Shown here: positions 1 to 8,256 of the stretch, one piece after another | Numbering within the stretch: position 1 is the first letter of the stretch | How the letters are laid out: each line of letters begins with the position of its first letter | IMG/VR virus record: IMGVR_UViG_2531839239_000027 | Origin: a virus | Lineage: Duplodnaviria > Heunggongvirae > Uroviricota > Caudoviricetes | Length of the DNA stretch: 8,256 nt | Direction: 5' to 3' (one strand) | Program-made: the position numbers and the translations under genes | Notes under the pieces: model-generated | What the model was told of the DNA's origin: nothing | Database searches by the model: none | The model's input: only the letters and a program-made list of their open reading frames with translations

Positions 1-1242
1 ATGGCGAGAAAAACACCCCCATTAACCACAGTACAGATCAAAGCAGCCAGACCAGCAGAAAAGGAATACACCCTACAGGACGGCGGAGGGCTTTTTCTCC
101 TGATCAAACCGTCCGGATCAAAACTCTGGAGATTTTCCTACTACCGACCATCGGACAAAAAAAGAATATTGCTGAGTTTTGGATCGCTTGATGATGTTTC
201 CCTGGCTGATGCCAGAAAACGCCGTAGCGAGTACAGGGCGTTAATTCGTGCCGGAACTGACCCGCAGGACCACGAGAGGCAAAAAAGAGAGACAGAGGCC
301 CGAAGACAAGGGAACACGTTCGAAAATGTGGCAACAGCATGGTACCAGGTGAAAATCAGCCAGAATCTGGCCCCCAATACGATTAAAGACATCTGGCGAT
401 CGCTGGAAAAATATGTATTCCCGTTCATCGGCAACACGCCAATAGACACCCTGACCGCTCGCAGGTTTGTTGAGGTGCTTACCCCCATCAAGGAACGTGG
501 CAACCTGGAAACGCTCAAGCGAGTTTTACAGCGTGTAAATGAGGTAATGGATTACGCCGCCAATAGTGGGATGATTGATGCCAATCCGGCTATGAATGTG
601 CGTAAGGCGTTCCCCTCCCCTGTAAAAAAACATATGCCAACAATCCGCCCCGAACAGCTGCCGGAGCTTATGCAGGCTTTATCAGTATCGGCAACAGAAC
701 GGCAGACCAGATTACTGATTGAATGGCAGTTACTGACCGTAACCCGTCCCGTTGAAGCATCGTCGGCACGCTGGGAAGAAATCGACATGGAGGCGCAACG
801 CTGGACCATACCCGCCGGACGCATGAAGATGCGCCGCGACCACGTTATCCCGCTTTGTGACCAGGCTATGGCAGTGCTGGAGGCTATGAAACCAATCAGC
901 CACCACCGCGATTATGTTTTCCCAAGTCTGAAAGACCCACGGCAGCCGATGAACAGCCAGACAGCAAACGCAGCATTACGACGCATGGGGTTCGCTGGCG
1001 TGCTGGTGTCTCATGGATTACGCGCCATATTCAGCACAGCAGCGAACGAGGAAGGATTCGAGCCGGACGTAATCGAGGCGGCACTTGCCCACGTCGACAC
1101 CAACGAAGTCAGACGGGCATACAACCGGAGCAACTACATAGAAAAACGCGTGGTGCTTATGCGCTGGTGGGGCGAATTTGTCGAGGCTGCGGCGACGGGC
1201 GTAACCCTCGCCAGTGGTAAAAGGGGTATCCGAGCCGTTTAG
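1..1242 (+). CDS. int: P4-type tyrosine integrase / site-specific recombinase
   Basis: 413-aa ORF starting at window position 1. N-terminus (LQDGGGLFLLIKPSGSKLWRFSYY...SLADARKRR) fits the arm-binding domain pattern of P4-family integrases. C-terminus has H-x-x-R (HGLRAIF) and the LAHV...RAYNRSNY tyrosine box of tyrosine recombinases. Its promoter and any att site lie outside the window. Confidence 0.9.
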   Translation: MARKTPPLTTVQIKAARPAEKEYTLQDGGGLFLLIKPSGSKLWRFSYYRPSDKKRILLSFGSLDDVSLADARKRRSEYRALIRAGTDPQDHERQKRETEARRQGNTFENVATAWYQVKISQNLAPNTIKDIWRSLEKYVFPFIGNTPIDTLTARRFVEVLTPIKERGNLETLKRVLQRVNEVMDYAANSGMIDANPAMNVRKAFPSPVKKHMPTIRPEQLPELMQALSVSATERQTRLLIEWQLLTVTRPVEASSARWEEIDMEAQRWTIPAGRMKMRRDHVIPLCDQAMAVLEAMKPISHHRDYVFPSLKDPRQPMNSQTANAALRRMGFAGVLVSHGLRAIFSTAANEEGFEPDVIEAALAHVDTNEVRRAYNRSNYIEKRVVLMRWWGEFVEAAATGVTLASGKRGIRAV

Positions 1243-1284
1243 CTGTACAGAAAACCAGTAAAAACTACGAAAACCATTTAAAAC

Positions 1285-1314
1285 CGTCGTATAATTGCAT
1301 CACATTTAACGACG
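1285..1314 (+). promoter_or_regulatory. Candidate sigma70 promoter: perfect -10 TATAAT (1290-1295), weak -35, flanked by inverted repeat CGTCGT(1285-1290)/ACGACG(1309-1314)
   Basis: TATAAT hexamer read directly; no good TTGACA-like -35 at 17 bp. The 6-bp inverted repeat brackets the -10 and predicted start site, so it could be an operator. Not verified. Confidence 0.35.
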
Positions 1315-1340
1315 AGGCCTTGAAAAATGAAACCGTTAAG

Positions 1341-1571
1341 ATGCAAACAAATTTCAGATGCAATTGCGACGGGCTGCAACTGGCCCTGATGGTTCAGCAT
1401 GAATTTTGGTCAACCTACGATCCGGAGGACAGAACGACGGCCCCATCAAAAAAACAGGTAGTAGATTTCCTGGTATCCCGTGGAGCTTCCAGAAATCTGG
1501 CTGTAAGTATTGATAAGGTTGTACGTCCGGCATCCATGAAGACCGGAGGCAGGCCCAAAAAATGGCGGTAA
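1341..1571 (+). CDS. Hypothetical small protein with a possible HTH-like segment; may instead be a non-coding transcript
   Basis: ORF-track frame 1320..1571 (TTG at 1320, first ATG at 1341). Neither start has a convincing Shine-Dalgarno; the GAGG at 1314-1317 is best placed for an out-of-frame 19-codon ORF at 1327. The unit is bounded by the TATAAT promoter and a strong terminator. Segment GASRNLAVSIDKVVR is HTH-like by eye only. Confidence 0.3.
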   Translation: MQTNFRCNCDGLQLALMVQHEFWSTYDPEDRTTAPSKKQVVDFLVSRGASRNLAVSIDKVVRPASMKTGGRPKKWR

Positions 1572-1581
1572 CAATCCTGAA

Positions 1582-1606
1582 AGCGGCAGAAATGCCGCTT
1601 TTTTTA
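1582..1606 (+). terminator. Rho-independent terminator
   Basis: Stem AGCGGCA (1582-1588), loop GAAA, stem TGCCGCT (1593-1599), followed by a T-run to 1605. Confidence 0.7.
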
Positions 1607-1634
1607 TAAATCCCTTTCAAATCATCAATATAAA

Positions 1635-1720
1635 AAACGGTGTATACCGTTTAAAAACGGTGAGTACTGTTTTTCCCTGCATCCGATGATTTACCGTATT
1701 TCTCACCGGAATACACCGGA
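1635..1720 (+). promoter_or_regulatory. Candidate operator cluster upstream of alpA: two tandem palindromes plus direct repeats
   Basis: AAACGGT-N4-ACCGTTT at 1635-1652 (perfect 7-bp arms) and AAACGGT-N4-ACTGTTT at 1655-1672 (6/7), centres 20 bp apart. Direct repeats CACCGGA at 1704-1710 and 1714-1720. Shine-Dalgarno GAGG at 1725-1728 for the 1739 ATG. No clean -35/-10 pair identified. Confidence 0.4.
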
Positions 1721-1738
1721 TTAATGAGGTAAATCACG

Positions 1739-1945
1739 ATGGAAGCAATCAAAAAAGTCATCTTTCGCCAGGAAGTAAAAAAACTTATCCATATTAAGGC
1801 AGACAGCACGCTGCAAAGCATGATCAACGCCGGAGAATTCCCGCAGGGTTTTCGTGTCGGTTTGCGCCGTCGCGGATGGTATGAGGAAGACGTAATCGCA
1901 TGGATGAAAGAACGCGAACAAGAAGCGCGCGGAACGACCGCTTAA
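1739..1945 (+). CDS. alpA: AlpA-family phage regulatory protein (excisionase/activator-like DNA-binding protein)
   Basis: 68-aa ORF; motif ...SMINAGEFPQGFRVGLRRRGWYEEDVIAWMKERE matches the AlpA-family pattern (FP.G.r.G.r..gW.e.dv..W). GAGG 10 nt upstream of the ATG. Position just after int is typical of P4-like and PICI elements. Confidence 0.85.
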   Translation: MEAIKKVIFRQEVKKLIHIKADSTLQSMINAGEFPQGFRVGLRRRGWYEEDVIAWMKEREQEARGTTA

Positions 1946-1970
1946 CATATATAGGGCAAATGATGAACAT

Positions 1971-1998
1971 AAAAAAAGCGGCCCCGAAATGGAGCCAC
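1971..1998 (-). terminator. Rho-independent terminator for minus-strand transcription
   Basis: Read on the minus strand: GUGGCUCC-AUUUC-GGGGCCGC (8-bp stem including two G-U pairs, 5-nt loop) followed by U7 (plus-strand A-run 1971-1977). Would stop transcripts from the RHH gene before they run antisense into alpA. Confidence 0.55.
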
Positions 1999-2066
1999 CT
2001 TTCTGAACAATTAACCCGCTGCGCCGTATGTGTCAACAATCATAAGCCTGGGCATGATAACCGCGA

Positions 2067-2270
2067 TCAGGCTGGTGGGCAATTATCTTGCTTGTTGGGG
2101 CCGTATTGTGCTGCCATTTTCATCCGTTCAGAACGTGAATATTTTTTTAGAAACTCATCAAGGACAAAAGCGCATGGTGCGAATCTTTCTGATTCATGCT
2201 CGAGCGCCATATTTTCGTGCTCTCTGTTCGTTTTTTGCGATGGTGTATTGGTTGATTCTTTATTGGTCAT
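2067..2270 (-). CDS. Hypothetical small protein (67 aa; alternative internal ATG at 2210 gives 47 aa); doubtful
   Basis: Only minus-strand ORF between the RHH gene stop (2328) and the minus-strand terminator (1971-1998), so it lies inside that transcript. Weak Shine-Dalgarno, lower-GC region, no recognisable motifs. Could be non-coding. Confidence 0.25.
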   Translation of the reverse strand: MTNKESTNTPSQKTNREHENMALEHESERFAPCAFVLDEFLKKYSRSERMKMAAQYGPNKQDNCPPA

Positions 2271-2327
2271 TGTGTGTACCTGTAAAGCAATGCGCCGTAG
2301 TACCTCACACCACGGCGCTGATAGTGA

Positions 2328-2633
2328 TTATTCTGATTCTTTGGCCTTGCGGCGCTGGAGTTCTTCACGTGCGACAGTGACGAGCTGCCCGATCTCCTCG
2401 GCGGCTTTGATTCCGAGTTTTTCCACCTGCGCCAGTGCATTGAGCGAAGAAATCAGGAGGTTTTCTCCGCTTCCTTCTGCCTGGCGGCGGGCGATTTCAC
2501 CGCGCATGGCGGTTACTATGAATCCGGCGTTGCTTTCACCGTCCAGTTTTACGGATTCCATGCCTTCAATAACATCATGCGGGATCCGAGCTGTCAGTGA
2601 TTGTGATTTTGCGTTTTTTGAACCTGTAGCCAT
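2328..2633 (-). CDS. Ribbon-helix-helix (Arc/CopG/MetJ-like) DNA-binding protein with C-terminal helical extension; putative repressor
   Basis: ORF-track frame 2328..2648 begins at TTG; the ATG at 2633-2631 with GAGAGG Shine-Dalgarno is the likelier start (101 aa). N-terminus KSQSLTARIPHDVIEGMESVKLDGESNAGFIVTAMRGEIARR has the beta-strand/helix/helix layout of RHH regulators. Divergent from the Icd-like-to-rep operon across an operator-rich region. Confidence 0.6.
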   Translation of the reverse strand: MATGSKNAKSQSLTARIPHDVIEGMESVKLDGESNAGFIVTAMRGEIARRQAEGSGENLLISSLNALAQVEKLGIKAAEEIGQLVTVAREELQRRKAKESE

Positions 2634-2654
2634 CTGTAATCCTCTCAATGAAAG

Positions 2655-2749
2655 TGTAAGACAATATACACATAAAAAGTCTTACATAAAAGCATTGACA
2701 TGTAAGCCACCTATAAATAAAGTTACTTACACCTTGTTAATGCAAGGTG
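2655..2749. promoter_or_regulatory. Divergent promoter/operator region: two TGTAAG...CTTACA palindromes, a sigma70-like promoter and a leader inverted repeat
   Basis: IR1 TGTAAGAC-N16-GTCTTACA (2655-2686). -35 TTGACA (2695-2700), 17-bp spacer, -10 TAAAGT (2718-2723), pointing rightward. IR2 TGTAAG-N19-CTTACA (2701-2731) overlaps the spacer and -10. IR3 CACCTTG-N6-CAAGGTG (2730-2749) sits at the predicted start site. A TATATT hexamer on the minus strand within IR1 could be the -10 for the RHH gene. Confidence 0.55.
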
Positions 2750-2829
2750 CAGAAACGACGAAACCCCGCACTGTAGGAGCAGTAACGGGGCTTCTAACCA
2801 CCAACGATAACGAGAGTATCGAGGTAGCT

Positions 2830-3030
2830 ATGAGAAATCATACCACACACCCGCAAGGGCGGGACTCGCACAACCTGAATAAATACATTTGGCGTTTTAT
2901 CGCCCTGAGCACTGCACAACCGCGCGTGATTACCATTGAGGCCACCAGCGAACAGGAAGCACGCCTGCAATCCCCGGCTGGCTGCGTGATGGTATTCGCT
3001 GCCCGTATTCGTCAGGGGGTAGGCTTATGA
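2830..3030 (+). CDS. Small protein resembling host cell-division inhibitor Icd-like proteins of P1/P4-type prophages
   Basis: 66 codons, the C-terminal part of the spurious long ORF 1900..3030. GAGG at 2821-2824, 5 nt before the ATG. Motif YIWRFIALS...TSEQEARLQ...VMVFAARIRQG matches my recollection of the Icd-like pattern (rF.f.a....A..E.aR...lAR.fvL.FAGR); from memory, not searched. Stop overlaps the next start (ATGA at 3027-3030). Confidence 0.45.
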   Translation: MRNHTTHPQGRDSHNLNKYIWRFIALSTAQPRVITIEATSEQEARLQSPAGCVMVFAARIRQGVGL

Positions 3031-3689
3031 GCCAGGAAATCACACTACAACAGGCAGCAGAACGCGCCCACCAAATCGAAGTTATTTGCGCACTGGCAGA
3101 GGATTACCCAAGCATGATGACCGACAGAGAATCAGGGGCAATCATCAGCTTACTTAAACGCCTTAGCGGTGAGGTCTGCGTATTCCTGATCGATGAACAG
3201 GAAAGAAGAACGCTTATTTCTAACGAAAAAAATGCGGAGGGGTACATGTGCAATAAAACCACACCGGACGCAGCCGCCGCGCTCACTACGCTGATGCACG
3301 CACTTATTGATATTGAATGCACGGCAGAGCTTGCGCAGGGAGAAGAACAGAAAGACCGGACACAGTTCGCCCTGGAATGTATCCGATACATCGCAACGCG
3401 GTCGCTGAATGACGCTAAAAATATTCTTGTTGCTGATTGTGAAAATGGGGGGGTTATGCGTGATGATCGTTTTAATTCCCTGAAACAAGAATTTTCCGGC
3501 GTTCCTGATGATGCGGCTGATGCGCTTTCGTCAATGCCAGAACTTATTAGAGCGGCTTTTTTCTTACTTTCCACGAGAGAATATAAATCAACGGGACTTG
3601 ATGTACTGAATATCGCCGCCGATTATGCGGAATATGTGGCAGAGGCGCGTTACAGAAGAAAATTTCCTGAGGATGTAAGCCATGCGTGA
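3027..3689 (+). CDS. Hypothetical protein (220 aa, acidic, predicted helical); function unknown
   Basis: Start overlaps the Icd-like stop; 8-nt overlap with the next ORF (ATGCGTGA at 3682-3689). G-rich Shine-Dalgarno-like stretch upstream. No catalytic or nucleotide-binding motif recognised. Confidence 0.6.
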   Translation: MSQEITLQQAAERAHQIEVICALAEDYPSMMTDRESGAIISLLKRLSGEVCVFLIDEQERRTLISNEKNAEGYMCNKTTPDAAAALTTLMHALIDIECTAELAQGEEQKDRTQFALECIRYIATRSLNDAKNILVADCENGGVMRDDRFNSLKQEFSGVPDDAADALSSMPELIRAAFFLLSTREYKSTGLDVLNIAADYAEYVAEARYRRKFPEDVSHA

Positions 3690-3915
3690 TATTTATCTTG
3701 AAACAATAGACCGCGCATCACTTGCACTTTCTCACAGTGAAAACATGATGGAAATATTGCGGATGTGCCTTGAATCCTTTGGCGATAATGAACGTAATGC
3801 AAAAAAAACGCGGATTATTACATCATTAATAACGCTTCTTGAGTCTGTAATAAATGAGTTGCAGGAAATAGAGACATTGCACGACAGATATAACGAACAG
3901 CACACCGGAGAATAA
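3682..3915 (+). CDS. Hypothetical protein (77 aa)
   Basis: GAGGA at 3668-3672 upstream of the ATG; start overlaps the upstream gene. No recognisable motif. Confidence 0.5.
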   Translation: MRDIYLETIDRASLALSHSENMMEILRMCLESFGDNERNAKKTRIITSLITLLESVINELQEIETLHDRYNEQHTGE

Positions 3916-3920
3916 AAATA

Positions 3921-4220
3921 ATGAAACTTAAATATTCTGGCTTAACTGCCAGTGGCAACACTCACCCTAAATTTACGCGCGGTGATATTTACCGCGACCA
4001 GTACGGCGGCACGGTAATGATTAAGGGCGTGGCGGGACGGTGCGTAACTTACCGCCGTGAAGGTTACGAATATGATTGCGTGATGCCTGTTTATCAGTTC
4101 CGGCGTGATTTTTCTCTGGTACAGACCGCGCCGCATAACGTGCCCACCAGCAACGCCAGGGCACGGGCAAACATCCAGAAGCTGAAAACCATGATTAACG
4201 GATTCAGGGGCAAGAAATGA
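3921..4220 (+). CDS. Hypothetical protein (99 aa, basic, Gly/Tyr/Arg-rich)
   Basis: GGAG at 3906-3909; stop overlaps the rep start (ATGA at 4217-4220). No recognisable motif. Confidence 0.5.
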   Translation: MKLKYSGLTASGNTHPKFTRGDIYRDQYGGTVMIKGVAGRCVTYRREGYEYDCVMPVYQFRRDFSLVQTAPHNVPTSNARARANIQKLKTMINGFRGKK

Positions 4221-5617
4221 AAAGCGCACCGAACTTAAAAAAACAGCCTTACGACAAGATGACCGAAGTCATCATTTTTGCGGGTAGTGATGCGTGGGCA
4301 CATGCGAAACAGTGGCAGGAACAGGACGGGCGACTGGCTGGCGATAATGTGCCTCCCGTTGTGCTGGCTGATGATCAACTGGATGAACTGGCAGACCTGA
4401 GAATCATCGACGAGGGGCGCTATTGTGTCCGGCTGTACAAGGCAGGCCACATCAGGCCATCAAATATTAATGCCATTGCGCACAAGCTGGCGGCGGCGGG
4501 TGTAACTGATGCGAATTATTACCCCGAAGGGATGCACAGCCAGAAGCGGGAGAACTGGCGCGAATATCTGGAACGGGAGCGGGGGAAAAAGCCAGGGGAA
4601 GAAAAACACCACCAGCGAAAAACCACGCTACCAATGAGCGTGGGATCTGCCGGATACGACACACAACTTGATTACGTGGTTAAGGGGATTATTCCGGCGG
4701 TATCGCTGTGCAGCATATACGGGGCGAGCGGTTCATATAAATCGTTCCTTGCGGGTTCGTGGGCGTGTCACGTTTCCACGGGCCGCCAGTGGGGAGGCCG
4801 CAGGGTGGCGCATGGCGCTGTTCTCTATGTGGTTGGTGAAGGCGGTATCGGCGTTCCGCGTCGTGTAAAAGCCTGGGAGGTTGTGCACGGTGAGCAGGTG
4901 AAAAATCTGTATCTGGTAAACCGTCCCATCTTTCCGGCTGCCCCGCTTGATGTTGAGGAAATGGTTATCGCTGCCCGTCAGGTGGAACGGGAAACGGGTA
5001 AACCGGTTCGAATGATTATTCTGGATACGCTGGCGCGCTGCTTTGGCGGCAATGATGAAAATGATTCCCGTGATATGGGGGCGTTTATCCGTGGGTGTGA
5101 CGAACTGAAACGGCGCACAGGGGCAACGGTGCTGGTGGTTCACCATTCCGGCAAGGATGAAACAAAGGGGGCGCGTGGTTCCAGTGCATTTCGTGCATCA
5201 CTGGACGCCGAATACCGGATACGCAGGGAGGACGCAGGCAGCGAAGCGCTGGTTATCTCATGTACCAAAATGAAGGACGCGGAGGAACTCAAAGAAGCAG
5301 CATATGACTTACGCGTGGTGGAGCTTTTTACCGACGCTGACGGGGAGTTAATCACGTCGCTGGTGGTGGTGGATAAGCCGCGCCCTCCCGTTGAACTGGA
5401 GCGCATCGAGGAGGCAGGGAACAAGACGGAGAATCACGCCGCGCTATGGCAGTGCATCAGAACACGAACAGCACACGGGGAGGCGTGCACTATCGCCCTT
5501 CTCCGCGACGATATGAAAAAGCTGGGGTATGAGATGAAGCACTTCCGGCGCTGGCTGTACAAGCTGGAAAATGATGGCGTAATCGTTATTGACGGTGATG
5601 ACGTGCGCCCGCTGTAA
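4217..5617 (+). CDS. rep: Replication protein: RepA/DnaB-like RecA-fold ATPase (AAA_25-type helicase) with an N-terminal domain of unknown function
   Basis: 466 aa. P-loop region YGASGSYKS, Walker B-like MIILDTLARCF, and LVVHHSGKDETKGARGSSAF matching the RepA-family sensor pattern (vhH.gK....RGssa). Followed immediately by an iteron array. AGGGG Shine-Dalgarno at 4204-4209. Confidence 0.8.
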   Translation: MKSAPNLKKQPYDKMTEVIIFAGSDAWAHAKQWQEQDGRLAGDNVPPVVLADDQLDELADLRIIDEGRYCVRLYKAGHIRPSNINAIAHKLAAAGVTDANYYPEGMHSQKRENWREYLERERGKKPGEEKHHQRKTTLPMSVGSAGYDTQLDYVVKGIIPAVSLCSIYGASGSYKSFLAGSWACHVSTGRQWGGRRVAHGAVLYVVGEGGIGVPRRVKAWEVVHGEQVKNLYLVNRPIFPAAPLDVEEMVIAARQVERETGKPVRMIILDTLARCFGGNDENDSRDMGAFIRGCDELKRRTGATVLVVHHSGKDETKGARGSSAFRASLDAEYRIRREDAGSEALVISCTKMKDAEELKEAAYDLRVVELFTDADGELITSLVVVDKPRPPVELERIEEAGNKTENHAALWQCIRTRTAHGEACTIALLRDDMKKLGYEMKHFRRWLYKLENDGVIVIDGDDVRPL

Positions 5618-5819
5618 AAAGTGGGGAGTAAAAGTGGGGGGAGTGGGGAATTTAACAAAATTGAAACATAATTACCCACTTTCCCACCTGTATATACCCA
5701 AAAAAGTGGGGAGTAAAAAACATATTGAAAAACATAACGTTAGAATCACAAAAAAAAGAGGTGGGGAGACGGTGGGTAATTTCAAAAAGTGGGGAGCAAA
5801 AGTGGGGAGTAGTGGGGAA
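5618..5819. repeat. Iteron array flanking an AT-rich core; putative origin of replication
   Basis: At least 9 direct copies of GTGGGGAG/GTGGGGAA/GTGGGTA at approximately 5621, 5634, 5643, 5706, 5761, 5772, 5789, 5802 and 5812. Inverted copies at 5674-5689 (ACCCACTTTCCCACC). A-rich core 5651-5756 with repeated ATTGAAA(AA)CATAA at about 5659 and 5724. Confidence 0.7.
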
Positions 5820-6064
5820 TGAACAGAAAAACCAGAGATAAGACAGCGCCAAAATATAAAGCGTTAGACATGACAGAGCTTTCCTTAAAGGTGGCAATCA
5901 GAACGATAGACCGCCACGCGGGGGAAGGATACGCGAAGGAGCATCCCGAACTGATAAGCGCATTCATGACCACAGCGGCGGCAAACTTTGCCACGCTGAC
6001 AGAACGGGAGATTGCCGAAGCGGAACAGGTAACAACCATCAACGTTAAAAGCGCTGGAGAATAA
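5819..6064 (+). CDS. Hypothetical protein (81 aa; alternative start at ATG 5870 gives 64 aa)
   Basis: ORF begins inside the last iteron and ends 19 nt before a strong terminator. GGGGAG 9 nt upstream of the 5819 ATG. No recognised motif. Confidence 0.4.
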   Translation: MNRKTRDKTAPKYKALDMTELSLKVAIRTIDRHAGEGYAKEHPELISAFMTTAAANFATLTEREIAEAEQVTTINVKSAGE

Positions 6065-6082
6065 CCGAAGAAGTGAGCACAT

Positions 6083-6107
6083 AGCCGGAGCAATCCGGCT
6101 TTTTTTC
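6083..6107 (+). terminator. Rho-independent terminator
   Basis: Stem AGCCGGA (6083-6089), loop GCAA, stem TCCGGCT (6094-6100), then T-run 6100-6106. Confidence 0.7.
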
Positions 6108-6194
6108 GATCTCATATATCTTCAAAGATGGTTAATTAATGATAATCTATCGAAAATACTGGTTATGCAATGATAAGTATCAGGAGAAAACAAA

Positions 6195-6389
6195 GTGGAA
6201 GAGATAAAGCAAAGCGCTACCGTGATGATTGATCATGAAATCCTTAACGAGCTTAAAAAGTTGCAGTTCGATATTGTGCGCCGGATGAATGAATCAGGTA
6301 TCTACGGCAGGGCGGCAACACCAACAATAGGGCATCTTGCGCGCGTACTGTTACGCGAACGCCTGGGCATTGCAACAAGTGAGGCGTAA
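6195..6389 (+). CDS. Hypothetical small protein (64 aa, GTG start), possibly a small DNA-binding protein
   Basis: Strong Shine-Dalgarno AGGAG (6182-6186) 8 nt before the GTG. First gene after the terminator and an AT-rich promoter-like region (6110-6180; GATAAT at 6141-6146). N-terminal beta-strand then helices (ATVMIDHEILNELKKL...) suggests an RHH-like fold; speculative. Confidence 0.45.
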   Translation: MEEIKQSATVMIDHEILNELKKLQFDIVRRMNESGIYGRAATPTIGHLARVLLRERLGIATSEA

Positions 6390-6392
6390 ACA

Positions 6393-6554
6393 ATGGCTAT
6401 CACAGAACGCGAGGCAAGCATCATTAAAGCCATTGGCGAGGAAACAAGAGACACCATAGCGCCATTGATGGAAAAGATCGCAGAGCTTGAGACACGAATA
6501 AACAAGCTGAGTGATGAAGTTGAAGGCCTGATCTCGTTACTCGGTGAGCAATGA
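6393..6554 (+). CDS. Hypothetical small helical protein (53 aa); not in the supplied ORF track
   Basis: Hand translation: MAITEREASIIKAIGEETRDTIAPLMEKIAELETRINKLSDEVEGLISLLGEQ. GAGG at 6381-6384, 8 nt before the ATG, which is 3 nt after the upstream stop. Heptad-like pattern. Confidence 0.4.
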   Translation: MAITEREASIIKAIGEETRDTIAPLMEKIAELETRINKLSDEVEGLISLLGEQ

Positions 6555-6640
6555 CAGGGGGGGAGTGTTCCGGCCGGAAAGTCGATCGCCCTGGACACCG
6601 CCCCCAGTCTCATTCATAGAAAATTTTGCTTTTCAAAAAA

Positions 6641-6660
6641 GTTACACGAAAAGTTACACC
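6641..6660 (+). repeat. Two direct GTTACAC(C) repeats 12 bp apart, immediately upstream of terS
   Basis: GTTACAC at 6641-6647 and GTTACACC at 6653-6660, each preceded by an A-run. Same motif and 12-bp spacing as the array inside terS. Confidence 0.5.
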
Positions 6661-6681
6661 CCCTCAAAACGAGGTTTTTGC

Positions 6682-7170
6682 ATGGCATTAACGACCAAAA
6701 AAAAGCGGTTTGCTGATGCGTTATCAAAGGGCACAAATCCAACGGAAGCCGCGATACATGCGGGATACAGCGAAAAGACTGCAAGGGTTAAAGGCTGGCA
6801 GCTATCCAATGATCCGGAGGTGAAAAAGTATCTTAAGGCTGTAACTTCTGATGTAACTTTTCAGGTTACAAAACCGAAAAAAGTTACAAAGAAAGTTACC
6901 GAAAAAGTTACACCGGAACGGGCATCAATTAACACCATTGAGATGATGGATAACGGCCTACCCGACCCCATCAAAGCAATGGGCAGGATACTGATTGACA
7001 ACATGGACACAGATCCAAAACTGGCTTTAGATGCCGCGTTTAAGCTGGCCCAGTTCACCCACCGCAAGATCGGCAGCATTGGGAAAAAAGAGGTTAAAAA
7101 ACTCAATGCCGCTAATGTCTCCTCAAATCGGTTCCCCATCCCTAAGCCACCAACTGGCTTAAAACACTGA
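6682..7170 (+). CDS. terS: Phage terminase small subunit (Terminase_2/P27-like N-terminal HTH)
   Basis: N-terminus MALTTKKKRFADALSKGTNPTEAAIHAGYSEKTARVKGWQLSNDPEVKKYL matches the TerS pattern (KQ.lF...Y...GNaT.AAi.AGYS.KTA...G..Ll.n..V..yi). ORF-track frame opens at 6544, but the ATG at 6682 with GAGG at 6671-6674 is the likely start. 162 aa from that start. Confidence 0.75.
   Translation: MALTTKKKRFADALSKGTNPTEAAIHAGYSEKTARVKGWQLSNDPEVKKYLKAVTSDVTFQVTKPKKVTKKVTEKVTPERASINTIEMMDNGLPDPIKAMGRILIDNMDTDPKLALDAAFKLAQFTHRKIGSIGKKEVKKLNAANVSSNRFPIPKPPTGLKH
6841..6914 (+). repeat. 12-bp-periodic array of GTTAC/GTAAC pentamers inside terS
   Basis: GTAAC at 6841 and 6853; GTTACA at 6865; GTTACA at 6883; GTTACC at 6895; GTTACACC at 6907. 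Spacings of 12 bp except one 18-bp gap. Encodes the low-complexity stretch VTSDVTFQVTKPKKVTKKVTEKVT. Confidence 0.55.
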
Positions 7171-7181
7171 GGTAGCGAACT

Positions 7182-7343
7182 ATGAGCGAATACATCACAG
7201 ACCCTATTGATGTACTCACGGAAATCATGAACGACAAGCAGCAGCCAACCGAAATACGGTTACAGGCTGCCGCTGTTCTGATGCCATATTTTCACGAAAC
7301 CCTAACCCCATGTTACCAGGAGGAAGAAGATAATGATTTCTAA
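7182..7343 (+). CDS. Hypothetical small protein (53 aa); not in the supplied ORF track
   Basis: Hand translation: MSEYITDPIDVLTEIMNDKQQPTEIRLQAAAVLMPYFHETLTPCYQEEEDNDF. GAGG at 7169-7172; begins 11 nt after the terS stop and overlaps the next start by 11 nt. Confidence 0.4.
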   Translation: MSEYITDPIDVLTEIMNDKQQPTEIRLQAAAVLMPYFHETLTPCYQEEEDNDF

Positions 7344-8256
7344 AAACATGAAAGGCGTGTCGGCAGTTCGCGCCGCCAGCGTGCTTACATCGTGTAAATT
7401 CAGCCATGCAGACGCAATTGAAATGACGAAAAAAAATGATCCGGCAGTATCGAAATTTCTTGAAAAATCCATTGTTGCCGGAATGACTACGGATAATATG
7501 CCGTCGCTGGTGGCAGAGCCGATAGTAAGAGAGCTTGGCGAGTATATTTTTTCGCAGTCTGTACCAGGCAAGCTAATCAGCAGCGCGCTGAATCTTCCGT
7601 TTGGCGCAAAATTGCAGTCAATATCAGGCAAGGGTAGTAAATGGCTTAAAGAAGCCGAAGAAATCCCTGTCAAAGAGGGAGAAGTAAACGAAAGTGCGCT
7701 AAAACTGTGCAAACTTGGCGCTATTGTGATGCTGAATAACGAGCTAATCAAATTTAGCACCCCTGGTACCAATTCAGCGATCAGAGACTTGATCACATCG
7801 GAATCGGTGAAAGAAATAGATAAAAAATTTCTTTCCAGTGACCAGGAGGTGGCGGGCGTATCCCCTGAGGGCGTGCTTAATGGTGCTGATGAGGCCGAAA
7901 ACTTCATAGAGCTTTTCAAAAAGCACATAGCGAACGGTAACACGCTTGCCACGTCGTCGCTAATCTTGCCCGTAGAAAACGCCTTACAGCTTACTGATGC
8001 TGAGTTCTGGCAGATAGAGCTTTTGAGAATACCGGTAATTGTGAGCGAACAGGCGGATCGCATGATGCTGATAGACGCTCAAAAGCTGATTATTAACGTT
8101 GAAGCCACGGTTATAACCCCAACTGATGAGGCGGTAATAAAAACCGAATCAGGGACGGTTAGCCTTTTCCAGAATGACGCTACAGCGTTCAGGGCAATCA
8201 CCTATTGCGGATGGCAAAAACTCGATAAGGCCGTCACCGTTCTGGCGAAAAGCTGA
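7333..8256 (+). CDS. HK97-fold phage major capsid protein-like (no N-terminal scaffold/delta domain)
   Basis: 307 aa, complete (stop at 8254-8256). GGAGG at 7318-7322. Segments SPEGVLNGADEAENF and ATSSLILPVENALQLTDAEF line up by eye with the HK97 gp5 segments EGQLLNGDGTGDNLEGL and ASGIVLNPRDWHNIALLKD. Alignment is from memory and unverified. Confidence 0.6.
   Translation: MISKNMKGVSAVRAASVLTSCKFSHADAIEMTKKNDPAVSKFLEKSIVAGMTTDNMPSLVAEPIVRELGEYIFSQSVPGKLISSALNLPFGAKLQSISGKGSKWLKEAEEIPVKEGEVNESALKLCKLGAIVMLNNELIKFSTPGTNSAIRDLITSESVKEIDKKFLSSDQEVAGVSPEGVLNGADEAENFIELFKKHIANGNTLATSSLILPVENALQLTDAEFWQIELLRIPVIVSEQADRMMLIDAQKLIINVEATVITPTDEAVIKTESGTVSLFQNDATAFRAITYCGWQKLDKAVTVLAKS

Follow-up and report, generated by a model that had tools for sequence, protein, structure and literature searches.

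What kind of genetic element is represented by the 8,256 nucleotides of IMG/VR virus record IMGVR_UViG_2531839239_000027 (hereafter the window, by which we mean that whole stretch), in which integrase and replicase genes are found together with genes for a terminase subunit and a capsid protein? Comparison with complete Escherichia coli genomes gives a direct answer: it is the already catalogued phage-inducible chromosomal island (PICI) EcCI11128 / EcCI11368.1, an unremarkable member of an established family, which was listed among the PICI candidates in 2018 (Fillol-Salom et al., ISME J, Table S1, PMC6092414). In its fuller form, our conclusion is that the window is probably the complete gene set of this Gram-negative PICI, inserted at the 3' end of proL in EHEC/STEC, and that its likeliest helpers are lambdoid siphophages of the Pankowvirus type.

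The gene content, the boundaries, the catalogue identity and the homology of the packaging part to one phage group are all shown by the genes and by genome comparison. In complete E. coli genomes the island occupies ~8.8 kb (8.84 kb) between tRNA-Pro (proL) and yejO, and K-12 has the empty site, with proL directly adjoining yejO. The window extends from the ATG of int to the stop codon of the capsid gene and includes all of the island's genes; missing from it are ~216 bp on the left (attL and the arm repeats) and ~366 bp on the right. In NZ_CP159877, for example, 366 bp without coding sequence separate the capsid gene from attR, beyond which lies chromosomal yejO. The first-pass annotation had taken the window for the left part of a longer island, a view that these flanks contradict; no accessory cargo lies beyond the window. 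It was correct in denying that this is a full prophage: tail, lysis, portal, protease and terL genes are absent from both the window and its flanks, as are holin and connector genes from the island and its flanks. It had also made its island reading depend on recognizable ends, and such ends are present by comparison with the K-12 empty site, the flanks being chromosomal genes. At attR the junction is imperfect, with C, CC or GACC, depending on the strain, against CCGACC in attB, so excision may be impaired. The site, yejM/proL to yejO/narP, is the one catalogued for EcCI11128/EcCI11368.1, but the att core of Table S1 consists of 26-29-nt TTT(G)TAGTTATACG repeats that are here inside the island; since they are internal and are not present in the K-12 empty site, the true ends must coincide with the 3' end of the tRNA, farther out by ~130 bp and 72 bp.

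The integrase, AlpA, RepA, TerS and capsid proteins of the window are identical to those of the O111 strain 11128, whose copy has, in the regulatory region, 679 bp of extra sequence that the window copy is without; taken together, the O111 11128 and O26 11368 loci encode proteins that match those of the window exactly or nearly so. The copy in the O26 strain 11368 is 99.8% identical to the window over the right 4.8 kb but 90-93% over the left 2.5 kb, a difference between O111-type and O26 copies that indicates recombination. Among O26/O111 genomes island copies are 99.7-100% identical, and 165-220 genomes carry all core genes intact. De Sousa et al. define the PICI core by five components; all 5/5 are present here, together with 0 of the forbidden ones.

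Profile matches bear out the gene order proposed at first sight, that is int, alpA, a regulatory switch, an early operon leading to a RepA-type helicase, an iteron origin, terS and capsid (all genes are on the + strand unless otherwise stated). The tyrosine integrase (1..1242) has the P4-type domain architecture (Pfam Arm-DNA-bind_3, Phage_int_M and Phage_integrase, E 1e-23 to 1e-29; NCBIfam PRK09692, 554 bits), is identical to WP_000101907.1 of O111 11128, and has the 3' end of the tRNA-Pro gene proL as its target. It is followed by a small hypothetical ORF of 83 aa (1320..1571; 77 aa as annotated in some genomes) that was taken from the ORF list and is annotated in the loci L006 and L007; profile searches gave no family match for it. 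A hairpin and T-run, read from the sequence, lie 3' of this ORF (1582-1606). Two tandem 20-nt repeats, AAAAACGGTGTATACCGTTT and AAAAACGGTGAGTACTGTTT (1633..1672, repeat family D12), are located 70-100 nt upstream of alpA and may be a regulator-binding site. The AlpA-family HTH regulator itself (1739..1945), of the activator/excisionase type, is recognized weakly by Pfam (Phage_AlpA at E 0.003, which is below the cut-off, and HTH_17), and also by PHROG 66/2790 excisionase-regulator (E 1e-7) and by its RefSeq name, AlpA. Two genes on the - strand, one of 67 aa (2067..2270; RefSeq CDS; phrog_21027, E 2e-12; 45% identical to its EcCICFT073 counterpart) and one for a YlcI/YnfO-family protein (2328..2633; NCBIfam YlcI_YnfO_N, E 5e-20; phrog_6522, E 1e-56), face the rightward operon that begins at 2830. 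The YlcI/YnfO protein is a candidate for the repressor side of a divergent switch, and a consensus scan located a promoter-like site, TTGACA-17-TAAAGT (2695..2723, + strand, 10/12 matches), between the divergent genes and before the early operon.

The early operon opens with a gene whose product resembles the host cell division inhibitor Icd (2830..3030; NCBIfam phage_ICD_like, E 2e-19). The next ORF, of 220 aa (3027..3689), is a fusion of two to three separate small genes of related islands, its successive segments being matched by PHROGs 1478, 5146/2512 and 24341; the same region is in three frames in EcCICFT073 and in two CDS in NZ_CP159877, where the length differs by 1 nt, and among the relatives this operon has ORF fusions and a frameshift annotation. 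A 77-aa gene (3682..3915; phrog_2196, E 1e-30; 78% identical to its EcCICFT073 counterpart) precedes one for a 99-aa DUF4222 protein (3921..4220; Pfam DUF4222, E 2e-23) that has RGD at residues 20-22, overlaps the start of the replicase gene (ATGA), and is 91% identical to CFT073 C1493, a protein able to activate type III secretion (Flockhart et al., PMC3378721). The gene is an orthologue of the LEE regulator RgdR, an assignment that is new here. The suspicion of under-annotated accessory cargo held for this single gene; no defence system was found in the island.

The replicase (4217..5617) is a replication initiator/helicase of the RepA (AAA_25) type (Pfam AAA_25, E 3e-43; phrog_2850, E 2e-258), the N-terminal 122 aa of which are 65% identical to the N-terminus of the EcCICFT073 primase. 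Immediately 3' of it (5615..5820), repeat families and sequence delineate a replication origin with AAGTGGGGAG iterons that an AT-rich stretch divides into two sets (7 matches vs 0.39 expected by chance), a layout that agrees with the published description of PICI origins. The same iteron is found 3' of 60%-identical RepA genes in the distant relatives L008 and L009, and not in EcCICFT073; this pairing of iteron with RepA type supports the PICI reading. An 81-aa gene (5819..6064; phrog_1231, E 6e-48) follows, with a terminator-like hairpin 3' of it (6083-6107, terminator scan).

The packaging module begins with two small RefSeq CDS of 64 and 53 aa (6195..6554), which also accompany terS and the capsid gene in an O157 island with a different int and replicase. 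Beyond them lies a candidate cos-type packaging site (6557..6635, + strand), so designated from its position and conservation. It has 80% identity to the HNH-terS intergenic DNA of the Stx1 phage Stx1_499, and its matches, in 78 of 50,697 phage records, all belong to one group. The core GACACCGCCCCCAGTCTCATT (6594-6614), with 0 occurrences expected by chance in the window, is a motif present once, immediately 5' of terS, in all helper-type phages and all related islands examined. Island and phages thus share the cos-like element and then differ in their repeat arrays, an observation that is new here: the island has six AAAGTTAC repeats (6638..6911), two upstream of terS and four within it, out of 7 matches in the window vs 0.20 expected, and phage Stx1_499 has GTTAAC repeats at the equivalent place. 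The AAAGTTAC repeats are candidate recognition sites for the island's TerS. This 162-aa small terminase subunit (6682..7170; Pfam Terminase_2, E 1e-10; phrog_641, E 6e-44) is 47% identical to TerS of the Stx1a/Stx2c/PPompW phages, with 61% in the N-terminal domain and 72% in the core. Between terS and the capsid gene, a 53-aa ORF (7182..7343) is by its profile matches a free-standing homologue of the core segment of TerS (residues 89-128), which is also new here and which we call mini-TerS. Plain BLASTP found nothing for it, while phrog_641 matches over positions 89-126 (E 8e-7), hhalign gives a probability of 94% (E 1e-7), and tblastn matches it to the TerS of a helper prophage (E 5e-6); a 53-aa ORF is kept at this place in L008, L009, L013 and L014.

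The last gene of the island (7333..8256) encodes a 307-aa capsid-protein homologue of the HK97 family. It scores 28.8 bits with Pfam Phage_capsid (cut-off 24.2), E 1e-10 with the PHROG major head protein, and 26.8 bits with TIGR01554, just below the 27.5 cut-off; by tblastn, 94-97% of its length can be aligned with annotated phage major capsid proteins, at E values as low as 5e-17. It aligns at 23% identity to residues 291-633, the C-terminal half, of the 645-aa protease-capsid fusion of Stx1_499. Its AlphaFold model (pLDDT 54) is too poor for use.

TerS and the capsid homologue both point to the Stx1a/Stx2c/Stx2 lambdoid siphophages with an HNH-TerS-TerL arrangement, a connection made here for the first time from sequence similarity; the head module of this group reads HNH-TerS-TerL-protease::capsid-portal, and no other phages share the cos-like element. 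The likeliest helpers would therefore be Stx1a, Stx2c and some Stx2a phages and PPompW-type prophages. Distant relatives of the terS/mini-TerS/capsid trio were newly found here to lie inside terL and protease::capsid of a single prophage, whose TerL and protease::capsid proteins are 57-75% identical to those of Stx1_499, and an embedded relative shares 32 identical nt with its helper at the cos-like element. The island module and the helper-type head module occur together in at least four genomes; such co-residence is weak evidence, because the helper-type head module is found in 23% of complete E. coli genomes.

Could the locus be something other than a functional PICI? Islands of this kind were historically annotated as defective prophages (e.g. 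OI-51/CP-933C), and terS and the capsid gene are of phage origin. Nonetheless, a decayed, cryptic lambdoid prophage that has retained int, a replication gene, terS and a capsid gene seems to us very improbable. An inward int, then alpA, one-way rightward transcription, a post-replicase iteron origin and distal terS and capsid genes are the layout of a satellite, which recurs in the same compact form at other att sites; tail, lysis, portal and terL genes have not left even fragments, and the low identities of TerS and the capsid homologue to any phage copy are not those of recent leftovers. There is equally little likelihood that this is a P4-like satellite or a capsid-forming PICI (cf-PICI) with part of its genes lost. 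It has in common with P4-like elements the integrase architecture and an AlpA-family regulator, and cf-PICIs, which share their integrase-proximal half with PICIs, also encode TerS and a capsid protein. But the window is without sid, psu, delta or an alpha-type primase, and without CI/C4/isrK RNA at E <= 0.1; the terL, portal, protease, head-tail adaptor and connector genes of cf-PICIs are missing, the island ending 366 bp past the capsid gene; and Serratia and the embedded relatives have kept the same short module. The first-pass description of a PICI or P4-like satellite can accordingly be kept in its first half, by catalogue identity, and not in the strict P4-like sense.

A PICI that is now immobile in these lineages, and is kept for a host-level function (such as interference with Stx-type phages, or the control of motility and of LEE/type III secretion by RgdR), is a possibility that we consider unlikely but worth weighing. 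The shortened attR junction that differs among strains, the ORF fusions, the "frameshifted" annotation and the extra regulatory segment of O111 11128 would all fit such a history, as would the host regulatory effects of RgdR orthologues and the near identity of the O26/O111 copies, which is what vertical descent in related lineages would leave. Against this, all the core genes are intact in those 165-220 genomes, the unequal left and right identities indicate recombination, and the packaging module occurs with three integrase/att modules (those at proL, at cspD-clpS and in the embedded relatives), a pattern that implies mobility and a recent exchange of modules.

Returning to a functional PICI, how the island would be induced, and what its cos-like element, repeats, mini-TerS and capsid homologue would do, can be proposed by analogy and from sequence. 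The prototype Gram-negative PICI is EcCICFT073, which has lambda and phi80 as helpers and for which AlpA-dependent induction, Int-dependent excision and pri-ori replication have been shown experimentally. The two islands share their layout, the YlcI/YnfO and 67-aa leftward genes, an iteron origin 3' of the replicase, and an early region in which the Icd-like protein is 97%, RgdR 91% and the nearby small genes 78-90% identical. They differ in integrase (24% identity), AlpA (29%) and att site, in the iterons and in the replicase, which in EcCICFT073 is of the primase type and shares only its N-terminal 122 aa with RepA. On this model, a helper phage would switch on alpA; AlpA would activate the rightward operon and Int excise the island, which the RepA-type helicase would replicate from the origin just 3' of its gene. 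The late modules are also different: that of EcCICFT073 has a lambda-type capsid and decoration protein without TerS, and the window has TerS, mini-TerS and the HK97-type capsid homologue. The island has the cos-like element of its presumed helper immediately 5' of its own terS; its TerS may bind the AAAGTTAC repeats, which are specific to the island, and bring in TerL and the HNH nuclease of the helper, and mini-TerS may bind TerS rings.

For the capsid homologue we propose as a functional model the Ccm of SaPIbov5, a cos-type SaPI of Staphylococcus aureus. Ccm occupies pentamers and forces small isometric capsids (PMC8569155); similarly, the island's protein could co-assemble with the helper's protease-capsid fusion into capsids fit for a small genome. 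Like SaPIbov5, the island would combine a helper cos site with an HK97-fold capsid homologue as a satellite of HNH/cos-type phages, but SaPIbov5 belongs to another phylum, is regulated by the Stl repressor and has no sequence relationship to the window. To our knowledge SaPIbov5, unlike this island, has no TerS of its own. In EcCICFT073, deletion of the capsid homologue, an unrelated protein (c1499) with no detectable similarity to that of the window, changed neither transfer nor interference, so a capsid homologue in a PICI does not necessarily alter the size of capsids. The closest relatives of the trio outside E. coli are the two islands embedded in the single prophage described above; they have the four-zone organisation that Tommasini, Mageeney and Williams (2023) gave for helper-embedded PICIs, and their capsid homologue is 47% and their RepA 60% identical to those of the window, with an identical iteron. 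The window island differs from them in residing at a tRNA gene, and its integrase is 37% identical to theirs.

The window comes from E. coli: along its whole length it is 99.8-99.9% identical to chromosomes of Shiga-toxin-producing strains, O111 and O26 among them, and at least 80% of it is present in 165 of 5426 complete genomes. Family searches, the iterons and a promoter-like site recovered the gene order that the first-pass annotation had read from the sequence. The first gene after attL is an inward-pointing tyrosine integrase with the three integrase domains (1-1242), followed by a small ORF to which family searches assigned no function (1320-1571) and, next to int, an AlpA-type regulator (1739-1945; PHROG excisionase/regulator, E 1e-7, and AlpA by RefSeq name, the Pfam AlpA match falling under the cut-off). 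Two leftward genes on the minus strand (2067-2270 and, encoding a YlcI/YnfO-family protein, 2328-2633) are separated by the promoter-like site TTGACA-17-TAAAGT from a divergent rightward operon on the plus strand, which comprises an Icd-like gene (2830-3030), small genes without assigned function (3027-3915), a DUF4222 gene (3921-4220) and a RepA-type AAA_25 helicase gene (4217-5617). Beyond these lie a small gene followed by a terminator-like hairpin (5819-6064), two more small genes (6195-6554) that open the packaging module, and the other genes of that module: the small terminase subunit, TerS (6682-7170), a 53-aa ORF (7182-7343) and, at 7333-8256, a capsid homologue of the HK97 family. Within the operon, the single 220-aa ORF at 3027-3689 corresponds to two CDS in the chromosome NZ_CP159877, with a 1-nt length difference. 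[quoted passage not shown] PADLOC identified no defence system in the window, and its single weak Cas8g match, to a 67-aa protein, was disregarded.

The limits of the element are seen in NZ_CP159877, where the integrase gene starts 219 bp past a tRNA-Pro gene (proL); the window itself has no tRNA gene, this target lying 219 bp to its left. On the right side, 366 bp without coding sequence separate the capsid gene from yejO, narP and the ccm/nap genes, and in the empty site of K-12 yejO comes directly after proL. When this empty site is aligned with the two junctions, the island is seen to extend from the 3' end of the tRNA to just before AAAAATCCC, a length of about 8.84 kb. The window, which runs from the integrase ATG to the capsid stop codon, therefore contains every gene of the island. 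The earlier proposal that it was the left part of the element is thus not sustained: this is the whole gene complement, with no terL, tail genes or cargo beyond it.

The identity between attL (14768-14790 in the NZ_CP159877 locus) and attR (23611-23625) is short, consisting of CTCTCGTG plus a run of A, and the attP junction of a circular form would join the right end to the left end across CTCTCGTG...AAATCGCC. Between CTCTCGTG and AAAAATCCC, attB has CCGACC; the attR junction has C in NZ_CP159877, CC in O26 11368 (position 8993) and in O111 11128 (9890), and GACC in ATCC 25922 (11893). Such differences among near-identical islands could reflect either natural attP variation or small deletions or decay of the crossover region that possibly impair excision. 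There are also 26-nt TTTTAGTTATACGTTTAGTTATACGG repeats near both island ends, with two more, inverted, at the left end, making two direct and two inverted copies on the left and two direct copies on the right. The 26-nt TTTTAGTTATACG repeats were named "att site core" in a 2018 table (Fillol-Salom et al., Table S1). These repeats (14913-14976 and 23525-23550 in the NZ_CP159877 locus) are internal to the island, and the K-12 empty site has none; we read them as arm-type binding sites and not as the core of recombination, and our analysis corrects the published att assignment of EcCI11128 and EcCI11368.1. The att sites of PICIs are specific and are not used by prophages (Fillol-Salom et al.).

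Both these elements were already catalogued as PICIs at a yejM-luxR site, EcCI11128 from O111:H- 11128 with a length of 9.3 kb and EcCI11368.1 from O26:H11 11368 with 8.5 kb (Fillol-Salom et al. 2018, Table S1). The integrase, AlpA, RepA, TerS and capsid proteins of the 11128 locus are the same as those of the window, and the O111 copy has 679 extra bases (2923-3556 of its own locus) in its leftward-gene and regulatory region, including a second, shorter hypothetical gene, which explains the difference between the two published lengths. The O26 copy is 99.8% identical to the window over the right 4.8 kb and 90-93% identical over the left 2.5 kb.

In the formulation of de Sousa et al., a PICI combines an integrase, a regulator, a primase-replicase, a capsid morphogenesis gene and TerS, and lacks tail and holin genes and the genes typical of the capsid-forming type (cf-PICI); 375 elements had all five core components, 97% of them from E. 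coli. In the present island the integrase (1-1242) sits at one end and points inward, a regulator of the AlpA/MerR/Stl type (1739-1945) lies beside it, the RepA-type AAA_25 helicase has iterons immediately downstream, TerS is encoded at 6682-7170 and, as judged from its sequence, the homologue at 7333-8256 provides the capsid morphogenesis component. No primase domain was detected in the replication module, and its protein is therefore a replicase variant. The length of about 8.84 kb falls within the usual range of about 8-15 kb. The first-pass annotation had seen no tail, lysis or large-terminase genes in 8 kb, and neither the island nor its flanks contain any of these, nor holin or head-tail connector genes.

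With all five components present in an element catalogued in 2018, the conclusion that this is a satellite and not a prophage stands. A temperate prophage would have tail, lysis, portal and terL genes, an early/late organization and an outward-pointing int, none of which the island has. The kinship with P4 that had also been suggested finds no such backing: P4-like satellites are characterized by a psu-delta-sid operon, an alpha primase-helicase, epsilon and a CI immunity RNA, and our Pfam, PHROG and Rfam searches detected none of them; at E ≤ 0.1, Rfam revealed neither an immunity RNA of the C4, isrK or CI type, as reported for some Gram-negative PICIs, nor any other RNA family. The cf-PICIs, for their part, add terL, portal, prohead protease, head-tail adaptor and connector genes, whereas the island is devoid of these and ends 366 bp past its capsid gene. 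Since the interpretation narrows in this way to a catalogued PICI, the classification itself is already known and adds nothing new; the 53-aa ORF, a cos-like element and the assignment of a helper are the new leads, of moderate interest.

The layout of EcCICFT073 is the same as that of the island, and the DNA of the early and regulatory region is nearly identical (Icd-like gene 97%, DUF4222 gene 91%, neighbouring small genes 78-90%). In contrast, its integrase (24% identical) and AlpA (29%) are different alleles, its replicase is a primase that has only the first 122 residues in common with the island's RepA (4217-4582; 65% identical), and its capsid gene is unrelated in sequence. In EcCICFT073, helper phages turn on alpA, AlpA activates the island genes as well as its own promoter, excision requires int, and replication requires pri-ori. 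Transferred by homology, this scheme would have the present island induced through alpA, excised by its int and replicated by its replicase from its own origin. The iteron origin had been claimed from the start and is borne out: AAGTGGGGAG occurs seven times (0.39 expected) directly after the helicase gene, in two sets that flank AT-rich DNA. The RepA genes of distant relatives (60% identical) also precede a AAGTGGGGAG iteron, from which the origin assignment gains support; EcCICFT073 has none. The RepA gene and origin (4000-6250) differ from the rest of the island in having a G+C content of 54-58%, compared with about 45-50%, and a strongly positive GC skew, a composition that fits a module of different origin.

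The island also carries a regulator of the RgdR type, the DUF4222 protein, which is orthologous to RgdR (ECs1581/C1493) and has kept the RGD at residues 20-22. RgdR is a 99-aa regulator that activates the LEE type III secretion system and represses motility (PMC3378721). Its gene (3921-4220) overlaps the start codon of the replicase and lies ahead of the replicase gene in all islands seen, whatever the replicase type; apart from the effect on LEE that has been reported, RgdR may take part in replicating the island.

The evidence on the probable helper comes from the packaging module. In a search of 50,697 phage records, the island's TerS showed 47% identity to phage TerS along 96% of its length, and the identity of the capsid homologue to phage capsid proteins in these records was 23% along 97%. 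Searched separately, the two proteins lead to the same group of E. coli phages, comprising Stx1a-, Stx2c- and some Stx2a-converting phages and PPompW-type prophages. An isolated member of this group, vB_EcoS_phi330, belongs to the genus Pankowvirus, together with phages 2851, 1717 and YYZ-2008. The head module of these phages has the order HNH nuclease, TerS, TerL, a 645-aa prohead protease-capsid fusion and portal. The capsid homologue aligns with residues 291-633 of the fusion and thus corresponds to its capsid part without the protease. A phmmer comparison of this protein with the PDB sequences gave nothing at E ≤ 1, and an AlphaFold2 model built from a seven-sequence alignment (pLDDT 54) was not used.

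Just upstream of terS there is a GC-rich, cos-like element (6557-6635), whose phage counterpart, 80% identical, lies between the HNH gene and terS. Only 78 of the 50,697 phage records match it, all of them in the one Stx/PPompW-type group. Its core motif, GAMACCKCSCCCNNTCTCAYK at 6594-6614 of the window, is present in exactly one copy just upstream of terS in the window and in the O26, O111 and O157 islands; it is also found once, at the same position, in the Stx1 phage Stx1_499, in phi330, in an island of Serratia aquatilis, and in a helper-type prophage and the two satellites embedded in it, and it is absent from loci without the packaging module. HK97-type phages have their cos between the HNH gene and terS. 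By analogy, the element is a candidate cleavage site for the helper's TerL/HNH. Downstream of it, AAAGTTAC occurs in six copies within 6638-6911 (seven in the window, 0.2 expected), whereas the repeats at the equivalent place in the phages are GTTAAC; we infer that the two arrays are candidate binding sites of the respective TerS proteins. At 6880-6911, inside terS, three AAAGTTAC repeats at 12-nt spacing encode a KKVTKKVTEKVT peptide repeat in the TerS linker, and this DNA may be at once coding sequence and a candidate TerS binding site. A single copy, at 2719-2726, lies outside the packaging region; perhaps by chance, it overlaps the -10 hexamer of the promoter-like site in front of the early operon.

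The 53-aa ORF (7182-7343), the end of which overlaps the start of the capsid gene by 11 nt, is a separately encoded homologue of the TerS core segment. In the TerS profile phrog_641 its match covers positions 89-126 (E 8e-7), in a profile-profile comparison it aligns with TerS residues 89-128 (probability 94%, E 1e-7), and by tblastn it matches the TerS of a helper prophage (E 5e-6); only these methods show the relation, a BLASTP comparison with TerS giving no match. No other part of TerS is as well conserved between the island and helper proteins as this segment (72% identical). Since an ORF of 53 aa also stands between terS and the capsid gene in the relatives from O157 and Serratia and in the embedded ones, it is a real, conserved gene. 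We speculate that such a free copy of the TerS core might join or block TerS assemblies; in the literature searched, we found no precedent for this.

The strongest argument that this family of modules may exploit the Pankowvirus-type head comes from the sequences of the embedded relatives. A word-indexed protein search with the capsid homologue gave seven clusters. A homologue 47% identical to it is present twice on one 194-kb assembled contig, each time at the end of a small island containing int, a RepA-type helicase gene, a TerS-like gene, the 53-aa ORF and the capsid homologue. One of these islands interrupts terL and the other the protease-capsid fusion gene of a single prophage, which in TerL and the capsid fusion has 57-75% identity to Stx1_499; at the cos-like element, both islands share 32 identical nucleotides with this host prophage. 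Both belong to the helper-embedded type of PICI that Tommasini et al. described. The two, covered by the loci L008 (1877-10969 and 13436 onward) and L009, also each encode, between the small genes and the TerS-like gene, a 763-800-aa protein without a Pfam match, which may be cargo.

The packaging module is present in 220 of the 5426 complete E. coli genomes (about 4%), always at 95% identity or more, and among the copies listed its island carriers are overwhelmingly O26, O111, O157 and O55. The helper-type module is found in 1257 of the 5426. At least four genomes (RM9322, 8479, 2011C_4037 and 7_29_23A) appear in both sampled listings, a co-occurrence that is compatible with the proposed helper, though weak as evidence for it. 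These sequence relations raise the possibility, in our estimation a rather doubtful one, that the island lineage, with its terS, 53-aa TerS homologue, capsid homologue and helper-type cos, is a dedicated parasite of Pankowvirus-type/Stx phages, in which its own TerS would redirect packaging, the TerS core peptide would poison or re-programme the TerS ring of the helper and the scaffold-less capsid paralogue would shrink the heads. In the literature searched, we found no satellite described with such ring poisoning by a free core peptide; within its incomplete coverage, our search gave no publication on this island and none in which Stx phages serve as PICI helpers. Should the Stx1a/Stx2c-type phages be its helpers, the island may affect the release and transfer of Shiga-toxin phages by these pathogens, and if the parasitism is indeed dedicated, the yield and spread of Stx phages could therefore drop in O26, O111 and O157.

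One packaging cassette moves among PICIs with differing integrases and replicases. At cspD-clpS in O157:H7 it forms the end of an island with a different integrase and a replicase of the primase type, and is 97% identical there. The proL integrase of ATCC 25922, identical to that of the O26 copy, is joined to a late region of the EcCICFT073 type. A scan of species-representative genomes with the capsid homologue added one extra locus, in Serratia aquatilis (9385-10936 and 11242-11317), where the trio of terS, 53-aa ORF and capsid gene is accompanied by the cos-like motif and the island ends beside a tRNA-Met gene on the opposite strand.

Follow-up and report, generated by a model that had tools for sequence, protein, structure and literature searches.

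[quoted passage not shown] In P4, the Vis protein binds attP between int and the core and reportedly also regulates PLL and Psid; unlike the AlpA proteins of PICIs, which are reported to be self-activating, P4 Vis represses its own promoter. The AlpA alleles of PICIs are remotely related to Vis (PMC6092414). In EcCICFT073, AlpA activates its own promoter, PalpA, on which AlpA and not Int acts, and overexpression of AlpA results in int-dependent excision and replication of the PICI (PMC6092414). The signal that raises alpA expression is provided by helper phages and not by the SOS response (PMC6092414). Similarly, excision of EcCIMP1 depends on its alpA, which also increases the activity of its own reporter (PMC11773190), and in both islands alpA is helper-induced, positively autoregulated and required for excision and transfer (PMC6092414; PMC11773190). 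The PLL promoter of P4 is in turn switched on by the Cox protein of the helper (PMC3936717).

Recombination directionality factors (RDFs) typically bind tandem sites placed one helical turn apart, at att sites as well as at promoters (PMC7498355; PMC3936717). The Apl protein of 186 and the Cox protein of P2, small proteins of the winged helix-turn-helix or helix-turn-helix type, occupy arrays of short sites 10-11 bp apart at att and at a promoter, and these sites can face both ways and are bound cooperatively and with relaxed specificity (PMC7498355; PMC3936717). In the literature searched, neither a mapped AlpA binding site nor an AlpA binding experiment was found for any PICI.

Here, we analyzed the region preceding alpA in a stretch of 8256 bases (hereafter the window), which is a PICI of the Gram-negative type, an E. 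coli phage satellite. Its layout comprises int, alpA, a replication module with an iteron origin, packaging and capsid genes and a specific att site, and all island genes in the 8256 bases lie on the + strand. The replication module contains a RepA-type helicase gene followed by AAAGTGGGGAG iterons, and the window also has genes for a DUF4222 protein and a small terminase (both by Pfam) and for a major capsid protein (RefSeq annotation). Bases 1-2308 of the window are identical to E. coli E2863, in which the island (∼9.5 kb) is located between tRNA-Pro (proL) and yejO, a site that is empty in K-12; in one variant, proM is used instead of proL. Since the window begins at the int ATG, attL lies just outside of it, and in E2863 int is found 218 bp downstream of tRNA-Pro. 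At a DNA identity of at least ∼87%, the alpA module was found in 276 of the 5426 complete E. coli genomes; this number rose to 374 when 60-80% matches were included (that is, 5-7% of complete E. coli genomes), and the module was chromosomal in every case. The element is common in EHEC-type lineages.

The features of the alpA region are compiled in the table. As the original prediction had described them, two AAACGGT-N4-AC(C/T)GTTT palindromes, separated by 20 bp from centre to centre, and two ACCG-containing direct repeats 10 bp apart are present between an upstream terminator and the alpA start codon. The palindromes lie in two directly repeated units of 20 bp each (1633-1652 and 1653-1672), which share 85% identity. 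A search for AAACGGTNNNNACYGTTT with up to 2 mismatches detected no further copies in the 8256-base window beyond these two, a match count that was reached in 0 of 200 dinucleotide-preserving shuffles (shuffle mean 0.11).

Features of the alpA region and matches of the attL-derived weight matrix (window coordinates)
Feature	Position	Strand	Remarks
int, P4-type tyrosine integrase gene	1-1242	+	Pfam Arm-DNA-bind_3, Phage_int_M, Phage_integrase
Small hypothetical gene	1341-1571	+	76 aa as annotated; RefSeq WP_012817901.1
Intrinsic terminator	1580-1606	+	9-bp perfect arms 1580-1588/1593-1601, then seven T
Palindrome 1	1635-1652		AAACGGT-GTAT-ACCGTTT; perfect 7-nt arms; less constrained unit
Palindrome 2	1655-1672		AAACGGT-GAGT-ACTGTTT; one arm mismatch; half-sites invariant, 4-bp spacer variable
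Variable-sequence spacer	1673-1689		17 bp, near-constant length (one variant 1 bp shorter)
TTTACCGTATTT element	1690-1701	+	ACCG half-site; also 5' arm of predicted RBS-occluding stem
Two head-to-tail CACCGGA repeats	1704-1723	+	10 bp apart; CACCGGAATA at 1704-1713, CACCGGATTA at 1714-1723; predicted AlpA (excision-factor type) sites
Shine-Dalgarno of alpA	1726-1730	+	GAGGT, read from sequence, 8 nt before ATG
alpA	1739-1945	+	68-aa winged helix-turn-helix protein; weak Pfam Phage_AlpA and HTH_17
RepA-type AAA_25 helicase gene	4217-5617	+	Pfam; AAAGTGGGGAG iterons after gene
Matrix match, first direct repeat	1702	+	rank 1
Matrix match, variable spacer	1679	-	rank 9; ATCATCGGATGC
Matrix match, palindrome 2 left half	1653-1664	-	rank 13; CTCACCGTTTTT
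Matrix match, second direct repeat	1712	+	rank 16
Matrix match, TTTACCGTATTT	1690	+	rank 61
Matrix match, palindrome 1 left half	1633	-	rank 210

Closer comparison of the two kinds of repeats indicated that they are related. The direct repeats carry CACCG cores at 1704-1708 and 1714-1718, and the inverted core, CGGTG, is found in the palindromes at 1638-1642 and 1658-1662. The left halves of both palindromes correspond to the direct repeats in inverted orientation, flanks included (ATACACCG and CTCACCG), and we accordingly treat the repeats as one motif family with a CACCG/ACCG core rather than as two. Within the leader, three or four putative sites face one way, as palindrome left halves, and three face the other way (TTTACCG and the two CACCGGA), with a spacing of roughly one helical turn.

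The terminator, whose strength had been anticipated, yielded an RNA fold of -15.4 kcal/mol (z = -4.95); a consensus scan had missed it for the sole reason that its maximal-stem rule counts some of the T residues as stem. It is predicted to insulate alpA from int/orf read-through and is part of the upstream module. Downstream of it, the expected lack of clean promoter hexamers was borne out, as no sigma-70 promoter with at least 8 of 12 matches was detected on the + strand within 1570-1738, the best candidates reaching 7 of 12. A promoter-like match on the minus strand (1655-1627, 9 of 12) was disregarded because the variants do not conserve it. Likewise in agreement with the original prediction, no LexA box (CTGT-N8-ACAG, up to 1 mismatch) matched in 1600-1740, and Rfam covariance models gave no match with E up to 1 in or near the same interval. 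Inspection of the leader by eye showed no lambda CII site (TTGC-N6-TTGC) and no P2 Ogr/Delta site (TGT-N12-ACA), the latter being also used by P4 late promoters. A likeness to the lambda CI/Cro operator (TATCACCGC) was rejected because, as judged by eye, the CACCG core points the other way with respect to the centre of the dyad, and a likeness to an SlmA site (GTGAGTACT, in the spacer of palindrome 2) was ruled out, this spacer being variable among variants.

The conservation of the leader was evaluated using 33 related loci (14 distinct sequences) and three further AlpA variants with 75-79% protein identity, yielding leader alignments of 14 and 7 distinct variants, for which TTTACCGTATTT served as anchor (no locus of the 33 scanned being without TTTACCGTATTT). 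These alignments placed a mosaic junction at the terminator. Diverged variants differ upstream of ∼1625, where they have another small gene (61 aa, in place of the 1341-1571 gene, which is itself without a Pfam match) and another terminator sequence at the same position, whereas from ∼1628 to the alpA start codon the sequence is recognisably kept. This block is co-inherited with alpA while the adjacent upstream DNA is swapped. Among variants keeping the leader, int and alpA are the only island genes that are also kept, the small gene at 1341-1571 and a ribbon-helix-helix gene at 2328-2636 being replaceable. The products of both had been considered as island-encoded repressors acting on the leader and were discarded, their genes being absent from leader-keeping variants; moreover, the ribbon-helix-helix gene carries operators of its own (TGTAAGAC/GTCTTACA).

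Within the conserved block, no variation was seen in the arms of palindrome 2, in the anchor TTTACCGTATTT itself, in the first CACCGGA or, within the second repeat, in CCGGA, and the 4-bp dyad centres and the 17-bp stretch 1673-1689 vary freely. In the present sequence, the latter stretch overlaps an attL-like minus-strand site (ATCATCGGATGC, 1679-1690), which diverged variants do not have. The left arm of palindrome 1 reads ACGGT, ACAGT, ACTGT, ACGTT or ACGAT among variants, and one allele (L020) shows an exact deletion of one 20-bp dyad unit, namely palindrome 1, while another (L013) has gained a third 10-bp CACCGGAATA unit via duplication. Fixed half-sites, variable spacers and unit-sized indels of 10 bp or 20 bp have the look of modular protein-binding sites. 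Conservation alone is nevertheless weak evidence, because all compared sequences derive from E. coli and close relatives and their similarity reflects shared ancestry in part. Species-representative genomes, scanned once with AlpA and once with the pattern of two palindromes in tandem, gave no match, and no relatives from beyond E. coli-type elements were recovered.

Evidence for the identity of the binding protein comes from the other end of int. The attL spacer of E2863 (chromosome positions 2736704-2736921), which comprises the 218 bp between tRNA-Pro and int, consists of the core followed by CACCGGATAC, CACCGGAAAT and CACCGAATAA, arranged head-to-tail 10 bp apart, a hairpin, then CACCGAACAT, CACCGGATTT and AGCCGGATTT, and finally four copies of TAGTTATACG just before int. 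Matches to CACCG[GA]A in this spacer start at positions 12548, 12558, 12568, 12632 and 12642 of the E2863 locus and are phased at 10 bp. Over the 28.7 kb of this locus, 15 copies of CACCG[GA]A were counted, five of which fall in the 218-bp attL spacer and two in the alpA leader, and the Poisson probability for the clustering of these seven copies is 3e-11. The same short motif is therefore phased in an att arm and also, at window positions 1704 and 1714, in a promoter region, as is the case for the operators of dual-role RDFs.

In contrast to this motif, which of the two attP arms occupies only the int-proximal one, between the core and the TAGTTATACG copies, TAGTTATACG is distributed over both attP arms. 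Only six copies of it are present in the 28.7-kb locus, four in attL (two direct, two inverted) and two in the attR arm, where the pair lies ∼70 bp from the attR core. This distribution is the signature of integrase arm-type sites, which leaves the CACCGGA set in a position typical of excision-factor sites.

As an independent test of the relationship between attL and the leader, a weight matrix was constructed from the five attL sites only, all of which lie outside the window, and scanned over ∼16,500 window positions. Four of the top 16 positions were located inside the 132-bp interval (see table), for ∼0.24 expected (P ∼1e-4, Poisson arithmetic), the best-scoring position of the entire window being the first direct repeat. 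The palindromic half-sites (CACCGTTTT, TACCGTTT) differ from the attL and direct-repeat form CACCGGAWW after the CACCG core, as the palindrome arms continue with TTTT rather than GAWW. Given this difference and the low rank of the palindrome 1 left half, the palindromes could belong to another protein, an alternative that is weighed below.

The island's own candidate for a protein acting at both places is AlpA. The alpA product is the PICI master activator and likely a recombination directionality factor. By profile score it is a sub-threshold, divergent member of the Phage_AlpA family, as the curated thresholds were reached neither for Phage_AlpA (PF05930; 17.8 bits versus a cut-off of 21, E = 0.003) nor for HTH_17 (17.3 bits versus 27), and RefSeq labels it both as an 'AlpA family' and as a 'helix-turn-helix' regulator. 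Its AlphaFold model (mean pLDDT 79.6) is a three-helix winged helix with the excisionase-type winged helix-turn-helix fold. Among solved structures it matched best 8c3t, the GIsul2 excisionase, whose deposited name is 'AlpA family phage regulatory protein' (TM score 0.75 query-normalised or 0.88 target-normalised, rmsd 1.2 A). MerR DNA-binding domains, BldC, RdfS and Pukovnik Xis ranked next; the Foldseek E-values are weak (0.04 or above) because the domain is small. Compared against phage genomes, AlpA gave just weak matches to Burkholderia and Ralstonia excisionases. The Pseudomonas aeruginosa AlpA antiterminator, which reads a 6-bp element between -35 and -10 (PMC9371919), was set aside as a model, since it shares the name but is a larger, Q-like protein, compared with 68 aa here.

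Variation in AlpA was also compared with variation in the sites. In close AlpA variants collected by homology search, the helix-turn-helix region and the sites are both invariant. In the more diverged AlpA alleles of L003 and L004, residues of the recognition helix and the wing are replaced (T24S, S27D, R45V), but the leader sites of these alleles are almost the same. The attL sites of diverged variants become ATCGG/GCCGG forms while the leader sites hardly differ, so that binding of AlpA to both would need a relaxed specificity of the kind that is typical of excision factors.

On balance, we favour the interpretation that 1628-1738 is the alpA promoter/leader operator and that the protein occupying its CACCG/ACCG array, in a cooperative manner, is most likely AlpA itself. 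The motif shared with attL points to the island's own excision factor as the binding protein; most likely it is AlpA, rather than Int or an outside factor, that would recognize the array, and all seven sites would be its own. With AlpA as binder, the sites would implement AlpA feedback rather than reception of the helper-phage signal, and by a similarly slight preference we predict AlpA to serve, like Apl, Cox and Vis, both as a directionality factor and as a regulator, operating as a feedback device and not as the helper trigger. The original prediction had gone further in proposing that whatever binds here likely sets the induction trigger. Its reading of the region as a cis-regulatory block for alpA is upheld by the conservation and co-inheritance described above, and its premise that AlpA gates excision and induction in related elements agrees with what is published for PICIs (PMC6092414; PMC11773190). 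The proposal about the trigger fares less well, as the presence of the same motif in the attL arm repeats points to AlpA and hence to feedback. The primary trigger could act through the palindromes, but the analysis found nothing in support of this.

A sequence of events can be envisaged on this basis. Basal alpA expression would be low, as read from the sequence, with the terminator stopping int read-through and a consensus promoter being absent. A helper-phage cue would then lift alpA expression, as published for other PICIs, after which, we infer, AlpA would occupy its own leader and exert feedback on its own expression. A positive sign of this feedback has been demonstrated for EcCICFT073 and EcCIMP1, which carry other alleles than this one; the direct repeats are located 16-35 bp before the ATG, a position so close to the start codon that it would suit repression as well as activation. 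Finally, AlpA would also be placed on attL, as the shared motif suggests, where it would direct Int-mediated excision and thereby couple the switch to excision.

Several other explanations were considered. We consider it rather unlikely that only the CACCGGA repeats are AlpA sites and that the 18-bp palindromes are the operators of another dimeric regulator, which would be the real induction input; a helper-phage activator, the target of an anti-repressor or a host factor would be candidates for this role. The 7-N4-7 dyads, with their variable centres and invariant arms, do resemble classical dimer operators, they are found in the leader alone and are absent from attL, and an activator would be needed because a sigma-70 promoter is absent. 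Helper phages are indeed known to switch on alpA (PMC6092414), and a precedent exists in P2 Cox, whose binding site precedes P4 PLL and which activates transcription of the operon headed by vis, the AlpA homologue (PMC3936717). Assuming a start near 1705, the centre of palindrome 2 (1663.5) would be placed at the class II position -41.5 and palindrome 1 at -61.5, with the -10 window on TACCGT (1692-1697), and TTTTCC-15-TACCGT, which matches in 6 of 12 positions and keeps two key -10 bases, is among the best weak promoter candidates; this transcription-start geometry is, however, a guess. Moreover, the left arms of the palindromes have the CACCG core and flanks in common with the direct repeats and attL, which is unexpected for an unrelated protein, and palindrome 1 is variable and lost in some natural variants. 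The binder would also have to come from outside the island, because only int and alpA are conserved alongside the block, yet a palindrome scan of viral contigs returned single chance-level matches and members of the same PICI family, and no phage with multiple copies. In one unrelated viral contig (L140), an iteron array happens to contain the palindrome motif.

A more specific form of this explanation, in which the dyads are the docking site of a PICI-activating helper-phage factor that binds at class I and class II positions of a promoter without a -35 element, is in our view improbable. Were it true, transcripts starting near 1705 would escape the fold-back that keeps read-through alpA mRNA untranslated, and the leader would integrate the terminator, the RNA fold-back and an external activator, with AlpA feedback added via CACCGGA.

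The fold-back just mentioned is part of an explanation at the RNA level, according to which the repeats act mainly as RNA. In this case, hairpin A (1633-1674), which precedes a U run, would work as an attenuator or an additional terminator, and hairpin B (1687-1695 with 1728-1736, within stem arms extending over 1687-1700 and 1723-1736) would hide the ribosome-binding site, leaving int read-through transcripts untranslated. Such fold-back inhibition would operate as in IS10, the message being translatable only if the transcript starts downstream of 1695. Predicted folds are strong, with -42.8 kcal/mol for the leader (z = -5.95 versus shuffles) and -16.1 and -20.4 kcal/mol for hairpins A and B alone, and the Shine-Dalgarno is paired in the minimum-energy fold of 9/9 distinct leaders (z -2.3 to -4.3), including that of L038, in which the changed 3' arm pairs with a different upstream partner, but such z-scores do not discriminate because any tandem palindrome predicts strong hairpins. 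With regard to covariation, an A-U pair of stem B is replaced by U-A in one compensatory event, and one wobble occurs. This covariation is thin, as it amounts to one event and is accompanied by one uncompensated U-U mismatch (L041), and the outer arm of hairpin A shows only uncompensated changes. In addition, a function at the RNA level leaves unexplained why the same heptamer is phased in attL, and it is not matched by any Rfam family. As the main function of the repeats, we consider it doubtful; a fold-back block to translation is nonetheless plausible from the predicted structures and would be compatible with, rather than exclusive of, an operator bound by AlpA.

Finally, the CACCGGA repeats are very improbable as integrase arm-type sites whose leader copies would let Int regulate alpA: although Int has an arm-binding domain and the repeats lie in attL near the core, the separate repeat TAGTTATACG carries the arm-site signature on both attP arms and occurs nowhere else in the locus, CACCGGA is limited to one arm, its 10-bp head-to-tail phasing is a hallmark of excision factors (PMC7498355), and in EcCICFT073 AlpA and not Int acts on PalpA (PMC6092414).

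The preferred interpretation, an AlpA operator, can be compared with the systems introduced above. As for Apl and Cox, a single short motif, 10-bp phased in attL, is present again in the alpA leader, where it faces both ways. Apl and Cox act in a complete phage, whose lysogenic and lytic promoters they repress, whereas AlpA is a member of another sequence family (Phage_AlpA/HTH_17), is satellite-borne and, in PICIs, is reported to be self-activating; furthermore, part of the array described here consists of two 18-bp dyads and not of the usual head-to-tail sites. The gene order is like that of P4 Vis/PLL, in that int is followed by a small AlpA-family gene heading an operon (leftward in P4). 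Lambda Xis is not known to have an operator in front of its own gene, and what sets the present locus apart is that the array occurs once more, in the leader of alpA. The copy at attL, in contrast, is arranged like the sites of KplE1 TorI and lambda Xis, which are head-to-tail, one helical turn apart and located between the core and the Int arm sites (PMC7498355).

EcCICFT073 and EcCIMP1 are elements of the same type with the same gene order, alpA being located downstream of int. The int-alpA spacer of EcCICFT073 also contains 10-bp-phased repeats, but these are ACAACG (five) and GACACAA (two) and not CACCG; its AlpA is 29% identical to the present one, and its integration site differs from tRNA-Pro. 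Related TTGTT repeats are found near the att sites of EcCICFT073, the CFT073 att region being more complicated. A different AlpA thus goes along with different repeats, indicating that the repeat changes with the AlpA/Int module.

Overall, the putative AlpA sites of the leader most likely represent a previously unmapped instance of an ordinary, well-known design of excision proteins. In the literature searched, the switching of Gram-negative PICIs is described only as a rise of alpA expression followed by feedback of AlpA on itself, and a predicted AlpA box, with a CACCG core and ∼10-bp phasing, in both the alpA leader and attL is a concrete and testable proposal. Such a box would explain how one protein of 68 aa couples the transcriptional switch with excision, and it sets the probable feedback sequences apart from the remainder of the leader, chiefly palindrome 2 and the promoter-less spacer, that could receive the helper signal. 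Comparing the attL spacer with the int-alpA spacer, for which EcCICFT073 offers a parallel pattern with a different motif, could moreover predict the sites of other AlpA alleles.

Two of the related loci that carry the alpA module differ naturally in how many copies of the leader repeats they have: in L013 a 10-bp duplication in the alpA leader generates three CACCGGAATA units, and in L020 a precise 20-bp deletion has removed one dyad. Both are thus copy-number alleles. AAAC-GT/AC-GTTT dyads occur as well in L140, a viral contig from the environment that is unrelated; they fall within its 30-bp iteron array (GGAAACAGTATAAACGGTTTACACCATTTC), and the match appears to be coincidental and not to mark a relative.

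In E. coli E2863, both ends of the island lie outside the window, and their layout in the locus L001 predicts the attP architecture of the element. TAGTTATACG is present in four copies adjoining int and in two copies in the right arm, a distribution suggesting that these are Int arm-type sites. Between the tRNA core and the TAGTTATACG sites of attL lie five phased CACCG[GA]A repeats, together with a terminator-like hairpin. The attR junction reads CTCTCGTGC joined to AAAAATCCC, and CGACC of the empty K-12 site is missing from it. The related locus L038 holds a variant of the same alpA module (AlpA 75% identical) whose integration site is another tRNA-Pro, the one with anticodon tgg in the argX-hisR-leuT-proM cluster; in its attL the core-proximal repeats are CATCGGTAA, and its arm repeats are TAGCTATACG. 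The prototype Gram-negative PICI, EcCICFT073, differs in that its int-alpA interval contains distinct repeats in 10-bp phase (ACAACG, five copies; GACACAA, two copies), and its two island ends share a duplicated segment of ∼60 bp with TTGTT repeats and two copies of GTGTAGTTAAT.

Coordinates of the features discussed
Feature	Location	Context
attL of island	L001 12541-12758	E. coli E2863, outside window
attR of island	L001 21960-22060	E. coli E2863, outside window
Repeats and duplications	L007 7188-7247, 7431-7475, 5838-5910; L006 4040-4130	EcCICFT073
Duplication in alpA leader	L013, about 1385-1415	
Deletion in alpA leader	L020, about 1620-1640	
alpA module variant	L038 444-730	
Iteron array	L140 1170-1330	environmental viral contig
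Iteron region	window 5615-5830	directly 3' of RepA-type helicase gene
AAAGTTAC(A/C) repeats	window 6635-6660, 6837-6918	within small-terminase gene and upstream of it
Mosaic segment	window 1946-2830	versus L001 14704-16266 and L003-L005
Divergent control region	window 2651-2735	between leftward ribbon-helix-helix-like gene (2328-2636) and rightward operon
Sigma-70 promoter	window 2695-2723	

Further repeats were found within the window. The iteron region, with at least five direct copies of AAAGTGGGGAG and one inverted copy, CCCACTTT, is probably the replication origin of the island. The AAAGTTAC(A/C) repeats, occurring in both direct and inverted orientation, may form a pac site for packaging or be repeats to which TerS binds.

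The DNA separating alpA from the replication genes is strongly mosaic. The window parts from the E2863 sequence beyond base 2308; in other variants SWIM zinc-finger, Ash, Icd-like or pRha-type genes are found in this segment, and from some the leftward genes are entirely absent. The ribbon-helix-helix-like gene gave no Pfam hit. The adjoining divergent control region combines inverted repeats (TGTAAGAC/GTCTTACA) with a good sigma-70 promoter (TTGACA-17-TAAAGT), and looks like a repressor/operator module distinct from alpA, in a type of element for which, it is said, no master repressor is known.

Follow-up and report, generated by a model that had tools for sequence, protein, structure and literature searches.

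The immI region of phage P22 encodes the RHH repressors Mnt and Arc, a divergent ant operon and the antisense sar RNA, and that of phage P1 is organized as c4 RNA-icd-ant. In the left operon of phage P4, vis precedes eta, which has kil nested at its 3' end, and translation of eta lets the late (PLL) transcripts pass the immunity terminator (Forti et al. 1999, as summarized in PMC10111431). Gram-negative PICIs and cf-PICIs, as EcCIEDL933 and EcCICFT073, feature the zone order Integration, Bro, Replication, Late (PMC10111431; bioRxiv 10.1101/2022.09.08.507074), and YlcI/YnfO and Icd figure among the accessory genes of Enterobacter cf-PICIs (PMC13612085). The silence of Gram-negative phage-inducible islands, and its override by AlpA-driven induction, are poorly understood.

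The stretch of DNA analysed here, called the window (8,256 nt), is a capsid-forming phage satellite of E. coli (cf-PICI-like) residing at tRNA-Pro/yejM. It carries int, alpA, a RepA-type helicase gene, a small terminase-like gene and a capsid-like gene, a set which recalls PICIs and cf-PICIs. The alpA product is called HTH/AlpA-family regulator by PGAP, and matches phrog_66 and phrog_2790 (excisionase/regulator) and, weakly, Pfam Phage_AlpA (E = 0.003). The segment 1946-2327, enclosed between alpA and the RHH gene (Table 1), is matched in 1653 of 5426 complete E. coli genomes, and homologous regions with ~74% identity are found in O157:H7 and O55:H7 genomes. Its GC content (45.3%) is lower than that of the window (48.9%), alpA (48.8%) and the RHH gene (52.6%). 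The initial annotation had called the segment visibly more AT-rich; the direction is right, the difference modest, as 26% of equal-sized windows have a GC content as low or lower. We read the segment as the distal half of the leftward maintenance operon of the satellite, lying antisense inside a rightward frame which is kept open and very probably translated, and assign to this reading a probability of about 0.6.

Table 1. Features of the control region, with positions in the window.
Feature	Position	Strand	Basis or remark
alpA (AlpA/Vis-type regulator)	1739..1945	+	upstream gene adjoining the long plus frame
Stop-free frame, 381 codons (356 aa from ATG 1960)	1885..3030	+	positional analogue of P4 eta
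SD-like AGGG (1953-1956) and tandem ATG ATG (1960-1965)	1953..1965	+	likely start of the long frame
Predicted intrinsic terminator of the RHH-sm67 operon, hairpin and U7	1971..2002	-	fold, homologous loci
sm67, gene for a 67-aa protein, probable second cistron of the RHH operon	2067..2270	-	ORF, homology, selection tests
Chi site GCTGGTGG	2071..2078	+	overlaps the final sm67 codons
CAGG ribosome-binding motif	2279..2282	-	8 nt before the sm67 ATG
Hairpin between RHH stop and sm67	2292..2318	-	terminator scan, fold
RHH-type regulator, YlcI/YnfO family, 101 aa from PGAP start 2633	2328..2633	-	family profiles
Four TGTAAG half-sites forming two inverted-repeat operator-like sites	2655..2733		divergent promoter region
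Promoter-like TTGACA-17-TAAAGT within the long frame	2695..2723	+	consensus match; analogue of P4 PLE
Icd-like (Kil-type) gene with own GAGGT SD	2830..3030	+	nested at the 3' end of the long frame

The sm67 gene and the RHH operon

The segment had been viewed by the initial annotation as a spacer hosting a doubtful ORF, with weak initiation signals and no recognisable motifs. The ORF encodes 67 aa and sits where it had been placed. Conservation at the sequence level indicates that this ORF, denoted sm67, is a genuine small protein gene, which takes up about half of the alleged spacer. It is intact, ATG included, in 131/131 related loci, which account for 52 distinct sequences measuring 49-71 aa. 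The N-terminal ~46 aa are conserved, with core ERFAPCAFALEKFLKEY, and the C-terminus is variable. The strength of the initiation signals had been understated. CAGG-N8-ATG is found upstream of sm67 in 39/39 distinct upstream variants, and the CAGG columns (64-67) are invariant in an alignment of 19 variants representing the 39. The alternative start at 2210 (Met21), proposed along with that at 2270, is missing from most homologues. The absence of motifs holds true for Pfam only, as sm67 matches phrog_21027 (E = 2.3e-12) and is annotated by PGAP as a CDS (WP_000182305.1). Matches in Pfam, NCBIfam and PADLOC were all sub-threshold and due to chance (DUF2371; Cas8g at 17.5 bits), a Foldseek search of the PDB with the sm67 model gave no match, and an informative homologue of sm67 was not found. 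With 10 clusters among 1.84 billion representatives the family is very small, and its product is predicted to be small, highly charged and helical (model pLDDT 68).

Protein-level purifying selection acts specifically in the sm67 frame. The pN/pS ratio is 0.44 in this frame, 0.49 in the overlapping plus frame, and 0.84-1.18 in unrelated frames. Changes synonymous in sm67 and nonsynonymous in the plus frame are 2.6-fold enriched, those of the reverse class 1.3-fold, an asymmetry favouring sm67 (binomial p = 0.01-0.07). Where a change alters both frames, the BLOSUM excess is +0.86 in sm67, a conservative pattern, and -0.50 in the plus frame, a radical one; the contrast was reversed in 0/5000 bootstraps, and the same signature marks the RHH gene. 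Strand choice was based on these substitution-class and BLOSUM tests, and on synonymous-context tests. Synonymous-codon shuffles were dropped, being undecided on the coding strand because third positions coincide in the two frames and first positions of one are second positions of the other, so that each protein nearly fixes the other. The Icd alignment is heterogeneous and lacks an excess of conservative replacements in its own sense frame, and was used as control for stop creation and codon context only. The related loci are mostly from E. coli and mutually related; greedy clustering into independent lineages yielded just 5 groups, owing to mosaicism, and was left out of the statistics.

We read sm67 as the second cistron of a regulatory operon of two genes, headed by the RHH (YlcI/YnfO) repressor gene. 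The RHH product matches NF041551 (YlcI_YnfO_N; E = 6e-20) and phrog_6522 (E = 2e-56). A strand-helix-helix N-terminus and a long C-terminal helix are predicted in the AF2 model (pLDDT 79), in which an extended segment is followed by helices at residues 19-28, 35-54 and 59-100. The RHH-clan Pfam PSK_trans_fac is weakly matched by 17/25 members of the family (best E = 0.0015), and some members are named Arc-like or CopG in UniRef. Sequence and profile searches of the PDB gave only a weak helix-hairpin-helix-like match, and Foldseek only noise. The RHH protein had no match in a tblastn search of the phage collection, in which the Icd-like protein matched one induced prophage. Six other genera and several E. 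coli islands have the RHH gene but no sm67; in Serratia, Yersinia, Pseudomonas and Pectobacterium the RHH homologues are monocistronic, with a terminator directly 3'.

In the window the two genes are separated by a 57-nt spacer hosting the 2292-2318 hairpin (-19.8 kcal/mol, z = -2.3). In the alignment 87.6% of the cells are paired, vs 22-56% in slid controls. Covariation across homologous loci, a check advised by the initial annotation, is weak and not significant at this hairpin and consists mostly of one-sided G-U changes; the hairpin is therefore termed conserved, not proven. It is possibly an attenuator or a processing site setting the RHH:sm67 ratio.

The hairpin and U7 tract noticed at the distal end were confirmed as a minus-strand terminator fold. 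The core stem spans 1978-1999, is extended by A-U pairs to 2003, and is flanked by U7 at 1971-1977; it is made of 13 pairs, 9 of them in the GC-rich core, and the loop measures 5 nt. The minus RNA folds at -19.9 kcal/mol (z = -5.0; 0/200 shuffles as stable), the plus RNA at -7.6 kcal/mol (z = +0.36). The terminator is strand-specific because G-U pairs turn into C-A mismatches on the plus RNA. Three different types of hairpin plus T-tract occupy this position in homologous loci, and the 1971-2002 hairpin is not listed by a simple terminator scan. Transcription of the minus strand from the RHH gene to the terminator, as initially proposed, is plausible from this arrangement. The 65-nt stretch from the sm67 stop to the terminator shows no exceptional structure (fold z = -1.8). 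Rfam covariance models gave nothing usable, terminator-like noise aside, at E <= 10 over 1200-3100 or at gathering score over the whole window. In 98/101 distinct loci a plus-strand Chi site is present between -120 and +40 nt relative to the sm67 stop. The initial annotation, correct on the presence of the terminator, had passed over its strand-specificity, as over the Chi site, the 2292-2318 hairpin and the frame open on the opposite strand.

The long plus-strand frame

The sm67 gene had been described as the only ORF of the segment. The plus strand carries two others, 1900-3030 (stop-free 1885-3030) and 2030-2380. The long frame is antisense to both minus genes, crosses the three spacers, and has as its in-frame end the Icd-like gene, which matches NF033153 (E = 2.4e-19). 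Its tandem ATGs are 15-18 nt past the alpA stop, and the preceding AGGG is a weak SD. Related loci have their first ATG in this frame at -7 or +9 to +18 relative to the upstream stop codon, in most cases behind a strong SD (GGAGG, AGGGGAG or GAGG); SDs are poor in some lineages.

Selection keeps this frame open. Over 1946-2829 it contains 0 stops, vs 20 and 23 in the other two plus frames. In a composite shuffle the open frame of the window has P = 4e-5 to 9e-5, values that would be ~ten-fold weaker if the 2740-2829 spacer is partly true Icd-like coding, as it may be because phrog_6196 aligns from ~2758. The spacers contribute P = 0.008-0.010 (IG3) and P = 0.04-0.10 (IG1), and within the two minus genes an open plus frame is not unlikely in synonymous shuffles (P = 0.45-0.66). 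Long antisense ORFs can arise inside genes by chance, as does one of 253 aa opposite the capsid gene. The argument for the plus frame is drawn from the spacers, from its conservation in mosaic loci and from the bias at synonymous sites.

The frame is open across the sm67/RHH anchor in 133/133 distinct loci, and measures 179-819 codons. It is contiguous with the Icd stop in 94 loci and ends <=40 nt from the Icd start in 22; chains of overlapping or abutting long ORFs are found in 12, and 5 have no detectable Icd-like match. The 16 loci tested singly, which include Enterobacter, Serratia, Yersinia, Pseudomonas and Pectobacterium, gave P = 3e-3 to 4e-8 each. The frame is open in six genera besides that of E. 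coli, and survives insertions and module swaps, reaching 607 and 819 codons. Synonymous codon choice in the minus genes avoids plus-strand stops. Stop-making synonymous codons before Tyr, His or Gln account for 2/37 states, vs 27/75 in the Icd control (Fisher p = 2e-4), and sense-synonymous changes creating a plus stop were observed once, vs ~6.9 expected (Poisson p = 0.008). Tyr occurs once in 2553 residues of the RHH family. Given the minus genes and the conserved antisense frame, both strands of the control region are therefore under selection.

No domain was detected in the N-terminal 290 aa of the long frame, and no Pfam family matches the 381-aa frame. The product over the sm67 stretch is rich in Ser, Cys and Arg, and changes wholesale between mosaic variants. 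GC skew shows no obvious Rho-loading signature. In O55:H7, O157:H7 and other genomes PGAP annotates the plus frame as 'Icd-like protein, incomplete' and omits sm67. The NCBI pipeline alternates at one place sm67 on the minus strand and an 'Icd-like pseudogene' on the plus strand because both strands carry conserved frames. The long frame is very probably translated.

Proposed switch and alternative readings

The analysis establishes the anatomy of the locus, selection at the protein level on sm67 and on RHH, selection for an open plus frame and the strand-specific fold of the terminator. On these we build an inferred scheme covering transcription and translation of the region, operator binding by the RHH protein, anti-termination and a role for sm67. 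A promoter in 2634-2700 would drive the RHH repressor gene (2633-2328) leftward, and transcription would proceed through the hairpin (2318-2292) and sm67 (2270-2067) down to the terminator (2002-1971). Binding of the RHH protein to the TGTAAG inverted repeats is probable, and would shut the rightward promoter 2695-2723, which would serve the Icd-like and replication genes. This promoter is a candidate only by its match to the consensus (10/12 positions), the number of such sites not exceeding that in shuffles. The sm67 product would be co-expressed as an accessory of the quiescent state. In the opposite direction, the SD and ATG at 1953-1965 may open a frame running through terminator, sm67, hairpin, RHH gene and promoter region to the end of the Icd-like gene at 3030. 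Rightward transcripts would pass the terminator, unfolded on the plus strand. After induction by a helper phage, transcripts from the int/alpA promoter would be translated continuously, as suggested by the P4 eta/kil analogy, and translation may shield them from premature (Rho-type) termination. Such read-through transcripts would bypass the RHH-repressed promoter, and meet the RHH-sm67 transcript head-on, in antisense, flipping the switch.

A wider proposal, which we advance tentatively and rate somewhat below even odds, is that a frame of >1 kb is translated across the antisense of the whole repressor operon, spacers and terminator included, and is conserved in satellites of Enterobacterales and Pseudomonas, and that the object of selection is the act of translation (anti-termination or read-through protection) rather than the sequence of the product. 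One strand would then specify the 'off' state and the other, in the same DNA, an 'on' read-through device. If true, the locus would be a bidirectionally coding genetic switch.

The initial annotation had alternatively proposed that the segment is an untranslated, structured 3' UTR or a small RNA of the RHH transcript, in which case the ORF would be there by chance. Two stable hairpins on the minus RNA, the low GC content, the lack of a Pfam domain and the very small size of the sm67 family would fit an RNA; conservation of ORF, ATG and CAGG in 131 loci, replacement patterns specific to the sm67 codon frame and the PHROG match would not, and neither would the lack of Rfam matches, the unremarkable fold outside the terminator and the weak covariation of the upstream hairpin. 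This makes an RNA element very improbable. The other initial suggestion, a two-gene pair, is retained as far as sm67 seems to be the second gene of a regulatory operon. That RHH and sm67 form a type II toxin-antitoxin system, or a similar addiction pair with an RHH antitoxin and a small toxin, is a still slimmer chance, even if the order of the genes, RHH before the small one, and the weak matches to PSK_trans_fac, an antitoxin-type RHH family, are those expected. No toxin family is matched by sm67 in Pfam, NCBIfam, PHROG function categories or PADLOC, the sole hit being the chance one to Cas8g; the genes are spaced by a 57-nt hairpin region, instead of forming a tight or overlapping junction, and are not strictly co-inherited, RHH standing alone in other genera and sm67 being lost in some E. 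coli islands. A highly charged, helical product of 57-71 aa with a variable C-terminus also argues against a toxin.

Two further readings retain one strand only. The plus frame may be the only real gene, encoding a long Icd-like protein, and sm67 a shadow ORF arising as its by-product. PGAP calls omitting sm67, the selection for an open frame, the presence of SD and ATG, and the nearly equal pN/pS ratios are in line with this, as is the minus ORF being open in 27% of synonymous shuffles given the plus protein sequence. We hold it unlikely: amino acids are exchanged conservatively in sm67 but, in the plus frame, more radically than under neutrality, the asymmetry of the substitution classes favours sm67, the sm67 ATG and CAGG are invariant, and the plus product is Ser/Cys/Arg-rich, domainless and replaced wholesale between mosaics. 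Conversely, only the minus operon may matter, the open plus frame being a functionless accident of composition opposite coding DNA. Third codon positions of the two frames coincide, and this antisense phase is known to be stop-poor; the open frame within the two genes is not unlikely given the proteins, and the antisense ORF opposite the capsid gene is a case of the kind. Such an accident would hardly account for spacers which are stop-free too, for a frame that neither insertions nor module swaps have closed and that is open in six other genera as well, for a start placed for coupling to the upstream gene, or for a codon choice avoiding plus stops, and we deem it quite improbable.

Comparison with known systems

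Type II toxin-antitoxin loci with RHH antitoxins share with the window the RHH gene in first and the small gene in second position, and the weak PSK_trans_fac matches. They differ by the presence of a toxin family, and the window by its long spacer and a second gene dispensable in many lineages.

As in the immI regions of P22 and P1, a small RHH repressor gene is divergent from an operon beginning with an Icd-type gene, inverted-repeat operators, putative in the window, overlap the promoter, and sense/antisense transcription through the control region would be geometrically unavoidable. The predicted RHH N-terminus followed by a long C-terminal helix recalls Mnt of P22, although neither sequence nor fold searches detect a match of the RHH protein to Mnt or Arc. 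In contrast to immI, no anti-repressor gene follows icd in the window, and the antisense partner is a predicted translated frame of >1 kb, not a short RNA.

In PICI and cf-PICI papers, the zone from alpA to the replication genes is given as 'Bro network' genes or accessory annotation, and a minus-strand operon of an RHH and a small gene, antisense in an eta-like frame, is not mentioned in PMC10111431, bioRxiv 10.1101/2022.09.08.507074 and PMC13612085. The locus suggests a concrete architecture for such islands, a protein repressor operon antisense to a P4-eta-like, translated read-through frame. If confirmed, it would rank among the better comparative cases of functional antisense overlap in bacteria, a contested topic, and would indicate that selection can act on being translated instead of on the product.

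The eta/kil region of phage P4 is the closest precedent for the long plus frame. Differences concern domains, immunity and evidence. P4 Eta has an Ash domain (Phage_ASH, E = 3.8e-23), which is missing in the frame of the window and present, as a Bro-network domain, in some relatives (loci L119 and L022). P4 immunity is exerted by RNA (CI/seqA, detectable by Rfam C4/isrK), none of which is detected in the window; C4 and isrK gave no match at E <= 10 in 1200-3100, and over the window no Rfam family reaches its gathering score. Opposite the 290 upstream codons of the window frame lies a protein repressor operon (RHH and sm67) with a terminator of its own, a feature undescribed for P4, and the anti-termination role is experimentally established for P4 only. 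The similarities are several. In both, an AlpA/Vis-type gene is followed at once by a long frame abutting the upstream stop, P4 eta starting at the stop of vis (ORF88). An Icd-like/Kil domain ends both frames, NF033153 matching residues 146-193 of P4 Eta (E = 1.2e-20) and 309-352 of the 356-aa window frame (E = 4.3e-18). An in-frame promoter-like site, in the window a consensus match, precedes a short gene which may be started independently, and the replication genes come next.

Island layout and repeats

An island in the chromosome of E. coli 2013C-4538, adjoining tRNA-Pro downstream of yejM, is 100% identical to the window. Several further small genes separate the helicase from the Icd-like gene. 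Gene order in the window corresponds to that of capsid-forming phage-inducible islands of Gram-negative bacteria (bioRxiv 10.1101/2022.09.08.507074; PMC10111431). Of 5426 complete E. coli genomes, 1653 contain a match to the 382-nt segment 1946-2327, and in 833 the match covers 80% or more of the segment. The initial annotation gave exact positions for the small ORF and the terminator in this segment; the lower GC content ascribed to it is real but modest (45.3% versus 48.9% in the window), as 26% of equal-sized windows are at or below that value.

Features of the island
Feature	Position	Strand
Integrase	1-1242	+
Small ORF	1320-1571	+
alpA	1739-1945	+
Stop-free frame (381 codons), ending at the Icd-like stop	1885-3030	+
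Terminator (hairpin plus U7)	1971-2002	-
67-aa ORF (sm67)	2067-2270	-
Second hairpin	2292-2318	
YlcI/YnfO-family gene (RHH gene)	2328-2633	-
Divergent promoter region, candidate operators	2655-2733	
Promoter-like TTGACA-17-TAAAGT	2695-2723	+
Leader of the Icd-like gene	2724-2832	+
Icd-like gene	2830-3030	+
RepA-type helicase	4217-5617	+
Probable iterons	5615-5809	
Small terminase-like ORF	within 6544-7170	+
Probable packaging-site repeats	6639-6912	
ORF antisense to the capsid-like gene (253 aa)	7302-8063	-
Capsid-like gene	7333-8256	+
Chi sites	1163, 2071, 5131, 5359, 7506	+
Chi sites	2942, 4144, 4609	-

Directly after the helicase gene, AAAAAGTGGGGAG occurs five times in two 45-nt blocks; the copies are probably iterons of the island replication origin. 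AAGTTACA recurs in six exact copies where 0.2 are expected; four are direct, two are inverted. They are found just before and inside the small terminase-like ORF, and probably are packaging-site repeats. Chi (GCTGGTGG) is present eight times in 8256 nt, where shuffles expect 0.23. Its average in the E. coli chromosome is about 0.22 per kb, and the density over 133 related loci, 0.86 per kb, is roughly four times as high. The Chi site at 2071-2078, beside the sm67 stop, is kept in 98 of 101 distinct loci, and is sometimes duplicated. Chi sites may shield island DNA from RecBCD while it replicates or when it is packaged.

The RHH operon and its second cistron

The gene upstream of sm67 matches NF041551 (E = 6e-20), the YlcI/YnfO family, which is widespread in Enterobacterales and whose members are named Arc-like or CopG by some sources. 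In the predicted model of its product, two short helices follow an extended segment, and a helix of 40 residues forms the C-terminus; 17 of 25 family members show weak matches to a Pfam family of the RHH clan. These features make the RHH assignment likely, not proven. The divergent promoter region contains TGTAAG four times, as half-sites of two inverted repeats, TGTAAGAC-N16-GTCTTACA and TGTAAGCC...CTTACA, which probably are operators for the RHH protein. The second repeat overlaps the promoter-like element facing the Icd-like gene.

Sm67, regarded as doubtful in the initial annotation, is a real albeit ordinary gene. It is annotated by PGAP and matches phrog_21027 (E = 2.3e-12); relatives sought among 5.8 billion plus 1.84 billion proteins make up a small family, essentially restricted to E. 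coli. The ORF is intact, with an ATG start, in 131/131 loci drawn from virus-like contigs and genomes (52 distinct sequences, 49-71 aa). The CAGG located 8 nt before the ATG is invariant, and the alternative start proposed at 2210 is not conserved among homologues. The N-terminal 46 residues are conserved (H25, E26, S27, R29, F30, A31, P32, C33, F35, L37, L41 and R46 are invariant), the C-terminus is variable. The AlphaFold model is small, made by three helices, and of moderate confidence (pLDDT 68); a structure search with it gave no match.

The pN/pS ratio is 0.44 in the sm67 frame. Of the other five frames one, antisense, has 0.49, and the remaining four range over 0.84-1.18. The two low-ratio frames share third codon positions, and therefore ordinary tests cannot tell them apart. 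All three tests able to separate the frames favour sm67. Substitutions synonymous in sm67 and nonsynonymous in the plus frame are enriched 2.6-fold, the converse class 1.3-fold (p = 0.01-0.07, varying with the assumed transition bias). Changes altering both products are more conservative than neutral on the sm67 side (BLOSUM62 +0.35, expected -0.51) and more radical than neutral on the plus side (-1.17, expected -0.67), a contrast reversed in 0/5000 bootstraps. The RHH gene features a replacement signature equal to that of sm67, and protein-level selection acts on both.

The terminator closing the operon folds, as minus-strand RNA, at -19.9 kcal/mol (z = -5.0; as stable in 0/200 shuffles). The same DNA folded as plus-strand RNA reaches -7.6 kcal/mol (z = +0.36), because G-U pairs turn into C-A mismatches, and the terminator is therefore one-directional. 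At this position homologous loci carry three different hairpin sequences, all with a T-tract behind them on the minus strand, which argues for a conserved function. The second hairpin, directly after the RHH stop (-19.8 kcal/mol), is conserved, with 87.6% of cells paired versus 22-56% in slid controls; covariation within it is weak.

A terminator comes directly after the RHH gene in Serratia, Yersinia, Pseudomonas and Pectobacterium; in Enterobacter nothing but a dubious GTG ORF lies between the two; in E. coli a hairpin-sm67 cassette occupies this interval. In two related loci (L094 and L111) the slot holds, after the same hairpin and CAGG, a 75-aa ORF (MTNNTLSP...EKFALEDFVDKY...) which looks like a divergent sm67 relative missed by tblastn, so the family would be somewhat wider than searches indicate. 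In E. coli O111 strains (locus L002, 3372-4106) a 678-bp insertion, carrying another, short RHH-like gene together with a pseudogene fragment, separates sm67 from the RHH gene.

Sm67 had been viewed as a possible second gene of a regulatory or toxin-antitoxin-like pair, or the segment as a structured 3' UTR or small RNA. The regulatory option was right: the operon is of repressor type, and sm67 is its lineage-specific second cistron. The evidence is against a toxin-antitoxin pair, since sm67 matches no toxin in Pfam, NCBIfam or PADLOC and is not an obligatory partner, the RHH gene occurring without it in other genera. The RNA option found no support. As a guess, sm67 may be an accessory factor or a modulator, acting on the repressed state or on interference with helper phage.

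The open frame opposite the operon

The plus-strand frame antisense to sm67 and the RHH gene is free of stops, while the remaining two plus frames hold 20 and 23 in 1946-2829. AGGG and a tandem ATG sit 8-20 nt 3' of the alpA stop, the SD of the window itself being weak. When synonymous codons were shuffled in the two minus genes and dinucleotides in the three spacers, the probability of a stop-free frame was 4e-5 to 9e-5, most of the signal coming from the spacers, the third of which is possibly in part genuine Icd-like coding sequence. The frame is open across the anchor in 133/133 distinct loci, mostly from E. coli, and spans 179-819 codons: 94 reach the Icd stop, 22 end at most 40 nt from the Icd start, 12 are made up of long ORFs that overlap or abut one another in a chain, in many cases with SD and ATG right after the preceding stop, and 5 lack a detectable Icd-like match. 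It stays open through the O111 insertion (607 codons) and module swaps. Sixteen loci tested singly, including Enterobacter soli, two Serratia, Yersinia pekkanenii, Pseudomonas lundensis and Pectobacterium, each gave P between 3e-3 and 4e-8. Conservation far exceeds what relatedness accounts for. The first ATG lies, in many lineages, either across the stop of the gene before it (alpA or antA-type) or 9-12 nt after that stop, preceded by GGAGG, AGGGGAG or similar SD sequences.

The minus genes carry the imprint of this constraint. Before Tyr, His or Gln, a codon that creates a plus-strand stop is used in 2 of 37 contexts; the Icd control does so in 27 of 75 (Fisher p = 2e-4). Stop-creating changes that leave the minus-strand proteins unaltered are rarer than expected (1 seen, about 6.9 expected; p = 0.008). 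Selection keeps the plus frame open, with a coupled start. No domain and no protein-level conservation of the amino-acid sequence were found in the plus product over the antisense stretch; the most economical interpretation has the frame translated, and it would be translation itself, rather than the product, that matters.

The alignment of 25 diverse RHH-family members (2553 residues) contains a single tyrosine and hardly any cysteine, and lacks tryptophan. The scarcity of tyrosine fits avoidance of opposite-frame stops, and could also be a family trait. Chance can produce long antisense ORFs within genes, and one of 253 aa lies opposite the capsid-like gene.

Since both strands hold open frames, annotation of the region conflicts. 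NCBI's pipeline calls in L003 (2415-3008), L173 (1501-1980) and L174 (1414-1861) a plus-strand 'Icd-like protein, incomplete' pseudogene, not sm67; calls of this type occur in O55:H7 and other genomes, sm67 being called in others. The leader of the Icd-like gene folds into three hairpins (-33.8 kcal/mol, z = -3.56) and matches no Rfam family, C4 and isrK included. The stretch around 'GAVTGLLTTN' in this leader is found again in other loci, as peptide and nucleotide sequence.

A putative switch and the eta/kil region of phage P4

The anatomy of both strands and the folding of the terminator on one strand only are established, and suggest a regulatory switch. In the quiescent island RHH would repress the promoter facing the Icd-like gene via the TGTAAG repeats, and the RHH operon, sm67 included, would stop at the terminator. 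Upon helper-phage induction, transcription from the int/alpA side would cross the orientation-specific terminator, sustained by translation of the long frame; it would bypass the repressed promoter, and work against the leftward operon through collision as well as antisense pairing.

In P4, eta begins at the stop of vis (AlpA-type), crosses the immunity region and ends as Kil. Short transcripts arise from a constitutive promoter inside eta, and full-length eta is translated only from the upstream late promoter (Forti et al. 1999 via PMC10111431); its translation prevents termination, and the late transcript extends into the replication genes (PMC10111431). The geometry of upstream gene, long frame and Icd-like end is equal in the window. 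P4 Eta consists of an Ash and an Icd-like domain; the window frame has the same Icd-like end, without Ash. P4-type RNA immunity is absent from the window, an Rfam search yielding no C4 or isrK match. Unlike in P4, the upstream two-thirds of the frame are the antisense of a protein repressor operon, an arrangement not described in the papers examined on these islands. The interest of the locus rests on this conserved, probably translated antisense frame rather than on the small gene and its terminator: it probably represents the P4 eta/kil device, laid in a new manner over a repressor operon.

Follow-up and report, generated by a model that had tools for sequence, protein, structure and literature searches.

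The window, by which we mean the whole 8256-bp stretch of DNA analysed here, is an E. coli phage satellite of the Gram-negative PICI type; it is integrated at tRNA-Pro, where yejM and yejO flank it. It carries int, alpA, DUF4222, a RepA/AAA_25 gene, iterons, terS and a capsid-like gene, and it displays the int–alpA–replication (primase/RepA)–ori–packaging order, the 8–15 kb island size and the dedicated att site by which Gram-negative PICIs are recognized. The prototype satellite, EcCICFT073, has the same backbone. The alpA gene (1739–1945, plus strand) encodes an AlpA/HTH_17-type regulator that matches Pfam PF05930 and PF12728 weakly and is named "AlpA family phage regulatory protein" in RefSeq. 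Two minus-strand genes follow: ylcI (2328–2633, with its ATG at 2633), encoding a 101-aa YlcI/YnfO-family protein that we propose to be the island repressor, and, downstream of it, orf67 (2067–2270), encoding a small conserved protein that matches phrog_21027, has no assigned function and has homologues in EcCICFT073. On the plus strand, an icd-like gene of 66 aa (2830–3030; NF033153, 69 bits) is the first gene of a rightward operon extending to the repA-type gene. A Shine-Dalgarno sequence, GAGAGG (2641–2646, minus strand), can be read 7 nt before the ylcI ATG. The ylcI–orf67 transcript has a predicted intrinsic terminator (1971–2003, minus strand), a hairpin followed by U7, which folds with −19.9 kcal/mol on the minus strand (z = −4.4) and is weak rightward, with −7.3 kcal/mol on the plus strand (z = −0.9). 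A second stable hairpin (2292–2318, minus strand; −19.3 kcal/mol, z = −3.5) lies directly past the ylcI stop codon and is possibly an attenuator or RNA stabiliser.

The comparison drew on about 10 genera and comprised 26 non-redundant related islands. A scan of species-representative genomes contributed just 13 loci, and the extra diversity came from E. coli genomes and exact-protein look-ups; among 50,697 phage records, neither the region nor YlcI had a match by BLASTN or TBLASTN. The pair of leftward ylcI and rightward icd is present between alpA and the DUF4222–primase/RepA genes in every related island fetched, from E. coli, Klebsiella, Enterobacter, Edwardsiella, Pectobacterium, Serratia, Xenorhabdus, Photorhabdus, Erwinia and Pantoea. 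In the founding work on Gram-negative PICIs, a global repressor is called "unclear", transcription is described as unidirectional, and activation by AlpA is taken as the control point (PMC6092414); later surveys repeat the same regulatory picture (PMC10111431). The EcCICFT073 family was previously thought to have no repressor. The "putative repressor" of EcCIMP1 was set aside as an unrelated, PerC-like protein.

In RefSeq the same product, of 101 aa, bears the name "YlcI/YnfO family protein", and NCBIfam NF041551, a model of a 42-residue N-terminal domain, matches residues 9–50 with 71.2 bits (cut-off 30, E = 5e-20), which places the protein in the YlcI/YnfO family; it also matches phrog_6522 (E = 1e-56). 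Our literature search for the function of YlcI or YnfO found no functional paper. The N-domain is predicted to contain a β-strand at residues 10–17 and helices at residues 19–28 and 35–54. The RHH pattern consists of an alternating-polar β-strand, helix A, a G-x-S/T/N turn and helix B, and YlcI follows it with K9-S-Q-S-L-T-A-R-I-P18, helix 19–28, the turn G32-E-S34 and helix 35–54. AF2 models the full-length protein with a pLDDT of 82 and the N-domain with 88; in these monomer models the strand region is coil, as expected, and the C-terminal part is a long helix (residues 59–100) that is probably an oligomerisation coiled coil. The first-pass annotation had described a divergent RHH gene here. 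The gene at 2328–2633 and its RHH pattern stood up to scrutiny, but proof at the level of the fold failed, as matches to RHH-clan profiles stayed below threshold: PF07704 in 22 of 30 members (best E = 1e-3), CB_ParB_C in three family members (E = 3e-4) and RHH_1 (E = 3e-3). With hhalign, YlcI aligned to Arc with E = 0.0097 and a probability of 4%, and profile searches of the PDB retrieved no RHH protein; a Foldseek search with the YlcI model gave no match. An exhaustive search for the N-domain yielded only 51 cluster representatives, so that a deeper profile could not be built. The sequence pattern and the weak profile matches suggest an RHH fold for YlcI.

That ylcI is a genuine gene deserves separate attention, since the plus-strand frame opposite it is open through the whole region and earlier work took this zone as unidirectional Bro-network genes (PMC10111431). 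On that reading ylcI would be a spurious antisense ORF within a real Bro/eta-type gene, and the repeats would serve RNA structure or a host factor. The wobble positions of both frames coincide, and third-position bias therefore cannot discriminate between them. The substitutions themselves do: compared with the antisense frame, the YlcI frame shows fewer amino-acid differences in 27 of 27 pairs and more conservative substitutions in 26 of 27 (mean BLOSUM62 0.06 vs −0.80), and the plus-frame product across the same stretch is Ser/Cys-rich and poorly conserved. Furthermore, AF2 is confident for the protein, the curated family has members outside such islands (for example K-12 ylcI), and the gene has its own Shine-Dalgarno sequence and strand-specific terminator. 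We conclude from the substitution pattern that ylcI is under protein-level selection, and consider the spurious-ORF reading so improbable that it can be given almost no weight.

The rightward promoter (2695–2723, plus strand) consists of TTGACA (−35, 2695–2700), a 17-bp spacer and TAAAGT (−10, 2718–2723), and matches the consensus at 10 of 12 positions. In the promoter scan it was the top sigma-70-like site on both strands of the window; conserved A-tracts precede it, its position is equivalent to that of P4 PLE, and this position is kept in 26 of 26 non-redundant relatives. The motif TGTAAG-N(10–25)-CTTACA occurs exactly twice in the window, at 2655–2686 (IR1) and 2701–2731 (IR2), against an expectation of 0.01 from 200 dinucleotide shuffles, none of which reached two. 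TGTAAG hexamers number eight in the window (both strands), four of them inside 77 bp. IR1 has 8-bp arms, TGTAAGAC and GTCTTACA, separated by 16 bp, and IR2 has 6-bp arms separated by 19 bp. Comparison with the relatives extends the conserved units beyond the hexamers, to about 9–12 bp, and we refer to them as boxes B1–B4. B1 (GTGTAAGAC, 2654–2662) is the left arm of IR1 and overlaps the region where leftward transcription of ylcI is predicted to begin; among islands with the SQSLTARIP β-strand, those of Enterobacter, Klebsiella, Edwardsiella and Pectobacterium all keep it unchanged. B2 (GTCTTACA, 2679–2686) is the right arm of IR1 and lies in the UP-element region, 9–16 bp upstream of the −35. 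B3 (TGTAAGCCACCT, 2701–2712) begins at the first base past the −35, and B4 (TACTTACACC, 2724–2733) begins at the first base past the −10 and covers the predicted transcription start. The spacing between boxes is 21–26 bp, roughly two helical turns, and in some specificity classes the boxes are direct instead of inverted repeats.

The abutment of B3 and B4 to the −35 and −10 holds in 26 of 26 non-redundant loci. The first-pass annotation had proposed a near-consensus promoter reading into the Icd-to-rep operon, two palindromes of a shared half-site over it and, from these, a repressor-controlled switch; promoter and palindromes proved to lie exactly where it had put them, and boxes placed directly against the −35 and over the segment between the −10 and the transcription start do form a repressor layout. 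No convincing sigma-70 promoter for leftward ylcI exceeded the threshold of the promoter scan. A candidate −10 for a weak promoter, TATATT (2663–2668, minus strand), may lie between B1 and B2, and most relatives have TATACT or TATATT at this position. The comparison across islands supports a conserved unit made up of the promoter, both palindromes and the divergent RHH-like gene, found in all related islands examined. EcCICFT073 likewise carries the ylcI/icd pair with the same promoter/box module, a predicted switch that had gone undescribed in this element.

When the loci were aligned on the −35, the −35, the 17-bp spacer and the −10 were fixed and the four boxes were fixed in place, while the sequence of the boxes shifted together from locus to locus. 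Box 3 agreed with the other boxes of the same locus at a mean of 6.59 of 8 positions, compared with 5.44 between loci with different strands. This box sequence varies in concert with the predicted DNA-reading β-strand of YlcI. In the islands with the window-type strand, which span five genera, GTGTAAGACA, TGTAAGCCACCT and TACTTACACCTT are invariant while the spacers diverge; at least 12 further β-strand variants occur among the relatives, and each is accompanied by a box sequence of its own, as exemplified by SLTA with TGTAAG (window type) and LTTV with TGTGTTTCA boxes. Pairs of loci with identical β-strands had a box identity of 0.82 and a backbone identity of 0.77, and pairs with different strands 0.43 and 0.54, respectively. 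The Mantel r with the β-strand was 0.57 for the boxes and 0.45 for the backbone, a correlation that is partly accounted for by co-inheritance through recombination, as the boxes physically adjoin the 5′ end of ylcI. At one locus (L040), an unrelated 43-aa RHH-like ORF occupies the ylcI position and has its own repeat pair flanking the −10.

Natural recombinants bear on which protein the boxes serve. AlpA is the only regulator shown experimentally in such islands, being a known activator of downstream genes in EcCICFT073 (PMC6092414), and Icd-like proteins carry the PHROGs label "transcriptional repressor"; the boxes might thus bind AlpA (as activator or excisionase), the Icd-like protein or a downstream product, and have nothing to do with YlcI. 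However, loci L019 and L021 encode 100% identical AlpA proteins (WP_000737991.1) and differ in their boxes, and L017, L020 and L022 have three different box types with AlpA proteins that are 97–99% identical. Conversely, the pairs L015/L019, L016/L021 and L018/L023 share boxes with AlpA proteins only 25–53% identical. Icd is 92–97% identical among the window, L015 and L020 while the boxes differ, downstream genes differ between loci with the same boxes, and the repressor label of Icd traces to an obsolete P4 "cI gene product" ORF. Boxes that overlap the core promoter are also unsuited to an activator. We therefore regard binding by AlpA, Icd or a downstream protein as extremely unlikely. The recombinants instead support the boxes tracking the YlcI N-domain and none of the other proteins, subject to the linkage caveat given above. 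The earlier suggestion of a dedicated repressor beside an AlpA-type activator gains support from this co-variation. Because the boxes track its β-strand and not AlpA or Icd, YlcI is very probably the operator-binding repressor of the island, with a Mnt-like organisation and many specificity types.

RHH proteins also occur in other roles, and two of these were weighed. One is that ylcI encodes an RHH antitoxin paired with an orf67 toxin, the palindromes being purely autoregulatory and their overlap with the rightward promoter incidental. Small minus-strand hypothetical ORFs of 63–84 aa do occupy the orf67 position in L017, L022, L032 and L039, a match of position only. However, L015, L016, L018, L019 and L021 keep ylcI and the boxes with no ORF annotated at that position, orf67 has no toxin-family match in Pfam or NCBIfam and a sole PHROG match of unknown function, and YlcI, which ranges from 59 to 101 aa among the relatives, has short forms without the C-terminal region that would neutralise a toxin. 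Moreover, the strongest and best-conserved boxes, B3 and B4, lie on the rightward and not the leftward promoter. A conserved, co-transcribed toxin gene beside the RHH gene, as in type II toxin–antitoxin systems, was not found at ylcI, and we judge this role very unlikely.

The other role is that of a centromere or copy-control protein. Omega, ParG and type Ib ParB, all of them RHH proteins, bind arrays of short repeats in either orientation, and YlcI could occupy its boxes in a like manner, or activate its own promoter only. The weak CB_ParB_C matches in three family members and the direct-repeat boxes of some specificity classes are in keeping with this. It is hard to reconcile with a window that encodes no partition ATPase, with the report that PICIs have no plasmid state (PMC6092414), and with the fixed position of the boxes relative to the −35 and −10 in all loci, which points to promoter control; we hold it to be very improbable.

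An unexpected additional finding was that ylcI lies antisense within a long stop-free frame on the plus strand. This eta-like open frame (1900–3030, plus strand; stop-free over 1885–3027) runs antisense to orf67 and ylcI, then across the putative operators and the leader, and continues in frame into icd. The antisense frame across ylcI is stop-free in 29 of 30 loci, compared with 0–9 stops in the other two antisense frames, which have at least one in all but one case. In 19 of 29 loci the frame runs unbroken from the left of ylcI into icd; in about one third the long frame is broken before icd, and several such frames end within 20 nt of the icd start. Over the 196-nt intergenic stretch, 1.2% of shuffles remain open.

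The rightward transcript would begin with a structured leader of about 100 nt (2730–2829, plus strand) with hairpins HP1 (2730–2749), HP2 (2760–2794) and HP3 (2800–2825), the end of HP3 adjoining a Shine-Dalgarno GAGG (2821–2824). The leader has an MFE of −35.9 kcal/mol (z = −4.3). RNAalifold gave only 6 pairs, and a hand-drawn structure was tested in its place: in HP2 and HP3, 87% of cells are paired and 10 pairs have changes on both sides, values matched by 0 of 500 shuffles, with 30–42% paired in slid controls. Neither the window nor the leader alone matched C4, isrK or any other family in Rfam, and C4 and isrK were absent even at E ≤ 10. These missing matches rule out RNA immunity of the P4/P1 type as an explanation in the window; it does exist in relatives, as L032 and L039 have C4 and isrK RNAs above the gathering score alongside YlcI.

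From the observed anatomy, conservation and co-variation of the locus and the coding status of ylcI, we infer that YlcI binds the boxes, represses the rightward promoter and regulates its own, and that read-through provides a way around it. YlcI would act on the four boxes of about 10 bp (2654–2733), which have a common half-site, through β-strand residues about 11–15 (SQSLTARIP in the window). As B3 abuts the −35 and B4 lies over the segment from the −10 to the start, occupancy of both would shut out RNA polymerase and silence the icd-to-repA replication operon. The other two boxes, B1 and B2, would bracket the weak leftward ylcI promoter and provide autoregulation. With many strand variants, each with its own boxes, the module behaves as an immunity-type determinant.

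For escape, the analogy with P4 suggests an AlpA-driven read-through around the repressor. Helper-induced, self-activating AlpA would drive transcription from upstream of alpA, and the transcripts would cross the stop-free eta-like frame. As this frame is kept without stops, ribosomes can follow the polymerase and would thereby prevent Rho-dependent termination. The read-through would then pass antisense over ylcI and its promoter and through the operators into icd and the replication genes, bypassing the repressed promoter and also hampering synthesis of the repressor. Taken as a whole, the explanation comprising the YlcI repressor, its boxes, their specificity and the eta-like read-through escape appears likely to us. 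The broader proposal casts RHH proteins of the YlcI type as the master repressors long missing from Gram-negative PICIs, EcCICFT073 among them, with many immunity types that differ in operator, encoded antisense in an eta-like frame and overcome by read-through bypass and convergent silencing; it is tentative, and we would sooner doubt it than adopt it. Overexpressed AlpA alone is enough to induce EcCICFT073 (PMC6092414), and a repressor is thus not strictly required by published data.

Two points go beyond the first-pass annotation: the arrangement is general and extends to EcCICFT073, and, from comparison of the sequences, the module sits inside a P4 eta/kil-like nested frame. If the proposed switch is real, it adds a missing layer to how PICI satellites stay silent and exclude or tolerate each other, assigns a role to the uncharacterised YlcI/YnfO family, and constitutes a two-strand overlapping genetic switch. 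An antisense ylcI in a frame kept open for translation would be a rare case of functional two-strand overlap. The more than 12 natural β-strand/operator pairs provide a data set for an RHH recognition code and for orthogonal repressor parts. Direct testing is feasible, as the EcCICFT073 model element and reporters already exist.

Among known proteins, K-12 YlcI (DLP12) and YnfO (Qin) have the same NF041551 N-terminal domain as the window YlcI. K-12 ylcI, however, lies beside cos and nohD in a lambdoid prophage with no icd partner, and no comparable box set was found in its context; the K-12 genes are therefore uninformative on mechanism. In the immI region of phage P22, with Mnt, Arc and the Pant promoter, the small RHH repressor Mnt carries a C-terminal helical domain for oligomerisation and is encoded divergently from a strong promoter that its operator overlaps; the two promoters lie back to back, with autoregulation. 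YlcI resembles Mnt in its RHH-like N-domain and C-terminal helix (AF2), its divergent gene and the overlap of operator and promoter, but shows no significant sequence similarity to it (hhalign E = 0.12). The Mnt operator is one 17-bp site with adjacent half-sites, whereas four boxes are present here; in Arc, Mnt and CopG operators adjacent RHH dimers lie 10–11 bp apart, and the 21–26 bp between the YlcI boxes counts against our reading. Furthermore, immI controls an antirepressor in a phage, and the module described here an icd-to-repA replication operon in a satellite.

Stl proteins are larger, belong to the helix-turn-helix class and have their repression lifted by helper-phage proteins, whereas YlcI is an RHH-type protein of 59–101 aa that coexists with an AlpA activator, and we know of no anti-repressor partner for it. 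The layouts are nonetheless alike: in SaPIs and other Gram-positive PICIs a divergent repressor gene, stl (rpr), lies between the int side and the replication operon, and Stl (Rpr) acts from the intergenic region to control the rightward operon (PMC6092414).

In P4, immunity is provided by CI RNA with seqA and seqC, and no ylcI homologue was found there. The gene organisation of the window is that of P4 eta and kil, with an AlpA/Vis gene, then a long ORF that begins shortly before its stop codon (46 nt before the alpA stop in the window; 48 nt before the vis stop for P4 eta, 8168–8812) and ends in a Kil/Icd-like stretch of 65–66 aa, a strong promoter inside the long ORF, and an operon reaching the primase/replication gene. 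Judged by position and sequence, icd is the counterpart of P4 kil, its product being 28% identical to the P4 Eta C-terminus in a non-significant alignment (BLASTP E = 0.29). Translation of eta from upstream transcripts prevents termination in P4 (PMC10111431), and the corresponding frame in the window differs in having a putative protein repressor gene antisense within it.

The region between the leftward gene ylcI (2328–2633) and the rightward icd-like gene (2830–3030) is organized as the first-pass annotation had proposed, and every position in that annotation holds. Two TGTAAG-N-CTTACA palindromes are found at 2655–2686 and 2701–2731, against 0.01 predicted by shuffles, and four of the window's eight TGTAAG hexamers fall inside 77 bp. 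The near-consensus promoter TTGACA-17-TAAAGT (2695–2723) is the top promoter-like site of the window, and the divergent ribbon-helix-helix (RHH)-like gene is indeed present, with an ATG at 2633, a GAGAGG Shine-Dalgarno sequence before it and a 101-aa product, YlcI. The interpretation of this region as a repressor-controlled switch is supported by comparative evidence.

About 30 related island loci were gathered by exact-protein look-ups and from E. coli and species-representative genomes, and in all of them the divergent ylcI/icd pair lies between alpA and the DUF4222-primase/RepA genes. When 26 non-redundant intergenic regions were aligned on the -35 element, the promoter itself (-35, 17-bp spacer, -10) and two A-tracts ahead of its -35 held fixed positions, as did four boxes (B1–B4, the palindrome arms in the window): two upstream, one directly after the -35 and one directly after the -10. 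The box sequences vary between loci but change in concert within each locus, and they track residues 10–18 of YlcI, the predicted DNA-reading β-strand. SQSLTARIP accompanies GTGTAAGAC / TGTAAGCC in the window, Enterobacter, Klebsiella, Edwardsiella and Pectobacterium; SQLTTVRVP accompanies TGTGTTTCA in L015, L019, Xenorhabdus and Photorhabdus; SQMTTIRVP, TGTATATCAC in L016 and L021; SQMTTVRIP, TGTATTTCAC in L020; S(K/R)QISIRIP, TGTGATTCA in L013 and L035; SQxKNxR(I/V/F)P, GTGTG(T/C)AT in L005, L008, L012 and L032; SQTVAARVP, GTGTTCAACAC in L022; and SQALKARVP, GTGGGCCACAC in EcCICFT073. In the window's own β-strand class, all five genera have invariant boxes separated by variable spacers, a pattern that amounts to a phylogenetic footprint. 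Box 3 matches its sister boxes at a mean of 6.59 of 8 positions within a locus versus 5.44 of 8 across β-strand classes. Locus pairs with the same β-strand have a box identity of 0.82 and a backbone identity of 0.77, versus 0.43 and 0.54 for pairs with different β-strands. Mantel correlations with the β-strand are r = 0.57 for the boxes and r = 0.45 for the backbone; linkage therefore accounts for part of the box signal.

Natural recombinants point to the protein that reads the boxes. L019 and L021 have identical AlpA, yet their YlcI proteins and boxes both differ, and L017, L020 and L022, with AlpA 97–99% identical, have three different box types. Conversely, the pairs L015/L019, L016/L021 and L018/L023 each have the YlcI N-domain and boxes in common, with AlpA merely 25–53% identical and different downstream genes. 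Icd-like proteins of the window, L015 and L020 are 92–97% identical, and their boxes differ. Among the island products compared, only YlcI co-segregates with box type, and on this comparative evidence we consider it fairly likely that YlcI is the box-binding repressor. One helper-embedded-type island, L040, carries an unrelated, unannotated 43-aa RHH-like ORF (MRISPELKEQFDKEAQSDGISLANWLKELGRKELLRRGIEPKG; 3212–3343, minus strand) in place of ylcI, and its promoter of the same kind has its own GTGACCACCT repeats either side of the -10 (3395–3450). The design thus seems to be selected for even where the protein is a different one.

YlcI is a clear member of the NCBIfam YlcI/YnfO family (71 bits; cut-off 30) and of phrog_6522; a Pfam search gave no match. 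The family is small, with only 51 cluster representatives among 1.84 billion proteins, and is confined to Enterobacterales in the sample fetched. Its RHH signature consists of K-S-Q-S-L-T-A-R-I-P followed by two helices separated by a G-E-S turn. The AlphaFold2 model has helices at residues 19–28 and 35–54 and then a single long helix at 59–100 (pLDDT 82 at full length, 88 for the N-domain alone). RHH-clan Pfam models match only below threshold, hhalign against Arc is weak (E = 0.0097) and Foldseek returned no matches with the YlcI model. Given these weak independent confirmations, an RHH fold is probable, not proven. Some relatives carry 59-aa forms of YlcI that seem to have lost the C-terminal helix by internal deletion. 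Separately, the long proteins P0139, P0149, P0152 and P0158 (730–1327 aa) contain 4–7 YlcI-N-domain-like stretches apiece.

Since the entire region is also open on the plus strand, we asked which frame is under selection; third-position bias is uninformative here because the wobble positions of both frames coincide. Amino-acid differences were fewer in the YlcI frame than in the antisense frame in all 27 divergent pairs, and substitutions were more conservative in 26 of the 27 (mean BLOSUM62 0.06 vs -0.80). A stable hairpin lies directly 3' of the ylcI stop codon (2292–2318, minus strand), and orf67 (2067–2270, leftward) is followed by an intrinsic terminator at 1971–2003 whose G-U pairs and U7 tract make it specific to the minus strand (-19.9 kcal/mol, vs -7.3 on the plus strand). 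Together, these features define a leftward ylcI–orf67 transcription unit. A conserved motif, HESERFAPCAF, marks the orf67 product (phrog_21027), which also occurs in EcCICFT073; small minus-strand ORFs are annotated at this position in some other islands, and none is annotated there in many islands that keep ylcI.

In the opposite direction, a transcript predicted to start near 2730 would carry a leader (2730–2829, plus strand) with three hairpins (MFE -35.9 kcal/mol, z = -4.3). HP2 and HP3 have covariation support in 24 relatives: 87% of cells are paired (30–42% in slid controls), ten pairs have changes on both sides, and none of 500 shuffles matched the observed values. HP3 ends directly next to the Shine-Dalgarno sequence. 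The leader may affect mRNA stability, control translation or act in connection with Rho. Rfam has no family matching the leader or the window, C4 and isrK RNAs included. In two other loci, C4 antisense RNA and isrK score above gathering downstream of the YlcI-controlled promoter (L032 2280–2465 and L039 3710–3898), so the two kinds of immunity, by protein and by RNA, are able to coexist.

Upstream of icd, the icd frame is stop-free for 945 nt, to 1885, giving an open frame at 1885–3030 (plus strand) that resembles P4 eta. Its first ATG (1900) precedes the alpA stop codon by 46 nt, and the frame spans orf67 and ylcI in antisense, the operators and the leader before entering icd. Across ylcI this antisense frame has zero stops in 29 of 30 loci, and the other two antisense frames have 0–9 and are stop-free in only one case; synonymous-codon resampling gives a no-stop probability of about 0.36 per locus. 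The 196-nt intergenic stretch is open in 1.2% of shuffles. Of 29 loci, 19 keep the frame unbroken from the left side of ylcI through to icd, and in several of the others it stops about 20 nt or less from the icd start. Icd-like proteins (phrog_6196, phrog_1743; compare window 2830–3030 and P4, L037 8168–8584) carry the PHROG label 'transcriptional repressor', which seems to go back to an obsolete annotation of a P4 ORF as 'cI gene product'; the actual P4 immunity determinant is an RNA.

The entire window (8256 bp) constitutes one small, complete island, which lies directly after tRNA-Pro between yejM and yejO (RefSeq genomes, 99.9% identity). A tyrosine integrase (1–1242), a small ORF (1320–1571) and alpA (1739–1945) precede the leftward unit; the rightward operon runs from the icd-like gene through several small ORFs and DUF4222 to a RepA/AAA_25 replication protein (4217–5617), followed by iterons (5620–5818), terS and a capsid-like gene. 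This is how a Gram-negative phage-inducible chromosomal island (PICI) is organized. The iteron stretch holds six copies of AGTGGGGA (units like AAAGTGGGGAGT) either side of an AT-rich stretch directly 3' of the repA-type gene, and is expected to be the island's iteron-type replication origin. At 1583–1680, a terminator-like hairpin and T-run 3' of the small ORF come first, and then, ahead of alpA, overlapping inverted repeats (AAAAACGGTGTATACCGTTTAAAAACGGTG) that could be the AlpA-responsive promoter region. Around the terS start and within terS, AAAGTTAC occurs six times (6638–6911; 0.2 expected in the whole window), in two clusters with 12-bp phasing plus one inverted copy, and may be a pac-like site recognized by TerS. 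The seventh copy, at 2719–2726, overlaps the -10/B4 region, probably by coincidence.

A plausible, still tentative full picture combines repression with read-through. YlcI oligomers would occupy B1–B4, with B3 and B4 blocking the strong replication-operon promoter and B1 and B2 autoregulating a weak ylcI promoter. Upon helper induction AlpA would activate its own promoter, as demonstrated for EcCICFT073 (PMC6092414). The resulting transcripts, shielded by translation of the eta-like frame, would cross ylcI in antisense and the operators to reach icd and repA, evading repression and interfering with repressor synthesis. Alternatively or additionally, an anti-repressor might act on the conserved C-terminal helix of YlcI.

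The literature searched on Gram-negative PICIs contains no description of a YlcI/box module and assigns no function to YlcI or YnfO. The founding paper calls a repressor in these islands 'unclear' and the islands unidirectional (PMC6092414), and a later survey states that 'all non-hypothetical genes are unidirectional' (PMC10111431). The prototype EcCICFT073 (L038 2931–13655; NC_004431.1 1377930–1388654) nevertheless carries the module: a short YlcI (L038 5474–5653, minus strand), GTGGGCCACAC boxes either side of a TTGACG/TATAGT promoter, and a 428-aa counterpart of the eta-like frame whose start is a weak Bro-N match (L038 4767–6053). We found no mention of these three features in the literature searched; the module's locus tags, C_RS30120 and C_RS30125, appear to have been added to the annotation later. 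Stl of Gram-positive PICIs occupies the same position as YlcI with a different fold. In architecture the P4 left operon comes closest: there, eta (8168–8812) begins 48 nt before the vis stop codon, contains the PLE promoter and terminates in the 65-aa Kil (weak alignment to Icd-like, 28% identity, E = 0.29). In P4, eta translation on upstream-promoter transcripts prevents termination and yields immunity-insensitive transcripts (PMC10111431). Unlike the window, P4 relies on RNA immunity and lacks ylcI. In function, the nearest analogue is P22 Mnt at Pant, which differs in operator geometry and has no significant sequence similarity, but which combines, as predicted for YlcI, an RHH domain and a C-terminal oligomerization helix with a divergently transcribed gene and an operator that lies on the promoter.

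Follow-up and report, generated by a model that had tools for sequence, protein, structure and literature searches.

[quoted passage not shown] Our data indicate that this interval probably consists of four independently reassorting cassettes, referred to here as A, B-N, B-C, and C, followed by an ortholog of the regulator RgdR (cassette D), with the first open reading frame (ORF1) being a fusion that depends on the length of mononucleotide runs. A preliminary description of the same DNA had proposed an undescribed module of three genes. Sequence comparison points instead to a chain of five small cassettes, since ORF3 belongs to the studied RgdR/DUF4222 family, ORF1 appears to be a fusion, alleles of the cassettes reassort, and A, B, and C are often missing.

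Results

The interval lies within the early operon of a PICI

The island is found at tRNA-Pro between yejM and yejO, with its borders at tRNA-Pro and yejO. Gram-negative PICIs are recognized by int, an alpA-type regulator, a replicase, and a downstream iteron origin in one orientation, together with a length of 8-15 kb and a specific att site. Judged on its genes alone, the window has this gene content and att site: int (1-1242), an AlpA/HTH_17-like gene (1739-1945; weak Pfam match, E = 0.003; PHROG excisionase/regulator families, E = 1e-7), a replicase with an iteron origin, terS, and a capsid gene, with tRNA-Pro adjoining. EcCICFT073 and the capsid-forming island of EDL933 are PICIs of the same arrangement, in which int and an alpA-like regulator accompany a unidirectional early operon whose last gene is the replicase, and Gram-negative PICIs likewise carry rgdR and packaging/capsid genes within a length of about 8 kb (Fillol-Salom et al. 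2018, PMC6092414). The window differs from the PICIs of that study in the divergent YlcI/YnfO-type gene that precedes its operon and in its right end, which holds only terS and one capsid-like gene.

The divergent YlcI/YnfO-family gene (2328-2648, minus strand; YlcI_YnfO_N match, E = 6e-20) is separated from a plus-strand gene encoding a basic, 66-aa Icd-like protein (2830-3030; NF033153 phage_ICD_like, E = 2.4e-19) by a sigma-70-like, promoter-like site (TTGACA-17-TAAAGT, 2695-2723, plus strand) that matched 10 of 12 positions in a consensus scan and is the likely start of the early operon. The Icd-like gene is the first in the chain and lies upstream of D in all 65 loci of a D-anchored sample. 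Since no convincing terminator was found ahead of the helicase and a sigma-70-like site lies upstream, a single operon from the promoter-like site through the helicase is plausible. The tight gene packing and the early operon upstream of a satellite replication protein are thus as first described, and translational coupling is probable. A search of the operon leader and the rest of the window against Rfam for c4/IsrK-type or other known RNAs gave best E values of 0.27 and 0.35, far under gathering scores. A 376-codon ORF at 1900-3030 runs antisense to the YlcI gene; because only its Icd part matches any family, the remainder is probably a chance open frame.

The segment is conserved but its cassettes reassort

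On the plus strand, ORF1 (220 aa, 3027-3689), ORF2 (77 aa, 3682-3915), and ORF3 (99 aa, 3921-4220) are followed by the helicase at 4217, as had been proposed, and the junctions are also as described: an ATGA at 3027-3030 joins the Icd-like stop to the ORF1 start, ORF1 and ORF2 overlap in ATGCGTGA at 3682-3689, and a second ATGA lies at 4217-4220. A 5-nt gap separates the end of ORF2 (3915) from the start of ORF3 (3921). These ORFs are not chance open frames, because every cassette was found again in related loci (22-83 of them), and the median pairwise dN/dS values of 0.27-0.40 indicate purifying selection on all of them. Some form of the segment was matched, with gene order kept, in more than 1300 of 5426 complete E. 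coli genomes.

We found that the cassettes differ in how often they are present. In the D-anchored sample, A was present in 20 of 65 loci, B-N in 62, and B-C and C in 59 each, and in a set of 83 loci A was present in 21 and C in 74; loci were gathered via B or via close D alleles, so these frequencies are biased toward near relatives. Cassettes A, B, and C are each missing from some islands (O-island OI-51 lacks both B and C), and D is the only constant cassette. Comparison of gene neighborhoods had been suggested as a way to see whether the three genes co-vary; the cassettes often co-occur, but alleles of adjacent cassettes reassort independently (Spearman rho -0.04 to 0.29).

The preliminary description could assign no motif to any of the three ORFs. 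This holds for ORF1 and ORF2, which matched only PHROG families of unknown function and to which searches of Pfam, NCBIfam, PADLOC, and PDB sequences could assign none, and fails for ORF3, which a profile search identified as DUF4222 (82.1 bits against a Pfam cut-off of 27). PDB sequence and profile searches with the three ORFs and the replicase returned nothing significant. PADLOC models of known anti-phage defense systems gave nothing at E <= 0.1 for the same four proteins, and membership of such a system was rejected on this result. Within a phage genome collection the window DNA had no match, and the one weak protein match was to D. A scan of species-representative genomes with D under strict search patterns recovered two loci, in Shigella flexneri and Escherichia albertii.

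ORF1 appears to be a fusion of three cassettes

By sequence, ORF1 is a lineage-specific fusion that brings together, in one frame, cassettes found as separate genes in many relatives. The 220-aa ORF, which had been counted as one of three genes, matches two PHROG families (over aa 2-62 and aa 74-220) and corresponds to two or three separate genes in most relatives; its exact form is rare, occurring in two single-contig database entries. Cassette A (3027-3245, plus strand; aa 1-73) is acidic (pI 4.58) and matches phrog_1478 over aa 2-62 (E = 2.6e-27). In most carriers A is a separate 76-aa gene whose TAA stop lies 11 nt within B (e.g., locus L003). An A7 run at 3226-3232 (plus strand) is A8 in relatives (16 of 20 unique contexts), and A is in frame with B in the window because it has one A fewer. 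Together with the in-frame G7 run at the B-N/B-C hinge, this A7 run would produce the single 220-aa ORF.

Cassette B-N (3246-3455, plus strand; aa 74-143) begins at M74, where the phrog_2512 match starts. M74 is preceded by GGAGGGG and is also the start of most ORF1 homologs. In many relatives B-N stands alone as a protein of 70-93 aa (a separate gene in locus L058). Cassette B-C (3456-3689, plus strand; aa 144-220) is covered by phrog_24341 and has its own ATG 2 nt past the G run; in frameshifted relatives (L001) PGAP annotated it as a 77-aa gene of its own, and it is truly a separate gene in others (e.g., L058). In loci L057-L064 a 127-aa ORF intervenes between the separate B-N and B-C genes. 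Furthermore, a representative library of 1.84 billion sequences returned just 56 matches, which divide at profile position 71/72, those to B-N spanning positions 1-71 only and those to B-C beginning at 72. Other neighbor fusions were also found, joining the Icd-like gene to B-N (P0394) and a neighbor designated X to B-C (P0376). Among larger B-containing proteins, the repeat protein P0410 and the 1531-aa P0411, with 8 matched stretches, look spurious, and P0367, an unbroken frame that extends from Icd-like sequence through B-C and lacks any Pfam domain, seems to be a read-through call. The AlphaFold2 model of ORF1 was all-helical with a low confidence (pLDDT 39), and because of this value it was left out of the fold comparison.

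A hypervariable poly-G run separates the halves of B

The hinge between B-N and B-C is marked by a G7 run (3447-3453, plus strand) that is hypervariable, ranging from G7 to G11 among relatives. With G7 or G10 the halves of B are fused, with G8 B-N ends at a TGA that overlaps the B-C ATG (ATGCGTGA), and with G9 a 12-codon tail is added. Across 62 unique contexts we counted one G4, 18 G7, 22 G8, 16 G9, four G10, and one G11. The run is out of frame in approximately 60% of relatives, yet all 36 such alleles compared keep an intact B-N, and 33 of the 36 also an intact B-C. These intact halves could merely reflect recent frameshifts. Copies that are otherwise 99.8-100% identical carry G7, G8, or G9, and at least nine haplotype groups contain several run lengths inside one local haplotype. 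The locus therefore shares one feature with simple-repeat contingency loci, a coding homopolymer run with frame-changing length alleles among near-identical strains.

Homopolymer runs are mis-called by 454, PacBio, and ONT sequencing, and some of this polymorphism could be sequencing error. The same pattern of lengths was found in complete RefSeq genomes, where it is lineage-stable; O111 carries G9 in at least 18 assemblies and ATCC 25922 carries G8 in several. Most of the run-length polymorphism appears to be real, since lengths are consistent within lineages. The run probably undergoes frequent slippage, and the fused and split forms of B may both be tolerated because the B-C start codon directly follows the run.

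We asked whether the run might be an adaptive phase-variation switch that reversibly alternates between fused and split or truncated forms of B, alters interaction with the helper or host, and is kept uninterrupted by selection. No other base interrupts the run in 61 of 62 unique contexts, despite B-N protein divergence of up to 61%, approximately 14 nt on its 5' side and 23 nt on its 3' side are nearly invariant across haplotype groups, four lengths (G7-G10) occur on a background of at least 99.8% identity, and G8 gives the same clean stop/start overlap as at the junction of B and C. Lengths nevertheless seem fixed within clonal lineages (O111 and ATCC 25922), so any switching is probably not very fast; such agreement among assemblies would fit population-level switching as well as its absence. 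The conserved flanks are explicable by recent recombination spreading one B-C allele, and the run could persist as the ribosome-binding site of B-C. Simple-repeat phase variation is also uncommon in E. coli, which counts further against a switch. Overall, we regard a selected switch as unlikely.

The contingency loci of Neisseria, Haemophilus, Campylobacter, and Bordetella likewise have a coding G run of at least 7 with frame-changing length alleles among near-identical strains. In contrast to those loci, the run described here sits at the hinge of two separately translatable halves, so that the alternatives are fused and split rather than clearly on and off, and the element that carries it is an E. 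coli phage satellite. A literature search found no paper that deals with the G run or with cassette A, B, or C.

ORF3 is an ortholog of RgdR

RgdR is a characterized regulator of O-island 51 (CP-933C) of E. coli O157:H7. It has non-specific DNA-binding activity, acts as an activator of the LEE1 promoter, and is a repressor of motility (Flockhart et al. 2012, PMC3378721). It is described as a strongly basic protein of approximately 99 aa in which residues 20-22 are the tripeptide RGD and residues 20-68 form a conserved core; its phenotypes are published for ECs1581 and CFT073 C1493 only, and an O111:H- ortholog is listed (PMC3378721). The gene rgdR is present in all analyzed E. coli PICIs (PMC6092414). 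The RgdR/DUF4222 family and its presence in these islands are thus already known.

ORF3 (cassette D; 3921-4220, plus strand; pI 10.17) matches PF13973 over profile positions 1-53 of 53 (E = 2.1e-23), carries the tripeptide as R20-G21-D22, and has a core (residues 20-68) that is nearly invariant among 30 homologs. The D protein of locus L005 (O157:H7, pepT-roxA site) has D10, R20, Q27, K35, H45, and R61, which are all the residues that separate ECs1581 from ECED1_1787, and ORF3 shares 78% identity with this OI-51 protein over residues 1-99 at the same gene position. On this sequence evidence we identify ORF3 as an ortholog of RgdR (ECs1581). Like RgdR of OI-51, it is a 99-aa DUF4222 protein of basic pI with RGD at 20-22, Q27, K35, and R61, and it closes a chain of small genes directly before the PICI replicase. 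It differs from ECs1581 in having A10 and R45 in place of D10 and H45, position 10 being as in the CFT073 and ED1a variants, and the replicase that follows is a RepA-type helicase, whereas that of OI-51 is of the DUF927 type. In the AlphaFold2 model D is a small beta-barrel with a C-terminal helix, which suggests a small basic protein with an SH3/Tudor/KOW-like barrel and a basic C-terminal helix.

D is positioned at the replicase irrespective of replicase type

An ATGA that joins the D stop to the start of the replicase is present in 79 of 79 loci, of which 52 have a RepA-type, 26 a D5/P4-type, and one a DUF927 replicase. In the window the replicase (4217-5617, plus strand; 466 aa) is a RepA-type helicase with AAA_25 at aa 147-315, and its N-terminal region of approximately 125 aa (4217-4591) is common to the D5/P4-type and DUF927-type replicases of sister islands. 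A putative origin follows at 5615-5828 (plus strand), recognized by two AAAGTGGGGAG iteron sets around an AT-rich stretch, the same layout as that of the Gram-negative PICI origin (PMC6092414).

We therefore considered whether the cassettes, or at least D, might be accessory factors for the downstream replicase, by analogy with Cnr of P4, which modulates DNA binding by alpha. The window has no Pfam-recognizable primase domain, as had been observed when such a role was first suggested for one of the three ORFs. A required role in replication is unlikely for ORF1 and ORF2, because they are absent or frameshifted in many islands and because the EcCICFT073 rep gene and ori were cloned and tested alone as a replicon (PMC6092414). 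For D, the overlap with the replicase start, the shared N-terminal domain immediately after it, and the binding of DNA by RgdR (PMC3378721) are consistent with an accessory factor, as is P4 cnr (ORF106), likewise a small gene directly upstream of a satellite replication initiator (the alpha primase-helicase). Nevertheless, an hhalign comparison of the D alignment with ORF106 gave a probability of 0.1% with one aligned column, the amino acid composition of ORF106 is very different from that of D, and tblastn of D against 50,697 phage records returned no P4 match. Cnr is not basic and is seemingly unrelated to D in sequence, which leads us to reject D as a Cnr homolog. ORF106 and alpha are 14 nt apart (ORF106 end 6984, alpha start 6969), whereas D and the replicase overlap. 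Co-evolution of D with the replicase N-terminal domain was also unsupported (allele rho 0.13). We consider an accessory role in replication doubtful.

ORF2 and the acidic cassettes are of unassigned function

ORF2 (cassette C; 3682-3915, plus strand) encodes an acidic 77-aa protein (pI 4.84) that matches phrog_2196 (E = 1e-30) and contains an A8 run at 3801-3808. We found 431 homologs, and among the 120 listed nearly all are 77 aa and every source name is E. coli. Cassettes A, B, and C are all acidic (pI about 4.5-4.8), and no homolog of known function was detected for A, B-N, B-C, or ORF2. Weak matches of ORF2 to Rop in the PDB (E = 0.1-0.28) were taken as noise from helical composition. B-C and C both begin with MRD and are both 77 aa, and A resembles B-N by eye; paralogy of the cassettes was nonetheless rejected, as BLASTP gave no alignment and hhalign probabilities were all at or below 1.3%.

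That ORF1 and ORF2 are decaying, functionless remnants seems very improbable: the many out-of-frame alleles, the O111 11128 copy marked by PGAP as a frameshifted pseudogene, and the lack of homologs of known function would fit ongoing pseudogenization, but dN/dS of A, B-N, B-C, and C is not above that of D or the Icd-like gene, nearly every frameshifted allele keeps both halves of B open over their full length, C is nearly uniform in length among the homologs listed, and disruptions are concentrated at a single run rather than scattered.

Discussion

Our data favor independently reassorting cassettes followed by an RgdR ortholog as the explanation of this interval. Beyond the published RgdR phenotypes, we infer the functional roles as follows. 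The five cassettes between the Icd-like gene and the replicase would be translated as one coupled string, with D co-translated with the replicase. A, B-N, B-C, and C would be accessory proteins, dispensable for replication, that act by binding proteins of the helper phage or the host. D may act as a general DNA- or transcription-associated cofactor of the induced island, and the effects of RgdR on host virulence genes might then be a by-product of its role in the island.

A broader proposal joins a selected poly-G slippage switch, which would alternate between one fused and two separate polypeptides and so let the satellite population hedge between different ways of interacting with helper phages or the host, to a functional unit of RgdR and replicase in which RgdR would serve the satellite first of all as a cofactor of replication or transcription. 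We hold this combination to be speculative and rather unlikely.

RgdR has hitherto been regarded as a virulence regulator that islands carry as cargo. The overlap of rgdR with the replicase start, whichever type of replicase follows, suggests that RgdR has a central function in the satellite itself. The small acidic cassettes upstream rank with the most common genes of E. coli islands that lack annotation, and modular, separable cassettes that are often fused or split by single-base slippage explain why annotation pipelines disagree on this segment, counting one, two, or three genes or marking a pseudogene. The 220-aa ORF should accordingly not be read as a single protein. Should the G run prove to be a switch maintained by selection, simple-repeat phase variation would have an unusual example in a mobile element of E. 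coli.

Island identity and operon context

E. coli O111 and related strains carry chromosomal copies 99.8-99.9% identical to the window, with the island directly after tRNA-Pro, between yejM and yejO; no DNA match to the window was found in a phage genome collection. The 8256-bp window extends from an integrase gene (1-1242) through an AlpA/HTH-type gene (1739-1945), a divergent YlcI/YnfO-family gene (2328-2648, minus strand), an Icd-like gene (2830-3030), the interval under study (3027-4220), a RepA/AAA_25 helicase (4217-5617), two sets of AAAGTGGGGAG iterons flanking an AT-rich core (5615-5828), and a small terminase subunit gene to a capsid-like gene (7333-8256). The same organisation has been described for Gram-negative phage-inducible chromosomal islands (PICIs) (PMC6092414). 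The right end (6682-8256; 13034-14608 in the related locus L001) contains only the small terminase subunit, a 53-aa ORF and the 307-aa capsid-like gene, followed by chromosomal yejO, while sister islands end in capsid and decoration protein or in capsid, protease and portal. Judged by its right end, the island may be a reduced form. A second G7 run (6557-6563), located in non-coding sequence before the small terminase gene, is G7 in both available contexts.

The three ORFs between the Icd-like gene and the helicase have exactly the coordinates and junctions that the preliminary description gave them (ORF1, 3027-3689; ORF2, 3682-3915; ORF3, 3921-4220). Since each piece of this interval recurs in dozens of related loci with a median pairwise dN/dS of 0.27-0.40, these ORFs are real genes. 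Of 5426 complete E. coli genomes, 1360 matched some form of the segment. A promoter-like site at 2695-2723, with no convincing terminator found before the helicase, is consistent with a single operon. Upstream, a 376-codon open frame (1900-3030, plus strand) shares the reading frame of the Icd-like gene and crosses the YlcI/YnfO gene in antisense; family matches, which are Icd-like, are confined to its final ~90 residues. Alignment to the PHROG Icd profile begins at ~nt 2758, before the annotated Icd-like start, an in-frame ATG is found at 2740, and PGAP annotates "incomplete Icd-like" fragments in the 1900-3030 region of relatives. In the operon leader (2740-2829), the Icd-like start is preceded by a GC-rich hairpin (CCCCG...CGGGG, ~2763-2793), which matched no Rfam family.

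ORF1 is a fusion of three cassettes

Our data indicate that ORF1 is a fusion of cassettes A, B-N and B-C, such that the interval comprises five cassettes (A, B-N, B-C, C and D) instead of three genes. Residues 2-62 match phrog_1478 (63-aa profile), residues from M74 to the end match phrog_2512 (154-aa profile), and GGAGGGG precedes M74, the start of most database homologues (144-155 aa). Where present in relatives, cassette A stands alone as a 76-aa gene, its TAA falling 11 nt into B (as in the related locus L003). The run at 3226-3232 is A7 in the window and A8 in relatives with a separate cassette A (A8 in 16 unique contexts, A7 in 4); A is thus in frame with B because one A is missing.

A profile search against 1.84 billion representative proteins returned only 56 matches, which aligned either to positions 1-71 or to positions 72-144 of the profile. 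In the related loci L057-L064, B-N (74 aa) and B-C are distinct genes between which a 127-aa ORF is inserted (MCRRCTMHNLSISDLNSIQFDEK..., L058 2759-3142), and the database protein P0376, which has no Pfam match, is this ORF fused to B-C. P0394 (135 aa), from the representative library, joins the Icd-like protein in frame to B-N. The separate genes, the split profile coverage and the fusions to neighbours together indicate that B is two modules, and fusions of the P0394 type suggest that neighbouring cassettes of the operon are repeatedly joined by single-base changes at overlapping stop/start junctions. No cassette proved paralogous to another on comparison.

A variable G run joins or separates the halves of B

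The junction of B-N with B-C is a G run (3447-3453), after which come TT and the start codon of B-C. The run is G7 and in frame in the window, G8 in strain 2013C-4538 and five others, and G9 in the O111 lineage (at least 18 assemblies, including the 2009 reference 11128), while G10 corresponds to a 221-aa protein on 52 contigs; all four alleles occur on a background at least 99.8% identical. Across 62 unique sequence contexts, we found G4 (1), G7 (18), G8 (22), G9 (16), G10 (4) and G11 (1); about 60% are out of frame, and different lengths coexist within each of at least nine local haplotype groups. Complete RefSeq genomes have the same range, with annotation switching accordingly between one and two genes, and independent assemblies of ATCC 25922 agree on G8. 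Run lengths are thus heritable and do not merely reflect read errors.

With G8, B-N stops at a TGA that overlaps the ATG of B-C (ATGCGTGA), just as at the B/C junction, and G9 adds a 12-codon tail. Among out-of-frame alleles, B-N is intact in 36/36 and B-C in 33/36. The simplest reading of these alleles would be a slippage hotspot, with its outcomes tolerated since each half of B can be translated on its own; as part of a hotspot, the run would probably be a Shine-Dalgarno-like element for B-C. That the run is instead a selected contingency switch seems unlikely. We found no earlier report in the literature of a hypervariable G run fusing or splitting an early gene, and the phenomenon appears to be new.

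Cassettes co-occur without co-variation

ORF2 (cassette C, 77 aa) has 431 homologues; among the 120 listed, nearly all have a length of 77 aa, and E. coli is the only source name given. It matched no family of known function, and its PDB matches (Rop, E = 0.1-0.28) are at noise level. A, B-N, B-C and C are acidic (pI 4.5-4.8), and ORF1 is predicted, with low confidence, to be entirely helical. Gene C contains an A8 run (3801-3808), and in the related locus L038 it appears as two tblastn segments near this run (aa 40-42), which would fit a frameshift in or close to it.

In a sample of islands retrieved via D rather than B, the Icd-like gene was present in 65 of 65, B-N in 62, B-C and C in 59 each, and A in 20. 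Some of these islands have an Icd-to-D spacing of only ~240 bp, and in OI-51 both B and C are missing. Between adjacent cassettes, allele distances show essentially no correlation (rho -0.04 to 0.29); the cassettes frequently co-occur without co-variation. The preliminary description, which had proposed co-variation of the trio across related islands as a check on an undescribed module, is borne out in part: its coordinates stand, as does unknown function for ORF1 and ORF2, conserved genes of narrow distribution, but its gene count and a coherent novel module do not. A, B and C may be dispensable accessory proteins that bind helper or host factors, the weakest step in our interpretation.

ORF3 is RgdR and is invariably coupled to the replicase

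ORF3 (cassette D), previously thought to lack any assignable motif like its two neighbours, matched Pfam DUF4222 at 82 bits, and our data indicate that it is RgdR, an established regulator whose gene is already considered universal among PICIs. RgdR (ECs1581) is a basic protein of 99 aa from the O157:H7 island OI-51/CP-933C, with RGD at residues 20-22. It is reported to activate both the LEE1 promoter and type III secretion, to repress motility, to increase Congo-red binding and to bind DNA without sequence specificity; an O111:H- orthologue is already listed (PMC3378721). All six residues used to tell ECs1581 from the ED1a variant (PMC3378721) are present in the DUF4222 protein of L005, an O157:H7 island at the pepT-roxA site. 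The window protein (99 aa, pI 10.2, R20-G21-D22) is 78% identical to the L005 protein over its full length and occupies the same gene position. The three RgdR phenotypes (increased LEE activity and Congo-red binding, reduced motility) may resemble loss of H-NS silencing.

D is the one element of the interval that stays constant. Its stop and the replicase start overlap as ATGA in all 79 loci with complete data, whether the replicase is RepA-type (52), of the D5_N/DUF5906/Pox_D5 "P4 primase family" (26) or DUF927 (1). The first ~125 residues of the window's RepA-type helicase (4217-4591) recur at 63-70% identity at the N-termini of D5/P4- and DUF927-type replicases in sister islands, and the recombination boundary between types lies downstream of this shared domain. 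Pfam does not recognise the segment, which has only a partial match to the PHROG "DNA primase" family phrog_864 (E = 1.5e-14).

In P4, cnr (ORF106) precedes alpha, a position equivalent to that of D before the replicase. Because D has no homology to cnr on comparison, alleles of D do not co-vary with those of the replicase N-domain (rho 0.13), and the rep gene and ori of EcCICFT073 were cloned and tested as a replicon alone (PMC6092414), D is not demonstrated to be a replication factor. We regard it as quite improbable that selection maintains the G run as a switch or that RgdR acts as a replication cofactor. No earlier report was found in the literature of the invariant rgdR overlap with every replicase type or of the shared N-terminal domain, and both appear to be new. 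The invariant coupling suggests that D has a role within the island rather than being pure cargo.

Follow-up and report, generated by a model that had tools for sequence, protein, structure and literature searches.

A probable iteron-type replication origin immediately downstream of rep in the E. coli phage satellite island EcCI11368.1, with repeats that covary with the Rep C-terminal domain

We analyzed an 8,256-nt stretch of DNA (the window) and conclude that its positions 5618-5819 are very probably the vegetative replication origin of a PICI of the EcCI11368.1 type at tRNA-Pro/yejM. These 202 nt form the gap between the TAA stop codon of rep (5615-5617) and the ATG of the next open reading frame (5819). 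The gap carries no annotation; the gene of a 'helicase RepA family protein' precedes it and a hypothetical gene follows, and the value for annotation is that it can be read as a PICI origin. Through such an origin a phage satellite is able to amplify after induction, and the matching of Rep and ori types decides which satellites co-exist or cross-activate in one cell. The origin is of a known kind and the island is already catalogued, so that the known picture is unchanged.

The preliminary description of this DNA had proposed an iteron-type origin immediately 3' of rep with a SaPI- or PICI-like layout. That proposal is supported by three observations: the island is a catalogued PICI, the layout agrees with that published for E. 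coli PICI origins, and the repeats co-evolve with the Rep C-terminus across 76 scorable loci. PMC6092414 describes E. coli PICI origins as lying directly 3' of rep, with an AT-rich region between two sets of iterons. Judged by its sequence, the segment agrees with Gram-negative PICI origins in its element type, its position, its two iteron sets around an AT-rich region and its Rep-matched repeats.

The island and its rep-ori cassette

The window is PICI EcCI11368.1, a small E. coli phage satellite island. All 202 nt of 5618-5819 are identical in O26:H11 strain 11368, for which Table S1 of PMC6092414 (Fillol-Salom et al. 2018) gives the 8.5-kb PICI EcCI11368.1 at this site, and the EcCI11368.1 locus encodes the same Rep accession as the window, WP_000833625.1 (RefSeq name 'helicase RepA family protein'). 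In complete E. coli genomes the same DNA adjoins tRNA-Pro, between yejM and yejO. Genes for an integrase, an AlpA-like HTH protein, Rep, TerS and a capsid protein lie on the plus strand, with the capsid gene (Pfam/PHROG) downstream of rep-ori. At 4217-4220 the first bases of rep are also the last bases of the DUF4222 gene. The genes and coding features are as follows.

1-1242, plus strand: tyrosine integrase (Pfam/PHROG)
1739-1945, plus strand: AlpA-like excisionase/regulator with HTH (Pfam/PHROG)
3921-4220: DUF4222 protein (Pfam/PHROG)
4217-5617, plus strand: rep, a 466-aa initiator-helicase with an N-terminal domain, a RepA/AAA_25 RecA-fold core and a predicted C-terminal winged helix (Pfam, PHROG, RefSeq)
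4217-4591, plus strand: Rep N-terminal domain, residues 1-125, modular (65% identity to the N-terminus of EcCICFT073 Pri-Rep)
5429-5614, plus strand: Rep C-terminal winged-helix domain, residues 405-466, predicted to bind iterons (AF2 model, Foldseek)
5540-5542, plus strand: codon of His442, directly before recognition helix 443-452, covarying with the fourth iteron base (72 of 73 loci with at least three cores)
5819-6064, plus strand: conserved small ORF, 81 aa, PHROG 1231 (5.8e-48), the downstream border of an exchangeable rep-ori cassette (77% identity to the EcCICFT073 homologue, which follows an unrelated rep-ori)
6083-6100, plus strand: terminator-like hairpin and T-run after the small ORF (terminator scan)
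6682-7170, plus strand: small terminase subunit gene terS, about 0.9 kb downstream of the array (Pfam/PHROG and RefSeq)

Between 1900 and 3689 the window can be read as two ORFs, 1900-3030 (376 aa) and 3027-3689 (220 aa), neither of which had a Pfam match. For this segment the RefSeq annotation of a 99.9%-identical strain has short genes instead, among them two minus-strand genes, for YlcI/YnfO and for a hypothetical protein, together with an Icd-like protein that corresponds to only the last 66 codons of ORF 1900-3030; sister strains carry Icd-like and ash pseudogenes there. At the other end, the packaging module (6544-8256 in the window; 10757-11224 in locus L089) ends after terS and one capsid gene, and yejO follows about 470 nt later.

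The 8.5-kb island lacks terL, portal and protease genes, and it is therefore unable to build its own capsids or to be a full capsid-forming PICI. An island that ends so soon after its capsid gene, and whose sister copies carry the pseudogenes mentioned above, might be decayed, and the array would then be an inactive remnant, origin sequence that has no current function. We consider this very improbable. The rep gene is intact, WP_000833625.1 is annotated in 4/4 related records examined, all 11 iteron cores are retained and the same array occurs in full-size PICIs. In addition, a 321-nt query (5560-5880, in which rep contributes just its final 58 nt next to the origin) matched 320 of 5426 complete E. 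coli genomes, in each case on the chromosome, and 171 of these genomes at 99% identity or more. The copy in the window is presumably active as an origin; being part of a short island (8.5 kb) with an incomplete packaging module it could be a never-induced remnant, but its rep is intact.

Comparison of related islands indicated to which gene the array belongs. In islands whose Rep is of the primase type (EcCICFT073) or the DUF927 type (L090), rep-ori again lies between the DUF4222 gene and the PHROG 1231 gene, and their iterons differ with the type of Rep, being GGTAGAC in the former and TGCGGGTTA in the latter. Conversely, L007 retains the GTGGGG array though a different gene follows, and L007 and L008 have the Rep C-terminal domain and the iterons in common while their downstream genes are different. 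Since the arrays track Rep across changing neighbors, the repeats belong to rep, and not to the downstream genes or to terS.

These observations also bear on the possibility that the repeats are a pac site recognized by the small terminase of the island. The terS gene is close by, and an array in which a central region separates two clusters of short repeats has a superficial resemblance to some pac sites; in the pac site of phage P1, short repeats flank the cleavage site. We give next to no credence to this possibility, as the rep stop codon is in every case the point where the array begins and the array sequence goes with a C-terminal residue of Rep in the 76 scorable loci described below, and as L007 and L008 keep the Rep C-terminal domain and the iterons despite their different downstream genes. 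Moreover, the equivalent array of EcCICFT073 is an experimentally shown origin, in an island in which no terS is annotated.

Layout of the iteron array

Read as an origin, 5618-5819 consists of short repeats arranged around AT-rich DNA. The exact heptamer GTGGGGA occurs eight times in the 8256-nt window, seven of them within 5621-5818, against an expectation of 0.73 for the whole window, and eight copies were reached in 0/200 shuffles. When the GTGGG core was counted on both strands, 11 copies were found in 5618-5819, compared with 0.33 expected from the rate in the rest of the window (Poisson P of about 8e-14). Nine of these cores are direct and two are inverted, and the best iteron copies read AAAGTGGGGAG. 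The repeat unit measures 8-11 nt and the spacing inside the clusters is 9-13 nt. The features of the segment are given below; the numbers in brackets are the core positions.

5618-5650, plus strand: left iteron cluster with three direct copies (5621, 5634, 5643; repeat search, core counts)
5651-5671, no strand: AT-rich spacer, 14% GC, holding ATTGAAACATAA (base composition)
5672-5689, minus strand: two inverted iterons (5675, 5683) that form the left dyad arm (repeat search)
5690-5696, no strand: GTATATA dyad center, a candidate site of melting nucleation (comparison, 64 of 78 loci)
5703-5713, plus strand: central direct iteron AAAGTGGGGAG (5706) that forms the right dyad arm (repeat search, comparison)
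5714-5758, no strand: A-rich 45 nt, 20% GC, holding ATTGAAAAACATAA, a probable DNA-unwinding element (composition; AT-rich or variable in relatives)
5759-5779, plus strand: two inner right iterons (5761, 5772; repeat search)
5788-5819, plus strand: right iteron cluster with three direct copies (5789, 5802, 5812), its last base being the A of the next ATG (repeat search)

The first iteron begins at 5618, directly after the rep stop codon. Six cores (5621-5710) lie to the left of the A-rich stretch 5714-5758 and five (5761-5816) to its right, and the outer parts of the array are themselves related, with 45-nt blocks at 5616-5660 and 5784-5828 forming direct repeats of 78% identity. The inverted arms 5675-5682 and 5703-5710 are 8 nt long and 100% complementary. 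Nine or more iterons in two clusters, an A-rich core between them and inverted half-sites had all been noticed in the preliminary description, and the counts and coordinates given here bear them out. The cores nearest to 5714-5758 are both direct; around the GTATATA center those on the left (5675 and 5683) are inverted and that on the right (5706) is direct. We considered a cruciform or hairpin at the dyad 5675-5710 and rejected it, since single-stranded folding was no better than that of shuffled sequences (z = -0.96); the arms were therefore read as two opposed protein sites, not as structure.

A repeated ATTGAAA(AA)CATAA motif had also been reported. Both copies are present, ATTGAAACATAA at 5661-5672 and ATTGAAAAACATAA at 5724-5737, but a functional role for them does not stand. 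The motif is not conserved beyond close E. coli relatives, which keep only the TGAAA..CA part of the second copy, and we dropped it as a functional element. A search for DnaA boxes (TTATCCACA with at most two mismatches) gave 17 matches compared with 22.5 expected, that is, no enrichment, and the two near-matches inside the origin are iteron variants. No Rfam family matched anywhere in the window.

The same order of elements recurs in the relatives. In all those examined, and for every intact array, the array starts at most 3 nt from the rep stop codon; its elements are, in order, two to four direct iterons, a spacer, one or two inverted iterons, the sequence (G/A/C)TATA(T/C)(A/G), one direct iteron, about 45 nt that are AT-rich or variable, one or two further iterons, two or three direct iterons and the next gene. 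In 64/78 loci, (G/A/C)TATA(T/C)(A/G) was found 48-83 nt after the rep stop codon between inverted iteron arms of at least 6 nt, and in these loci the arms vary with the iteron type while the TATA-type center is constant. The window counterpart is the dyad 5675-5710 with GTATATA at 5690-5696.

A separate sequence, CAnTACTGGnnTG, often preceded by CTGAAA, was seen in the central origin of L002 (EcCICFT073; 6447-6459), of L035, L036 and L039 (around 3620) and of L084 (3685-3697). It spans different iterons and Rep types (the primase type of EcCICFT073 and four RepA-type loci), is absent from the window and might be a shared host-factor site.

Rep domains and the match between Rep and its iterons

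Rep residues 147-315 matched Pfam AAA_25 (2.6e-43), and the full-length protein matched PHROG 2850. In a sequence search of solved structures Rep gave only a weak match, to RSF1010 RepA (1g8y, E = 0.013), and its C-terminal domain gave none; an NCBIfam search returned only sub-threshold RadA matches. The full-length model was of low confidence (pLDDT 65) and was kept out of the fold search, and the C-terminal domain was modeled alone. In the AF2 model of the last 76 residues (pLDDT 87), three helices are followed by a beta hairpin (H-H-H-beta-beta), and residue 442 is at the N-terminal end of the third, recognition helix (443-452). The top Foldseek matches of this domain were all winged-helix DNA binders (DtxR, LexA, Fur, histone H1 and the ORC/MCM WHD), with probabilities of 0.9-0.99 and TM scores of about 0.6-0.8; E-values were weak (at least 0.04) for this small domain.

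The N-terminal domain models as a compact alpha/beta domain (pLDDT 75-90). Among RepA-type Reps the N-terminal 125 aa occur as two alleles, one in the window and L006 and the other in L004 and L005, and these do not follow the iteron type. The Pri-Rep of EcCICFT073 has the same N-terminal domain (65% identity) with GGTAGAC iterons. A domain that is shared between proteins with different iterons cannot set specificity, and by alignment of the Rep proteins it is the C-terminal 60 aa that follow the iteron type. Thus, the specificity signal would lie in the C-terminal winged helix, the predicted binding domain. An EMSA with the N-terminal domain, as suggested earlier, would employ the wrong part of the protein, since its alleles do not track iteron type and the same domain is found on a GGTAGAC-type Pri-Rep; because the C-terminal domain carries the specificity signal, it is the proper EMSA target.

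In many other genera (L010-L028, L050-L069 and others), the open frame for the homologous helicase and winged helix is 680-730 aa long when counted back to the previous in-frame stop codon, and the 466-aa E. coli Rep is the short version of this protein.

A scan of one genome per species yielded 80 loci, from Enterobacterales and from two Oceanospirillales-type genomes (Oceanospirillaceae and Ca. Njordibacter). We scored 76 loci with an intact C-terminus, comprising 70 from the scan, the E. coli variants L004-L008 and the window, by comparing residue X of the Rep motif K-X-F-x-R-W-L with the fourth base of GTG-N-G cores within 320 nt downstream of rep. Asn occurred with A in 24/26 loci, His with G in 12/15, Lys with G in 27/28 and Ser with C in 7/7, and the loci outside these counts had fewer than three cores. 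With a slightly relaxed core and loci with at least three cores, the rule (His or Lys with GTGGG, Asn with GTGAG, Ser with GTGCG) holds in 72/73.

Residue and base switch together inside three clusters in which the helicase cores are at least 90% identical. One is the E. coli cluster, with His/G versus Asn/A, and two are of Kluyvera/Kosakonia type, with His/G versus Ser/C; Asn/A recurs in the distant Xenorhabdus, Gilliamella and Oceanospirillaceae lineages. Because of the switches inside three clusters, the covariation is not one inherited event. The RepA-type rep-ori variants in E. coli are 72-93% identical across the origin, and in L005, L006 and L091 all iterons, including the inverted one, are GTGAGG and not GTGGGG, a concerted change. 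L091 had been held out: its iterons were read first (GTGAGG), the Rep C-terminus was then translated, and the prediction was confirmed. Its recognition helix reads MKNFRRWLYKLE, compared with MKHFRRWLYKLE in the window, and the sole difference in the helix is H442N.

We see an even chance that, in a widespread family of Enterobacterales satellite initiators with a RecA-fold helicase and a C-terminal winged helix, Rep-ori specificity depends for the most part on a single residue where the recognition helix begins, following a code of His/Lys-G, Asn-A and Ser-C, and that the TATATA-centered iteron dyad is a conserved site of helicase self-loading. If this is true, single changes such as H442N, together with a concerted change of about 11 iterons, would give rise to new, mutually compatible replicon types, and the residue/base rule and the TATATA dyad would offer a handle on how fused helicase-initiators recognize and open their origins. 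A literature search of incomplete coverage found no paper on the residue/base code or the TATATA dyad; both the one-residue/one-base rule and the TATATA-centered dyad in RecA-fold helicase-initiators are possibly new, and both are modest.

As a side observation, L091 (11188-11595, in a classical PICI of E. coli O157:H7 at roxA-phoQ) is a natural specificity swap in which several GTGAGG-type copies are degenerate.

Transcription, proposed mechanism and related systems

The start codon of the small ORF at 5819-5821 is identical to the RefSeq start, and PHROG 1231 aligned from residue 1. This start had been placed inside the last iteron. The A of the ATG is the last base of the 8-nt GTGGGGAA (5812-5819), but the overlap amounts to 1 nt, leaves the GTGGG core untouched and is not a conserved feature, the ORF start of L005 and L006 lying 12 nt further on. 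The link between origin and gene expression that had been drawn from it is unsupported beyond a Shine-Dalgarno-like GGAG, which the purine-rich iterons supply 10 nt before the ATG. A sigma-70 scan of 5400-6300 found no promoter-like site, and none inside the origin, and neither a promoter nor a terminator was found between rep and ORF 5819-6064. These data suggest that rep, the origin and the small ORF form one transcription unit and that the origin is transcribed within the rep operon.

An array in this position could act mainly as a Rep operator in transcriptional control, with bound Rep blocking read-through into the small ORF and the packaging genes, or with Rep being titrated by the repeats. 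Its location inside the transcription unit, with a terminator only at 6083-6100, agrees with such a role, as does the GGAG that the last iterons provide before the ATG. The covariation fits any Rep-binding function: it proves co-evolution with the Rep C-terminus rather than replication, and would be expected equally of a pure Rep operator. Nevertheless, we hold a mainly regulatory array to be quite unlikely. An identical layout is required for replication in EcCICFT073 and in SaPIs, a conserved TATATA dyad and an AT-rich stretch between opposed sites would be features of an origin and not of an operator, and the distance between the last iteron and the ATG varies among relatives. The two roles are not mutually exclusive, and given the functional data for EcCICFT073 and SaPIs a purely regulatory Rep operator appears less likely than an origin.

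For the array as an origin, we propose the following mechanism. Rep would combine, in a single polypeptide, a hexameric helicase of the RepA type (RecA fold) and a C-terminal winged helix. After induction, the winged helices would bind the approximately 11 AAAGTGGGGAG iterons, with residue 442 reading the fourth base of the core. The iterons on either side of the TATATA dyad (5675-5710) and of the 45-nt stretch of 20% GC (5714-5758) would bring two Rep assemblies together, AT-rich DNA would be melted and the helicase would load itself, as has been proposed for SaPI Rep. The GTATATA center (5690-5696) and 5714-5758 are both candidates for the site of melting.

A likeness to iteron plasmids, which the preliminary description had also put forward, is a loose one. 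The oriV of plasmids of the pSC101, R6K, RK2, F and P1 type has a Rep_3 initiator with two winged helices, iterons of 17-22 bp and DnaA boxes. The window has units of 8-11 nt, DnaA boxes that are not enriched and a RepA-type helicase fusion; in Pfam its Rep matched only AAA_25 and not Rep_3. An iteron-plasmid oriV was ruled out on these grounds. As to IncQ plasmids, the helicase core of the window Rep is homologous to RSF1010 RepA (AAA_25; the 1g8y match noted above). In IncQ plasmids a separate RepC binds the oriV iterons, which are of about 20 bp, whereas the window Rep unites helicase and DNA-binding domain in one protein, and its iterons measure 8-11 nt.

Among enterobacterial satellites, phage P4 encodes alpha, a multidomain primase-helicase-initiator whose C-terminal domain binds octamer-type repeats. 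The alpha helicase belongs to SF3, and the P4 origin has two parts, ori and crr, separated by kilobases. P4 is discussed as a precedent in PMC6092414, which describes PICI Pri-Rep proteins as only distantly related to P4 alpha.

Functional data exist for EcCICFT073. According to PMC6092414, its rep-ori, in tests with pKO3-blue, maintains a temperature-sensitive plasmid only when rep and ori are both intact, and the functional test reported there is limited to the EcCICFT073 origin, which has a different Rep allele from that of the window. The two islands belong to the same element family and have in common an origin that directly follows rep, an AT-rich region with a set of iterons on either side, a DUF4222 gene upstream and a PHROG 1231 ORF downstream (77% identical). 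They differ in that the EcCICFT073 Rep, a 584-aa 'DNA primase family' protein, shares only its N-terminal 125 aa with the window Rep, and in that its iterons are GGTAGAC and those of the window GTGGGG. EcCIEDL933, a cf-PICI, was considered as an experimentally replicating close relative and set aside, since the O157:H7 match L091 is a classical PICI at roxA-phoQ and not the cf-PICI.

In mechanism there is a parallel with the SaPIs. In PMC9371898, the C-terminal winged helix of SaPI Rep is described as binding 6-12 iterons right after rep (citing Ubeda et al. 2007), SaPI origins as having an AT-rich center and iterons that include oppositely oriented copies, and SaPI Reps as self-loading helicases (Rep1/PriRep5 cryo-EM). 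The window shares with them a helicase-initiator with a predicted C-terminal winged helix, short iterons directly after the rep ORF, an AT-rich center and no known separate helicase loader; its iterons are opposed around the GTATATA center, and those nearest to 5714-5758 are direct on both sides. The SaPIs differ in their Gram-positive host and in the transcriptional arrangement of the islands. SaPI Reps are AAA+ helicases (placed in the SF3/MCM groups by PMC9371898), whereas the window Rep has a RecA-fold RepA/AAA_25 core, and no sequence homology between the window Rep and SaPI Reps was detected. By analogy, the window origin would work like a SaPI origin, driven by a Rep that falls outside the SaPI Rep family.

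Follow-up and report, generated by a model that had tools for sequence, protein, structure and literature searches.

The DNA analysed here, a stretch of 8,256 nucleotides referred to below as the window, belongs to the AlpA-type phage-inducible chromosomal islands (PICIs), is a satellite carried by Shiga-toxin-producing E. coli, and two small open reading frames ahead of its terS gene, here called ORF64 and ORF53 after their lengths in amino acids, are, to judge by how their coding sequences vary, both real genes under protein-level selection. PICIs shape the movement of virulence genes and phages among bacteria. Our reading of the whole, held tentatively and at somewhat less than even confidence, is that this PICI has HNH/cos-type helper phages, that ORF64 would be a ribbon-helix-helix (RHH) protein gating the late module, and that ORF53 would be a coiled coil acting at the helper portal vertex. 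The evidence for both genes is computational throughout, and the features concerned are collected in Table 1.

Table 1. Positions of the island features discussed in the text, counted from the first nucleotide of the window.
Feature	Position	Strand	Remarks
Integrase	1-1242		Immediately after tRNA-Pro in NC_013361.1
Iterons (AAAAAGTGGGGAG repeats), presumed replication origin	5616..5828	+	3′ of the RepA-type helicase gene; repeat families D2 and D3
81-aa ORF (phrog_1231, 5.8e-48)	5819..6064	+	Final gene ahead of the terminator; common to lambda-type PICIs
Intrinsic terminator (AGCCGGAGCAATCCGGCT + T7)	6083..6107	+	7-bp stem, 5 G-C pairs at 6083-6100
A+T-rich control region, candidate promoter/operator	6108..6194	+	Two AATGATAA(N1-2)TATC copies
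ORF64 (64 aa), RHH-like	6195..6389	+	GTG start; first gene of the late module; WP_000391151.1 in RefSeq
ORF53 (53 aa), predicted single-helix coiled coil	6393..6554	+	ATG start; helper-like N-terminus; C-terminus EVEGLISLLGEQ
cos-like core (GGGGGGGAG...CGATCGCCCTGGACACCGCCCCCAGTCTCAT...AGAAAA)	6557..6635	+	~78 nt
Two AGTTACA repeats, candidate island-specific TerS-binding (cosB-like) site	6640..6658	+	12 nt apart; just 5′ of terS
Island terS (162 aa)	6682..7170	+	Terminase_2 4.8e-11; phrog_641 6e-44
53b (second 53-aa protein)	7182..7343	+	Always beside terS; overlaps the capsid-like gene
Capsid-like protein (307 aa, HK97 fold family)	7333..8256	+	PF05065 1.1e-6; phrog_617 1.4e-10

E. coli O26:H11 11368 (NC_013361.1) contains an identical segment, which adjoins tRNA-Pro between yejM and yejO. 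The genes of the window run from the integrase through an AlpA-like regulator (PF05930 at 0.003, which is under the gathering score; labelled as an HTH regulator in RefSeq), Icd-like and Ash pseudogenes, a DUF4222 gene and a RepA/AAA_25 helicase gene (AAA_25 match: 2.6e-43) to the iterons, and from there through the 81-aa ORF, the terminator, ORF64, ORF53, the TerS gene and 53b to the HK97-family capsid homolog. The combination of integrase, AlpA-like HTH, AAA_25/RepA helicase, iterons, TerS and capsid homolog beside tRNA-Pro identifies a PICI, this order of genes being typical of the Gram-negative members, in which the origin sits 3′ of the rep gene (PMC6092414). A helicase or primase gene followed by iterons is the layout common to all related islands. 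From int to the capsid-like gene the island measures ~8.2 kb, within the ~8-15 kb of small PICIs, which lack most virion and lysis genes and carry packaging or capsid-interference genes; the only homologs of virion genes are terS, a mini-paralog-like ORF and the capsid homolog. No RNA family was found in the window with Rfam.

The sampling covers approximately seven independent island lineages. The cassette bounded by ORF64 and the capsid homolog occurs as two alleles among the 5426 complete E. coli genomes, 220 of which carry it. It is joined to differing integrases, integration sites and replication genes, and so moves as a module. The E. coli sampled that bear the island belong mainly to O26, O111, O157, O55 and O103. 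DNA matching the 81-aa ORF is more widespread (1536/5426 E. coli genomes) and served to locate a lambda-type comparison island; in islands of that type, the 81-aa ORF is followed by SSB in place of the ORF64/ORF53 pair. Scans of viral and metagenome sequences returned almost exclusively near-identical E. coli copies, while scanning genome contigs with TerS gave nothing and with the capsid-homolog alignment a single locus.

That a GTG-initiated ORF of 64 codons with a strong Shine-Dalgarno sequence is followed by a second ORF encoding a helical protein of 53 aa had been proposed in a preliminary description of this DNA, and both are borne out. The Shine-Dalgarno sequence of ORF64 (AGGAG; 6182-6186) lies 8 nt before the GTG, and that of ORF53 (GAGG; 6381-6384) lies within the 3′ end of ORF64, the stop codon of which is separated from the ORF53 start by 3 nt. 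The earlier remark that the second gene is absent from the ORF track does not apply to public annotation, as RefSeq annotates both (in the order ORF64 and ORF53: WP_000391151.1 and WP_001018604.1), each as a ‘hypothetical protein’. The two E. coli alleles of ORF64 differ at 25 nucleotides, of which 19 fall at codon position 3 and none at position 2 (pN/pS: 0.11-0.13). ORF53 is nearly invariant within E. coli, while homologs with 42-57% identity were identified in Serratia, Hafnia and metagenomes through profile searches and context look-ups. Its C-terminus, EVEGLISLLGE, is invariant in 11 sequences despite many synonymous codon differences beneath it, which argues for selection on the ORF53 protein; a more distant copy in Serratia aquatilis ends in DDIEGLLEMTE instead. 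As the two reading frames are separated by 3 nt in the window, with the second Shine-Dalgarno sequence inside the first gene, and are either 9-10 nt apart or overlapping in relatives, ORF64 and ORF53 appear to form a translationally coupled pair. A read-through fusion of the two was discarded, since they are in frame in the window and in a Serratia island (L013, along with other Serratia loci sharing its coordinates) and out of frame in L009, L012 and L015.

The tight pair recurs in Serratia and Hafnia islands and on one metagenomic contig. It was described earlier as heading the packaging operon. The position at the head of a late block for the exploitation of the helper was confirmed, in that the first place after the origin and terminator is the same in the E. 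coli, Serratia, Hafnia, L011 and L012 lineages, whatever comes next (L011 and L012 being unassigned lineages from metagenomic or read assemblies). A specific link to TerS was not supported, because the pair also occurs in islands without terS. In the Serratia islands it is followed by a gene for a 798-aa tape-measure-like protein (phrog_2854; e-value: 1e-165) and the capsid homolog, and in L012 by the capsid homolog alone; no consistent association of the pair with a terminase or packaging-specificity gene was found, and its constant companion is the capsid homolog, not TerS. L011 encodes an ORF64 homolog and a capsid homolog without ORF53, indicating that ORF53 is not obligatory, and the slot of ORF53 is occupied by a truncated portal gene (421 aa), the product of which matches only the first 417 of 859 profile positions. 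Among the genes of the late module are homologs or fragments of helper virion proteins, namely TerS, a TerS-like mini-protein and a capsid protein in the window, and a tape-measure-like protein or a truncated portal in its relatives.

These distributions bear on the suggestion that one or both proteins bind terminase or cos and redirect packaging in the manner of Ppi or Rpp, for example with ORF64 binding DNA near cos and ORF53 forming a bridge to TerS or TerL. Such a role has precedent in Rpp and Ppi themselves (PMC6739421), and the cos-like core and terS follow directly on the pair in the window as well as in the Hafnia island, a position where the helper phages carry the gene for the HNH endonuclease, a packaging accessory. 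The pair is, however, also conserved in the terS-less islands, where cos lies kilobases away (3′ of the tape-measure-like gene in Serratia), neither protein is similar in sequence to any solved chain, and the only detectable relative of ORF53 is associated with the portal rather than with terminase. Among the chains returned by a PDB sequence search with the island TerS, furthermore, none is named as Rpp. We consider this explanation distinctly unlikely. The earlier idea that small proteins encoded upstream of terS redirect the helper thus survives in part: a role in helper assembly is plausible for ORF53, through its match to a head protein, but the targeting of TerS is unsupported, and the RHH-like appearance of ORF64 points to a regulator instead of a TerS binder.

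The ORF53-to-terS gap of 127 nt holds a cos-like element; its core and the AGTTACA repeats beside it had gone unremarked in the preliminary description. The cos-like core is found in all related islands. In lambdoid prophages of O157:H7, the unannotated intergenic DNA that separates the HNH endonuclease gene from terS is ~80% identical to it, and this is where phages of the HK97/HNH type have their cos site. Records of island-bearing genomes often contain 2-3 matches to this core, and Stx-type lambdoid prophages that share it reside in the same genomes as the island. The repeats 3′ of the core are of a GTTAACA type in the prophage and in the terS-less islands, and of an AGTTACA type in the two terS-carrying islands compared, those of the window and of Hafnia (L015). 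AGTTACA occurs seven times in the window against an expectation of ~0.6 (0.61), with six copies clustered at 6640-6912, the additional AGTTACA/TGTAACT repeats at 6840-6912 falling within terS itself. The island TerS shares 47% amino acid identity with the TerS of an HNH-type prophage (e-value: 3e-43). The simplest picture suggested by these sequences would be that island and helper share the site of cutting, while the TerS encoded by the island recognises sequences specific to it, and in the packaged linear DNA the ORF64/ORF53 pair would then lie at the end opposite terS. A 208-aa GTG-initiated ORF starting at 6544 was considered as the true terS gene and rejected, as the homologous phage TerS and RefSeq favour the ATG at 6682.

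The two remaining products of the late module likewise resemble helper proteins. The 53b protein aligns with positions 89-126 of the profile of phrog_641, a TerS family (e-value: 8e-7), and has no pairwise BLASTP match to island or phage TerS, and its homologs accompany terS in L011, L015 and L022. The capsid homolog, which occurs in every related island, shares 22% amino acid identity with residues 291-625 of a protease-capsid fusion protein of the prophage (e-value: 3e-20) and lacks the protease and delta/scaffold parts of that helper fusion. The cos core, TerS, the capsid homolog and ORF53 all point in the same direction, and as such the likely helpers are HNH/cos-packaging lambdoid phages.

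The region ahead of the pair had been described as a terminator followed by an AT-rich, promoter-like stretch. The terminator and the base composition stand: a hairpin and T-run equivalent to that of the window lies ~90-100 nt 5′ of the ORF64 homolog in every lineage examined, and is taken to insulate the late module from the upstream genes, while the 87 nt at 6108-6194 are 72% A+T against 51% for the whole window. A scan of positions 5500-7400 for the sigma-70 consensus gave no match, and the term ‘promoter-like’ consequently refers to composition and conserved repeats only. The two AATGATAA(N1-2)TATC repeats (6138-6151 and 6169-6181) are the only copies in the window, where chance alone would give 0; both copies are retained in three other E. 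coli loci (L006, L007 and L008), and they are partly changed in the allele represented by L002. Other lineages carry differing repeats in similar placement, for example TGCAAT..GTTGCAT and TTGATCAACA. The repeat type accompanies the sequence of the predicted ORF64 strand, in that repeats of the TTGATCAACA type are common to the lineages in which the strand reads S[VI]MLD, and the E. coli lineage with TVMID has AATGATAA..TATC.

When 1.8 billion representative proteins were searched exhaustively by HMMER, ORF64 yielded just three genuine distant relatives (37-45% identity; 70-80 aa), all encoded in AlpA-type islands by the first gene 3′ of the helicase/primase gene and iterons, and preceded by a terminator wherever the upstream DNA was read. 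A local HMM of the ORF64 family additionally matched a 68-aa protein (e-value: 2.4e-6) in a lambda-type island of O157:H7, where it is encoded by the first gene of a capsid/decoration/Rpp-type module and overlaps the capsid gene. A word-indexed protein search returned near-identical E. coli copies only, and tblastn of ORF64 against 50,697 phage records gave no match.

According to the preliminary description, neither protein has assignable motifs. This is true of Pfam, NCBIfam and PADLOC, in which nothing usable was found for either, and for ORF64 also of the PHROGs, but comparisons of structures and profiles do provide leads. The structure prediction that had been called for was run for both proteins. 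The AlphaFold (AF2) model of ORF64, obtained from a small alignment (mean pLDDT: 84), is extended over residues 1-13 and continues with helices at 14-33 and 45-57, which is the strand-helix-helix succession of RHH proteins; it was modelled as a monomer, and an RHH strand would form in the dimer only. Its best solved structural matches are RHH DNA binders, with weak scores and no sequence match; Foldseek comparison of the model with the PDB and BFVD was uninformative. None of six members of the ORF64 family gave a hit in Pfam, in NCBIfam or among the PDB sequences, and a PDB sequence search with ORF64 itself retrieved one sub-threshold, unrelated chain (IWS1). Comparison with hhalign gave an e-value of 0.028 and a probability of 1.8% for CopG and no match for Mnt, in both cases against approximate reference sequences. 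The RHH assignment of this model is a weak one. With its place in the island considered, ORF64 is best read as a DNA-binding gatekeeper or regulator of PICI late modules. As a dimeric RHH protein it would bind the repeats in 6108-6194 and control whether the late module is transcribed, probably by an autorepression that ends upon replication of the island.

The AF2 model of ORF53 is a single continuous helix spanning residues 5-51 (pLDDT: 94). The helix is amphipathic, and a hydrophobic a/d heptad pattern can be read from the sequence between I22 and L50. A PDB sequence search with ORF53 produced coiled-coil noise only, and tblastn against phage records nothing beyond noise with e-values of at least 1. 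The weak PHROG matches include phrog_1289 and phrog_8767, both of which are aligned from profile position 1. A local HMM of the ORF53 family matched the ‘portal’ ORFs of two O157-type prophages (L003 and L004), and these matches resolve to a 407-aa protein (L047:7501-8724) encoded immediately after the portal gene and before the head-tail adaptor gene. The N-terminus of ORF53 (ITEREASIIKAIGEETRDTIAPL) and that of the 407-aa protein (MTERELSIIRALGEEFSTVLADL) share 13 of 23 residues by BLASTP (e-value: 8e-6), and the alignment of the ORF53 family matches the 407-aa protein N-terminus to N-terminus with hhalign (probability: 86.6%; e-value: 4.5e-6). The similarity is limited to residues 3-25/27 (~23-25 residues), a segment surpassed in conservation only by the C-terminus of ORF53. 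The C-terminal motif has no counterpart in the helper, and the notion that it too was copied from a helper protein was accordingly dropped. Homologs of ORF53 bear the name ‘antitermination protein NusG’ at NCBI, which was likewise rejected as NCBIfam gives it no support.

The first ~23-25 residues (TERExSIIxAxGEE...) and the coiled-coil character are common to ORF53, phrog_1289, phrog_8767 and the C-terminal half of phrog_2271 (‘portal protein B’). ORF53 has, however, neither the C-terminal domain nor the four ~45-aa repeats found in the ‘portal protein B’ family, and ends in an invariant motif of its own; on these alignments it is a fragment-sized homolog of the family and not a member. The 407-aa protein itself comprises an N-terminal coiled coil, four ~45-residue repeats and a C-terminal domain with a sub-threshold match to a carbohydrate-binding module; no Pfam domain qualified, and no relative with a solved structure was found. 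The two genes meet at a run of G, which in some prophages is longer by one G, so that the portal and the 407-aa protein are fused in frame. Its hosts are lambdoid phages, and most of the matching records are Stx1a-, Stx2c- or Stx2a-converting, including phages 1717, YYZ-2008, 2851, BP-4795 and JLK-2012.

A terminal segment held in common with a helper protein makes functional mimicry by ORF53 plausible, and ORF53 is probably a coiled-coil decoy or adaptor at the helper portal, as far as the similarity of these N-termini allows. In such a mechanism, ORF53 would form a coiled coil that acts at the helper portal vertex and not on TerS, where it might take the site of the N-terminal anchor of the 407-aa portal-associated protein or co-oligomerise with it, while its invariant C-terminus may contact a partner from the island or the host. 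A more specific version, which we regard as doubtful, holds that ORF53 mimics the anchor at the N-terminus of the portal-attached or portal-fused helper protein and, as a decoy in its site, bars the bulky 407-aa protein from capsids, that L011 would achieve the same through a tail-less portal, that ORF64 would be an RHH gate throughout the PICIs, and that the helpers would probably be Shiga-toxin phages.

The same observations can be accommodated differently. Both proteins might be purely regulatory, with ORF64 as the repressor and ORF53 as its coiled-coil co-repressor or oligomerisation partner, as in an Mnt- or TraM-type RHH protein split in two, and the likeness of ORF53 to the helper protein would then be a functionless relic. 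The segment shared with the helper is nevertheless among the most conserved parts of ORF53, and ORF64 occurs without ORF53 in L011 and in the lambda-type island, rendering this explanation unlikely. ORF53 might, alternatively, be a small internal scaffold or size-determination factor, similar to CpmB, which together with the delta-less capsid homolog would give rise to small capsids. Every island with ORF53 encodes a capsid homolog of ~310 aa that lacks the protease and delta region, ORF53 is a short helical coiled coil as are known scaffolds, and its weak PHROG matches are to ‘head and packaging’ families. The significant similarity of ORF53 is, however, to the post-portal protein, L011 combines a capsid homolog with the absence of ORF53, and comparison with the delta/scaffold region of the helper gave an e-value of 12, on the basis of which ORF53 as a copy of that domain was rejected; we judge a scaffold function improbable. 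Finally, the pair could constitute toxin-antitoxin or abortive-infection cargo, with an RHH antitoxin gene preceding that of a small toxin. No PADLOC or NCBIfam match was obtained, the position and partners of the pair are conserved as those of core genes and not of variable cargo, and ORF53, as a soluble, charged single helix of 47 residues with a phage-structural relative, is unlike known toxins, such that this interpretation appears very improbable.

If ORF64 and ORF53 do control and execute part of the hijacking of the helper, they could affect the yield and spread of Stx phages. ORF64 may be the missing regulator of Gram-negative PICI late modules, while the portal vertex would, if the proposed role of ORF53 is true, be a previously undescribed point of satellite interference. 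No mention of ORF64 or ORF53 was found in the literature searched, and, aside from the helper protein matched by the N-terminus of ORF53, all sequence relatives of the pair that were detected lie in PICI-type islands.

Several known satellites provide points of comparison. SaPIbov5-type cos PICIs combine the cos site of the helper with a capsid homolog, Ccm, and require a helper with an HNH endonuclease (PMC8569155, PMC5052747). The present island similarly carries a cos-like core common to helpers of the HNH/TerS/TerL type together with an HK97-type capsid homolog, but it is a Gram-negative, AlpA-type island with its own TerS and AGTTACA repeats, a TerS-like mini-protein and ORF64/ORF53. With the EcCICFT073-type, lambda-dependent islands, which encode a pair of lambda gpE- and gpD-like proteins and in which Rpp retargets the helper TerS (PMC6739421), it shares the backbone of int, alpA, DUF4222, rep, iterons and the 81-aa ORF, as well as a late module with a capsid homolog that is headed by a distant homolog of ORF64. 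Those islands are without ORF53, whereas the island described here encodes a TerS of its own together with a capsid homolog of the HK97 type.

At the level of the individual proteins, ORF64 resembles CopG, Arc/Mnt, ParD and the N-terminal domain of TraM in its size, in its predicted strand and two helices and in being encoded by the first gene behind a control region with repeats. It differs from these RHH regulators in having no significant sequence match to them, a longer helix 1 and an inter-helix loop of 11 residues. A parallel for ORF53 is CpmB of SaPI1, a small helical protein in which the satellite reproduces that end of the helper scaffold which binds the capsid (PMC5644958). ORF53 is likewise short and helical, with one terminal segment common to a helper head-assembly protein, but it copies the N-terminus of the portal-adjacent 407-aa protein, while CpmB copies the C-terminus of the scaffold. 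CpmB provides a precedent for the imitation, by a satellite protein, of one end of a protein used in helper assembly. The portal-associated target would be new, and the short list of helper assembly proteins imitated by satellites would, with ORF53, come to include one associated with the portal.

Two small open reading frames precede the island small-terminase gene (terS), namely ORF64 (64 aa) and ORF53 (53 aa), and the two differ in their degree of divergence. Between the two E. coli alleles, pS reaches about 0.40 for ORF64, as opposed to 0.03-0.08 for ORF53, terS and the capsid gene, which indicates a recombination patch limited to ORF64 and its upstream region. ORF64 lies in frame with ORF53, with just TAA ACA between them (window 6387-6395), and the pair is likewise in frame in L013, a Serratia island, as well as in further Serratia loci with identical coordinates. 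As the two are out of frame in a further Serratia island (L009), a metagenomic or read-assembly island (L012) and a Hafnia island (L015), programmed read-through from ORF64 into ORF53 is disfavoured and the shared frame is probably coincidental. Several ORF53 homologs (P0004, P0005, P0012, P0014 and P0017) carry the NCBI label 'antitermination protein NusG'; no model in NCBIfam or Pfam backs this name, and it therefore looks like a propagated misnomer.

A cos-like core follows ORF53 (window 6557-6635), sharing ~80% identity with the HNH/terS intergenic DNA of lambdoid prophages of O157:H7 and its relatives, and is found in all related islands. Among the island-bearing genomes listed, there are often 2-3 matches to this core per record, suggesting a co-resident helper phage. 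The core is followed in the window by AGTTACA-type repeats, whereas GTTAACA-type repeats replace these in the prophage and in islands lacking terS, and these candidate recognition sites thus seem to be matched to the TerS in use. The iteron sequence is specific to each island lineage, and its position is unchanged.

Coordinates of repeats and genes in the window and in related islands
Feature	Location	Remarks
AGTTACA/TGTAACT repeats (six)	window 6640-6658 and 6840-6912	upstream of and within terS; several at 12-nt spacing
Iterons AAAAAGTGGGGAG of the presumed origin	window 5616-5828	overlap the 5' end of the 81-aa ORF, which begins at 5819
53b, second 53-aa ORF	window 7182-7343	overlaps the capsid-like gene; terS companion in every case
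Tape-measure-like protein, 798 aa	L013:8181-10577, L009:6407-8803	Serratia islands
Truncated portal, retaining the N-terminal ~420 residues out of ~860	L011:5881-7146	metagenomic/read-assembly island

Elsewhere in the window, a 376-aa ORF (1900-3030) extends across the Icd-like and Ash-family pseudogenes of the RefSeq annotation and is probably not a gene.

In helper-type phages, a G-run is situated where the portal gene meets the next gene (L047:7480-7510, compared with L046). With five G residues the two genes overlap at ATGA, while six yield a single fusion of ~860 aa, a difference that could reflect frameshifting, phase variation or assembly error.

Downstream of terS, the 53b product matches the middle part of the TerS profile phrog_641 (positions 89-126; 8e-7), with no TerS match by pairwise BLAST, and may represent a mini-protein resembling a TerS fragment. 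The same module incorporates further homologs of helper virion proteins in related islands. The capsid homolog (window 7333-8256) has no counterpart to the protease or delta/scaffold parts of the helper's 645-aa protease-capsid fusion. It is the sole late gene common to all related islands and, given this retention, a Ccm-like candidate for capsid remodelling.

Follow-up and report, generated by a model that had tools for sequence, protein, structure and literature searches.

Recognition of repeats in or beside terS by the small terminase is well known, as for cosB of phage lambda, pac of SPP1, and in P22 and P1, and it is also established that satellites can redirect packaging, the SaPIs by TerS-S and EcCICFT073 by Rpp and an exchanged cosB. 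[quoted passage not shown] Gram-negative PICIs encode TerS in some cases and a capsid homologue in most (PMC6092414; bioRxiv 10.1101/2022.07.18.500453). In the literature searched we found no description of a PICI of the HNH-cos type in which a helper-like cosN is joined to a TerS and repeats belonging to the satellite itself, and no family-wide rule of repeats upstream of terS and in linker codons that co-vary with the TerS lineage. By comparison with these systems, the short repeats around terS of an E. coli O26:H11 satellite probably constitute the lineage-specific recognition half, that is cosB-like TerS sites, of an HNH-dependent cos site with 3' cohesive ends. The direct support consists of the motif itself, its clustering, its conservation at the DNA level, its co-variation with the TerS lineage, and the homology of the adjacent core to a mapped phage end.

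The island and its small-terminase gene

The DNA analysed (the window, the whole stretch of 8,256 nucleotides) shows 100% identity to strain 11368 of E. coli O26:H11 (NC_013361.1), where the island adjoins tRNA-Pro and is inserted between yejM and yejO. It represents a PICI-type satellite of 8.3 kb in this serotype, with the integrase, alpA, replication gene, ori iterons, common gene orientation, size (8-15 kb), att site and optional terS and capsid genes by which Gram-negative PICIs are recognized (Table 1), and the layout is the one published for these elements (PMC6092414; bioRxiv 10.1101/2022.07.18.500453). Neither an HNH gene nor a gene for the large terminase (terL) was found in the window, and both would thus have to be borrowed. 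The island is carried by 220 of 5426 complete E. coli genomes with an identity of 94-100%, mostly in EHEC backgrounds, e.g. O26, O111 and O157, and literature searches on the island and on satellites that use Stx phages gave nothing specific.

The terS gene encodes a protein of 162 aa with an N-terminal HTH domain (aa 1-56), a predicted disordered linker (aa 57-84) and C-terminal helices (aa 96-146). [quoted passage not shown] The identity to TerS of the Stx2c phage 1717 is 46%, where the HTH and C-terminal domains align and the linker is unalignable. An AF2 model of medium quality (pLDDT 68.7, 14 sequences), used for domain boundaries only, has a confident HTH domain and a pLDDT below 50 in the linker.

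Table 1. Features of the island and of the terS locus, in coordinates of the window
Feature	Position	Strand	Remark
Integrase (int)	1-1242		
AlpA-like regulator (alpA)	1739-1945		
icd/ash remnants			between alpA and the DUF4222 gene in the listed gene order
DUF4222 protein	3921-4220		
RepA-type helicase (repA)	4217-5617		
ori iterons AAAAAGTGGGGAGT	5616-5830		adjoin repA
Three small ORFs			between iterons and terS
Core, left half: G-run (6557-6563), then GATCGCCCTGGACACCGC, up to the predicted cut	6557-6608	+	
Predicted 10-nt 3' cohesive end CGCCCCCAGT	6599-6608	+	by homology only; packaged left end predicted at 6609
Right flank of the cut: CTCA(T/C)..., then AGAAAA(AA)T A-tract	6609-6625	+	conserved
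Upstream direct pair, AAAAGTTACAC x2, 12 bp apart	6637-6659	+	cosB-like position
9-mer, exact copy	6638-6646	+	starts at +30 from the predicted cut
9-mer, exact copy	6650-6658	+	starts at +42 from the predicted cut
Shine-Dalgarno GAGG of terS	6671-6674	+	read from the sequence
terS, 162 aa	6682-7170	+	start ATG at 6682
In-gene inverted pair TGTAACTTC and TGTAACTTT	6840-6860	-	reverse complements of GAAGTTACA and AAAGTTACA
9-mer, one mismatch	6840-6848	-	
9-mer, exact copy	6852-6860	-	
9-mer, weak copy CAGGTTACA	6862-6870	+	
9-mer, exact copy AAAGTTACA	6880-6888	+	
9-mer, one mismatch AAAGTTACC	6892-6900	+	
9-mer, exact copy AAAGTTACA	6904-6912	+	
53-aa ORF	7182-7343		
Capsid-like gene, 307 aa	7333-8256		

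Repeats, linker codons and the predicted cohesive end

The first-pass annotation had described pentamers mostly at a spacing of 12 bp and in both orientations, and its positions are correct: GTTAC is found on the plus strand at 6641, 6653, 6865, 6883, 6895 and 6907 and GTAAC at 6841 and 6853, with a spacing of 12 bp in the upstream pair and of 12, 12, 18, 12 and 12 bp inside terS. The repeat unit is longer than the pentamer, namely the 9-mer AAAGTTACA, and both GTAAC copies are genuine inverted copies of it with the form TGTAACTT(C/T), indicating that the two orientations hold for the full 9-mer and are not a mere effect of Val (GTA/GTT) and Thr (ACN) codon choice. The upstream pair does consist of two copies 12 bp apart, and the interval first given for it, 6641-6660, is a few bases off; it is formed by exact copies of the 11-mer AAAAGTTACAC at 6637-6647 and 6649-6659, which is present again in terS at about 6902-6914. 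GTTAC is observed 25 times in the window against 10.8 expected, and AAAGTTACA with at most one mismatch nine times against 1.85 expected, both reached in 0 of 200 shuffles, and seven of these nine matches are located inside 275 bp (6638-6912). Each unit includes a tract of three to six A residues, and the 12-bp phasing is regular.

Two other explanations of the array were rejected. The ori iterons beside repA show a different motif, and the terS repeats are thus not replication iterons. As RNA, the region 6609-6925 folds with z = -1.27, 9 of 100 shuffles fold as well, and the predicted hairpin consists of inverted copies pairing with direct copies; a search against Rfam gave a sub-threshold miRNA match only.

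The in-gene array also codes for a linker peptide (AVTSDVTFQVTKPKKVTKKVTEKVTPE, TerS aa 53-79), as pointed out from the start, with VT every four residues, and there are near-identical E. coli TerS proteins without 4 or 8 of the linker residues, corresponding to one or two repeat units. Such gain and loss of units in close variants would be accounted for by a repeat at the protein level only, i.e. a (VTxx)n linker prone to slippage, the copies upstream of the gene being a coincidence or a relic, and the natural variants show that not every copy is essential, which counts against a cosB-like role. In a codon alignment of TerS relatives, however, the 4-fold Val/Thr codons of the motif have a mean pairwise codon identity of 0.81, compared to 0.40 in 37 other 4-fold columns (Mann-Whitney p=3e-4). 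GTA ACT in the inverted copies is invariant among the relatives having Val-Thr there, GTT is invariant at the Val codons of the direct copies, and third positions outside the array have an identity to the window of 0.21-0.45 (21-45%), which is near saturation. The synonymous sites are frozen in the array, indicating that the in-gene copies are under selection as DNA, and since furthermore the non-coding upstream copies are conserved across genera, the inverted copies match the full 9-mer and the motif is found in different frames in other lineages, the protein-level explanation is extremely unlikely. The frozen sites and the conserved upstream copies bear out the original proposal of a DNA-level signal tied to terS.

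To the left of the repeats, 6557-6635 is about 80% identical to the region between the HNH endonuclease gene and terS of many Stx1a, Stx2c and Stx2a-converting phages, a non-coding stretch, and the core is located upstream of terS in all relatives. Lys8385Vzw is one of these phages, and its mapped end is at exactly this place. Its deposited record ends with ...GGACACCGCCCCCCCT and starts with CTCACGCAGAG / CTCACGCAGAGAAAAAATTCC, and in the window the homologue of this cos end, CGCCCCCAGT (6599-6608), is followed by CTCATTCATAGAAAATT. The cut predicted by this homology falls slightly outside the interval 6631-6914 that was pointed out at first. Position 6606 is A in the window and C in three other E. 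coli island copies and in the phages, a difference that counts against the cos reading and by which this copy might be weakened. In the right flank 16-19 of 26 positions are common to all lineages, irrespective of the repeat motif. From the G-run to the cut, 41-44 of 52-54 positions (79-81%) agree with the Stx-type phages of E. coli, and the agreement is lower with elements having the island's own TerS type (L085 28/52, L087 36/54 and L082 39/54), indicating that the island is a mosaic, with a cut-site half similar to local phages and a recognition half from another lineage.

The distance from the predicted cut to the start of the first repeat is +30 to +34 for all lineages examined, with motif starts given as +30 to +42 among the further TerS lineages described below. 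The terS start codon is found 24 to 229 bp from the cut, and the repeats keep their position relative to the cut instead. Such an arrangement, with several short repeats at a constant spacing from the cut towards terS, is what a cosB-type site would look like. A role in packaging recognition, as first suggested, is the best-supported reading, but the label pac, implying headful packaging, is not supported. At a headful site TerS would bind the repeats, TerL would make an imprecise first cut nearby, and the DNA would be terminally redundant, as in P22, SPP1 and P1. This agrees with a TerS DNA-binding domain of the Terminase_2 / SF6-SPP1 family, with short repeats in and beside terS, and with the pac site of SPP1, whose direct repeats cover promoters and the beginning of terS (PMC4737164). 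It is nevertheless very unlikely, since the relatives are found within HNH-terS-terL modules, PhageTerm gives a defined 10-nt 3' cos end for a phage that carries the homologous core (PMC7946995), and all lineages keep this core as well as the spacing between it and the first repeat.

A late-gene operator had been given as the alternative. As a transcriptional or translational operator of a terS-capsid operon, with TerS itself or a satellite or helper factor binding to it and perhaps to the in-gene copies as well, the upstream pair would be well placed, being located 22-45 bp 5' of the start codon and adjoining the Shine-Dalgarno sequence. Against this, there is no σ70-like promoter in 5500-7400, the equivalents in the Hafnia and Stx prophages are part of the late operon, where HNH precedes and terS follows them, the position is fixed to the cos cut and not to the start codon, and the frozen in-gene copies would be left unexplained. 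An operator function instead of recognition by the terminase is thus improbable, and the repeats may have a dual role as operator and packaging signal.

Repeat motifs in different TerS lineages

TerS homologues at 52-65% identity are found in E. coli, Salmonella, Hafnia and unassigned assemblies, and their loci were compared. One repeat architecture is shared by 8 of 8 distinct loci (TerS 55-65% identical), with a direct AAAAGTTACAC occurring once or more at about 30-42 bp 5' of the start codon (at least five in L082), 0-2 inverted in-gene copies at about +156/+168, and 1-3 direct in-gene copies in the interval +152 to +224 (seven loci have two or three). L082 and L094 are without intact inverted copies in the gene, which counts against the cosB-like reading. 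One of the eight loci is a complete Hafnia alvei prophage with HNH, terS, terL, capsid and portal genes, showing that the motif is not satellite-specific. Phages with this type of TerS are found in Hafnia and on an unassigned contig; an HNH-terS-terL context is present in L085 and L090, and partly (HNH-terS) in L082, and the only gene adjoining the sites and common to all motif-bearing loci is terS. No phage with a AAAGTTACA-type TerS was found in the phage collection, only the Stx lineage with 41-47% identity, and a contig search with the TerS alignment gave mostly matches to the N-terminal domain only, in unrelated phages, the useful ones being L002, L004 and L006.

Viral contigs scanned with the core pattern, together with the Citrobacter and Entomohabitans loci, add further TerS lineages to those above and bring the motif groups to seven, A to G, which have the same core and A-tract flank and a GTTA-type motif particular to each group, including AAAGTTACA, TGTTAAC, GTAAACA/TGTTTAC, AAGTTAAA and TGTTAA(T/A). 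The Stx phages, lineage A, have five copies of (A/C)(A/T)GTTAAC upstream (+34 to +148 from the cut), no GTTAAC in the linker and one GTAAACA...TGTTTAC pair there, which counts against the cosB-like reading. The other six groups have their own motif both upstream of terS and in the linker codons. In lineage B, to which the window belongs, this is AAAGTTACA at both places. Lineage C has two TGTTAAC overlapping the start codon and one in the linker at a conserved place (PPVVNST), lineage D GTGTAAACATGTTAAC upstream and the inverted pair TGTTTAYACCCCAGCRGTAAACA in the linker, lineage E two AAAAGTTAAAG 12 bp apart upstream and three copies in the linker, lineage F three AAGTTAAA upstream and three copies in the linker, and lineage G TGTTAATGGC(T)TTAACA upstream and GTTAA(A/C) copies in the linker. 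In the group-G locus L161 the four linker copies have an exact 12-bp spacing and code for VNAAVKPDVKASVKTA. The in-gene copies of lineage E are in differing frames and strands, giving KLK, TLT and KVK, so the DNA is conserved and a peptide-level explanation is excluded there.

The distribution was tabulated as a matrix of motif by segment for 15 loci, with the AGY residues of the HTH as anchor. In these loci a lineage's own motif is absent from the DNA coding for the HTH and is seen twice in that for the C-terminal part, and the motifs of other lineages are present occasionally only. The anchored matrix replaces a statistic on 7-mers shared between the upstream region and the linker, where a word in common was seen in 88 of 103 loci, the expectation being about 68 and a control segment giving 72, and which was non-discriminating due to mis-assigned start codons and long Stx spacers inflating the counts.

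The recognition helix is GYSEKTARVKG(W/C/Y)QL in lineage B, GYSAKTARVKGSQL in the Stx phages and GYSEKTARSQGSRL in lineage C, and is thus very similar between lineages whose motifs differ, which counts against the cosB-like reading. The signal could instead be one that is not read base-specifically by the HTH of TerS, either a DNA shape made by the phased A-tract and GTTA, or a site read by HNH, TerL or a host factor. The A-tract in each unit and the regular phasing agree with a shape. The isolated TerS domain of SF6/SPP1 binds pac DNA weakly and non-specifically, showing no preference for the box repeats, and a selection of bent DNA has been proposed (PMC4737164), so repeats near terS do not prove reading by the HTH, and shape or another reader is possible. 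The non-A part, on the other hand, varies among the TerS lineages (GTTACA, GTTAAC, GTTAAA, GTAAAC) and is kept in both orientations, and the window is without HNH and TerL, yet its motif is unlike that of the resident phages. Such a signal is therefore rather unlikely.

Packaging model and comparison with known systems

We infer that TerS reads the repeats, since it is the only lineage-specific DNA-binding protein encoded beside them in every locus, that cutting takes place at 6608/6609, and that Stx-type phages are the helpers. In the cosB-like model, the island TerS, which should form a ring with the HTH at the N-terminus, would bind AAAGTTACA in two clusters bracketing the HTH-coding DNA, one 30-50 bp to the right of the cut and the other 230-305 bp to the right, in the linker codons, and would probably bend or loop the approximately 180 bp separating them. 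The conserved C-terminal domain of TerS would recruit TerL and the HNH nuclease of the helper, these would cut at the conserved core (predicted 6599-6608), and packaging would proceed rightwards from 6609. Judging from the alignments, the C-terminal half is well conserved with TerS of the Stx phages, as expected if it docks on the TerL of a helper. The window has no GTTAAC, the motif of the Stx lineage, and there is no AAAGTTACA near cos of the Stx-type prophages, and the island TerS would thus steer the borrowed motor to the island.

Island and presumed helpers are found together in the same strains. The Stx-type HNH-cos-terS-terL module is present in 1255 of 5426 E. coli genomes with a median of two copies, there are several such modules in satellite-bearing genomes, and the island-bearing strains PV0838 and CFSAN027343 also carry it. 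In NC_013361.1 there are two matches to the query beyond the island, presumably prophage cos cores.

As a tentative extension, possible at best, terS could be a self-contained specificity cassette across a clade of HNH-cos phages and satellites in Enterobacterales and beyond, with the repeats upstream and in the linker codons moving and diverging together with it; the cassette of the O26 PICI, grafted on a cosN shared with Stx phages, would then capture TerL and HNH and could interfere with Stx-phage production. If the cosB-like reading is correct, the locus provides a concrete PICI packaging signal with a predicted cut and recognition sites, and a clear example in which a disordered linker of a protein is constrained by a site in the DNA. 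The co-varying repeats of the seven motif groups would amount to a natural 'specificity code' of the small terminases whose HTH is of the SF6/SPP1 type, a class with a mode of DNA recognition that is still debated. A competition of the island with Stx-type prophages for the terminase is also suggested, and this would matter for how stx phages spread and for the yield of toxin phages.

Among the known systems, cos of lambda (cosN followed by cosB with R3-R2-R1, bound by gpNu1) is like the window, with its predicted cut, in having a cut site and then short repeats before terS (PMC6739421), and the repeats are presumed to anchor TerS so that TerL cuts alongside. Lambda has the winged helix of Nu1, whereas TerS of the window has a Terminase_2/SF6-like HTH, and the window differs also by the predicted 10-nt 3' end with HNH-assisted cutting and by a second cluster of sites inside terS. 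The HK97-type phages (gp74/gp1/gp2; staphylococcal phi12 and phiSLT) share the order HNH, cos, terS, terL with the phage relatives of the window, which have HNH upstream of cos and terS and terL downstream, an arrangement the window does not have; HK97 TerS has a single 15-bp A-tract site, in contrast to the repeat array of the window, which is without HNH and TerL. The TerS DNA-binding domain of SPP1/SF6 (pacL, pacC and pacR with box repeats) is of the same Pfam family as that of the window, but SPP1/SF6 packaging is headful with a cut between the repeat sets, and the cos-type cut predicted in the window is to the left of both clusters. EcCICFT073 is, as proposed for the window, a satellite with a helper-like cosN and a differing cosB, where a protein of the satellite redirects packaging (PMC6739421). 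That protein, Rpp, is a Nu1-like winged helix that heterodimerizes with the phage TerS; the window has no Rpp and instead encodes a full TerS of another family, Terminase_2, with its own C-terminal domain, and its presumed helpers are HNH-cos phages and not lambda or phi80. The SaPIs with TerS-S are also similar, having a satellite homologue of the helper TerS that presumably uses a satellite-specific site and the TerL of the helper, but their packaging is headful (pac), and that of the window is predicted to be of the cos type.

Open reading frames flanking terS

Three protein-coding features and two repeat regions of the island are listed in the table. The ORF that directly follows terS has its similarity to the C-terminal helical core of the TerS encoded by a Citrobacter prophage (L004), with 41% identity over 32 residues and a pairwise E of 2e-9. 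The L004 protein belongs to another lineage than the TerS of the island, and a BLASTP comparison of the ORF with the island's own TerS gave no match. Similar ORFs of about 50 residues are located 3' of terS also in L088, L091 and L096, and in the phage-like L093. By analogy with Ppi or Rpp, the product could be a free-standing mimic of the TerS core that interacts or interferes with TerS. The similarity of the capsid-like protein to the protease-capsid fusion of the Hafnia phage, a complete H. alvei prophage, is confined to residues 291–625 of the fusion, the mature capsid (25% identity), and the protein has no protease/scaffold part; in the PICI it might redirect capsid size or act as a decoy.

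On the other side of terS, the position of the phage HNH gene is taken by a second 53-residue ORF, with conserved counterparts in L087, L088 and L091. Its homologue is annotated as "antitermination protein NusG" in one RefSeq record, apparently in error.

Features of the island outside the cos core and terS
Feature	Position in window	Remarks
Tandem 20-bp unit AAAAACGGTGAATACCGTTT, two copies	1633-1672	5' of alpA (1739)
Iterons AAAAAGTGGGGAGT	5616-5830	three good copies (5616, 5701, 5784) and tandem partners
53-aa ORF, predicted coiled-coil	6393-6554	C-terminus ...EVEGLISLLGEQ, then stop; ends just short of the cos core
53-aa ORF	7182-7343	directly after terS
Capsid-like protein, 307 aa	7333-8256	weak Pfam Phage_capsid match

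Repeats and sequence variation

The iteron region is located directly 3' of the gene for a RepA-type helicase, contains an inverted pair (5670-5688 and 5763-5781), and is probably the replication origin of the island. One of its sequences, GGGGGGAGTG, is found again at 6558, inside the cos core. Both tandem units upstream of alpA are internally palindromic, and the repeat is a candidate operator controlling induction.

Within the cos core, the O26 copy has CGCCCCCAGT as its predicted cohesive end, and the Stx phages and three other E. coli island copies have CGCCCCCCGT; the two versions differ at position 6606. The length of the G-run at 6557-6563 differs among island copies, with 7 to 12 G.

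The hexamer at the core of the Stx-phage repeat, GTTAAC, is absent from the window (1-8256), where about two are expected by chance. The absence is not significant alone, and it fits avoidance of helper TerS sites by the island. GTTAAC is absent also from the TerS linker DNA of Stx2c phage 1717 (L090, about 2090-2150). That linker holds an inverted pair GTAAACA...TGTTTAC, the linker motif of lineage D; a variant kind of in-gene site may thus exist in the Stx lineage too.

terS cassettes in other loci

L087 (1532-1993) and L088 (1228-1689) encode an identical TerS (P0011) behind identical upstream regions. On one contig of this pair terS is followed by protease-capsid, portal and connector genes, as in a phage-like or capsid-forming element, and on the other by a 51-aa ORF and a 309-aa capsid-like gene, a satellite-like arrangement. 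The sequence identity across these two contexts suggests a recent exchange of the terS cassette.

The related E. coli island L095 carries int, alpA, further genes, HigB/HTH, terS and type I restriction-modification genes. It has two cos cores, each followed by AAAAGTTACAC, one past alpA (2792) and the other ahead of terS (8211), and this pairing recalls cos1 and cos2 of EcCICFT073.
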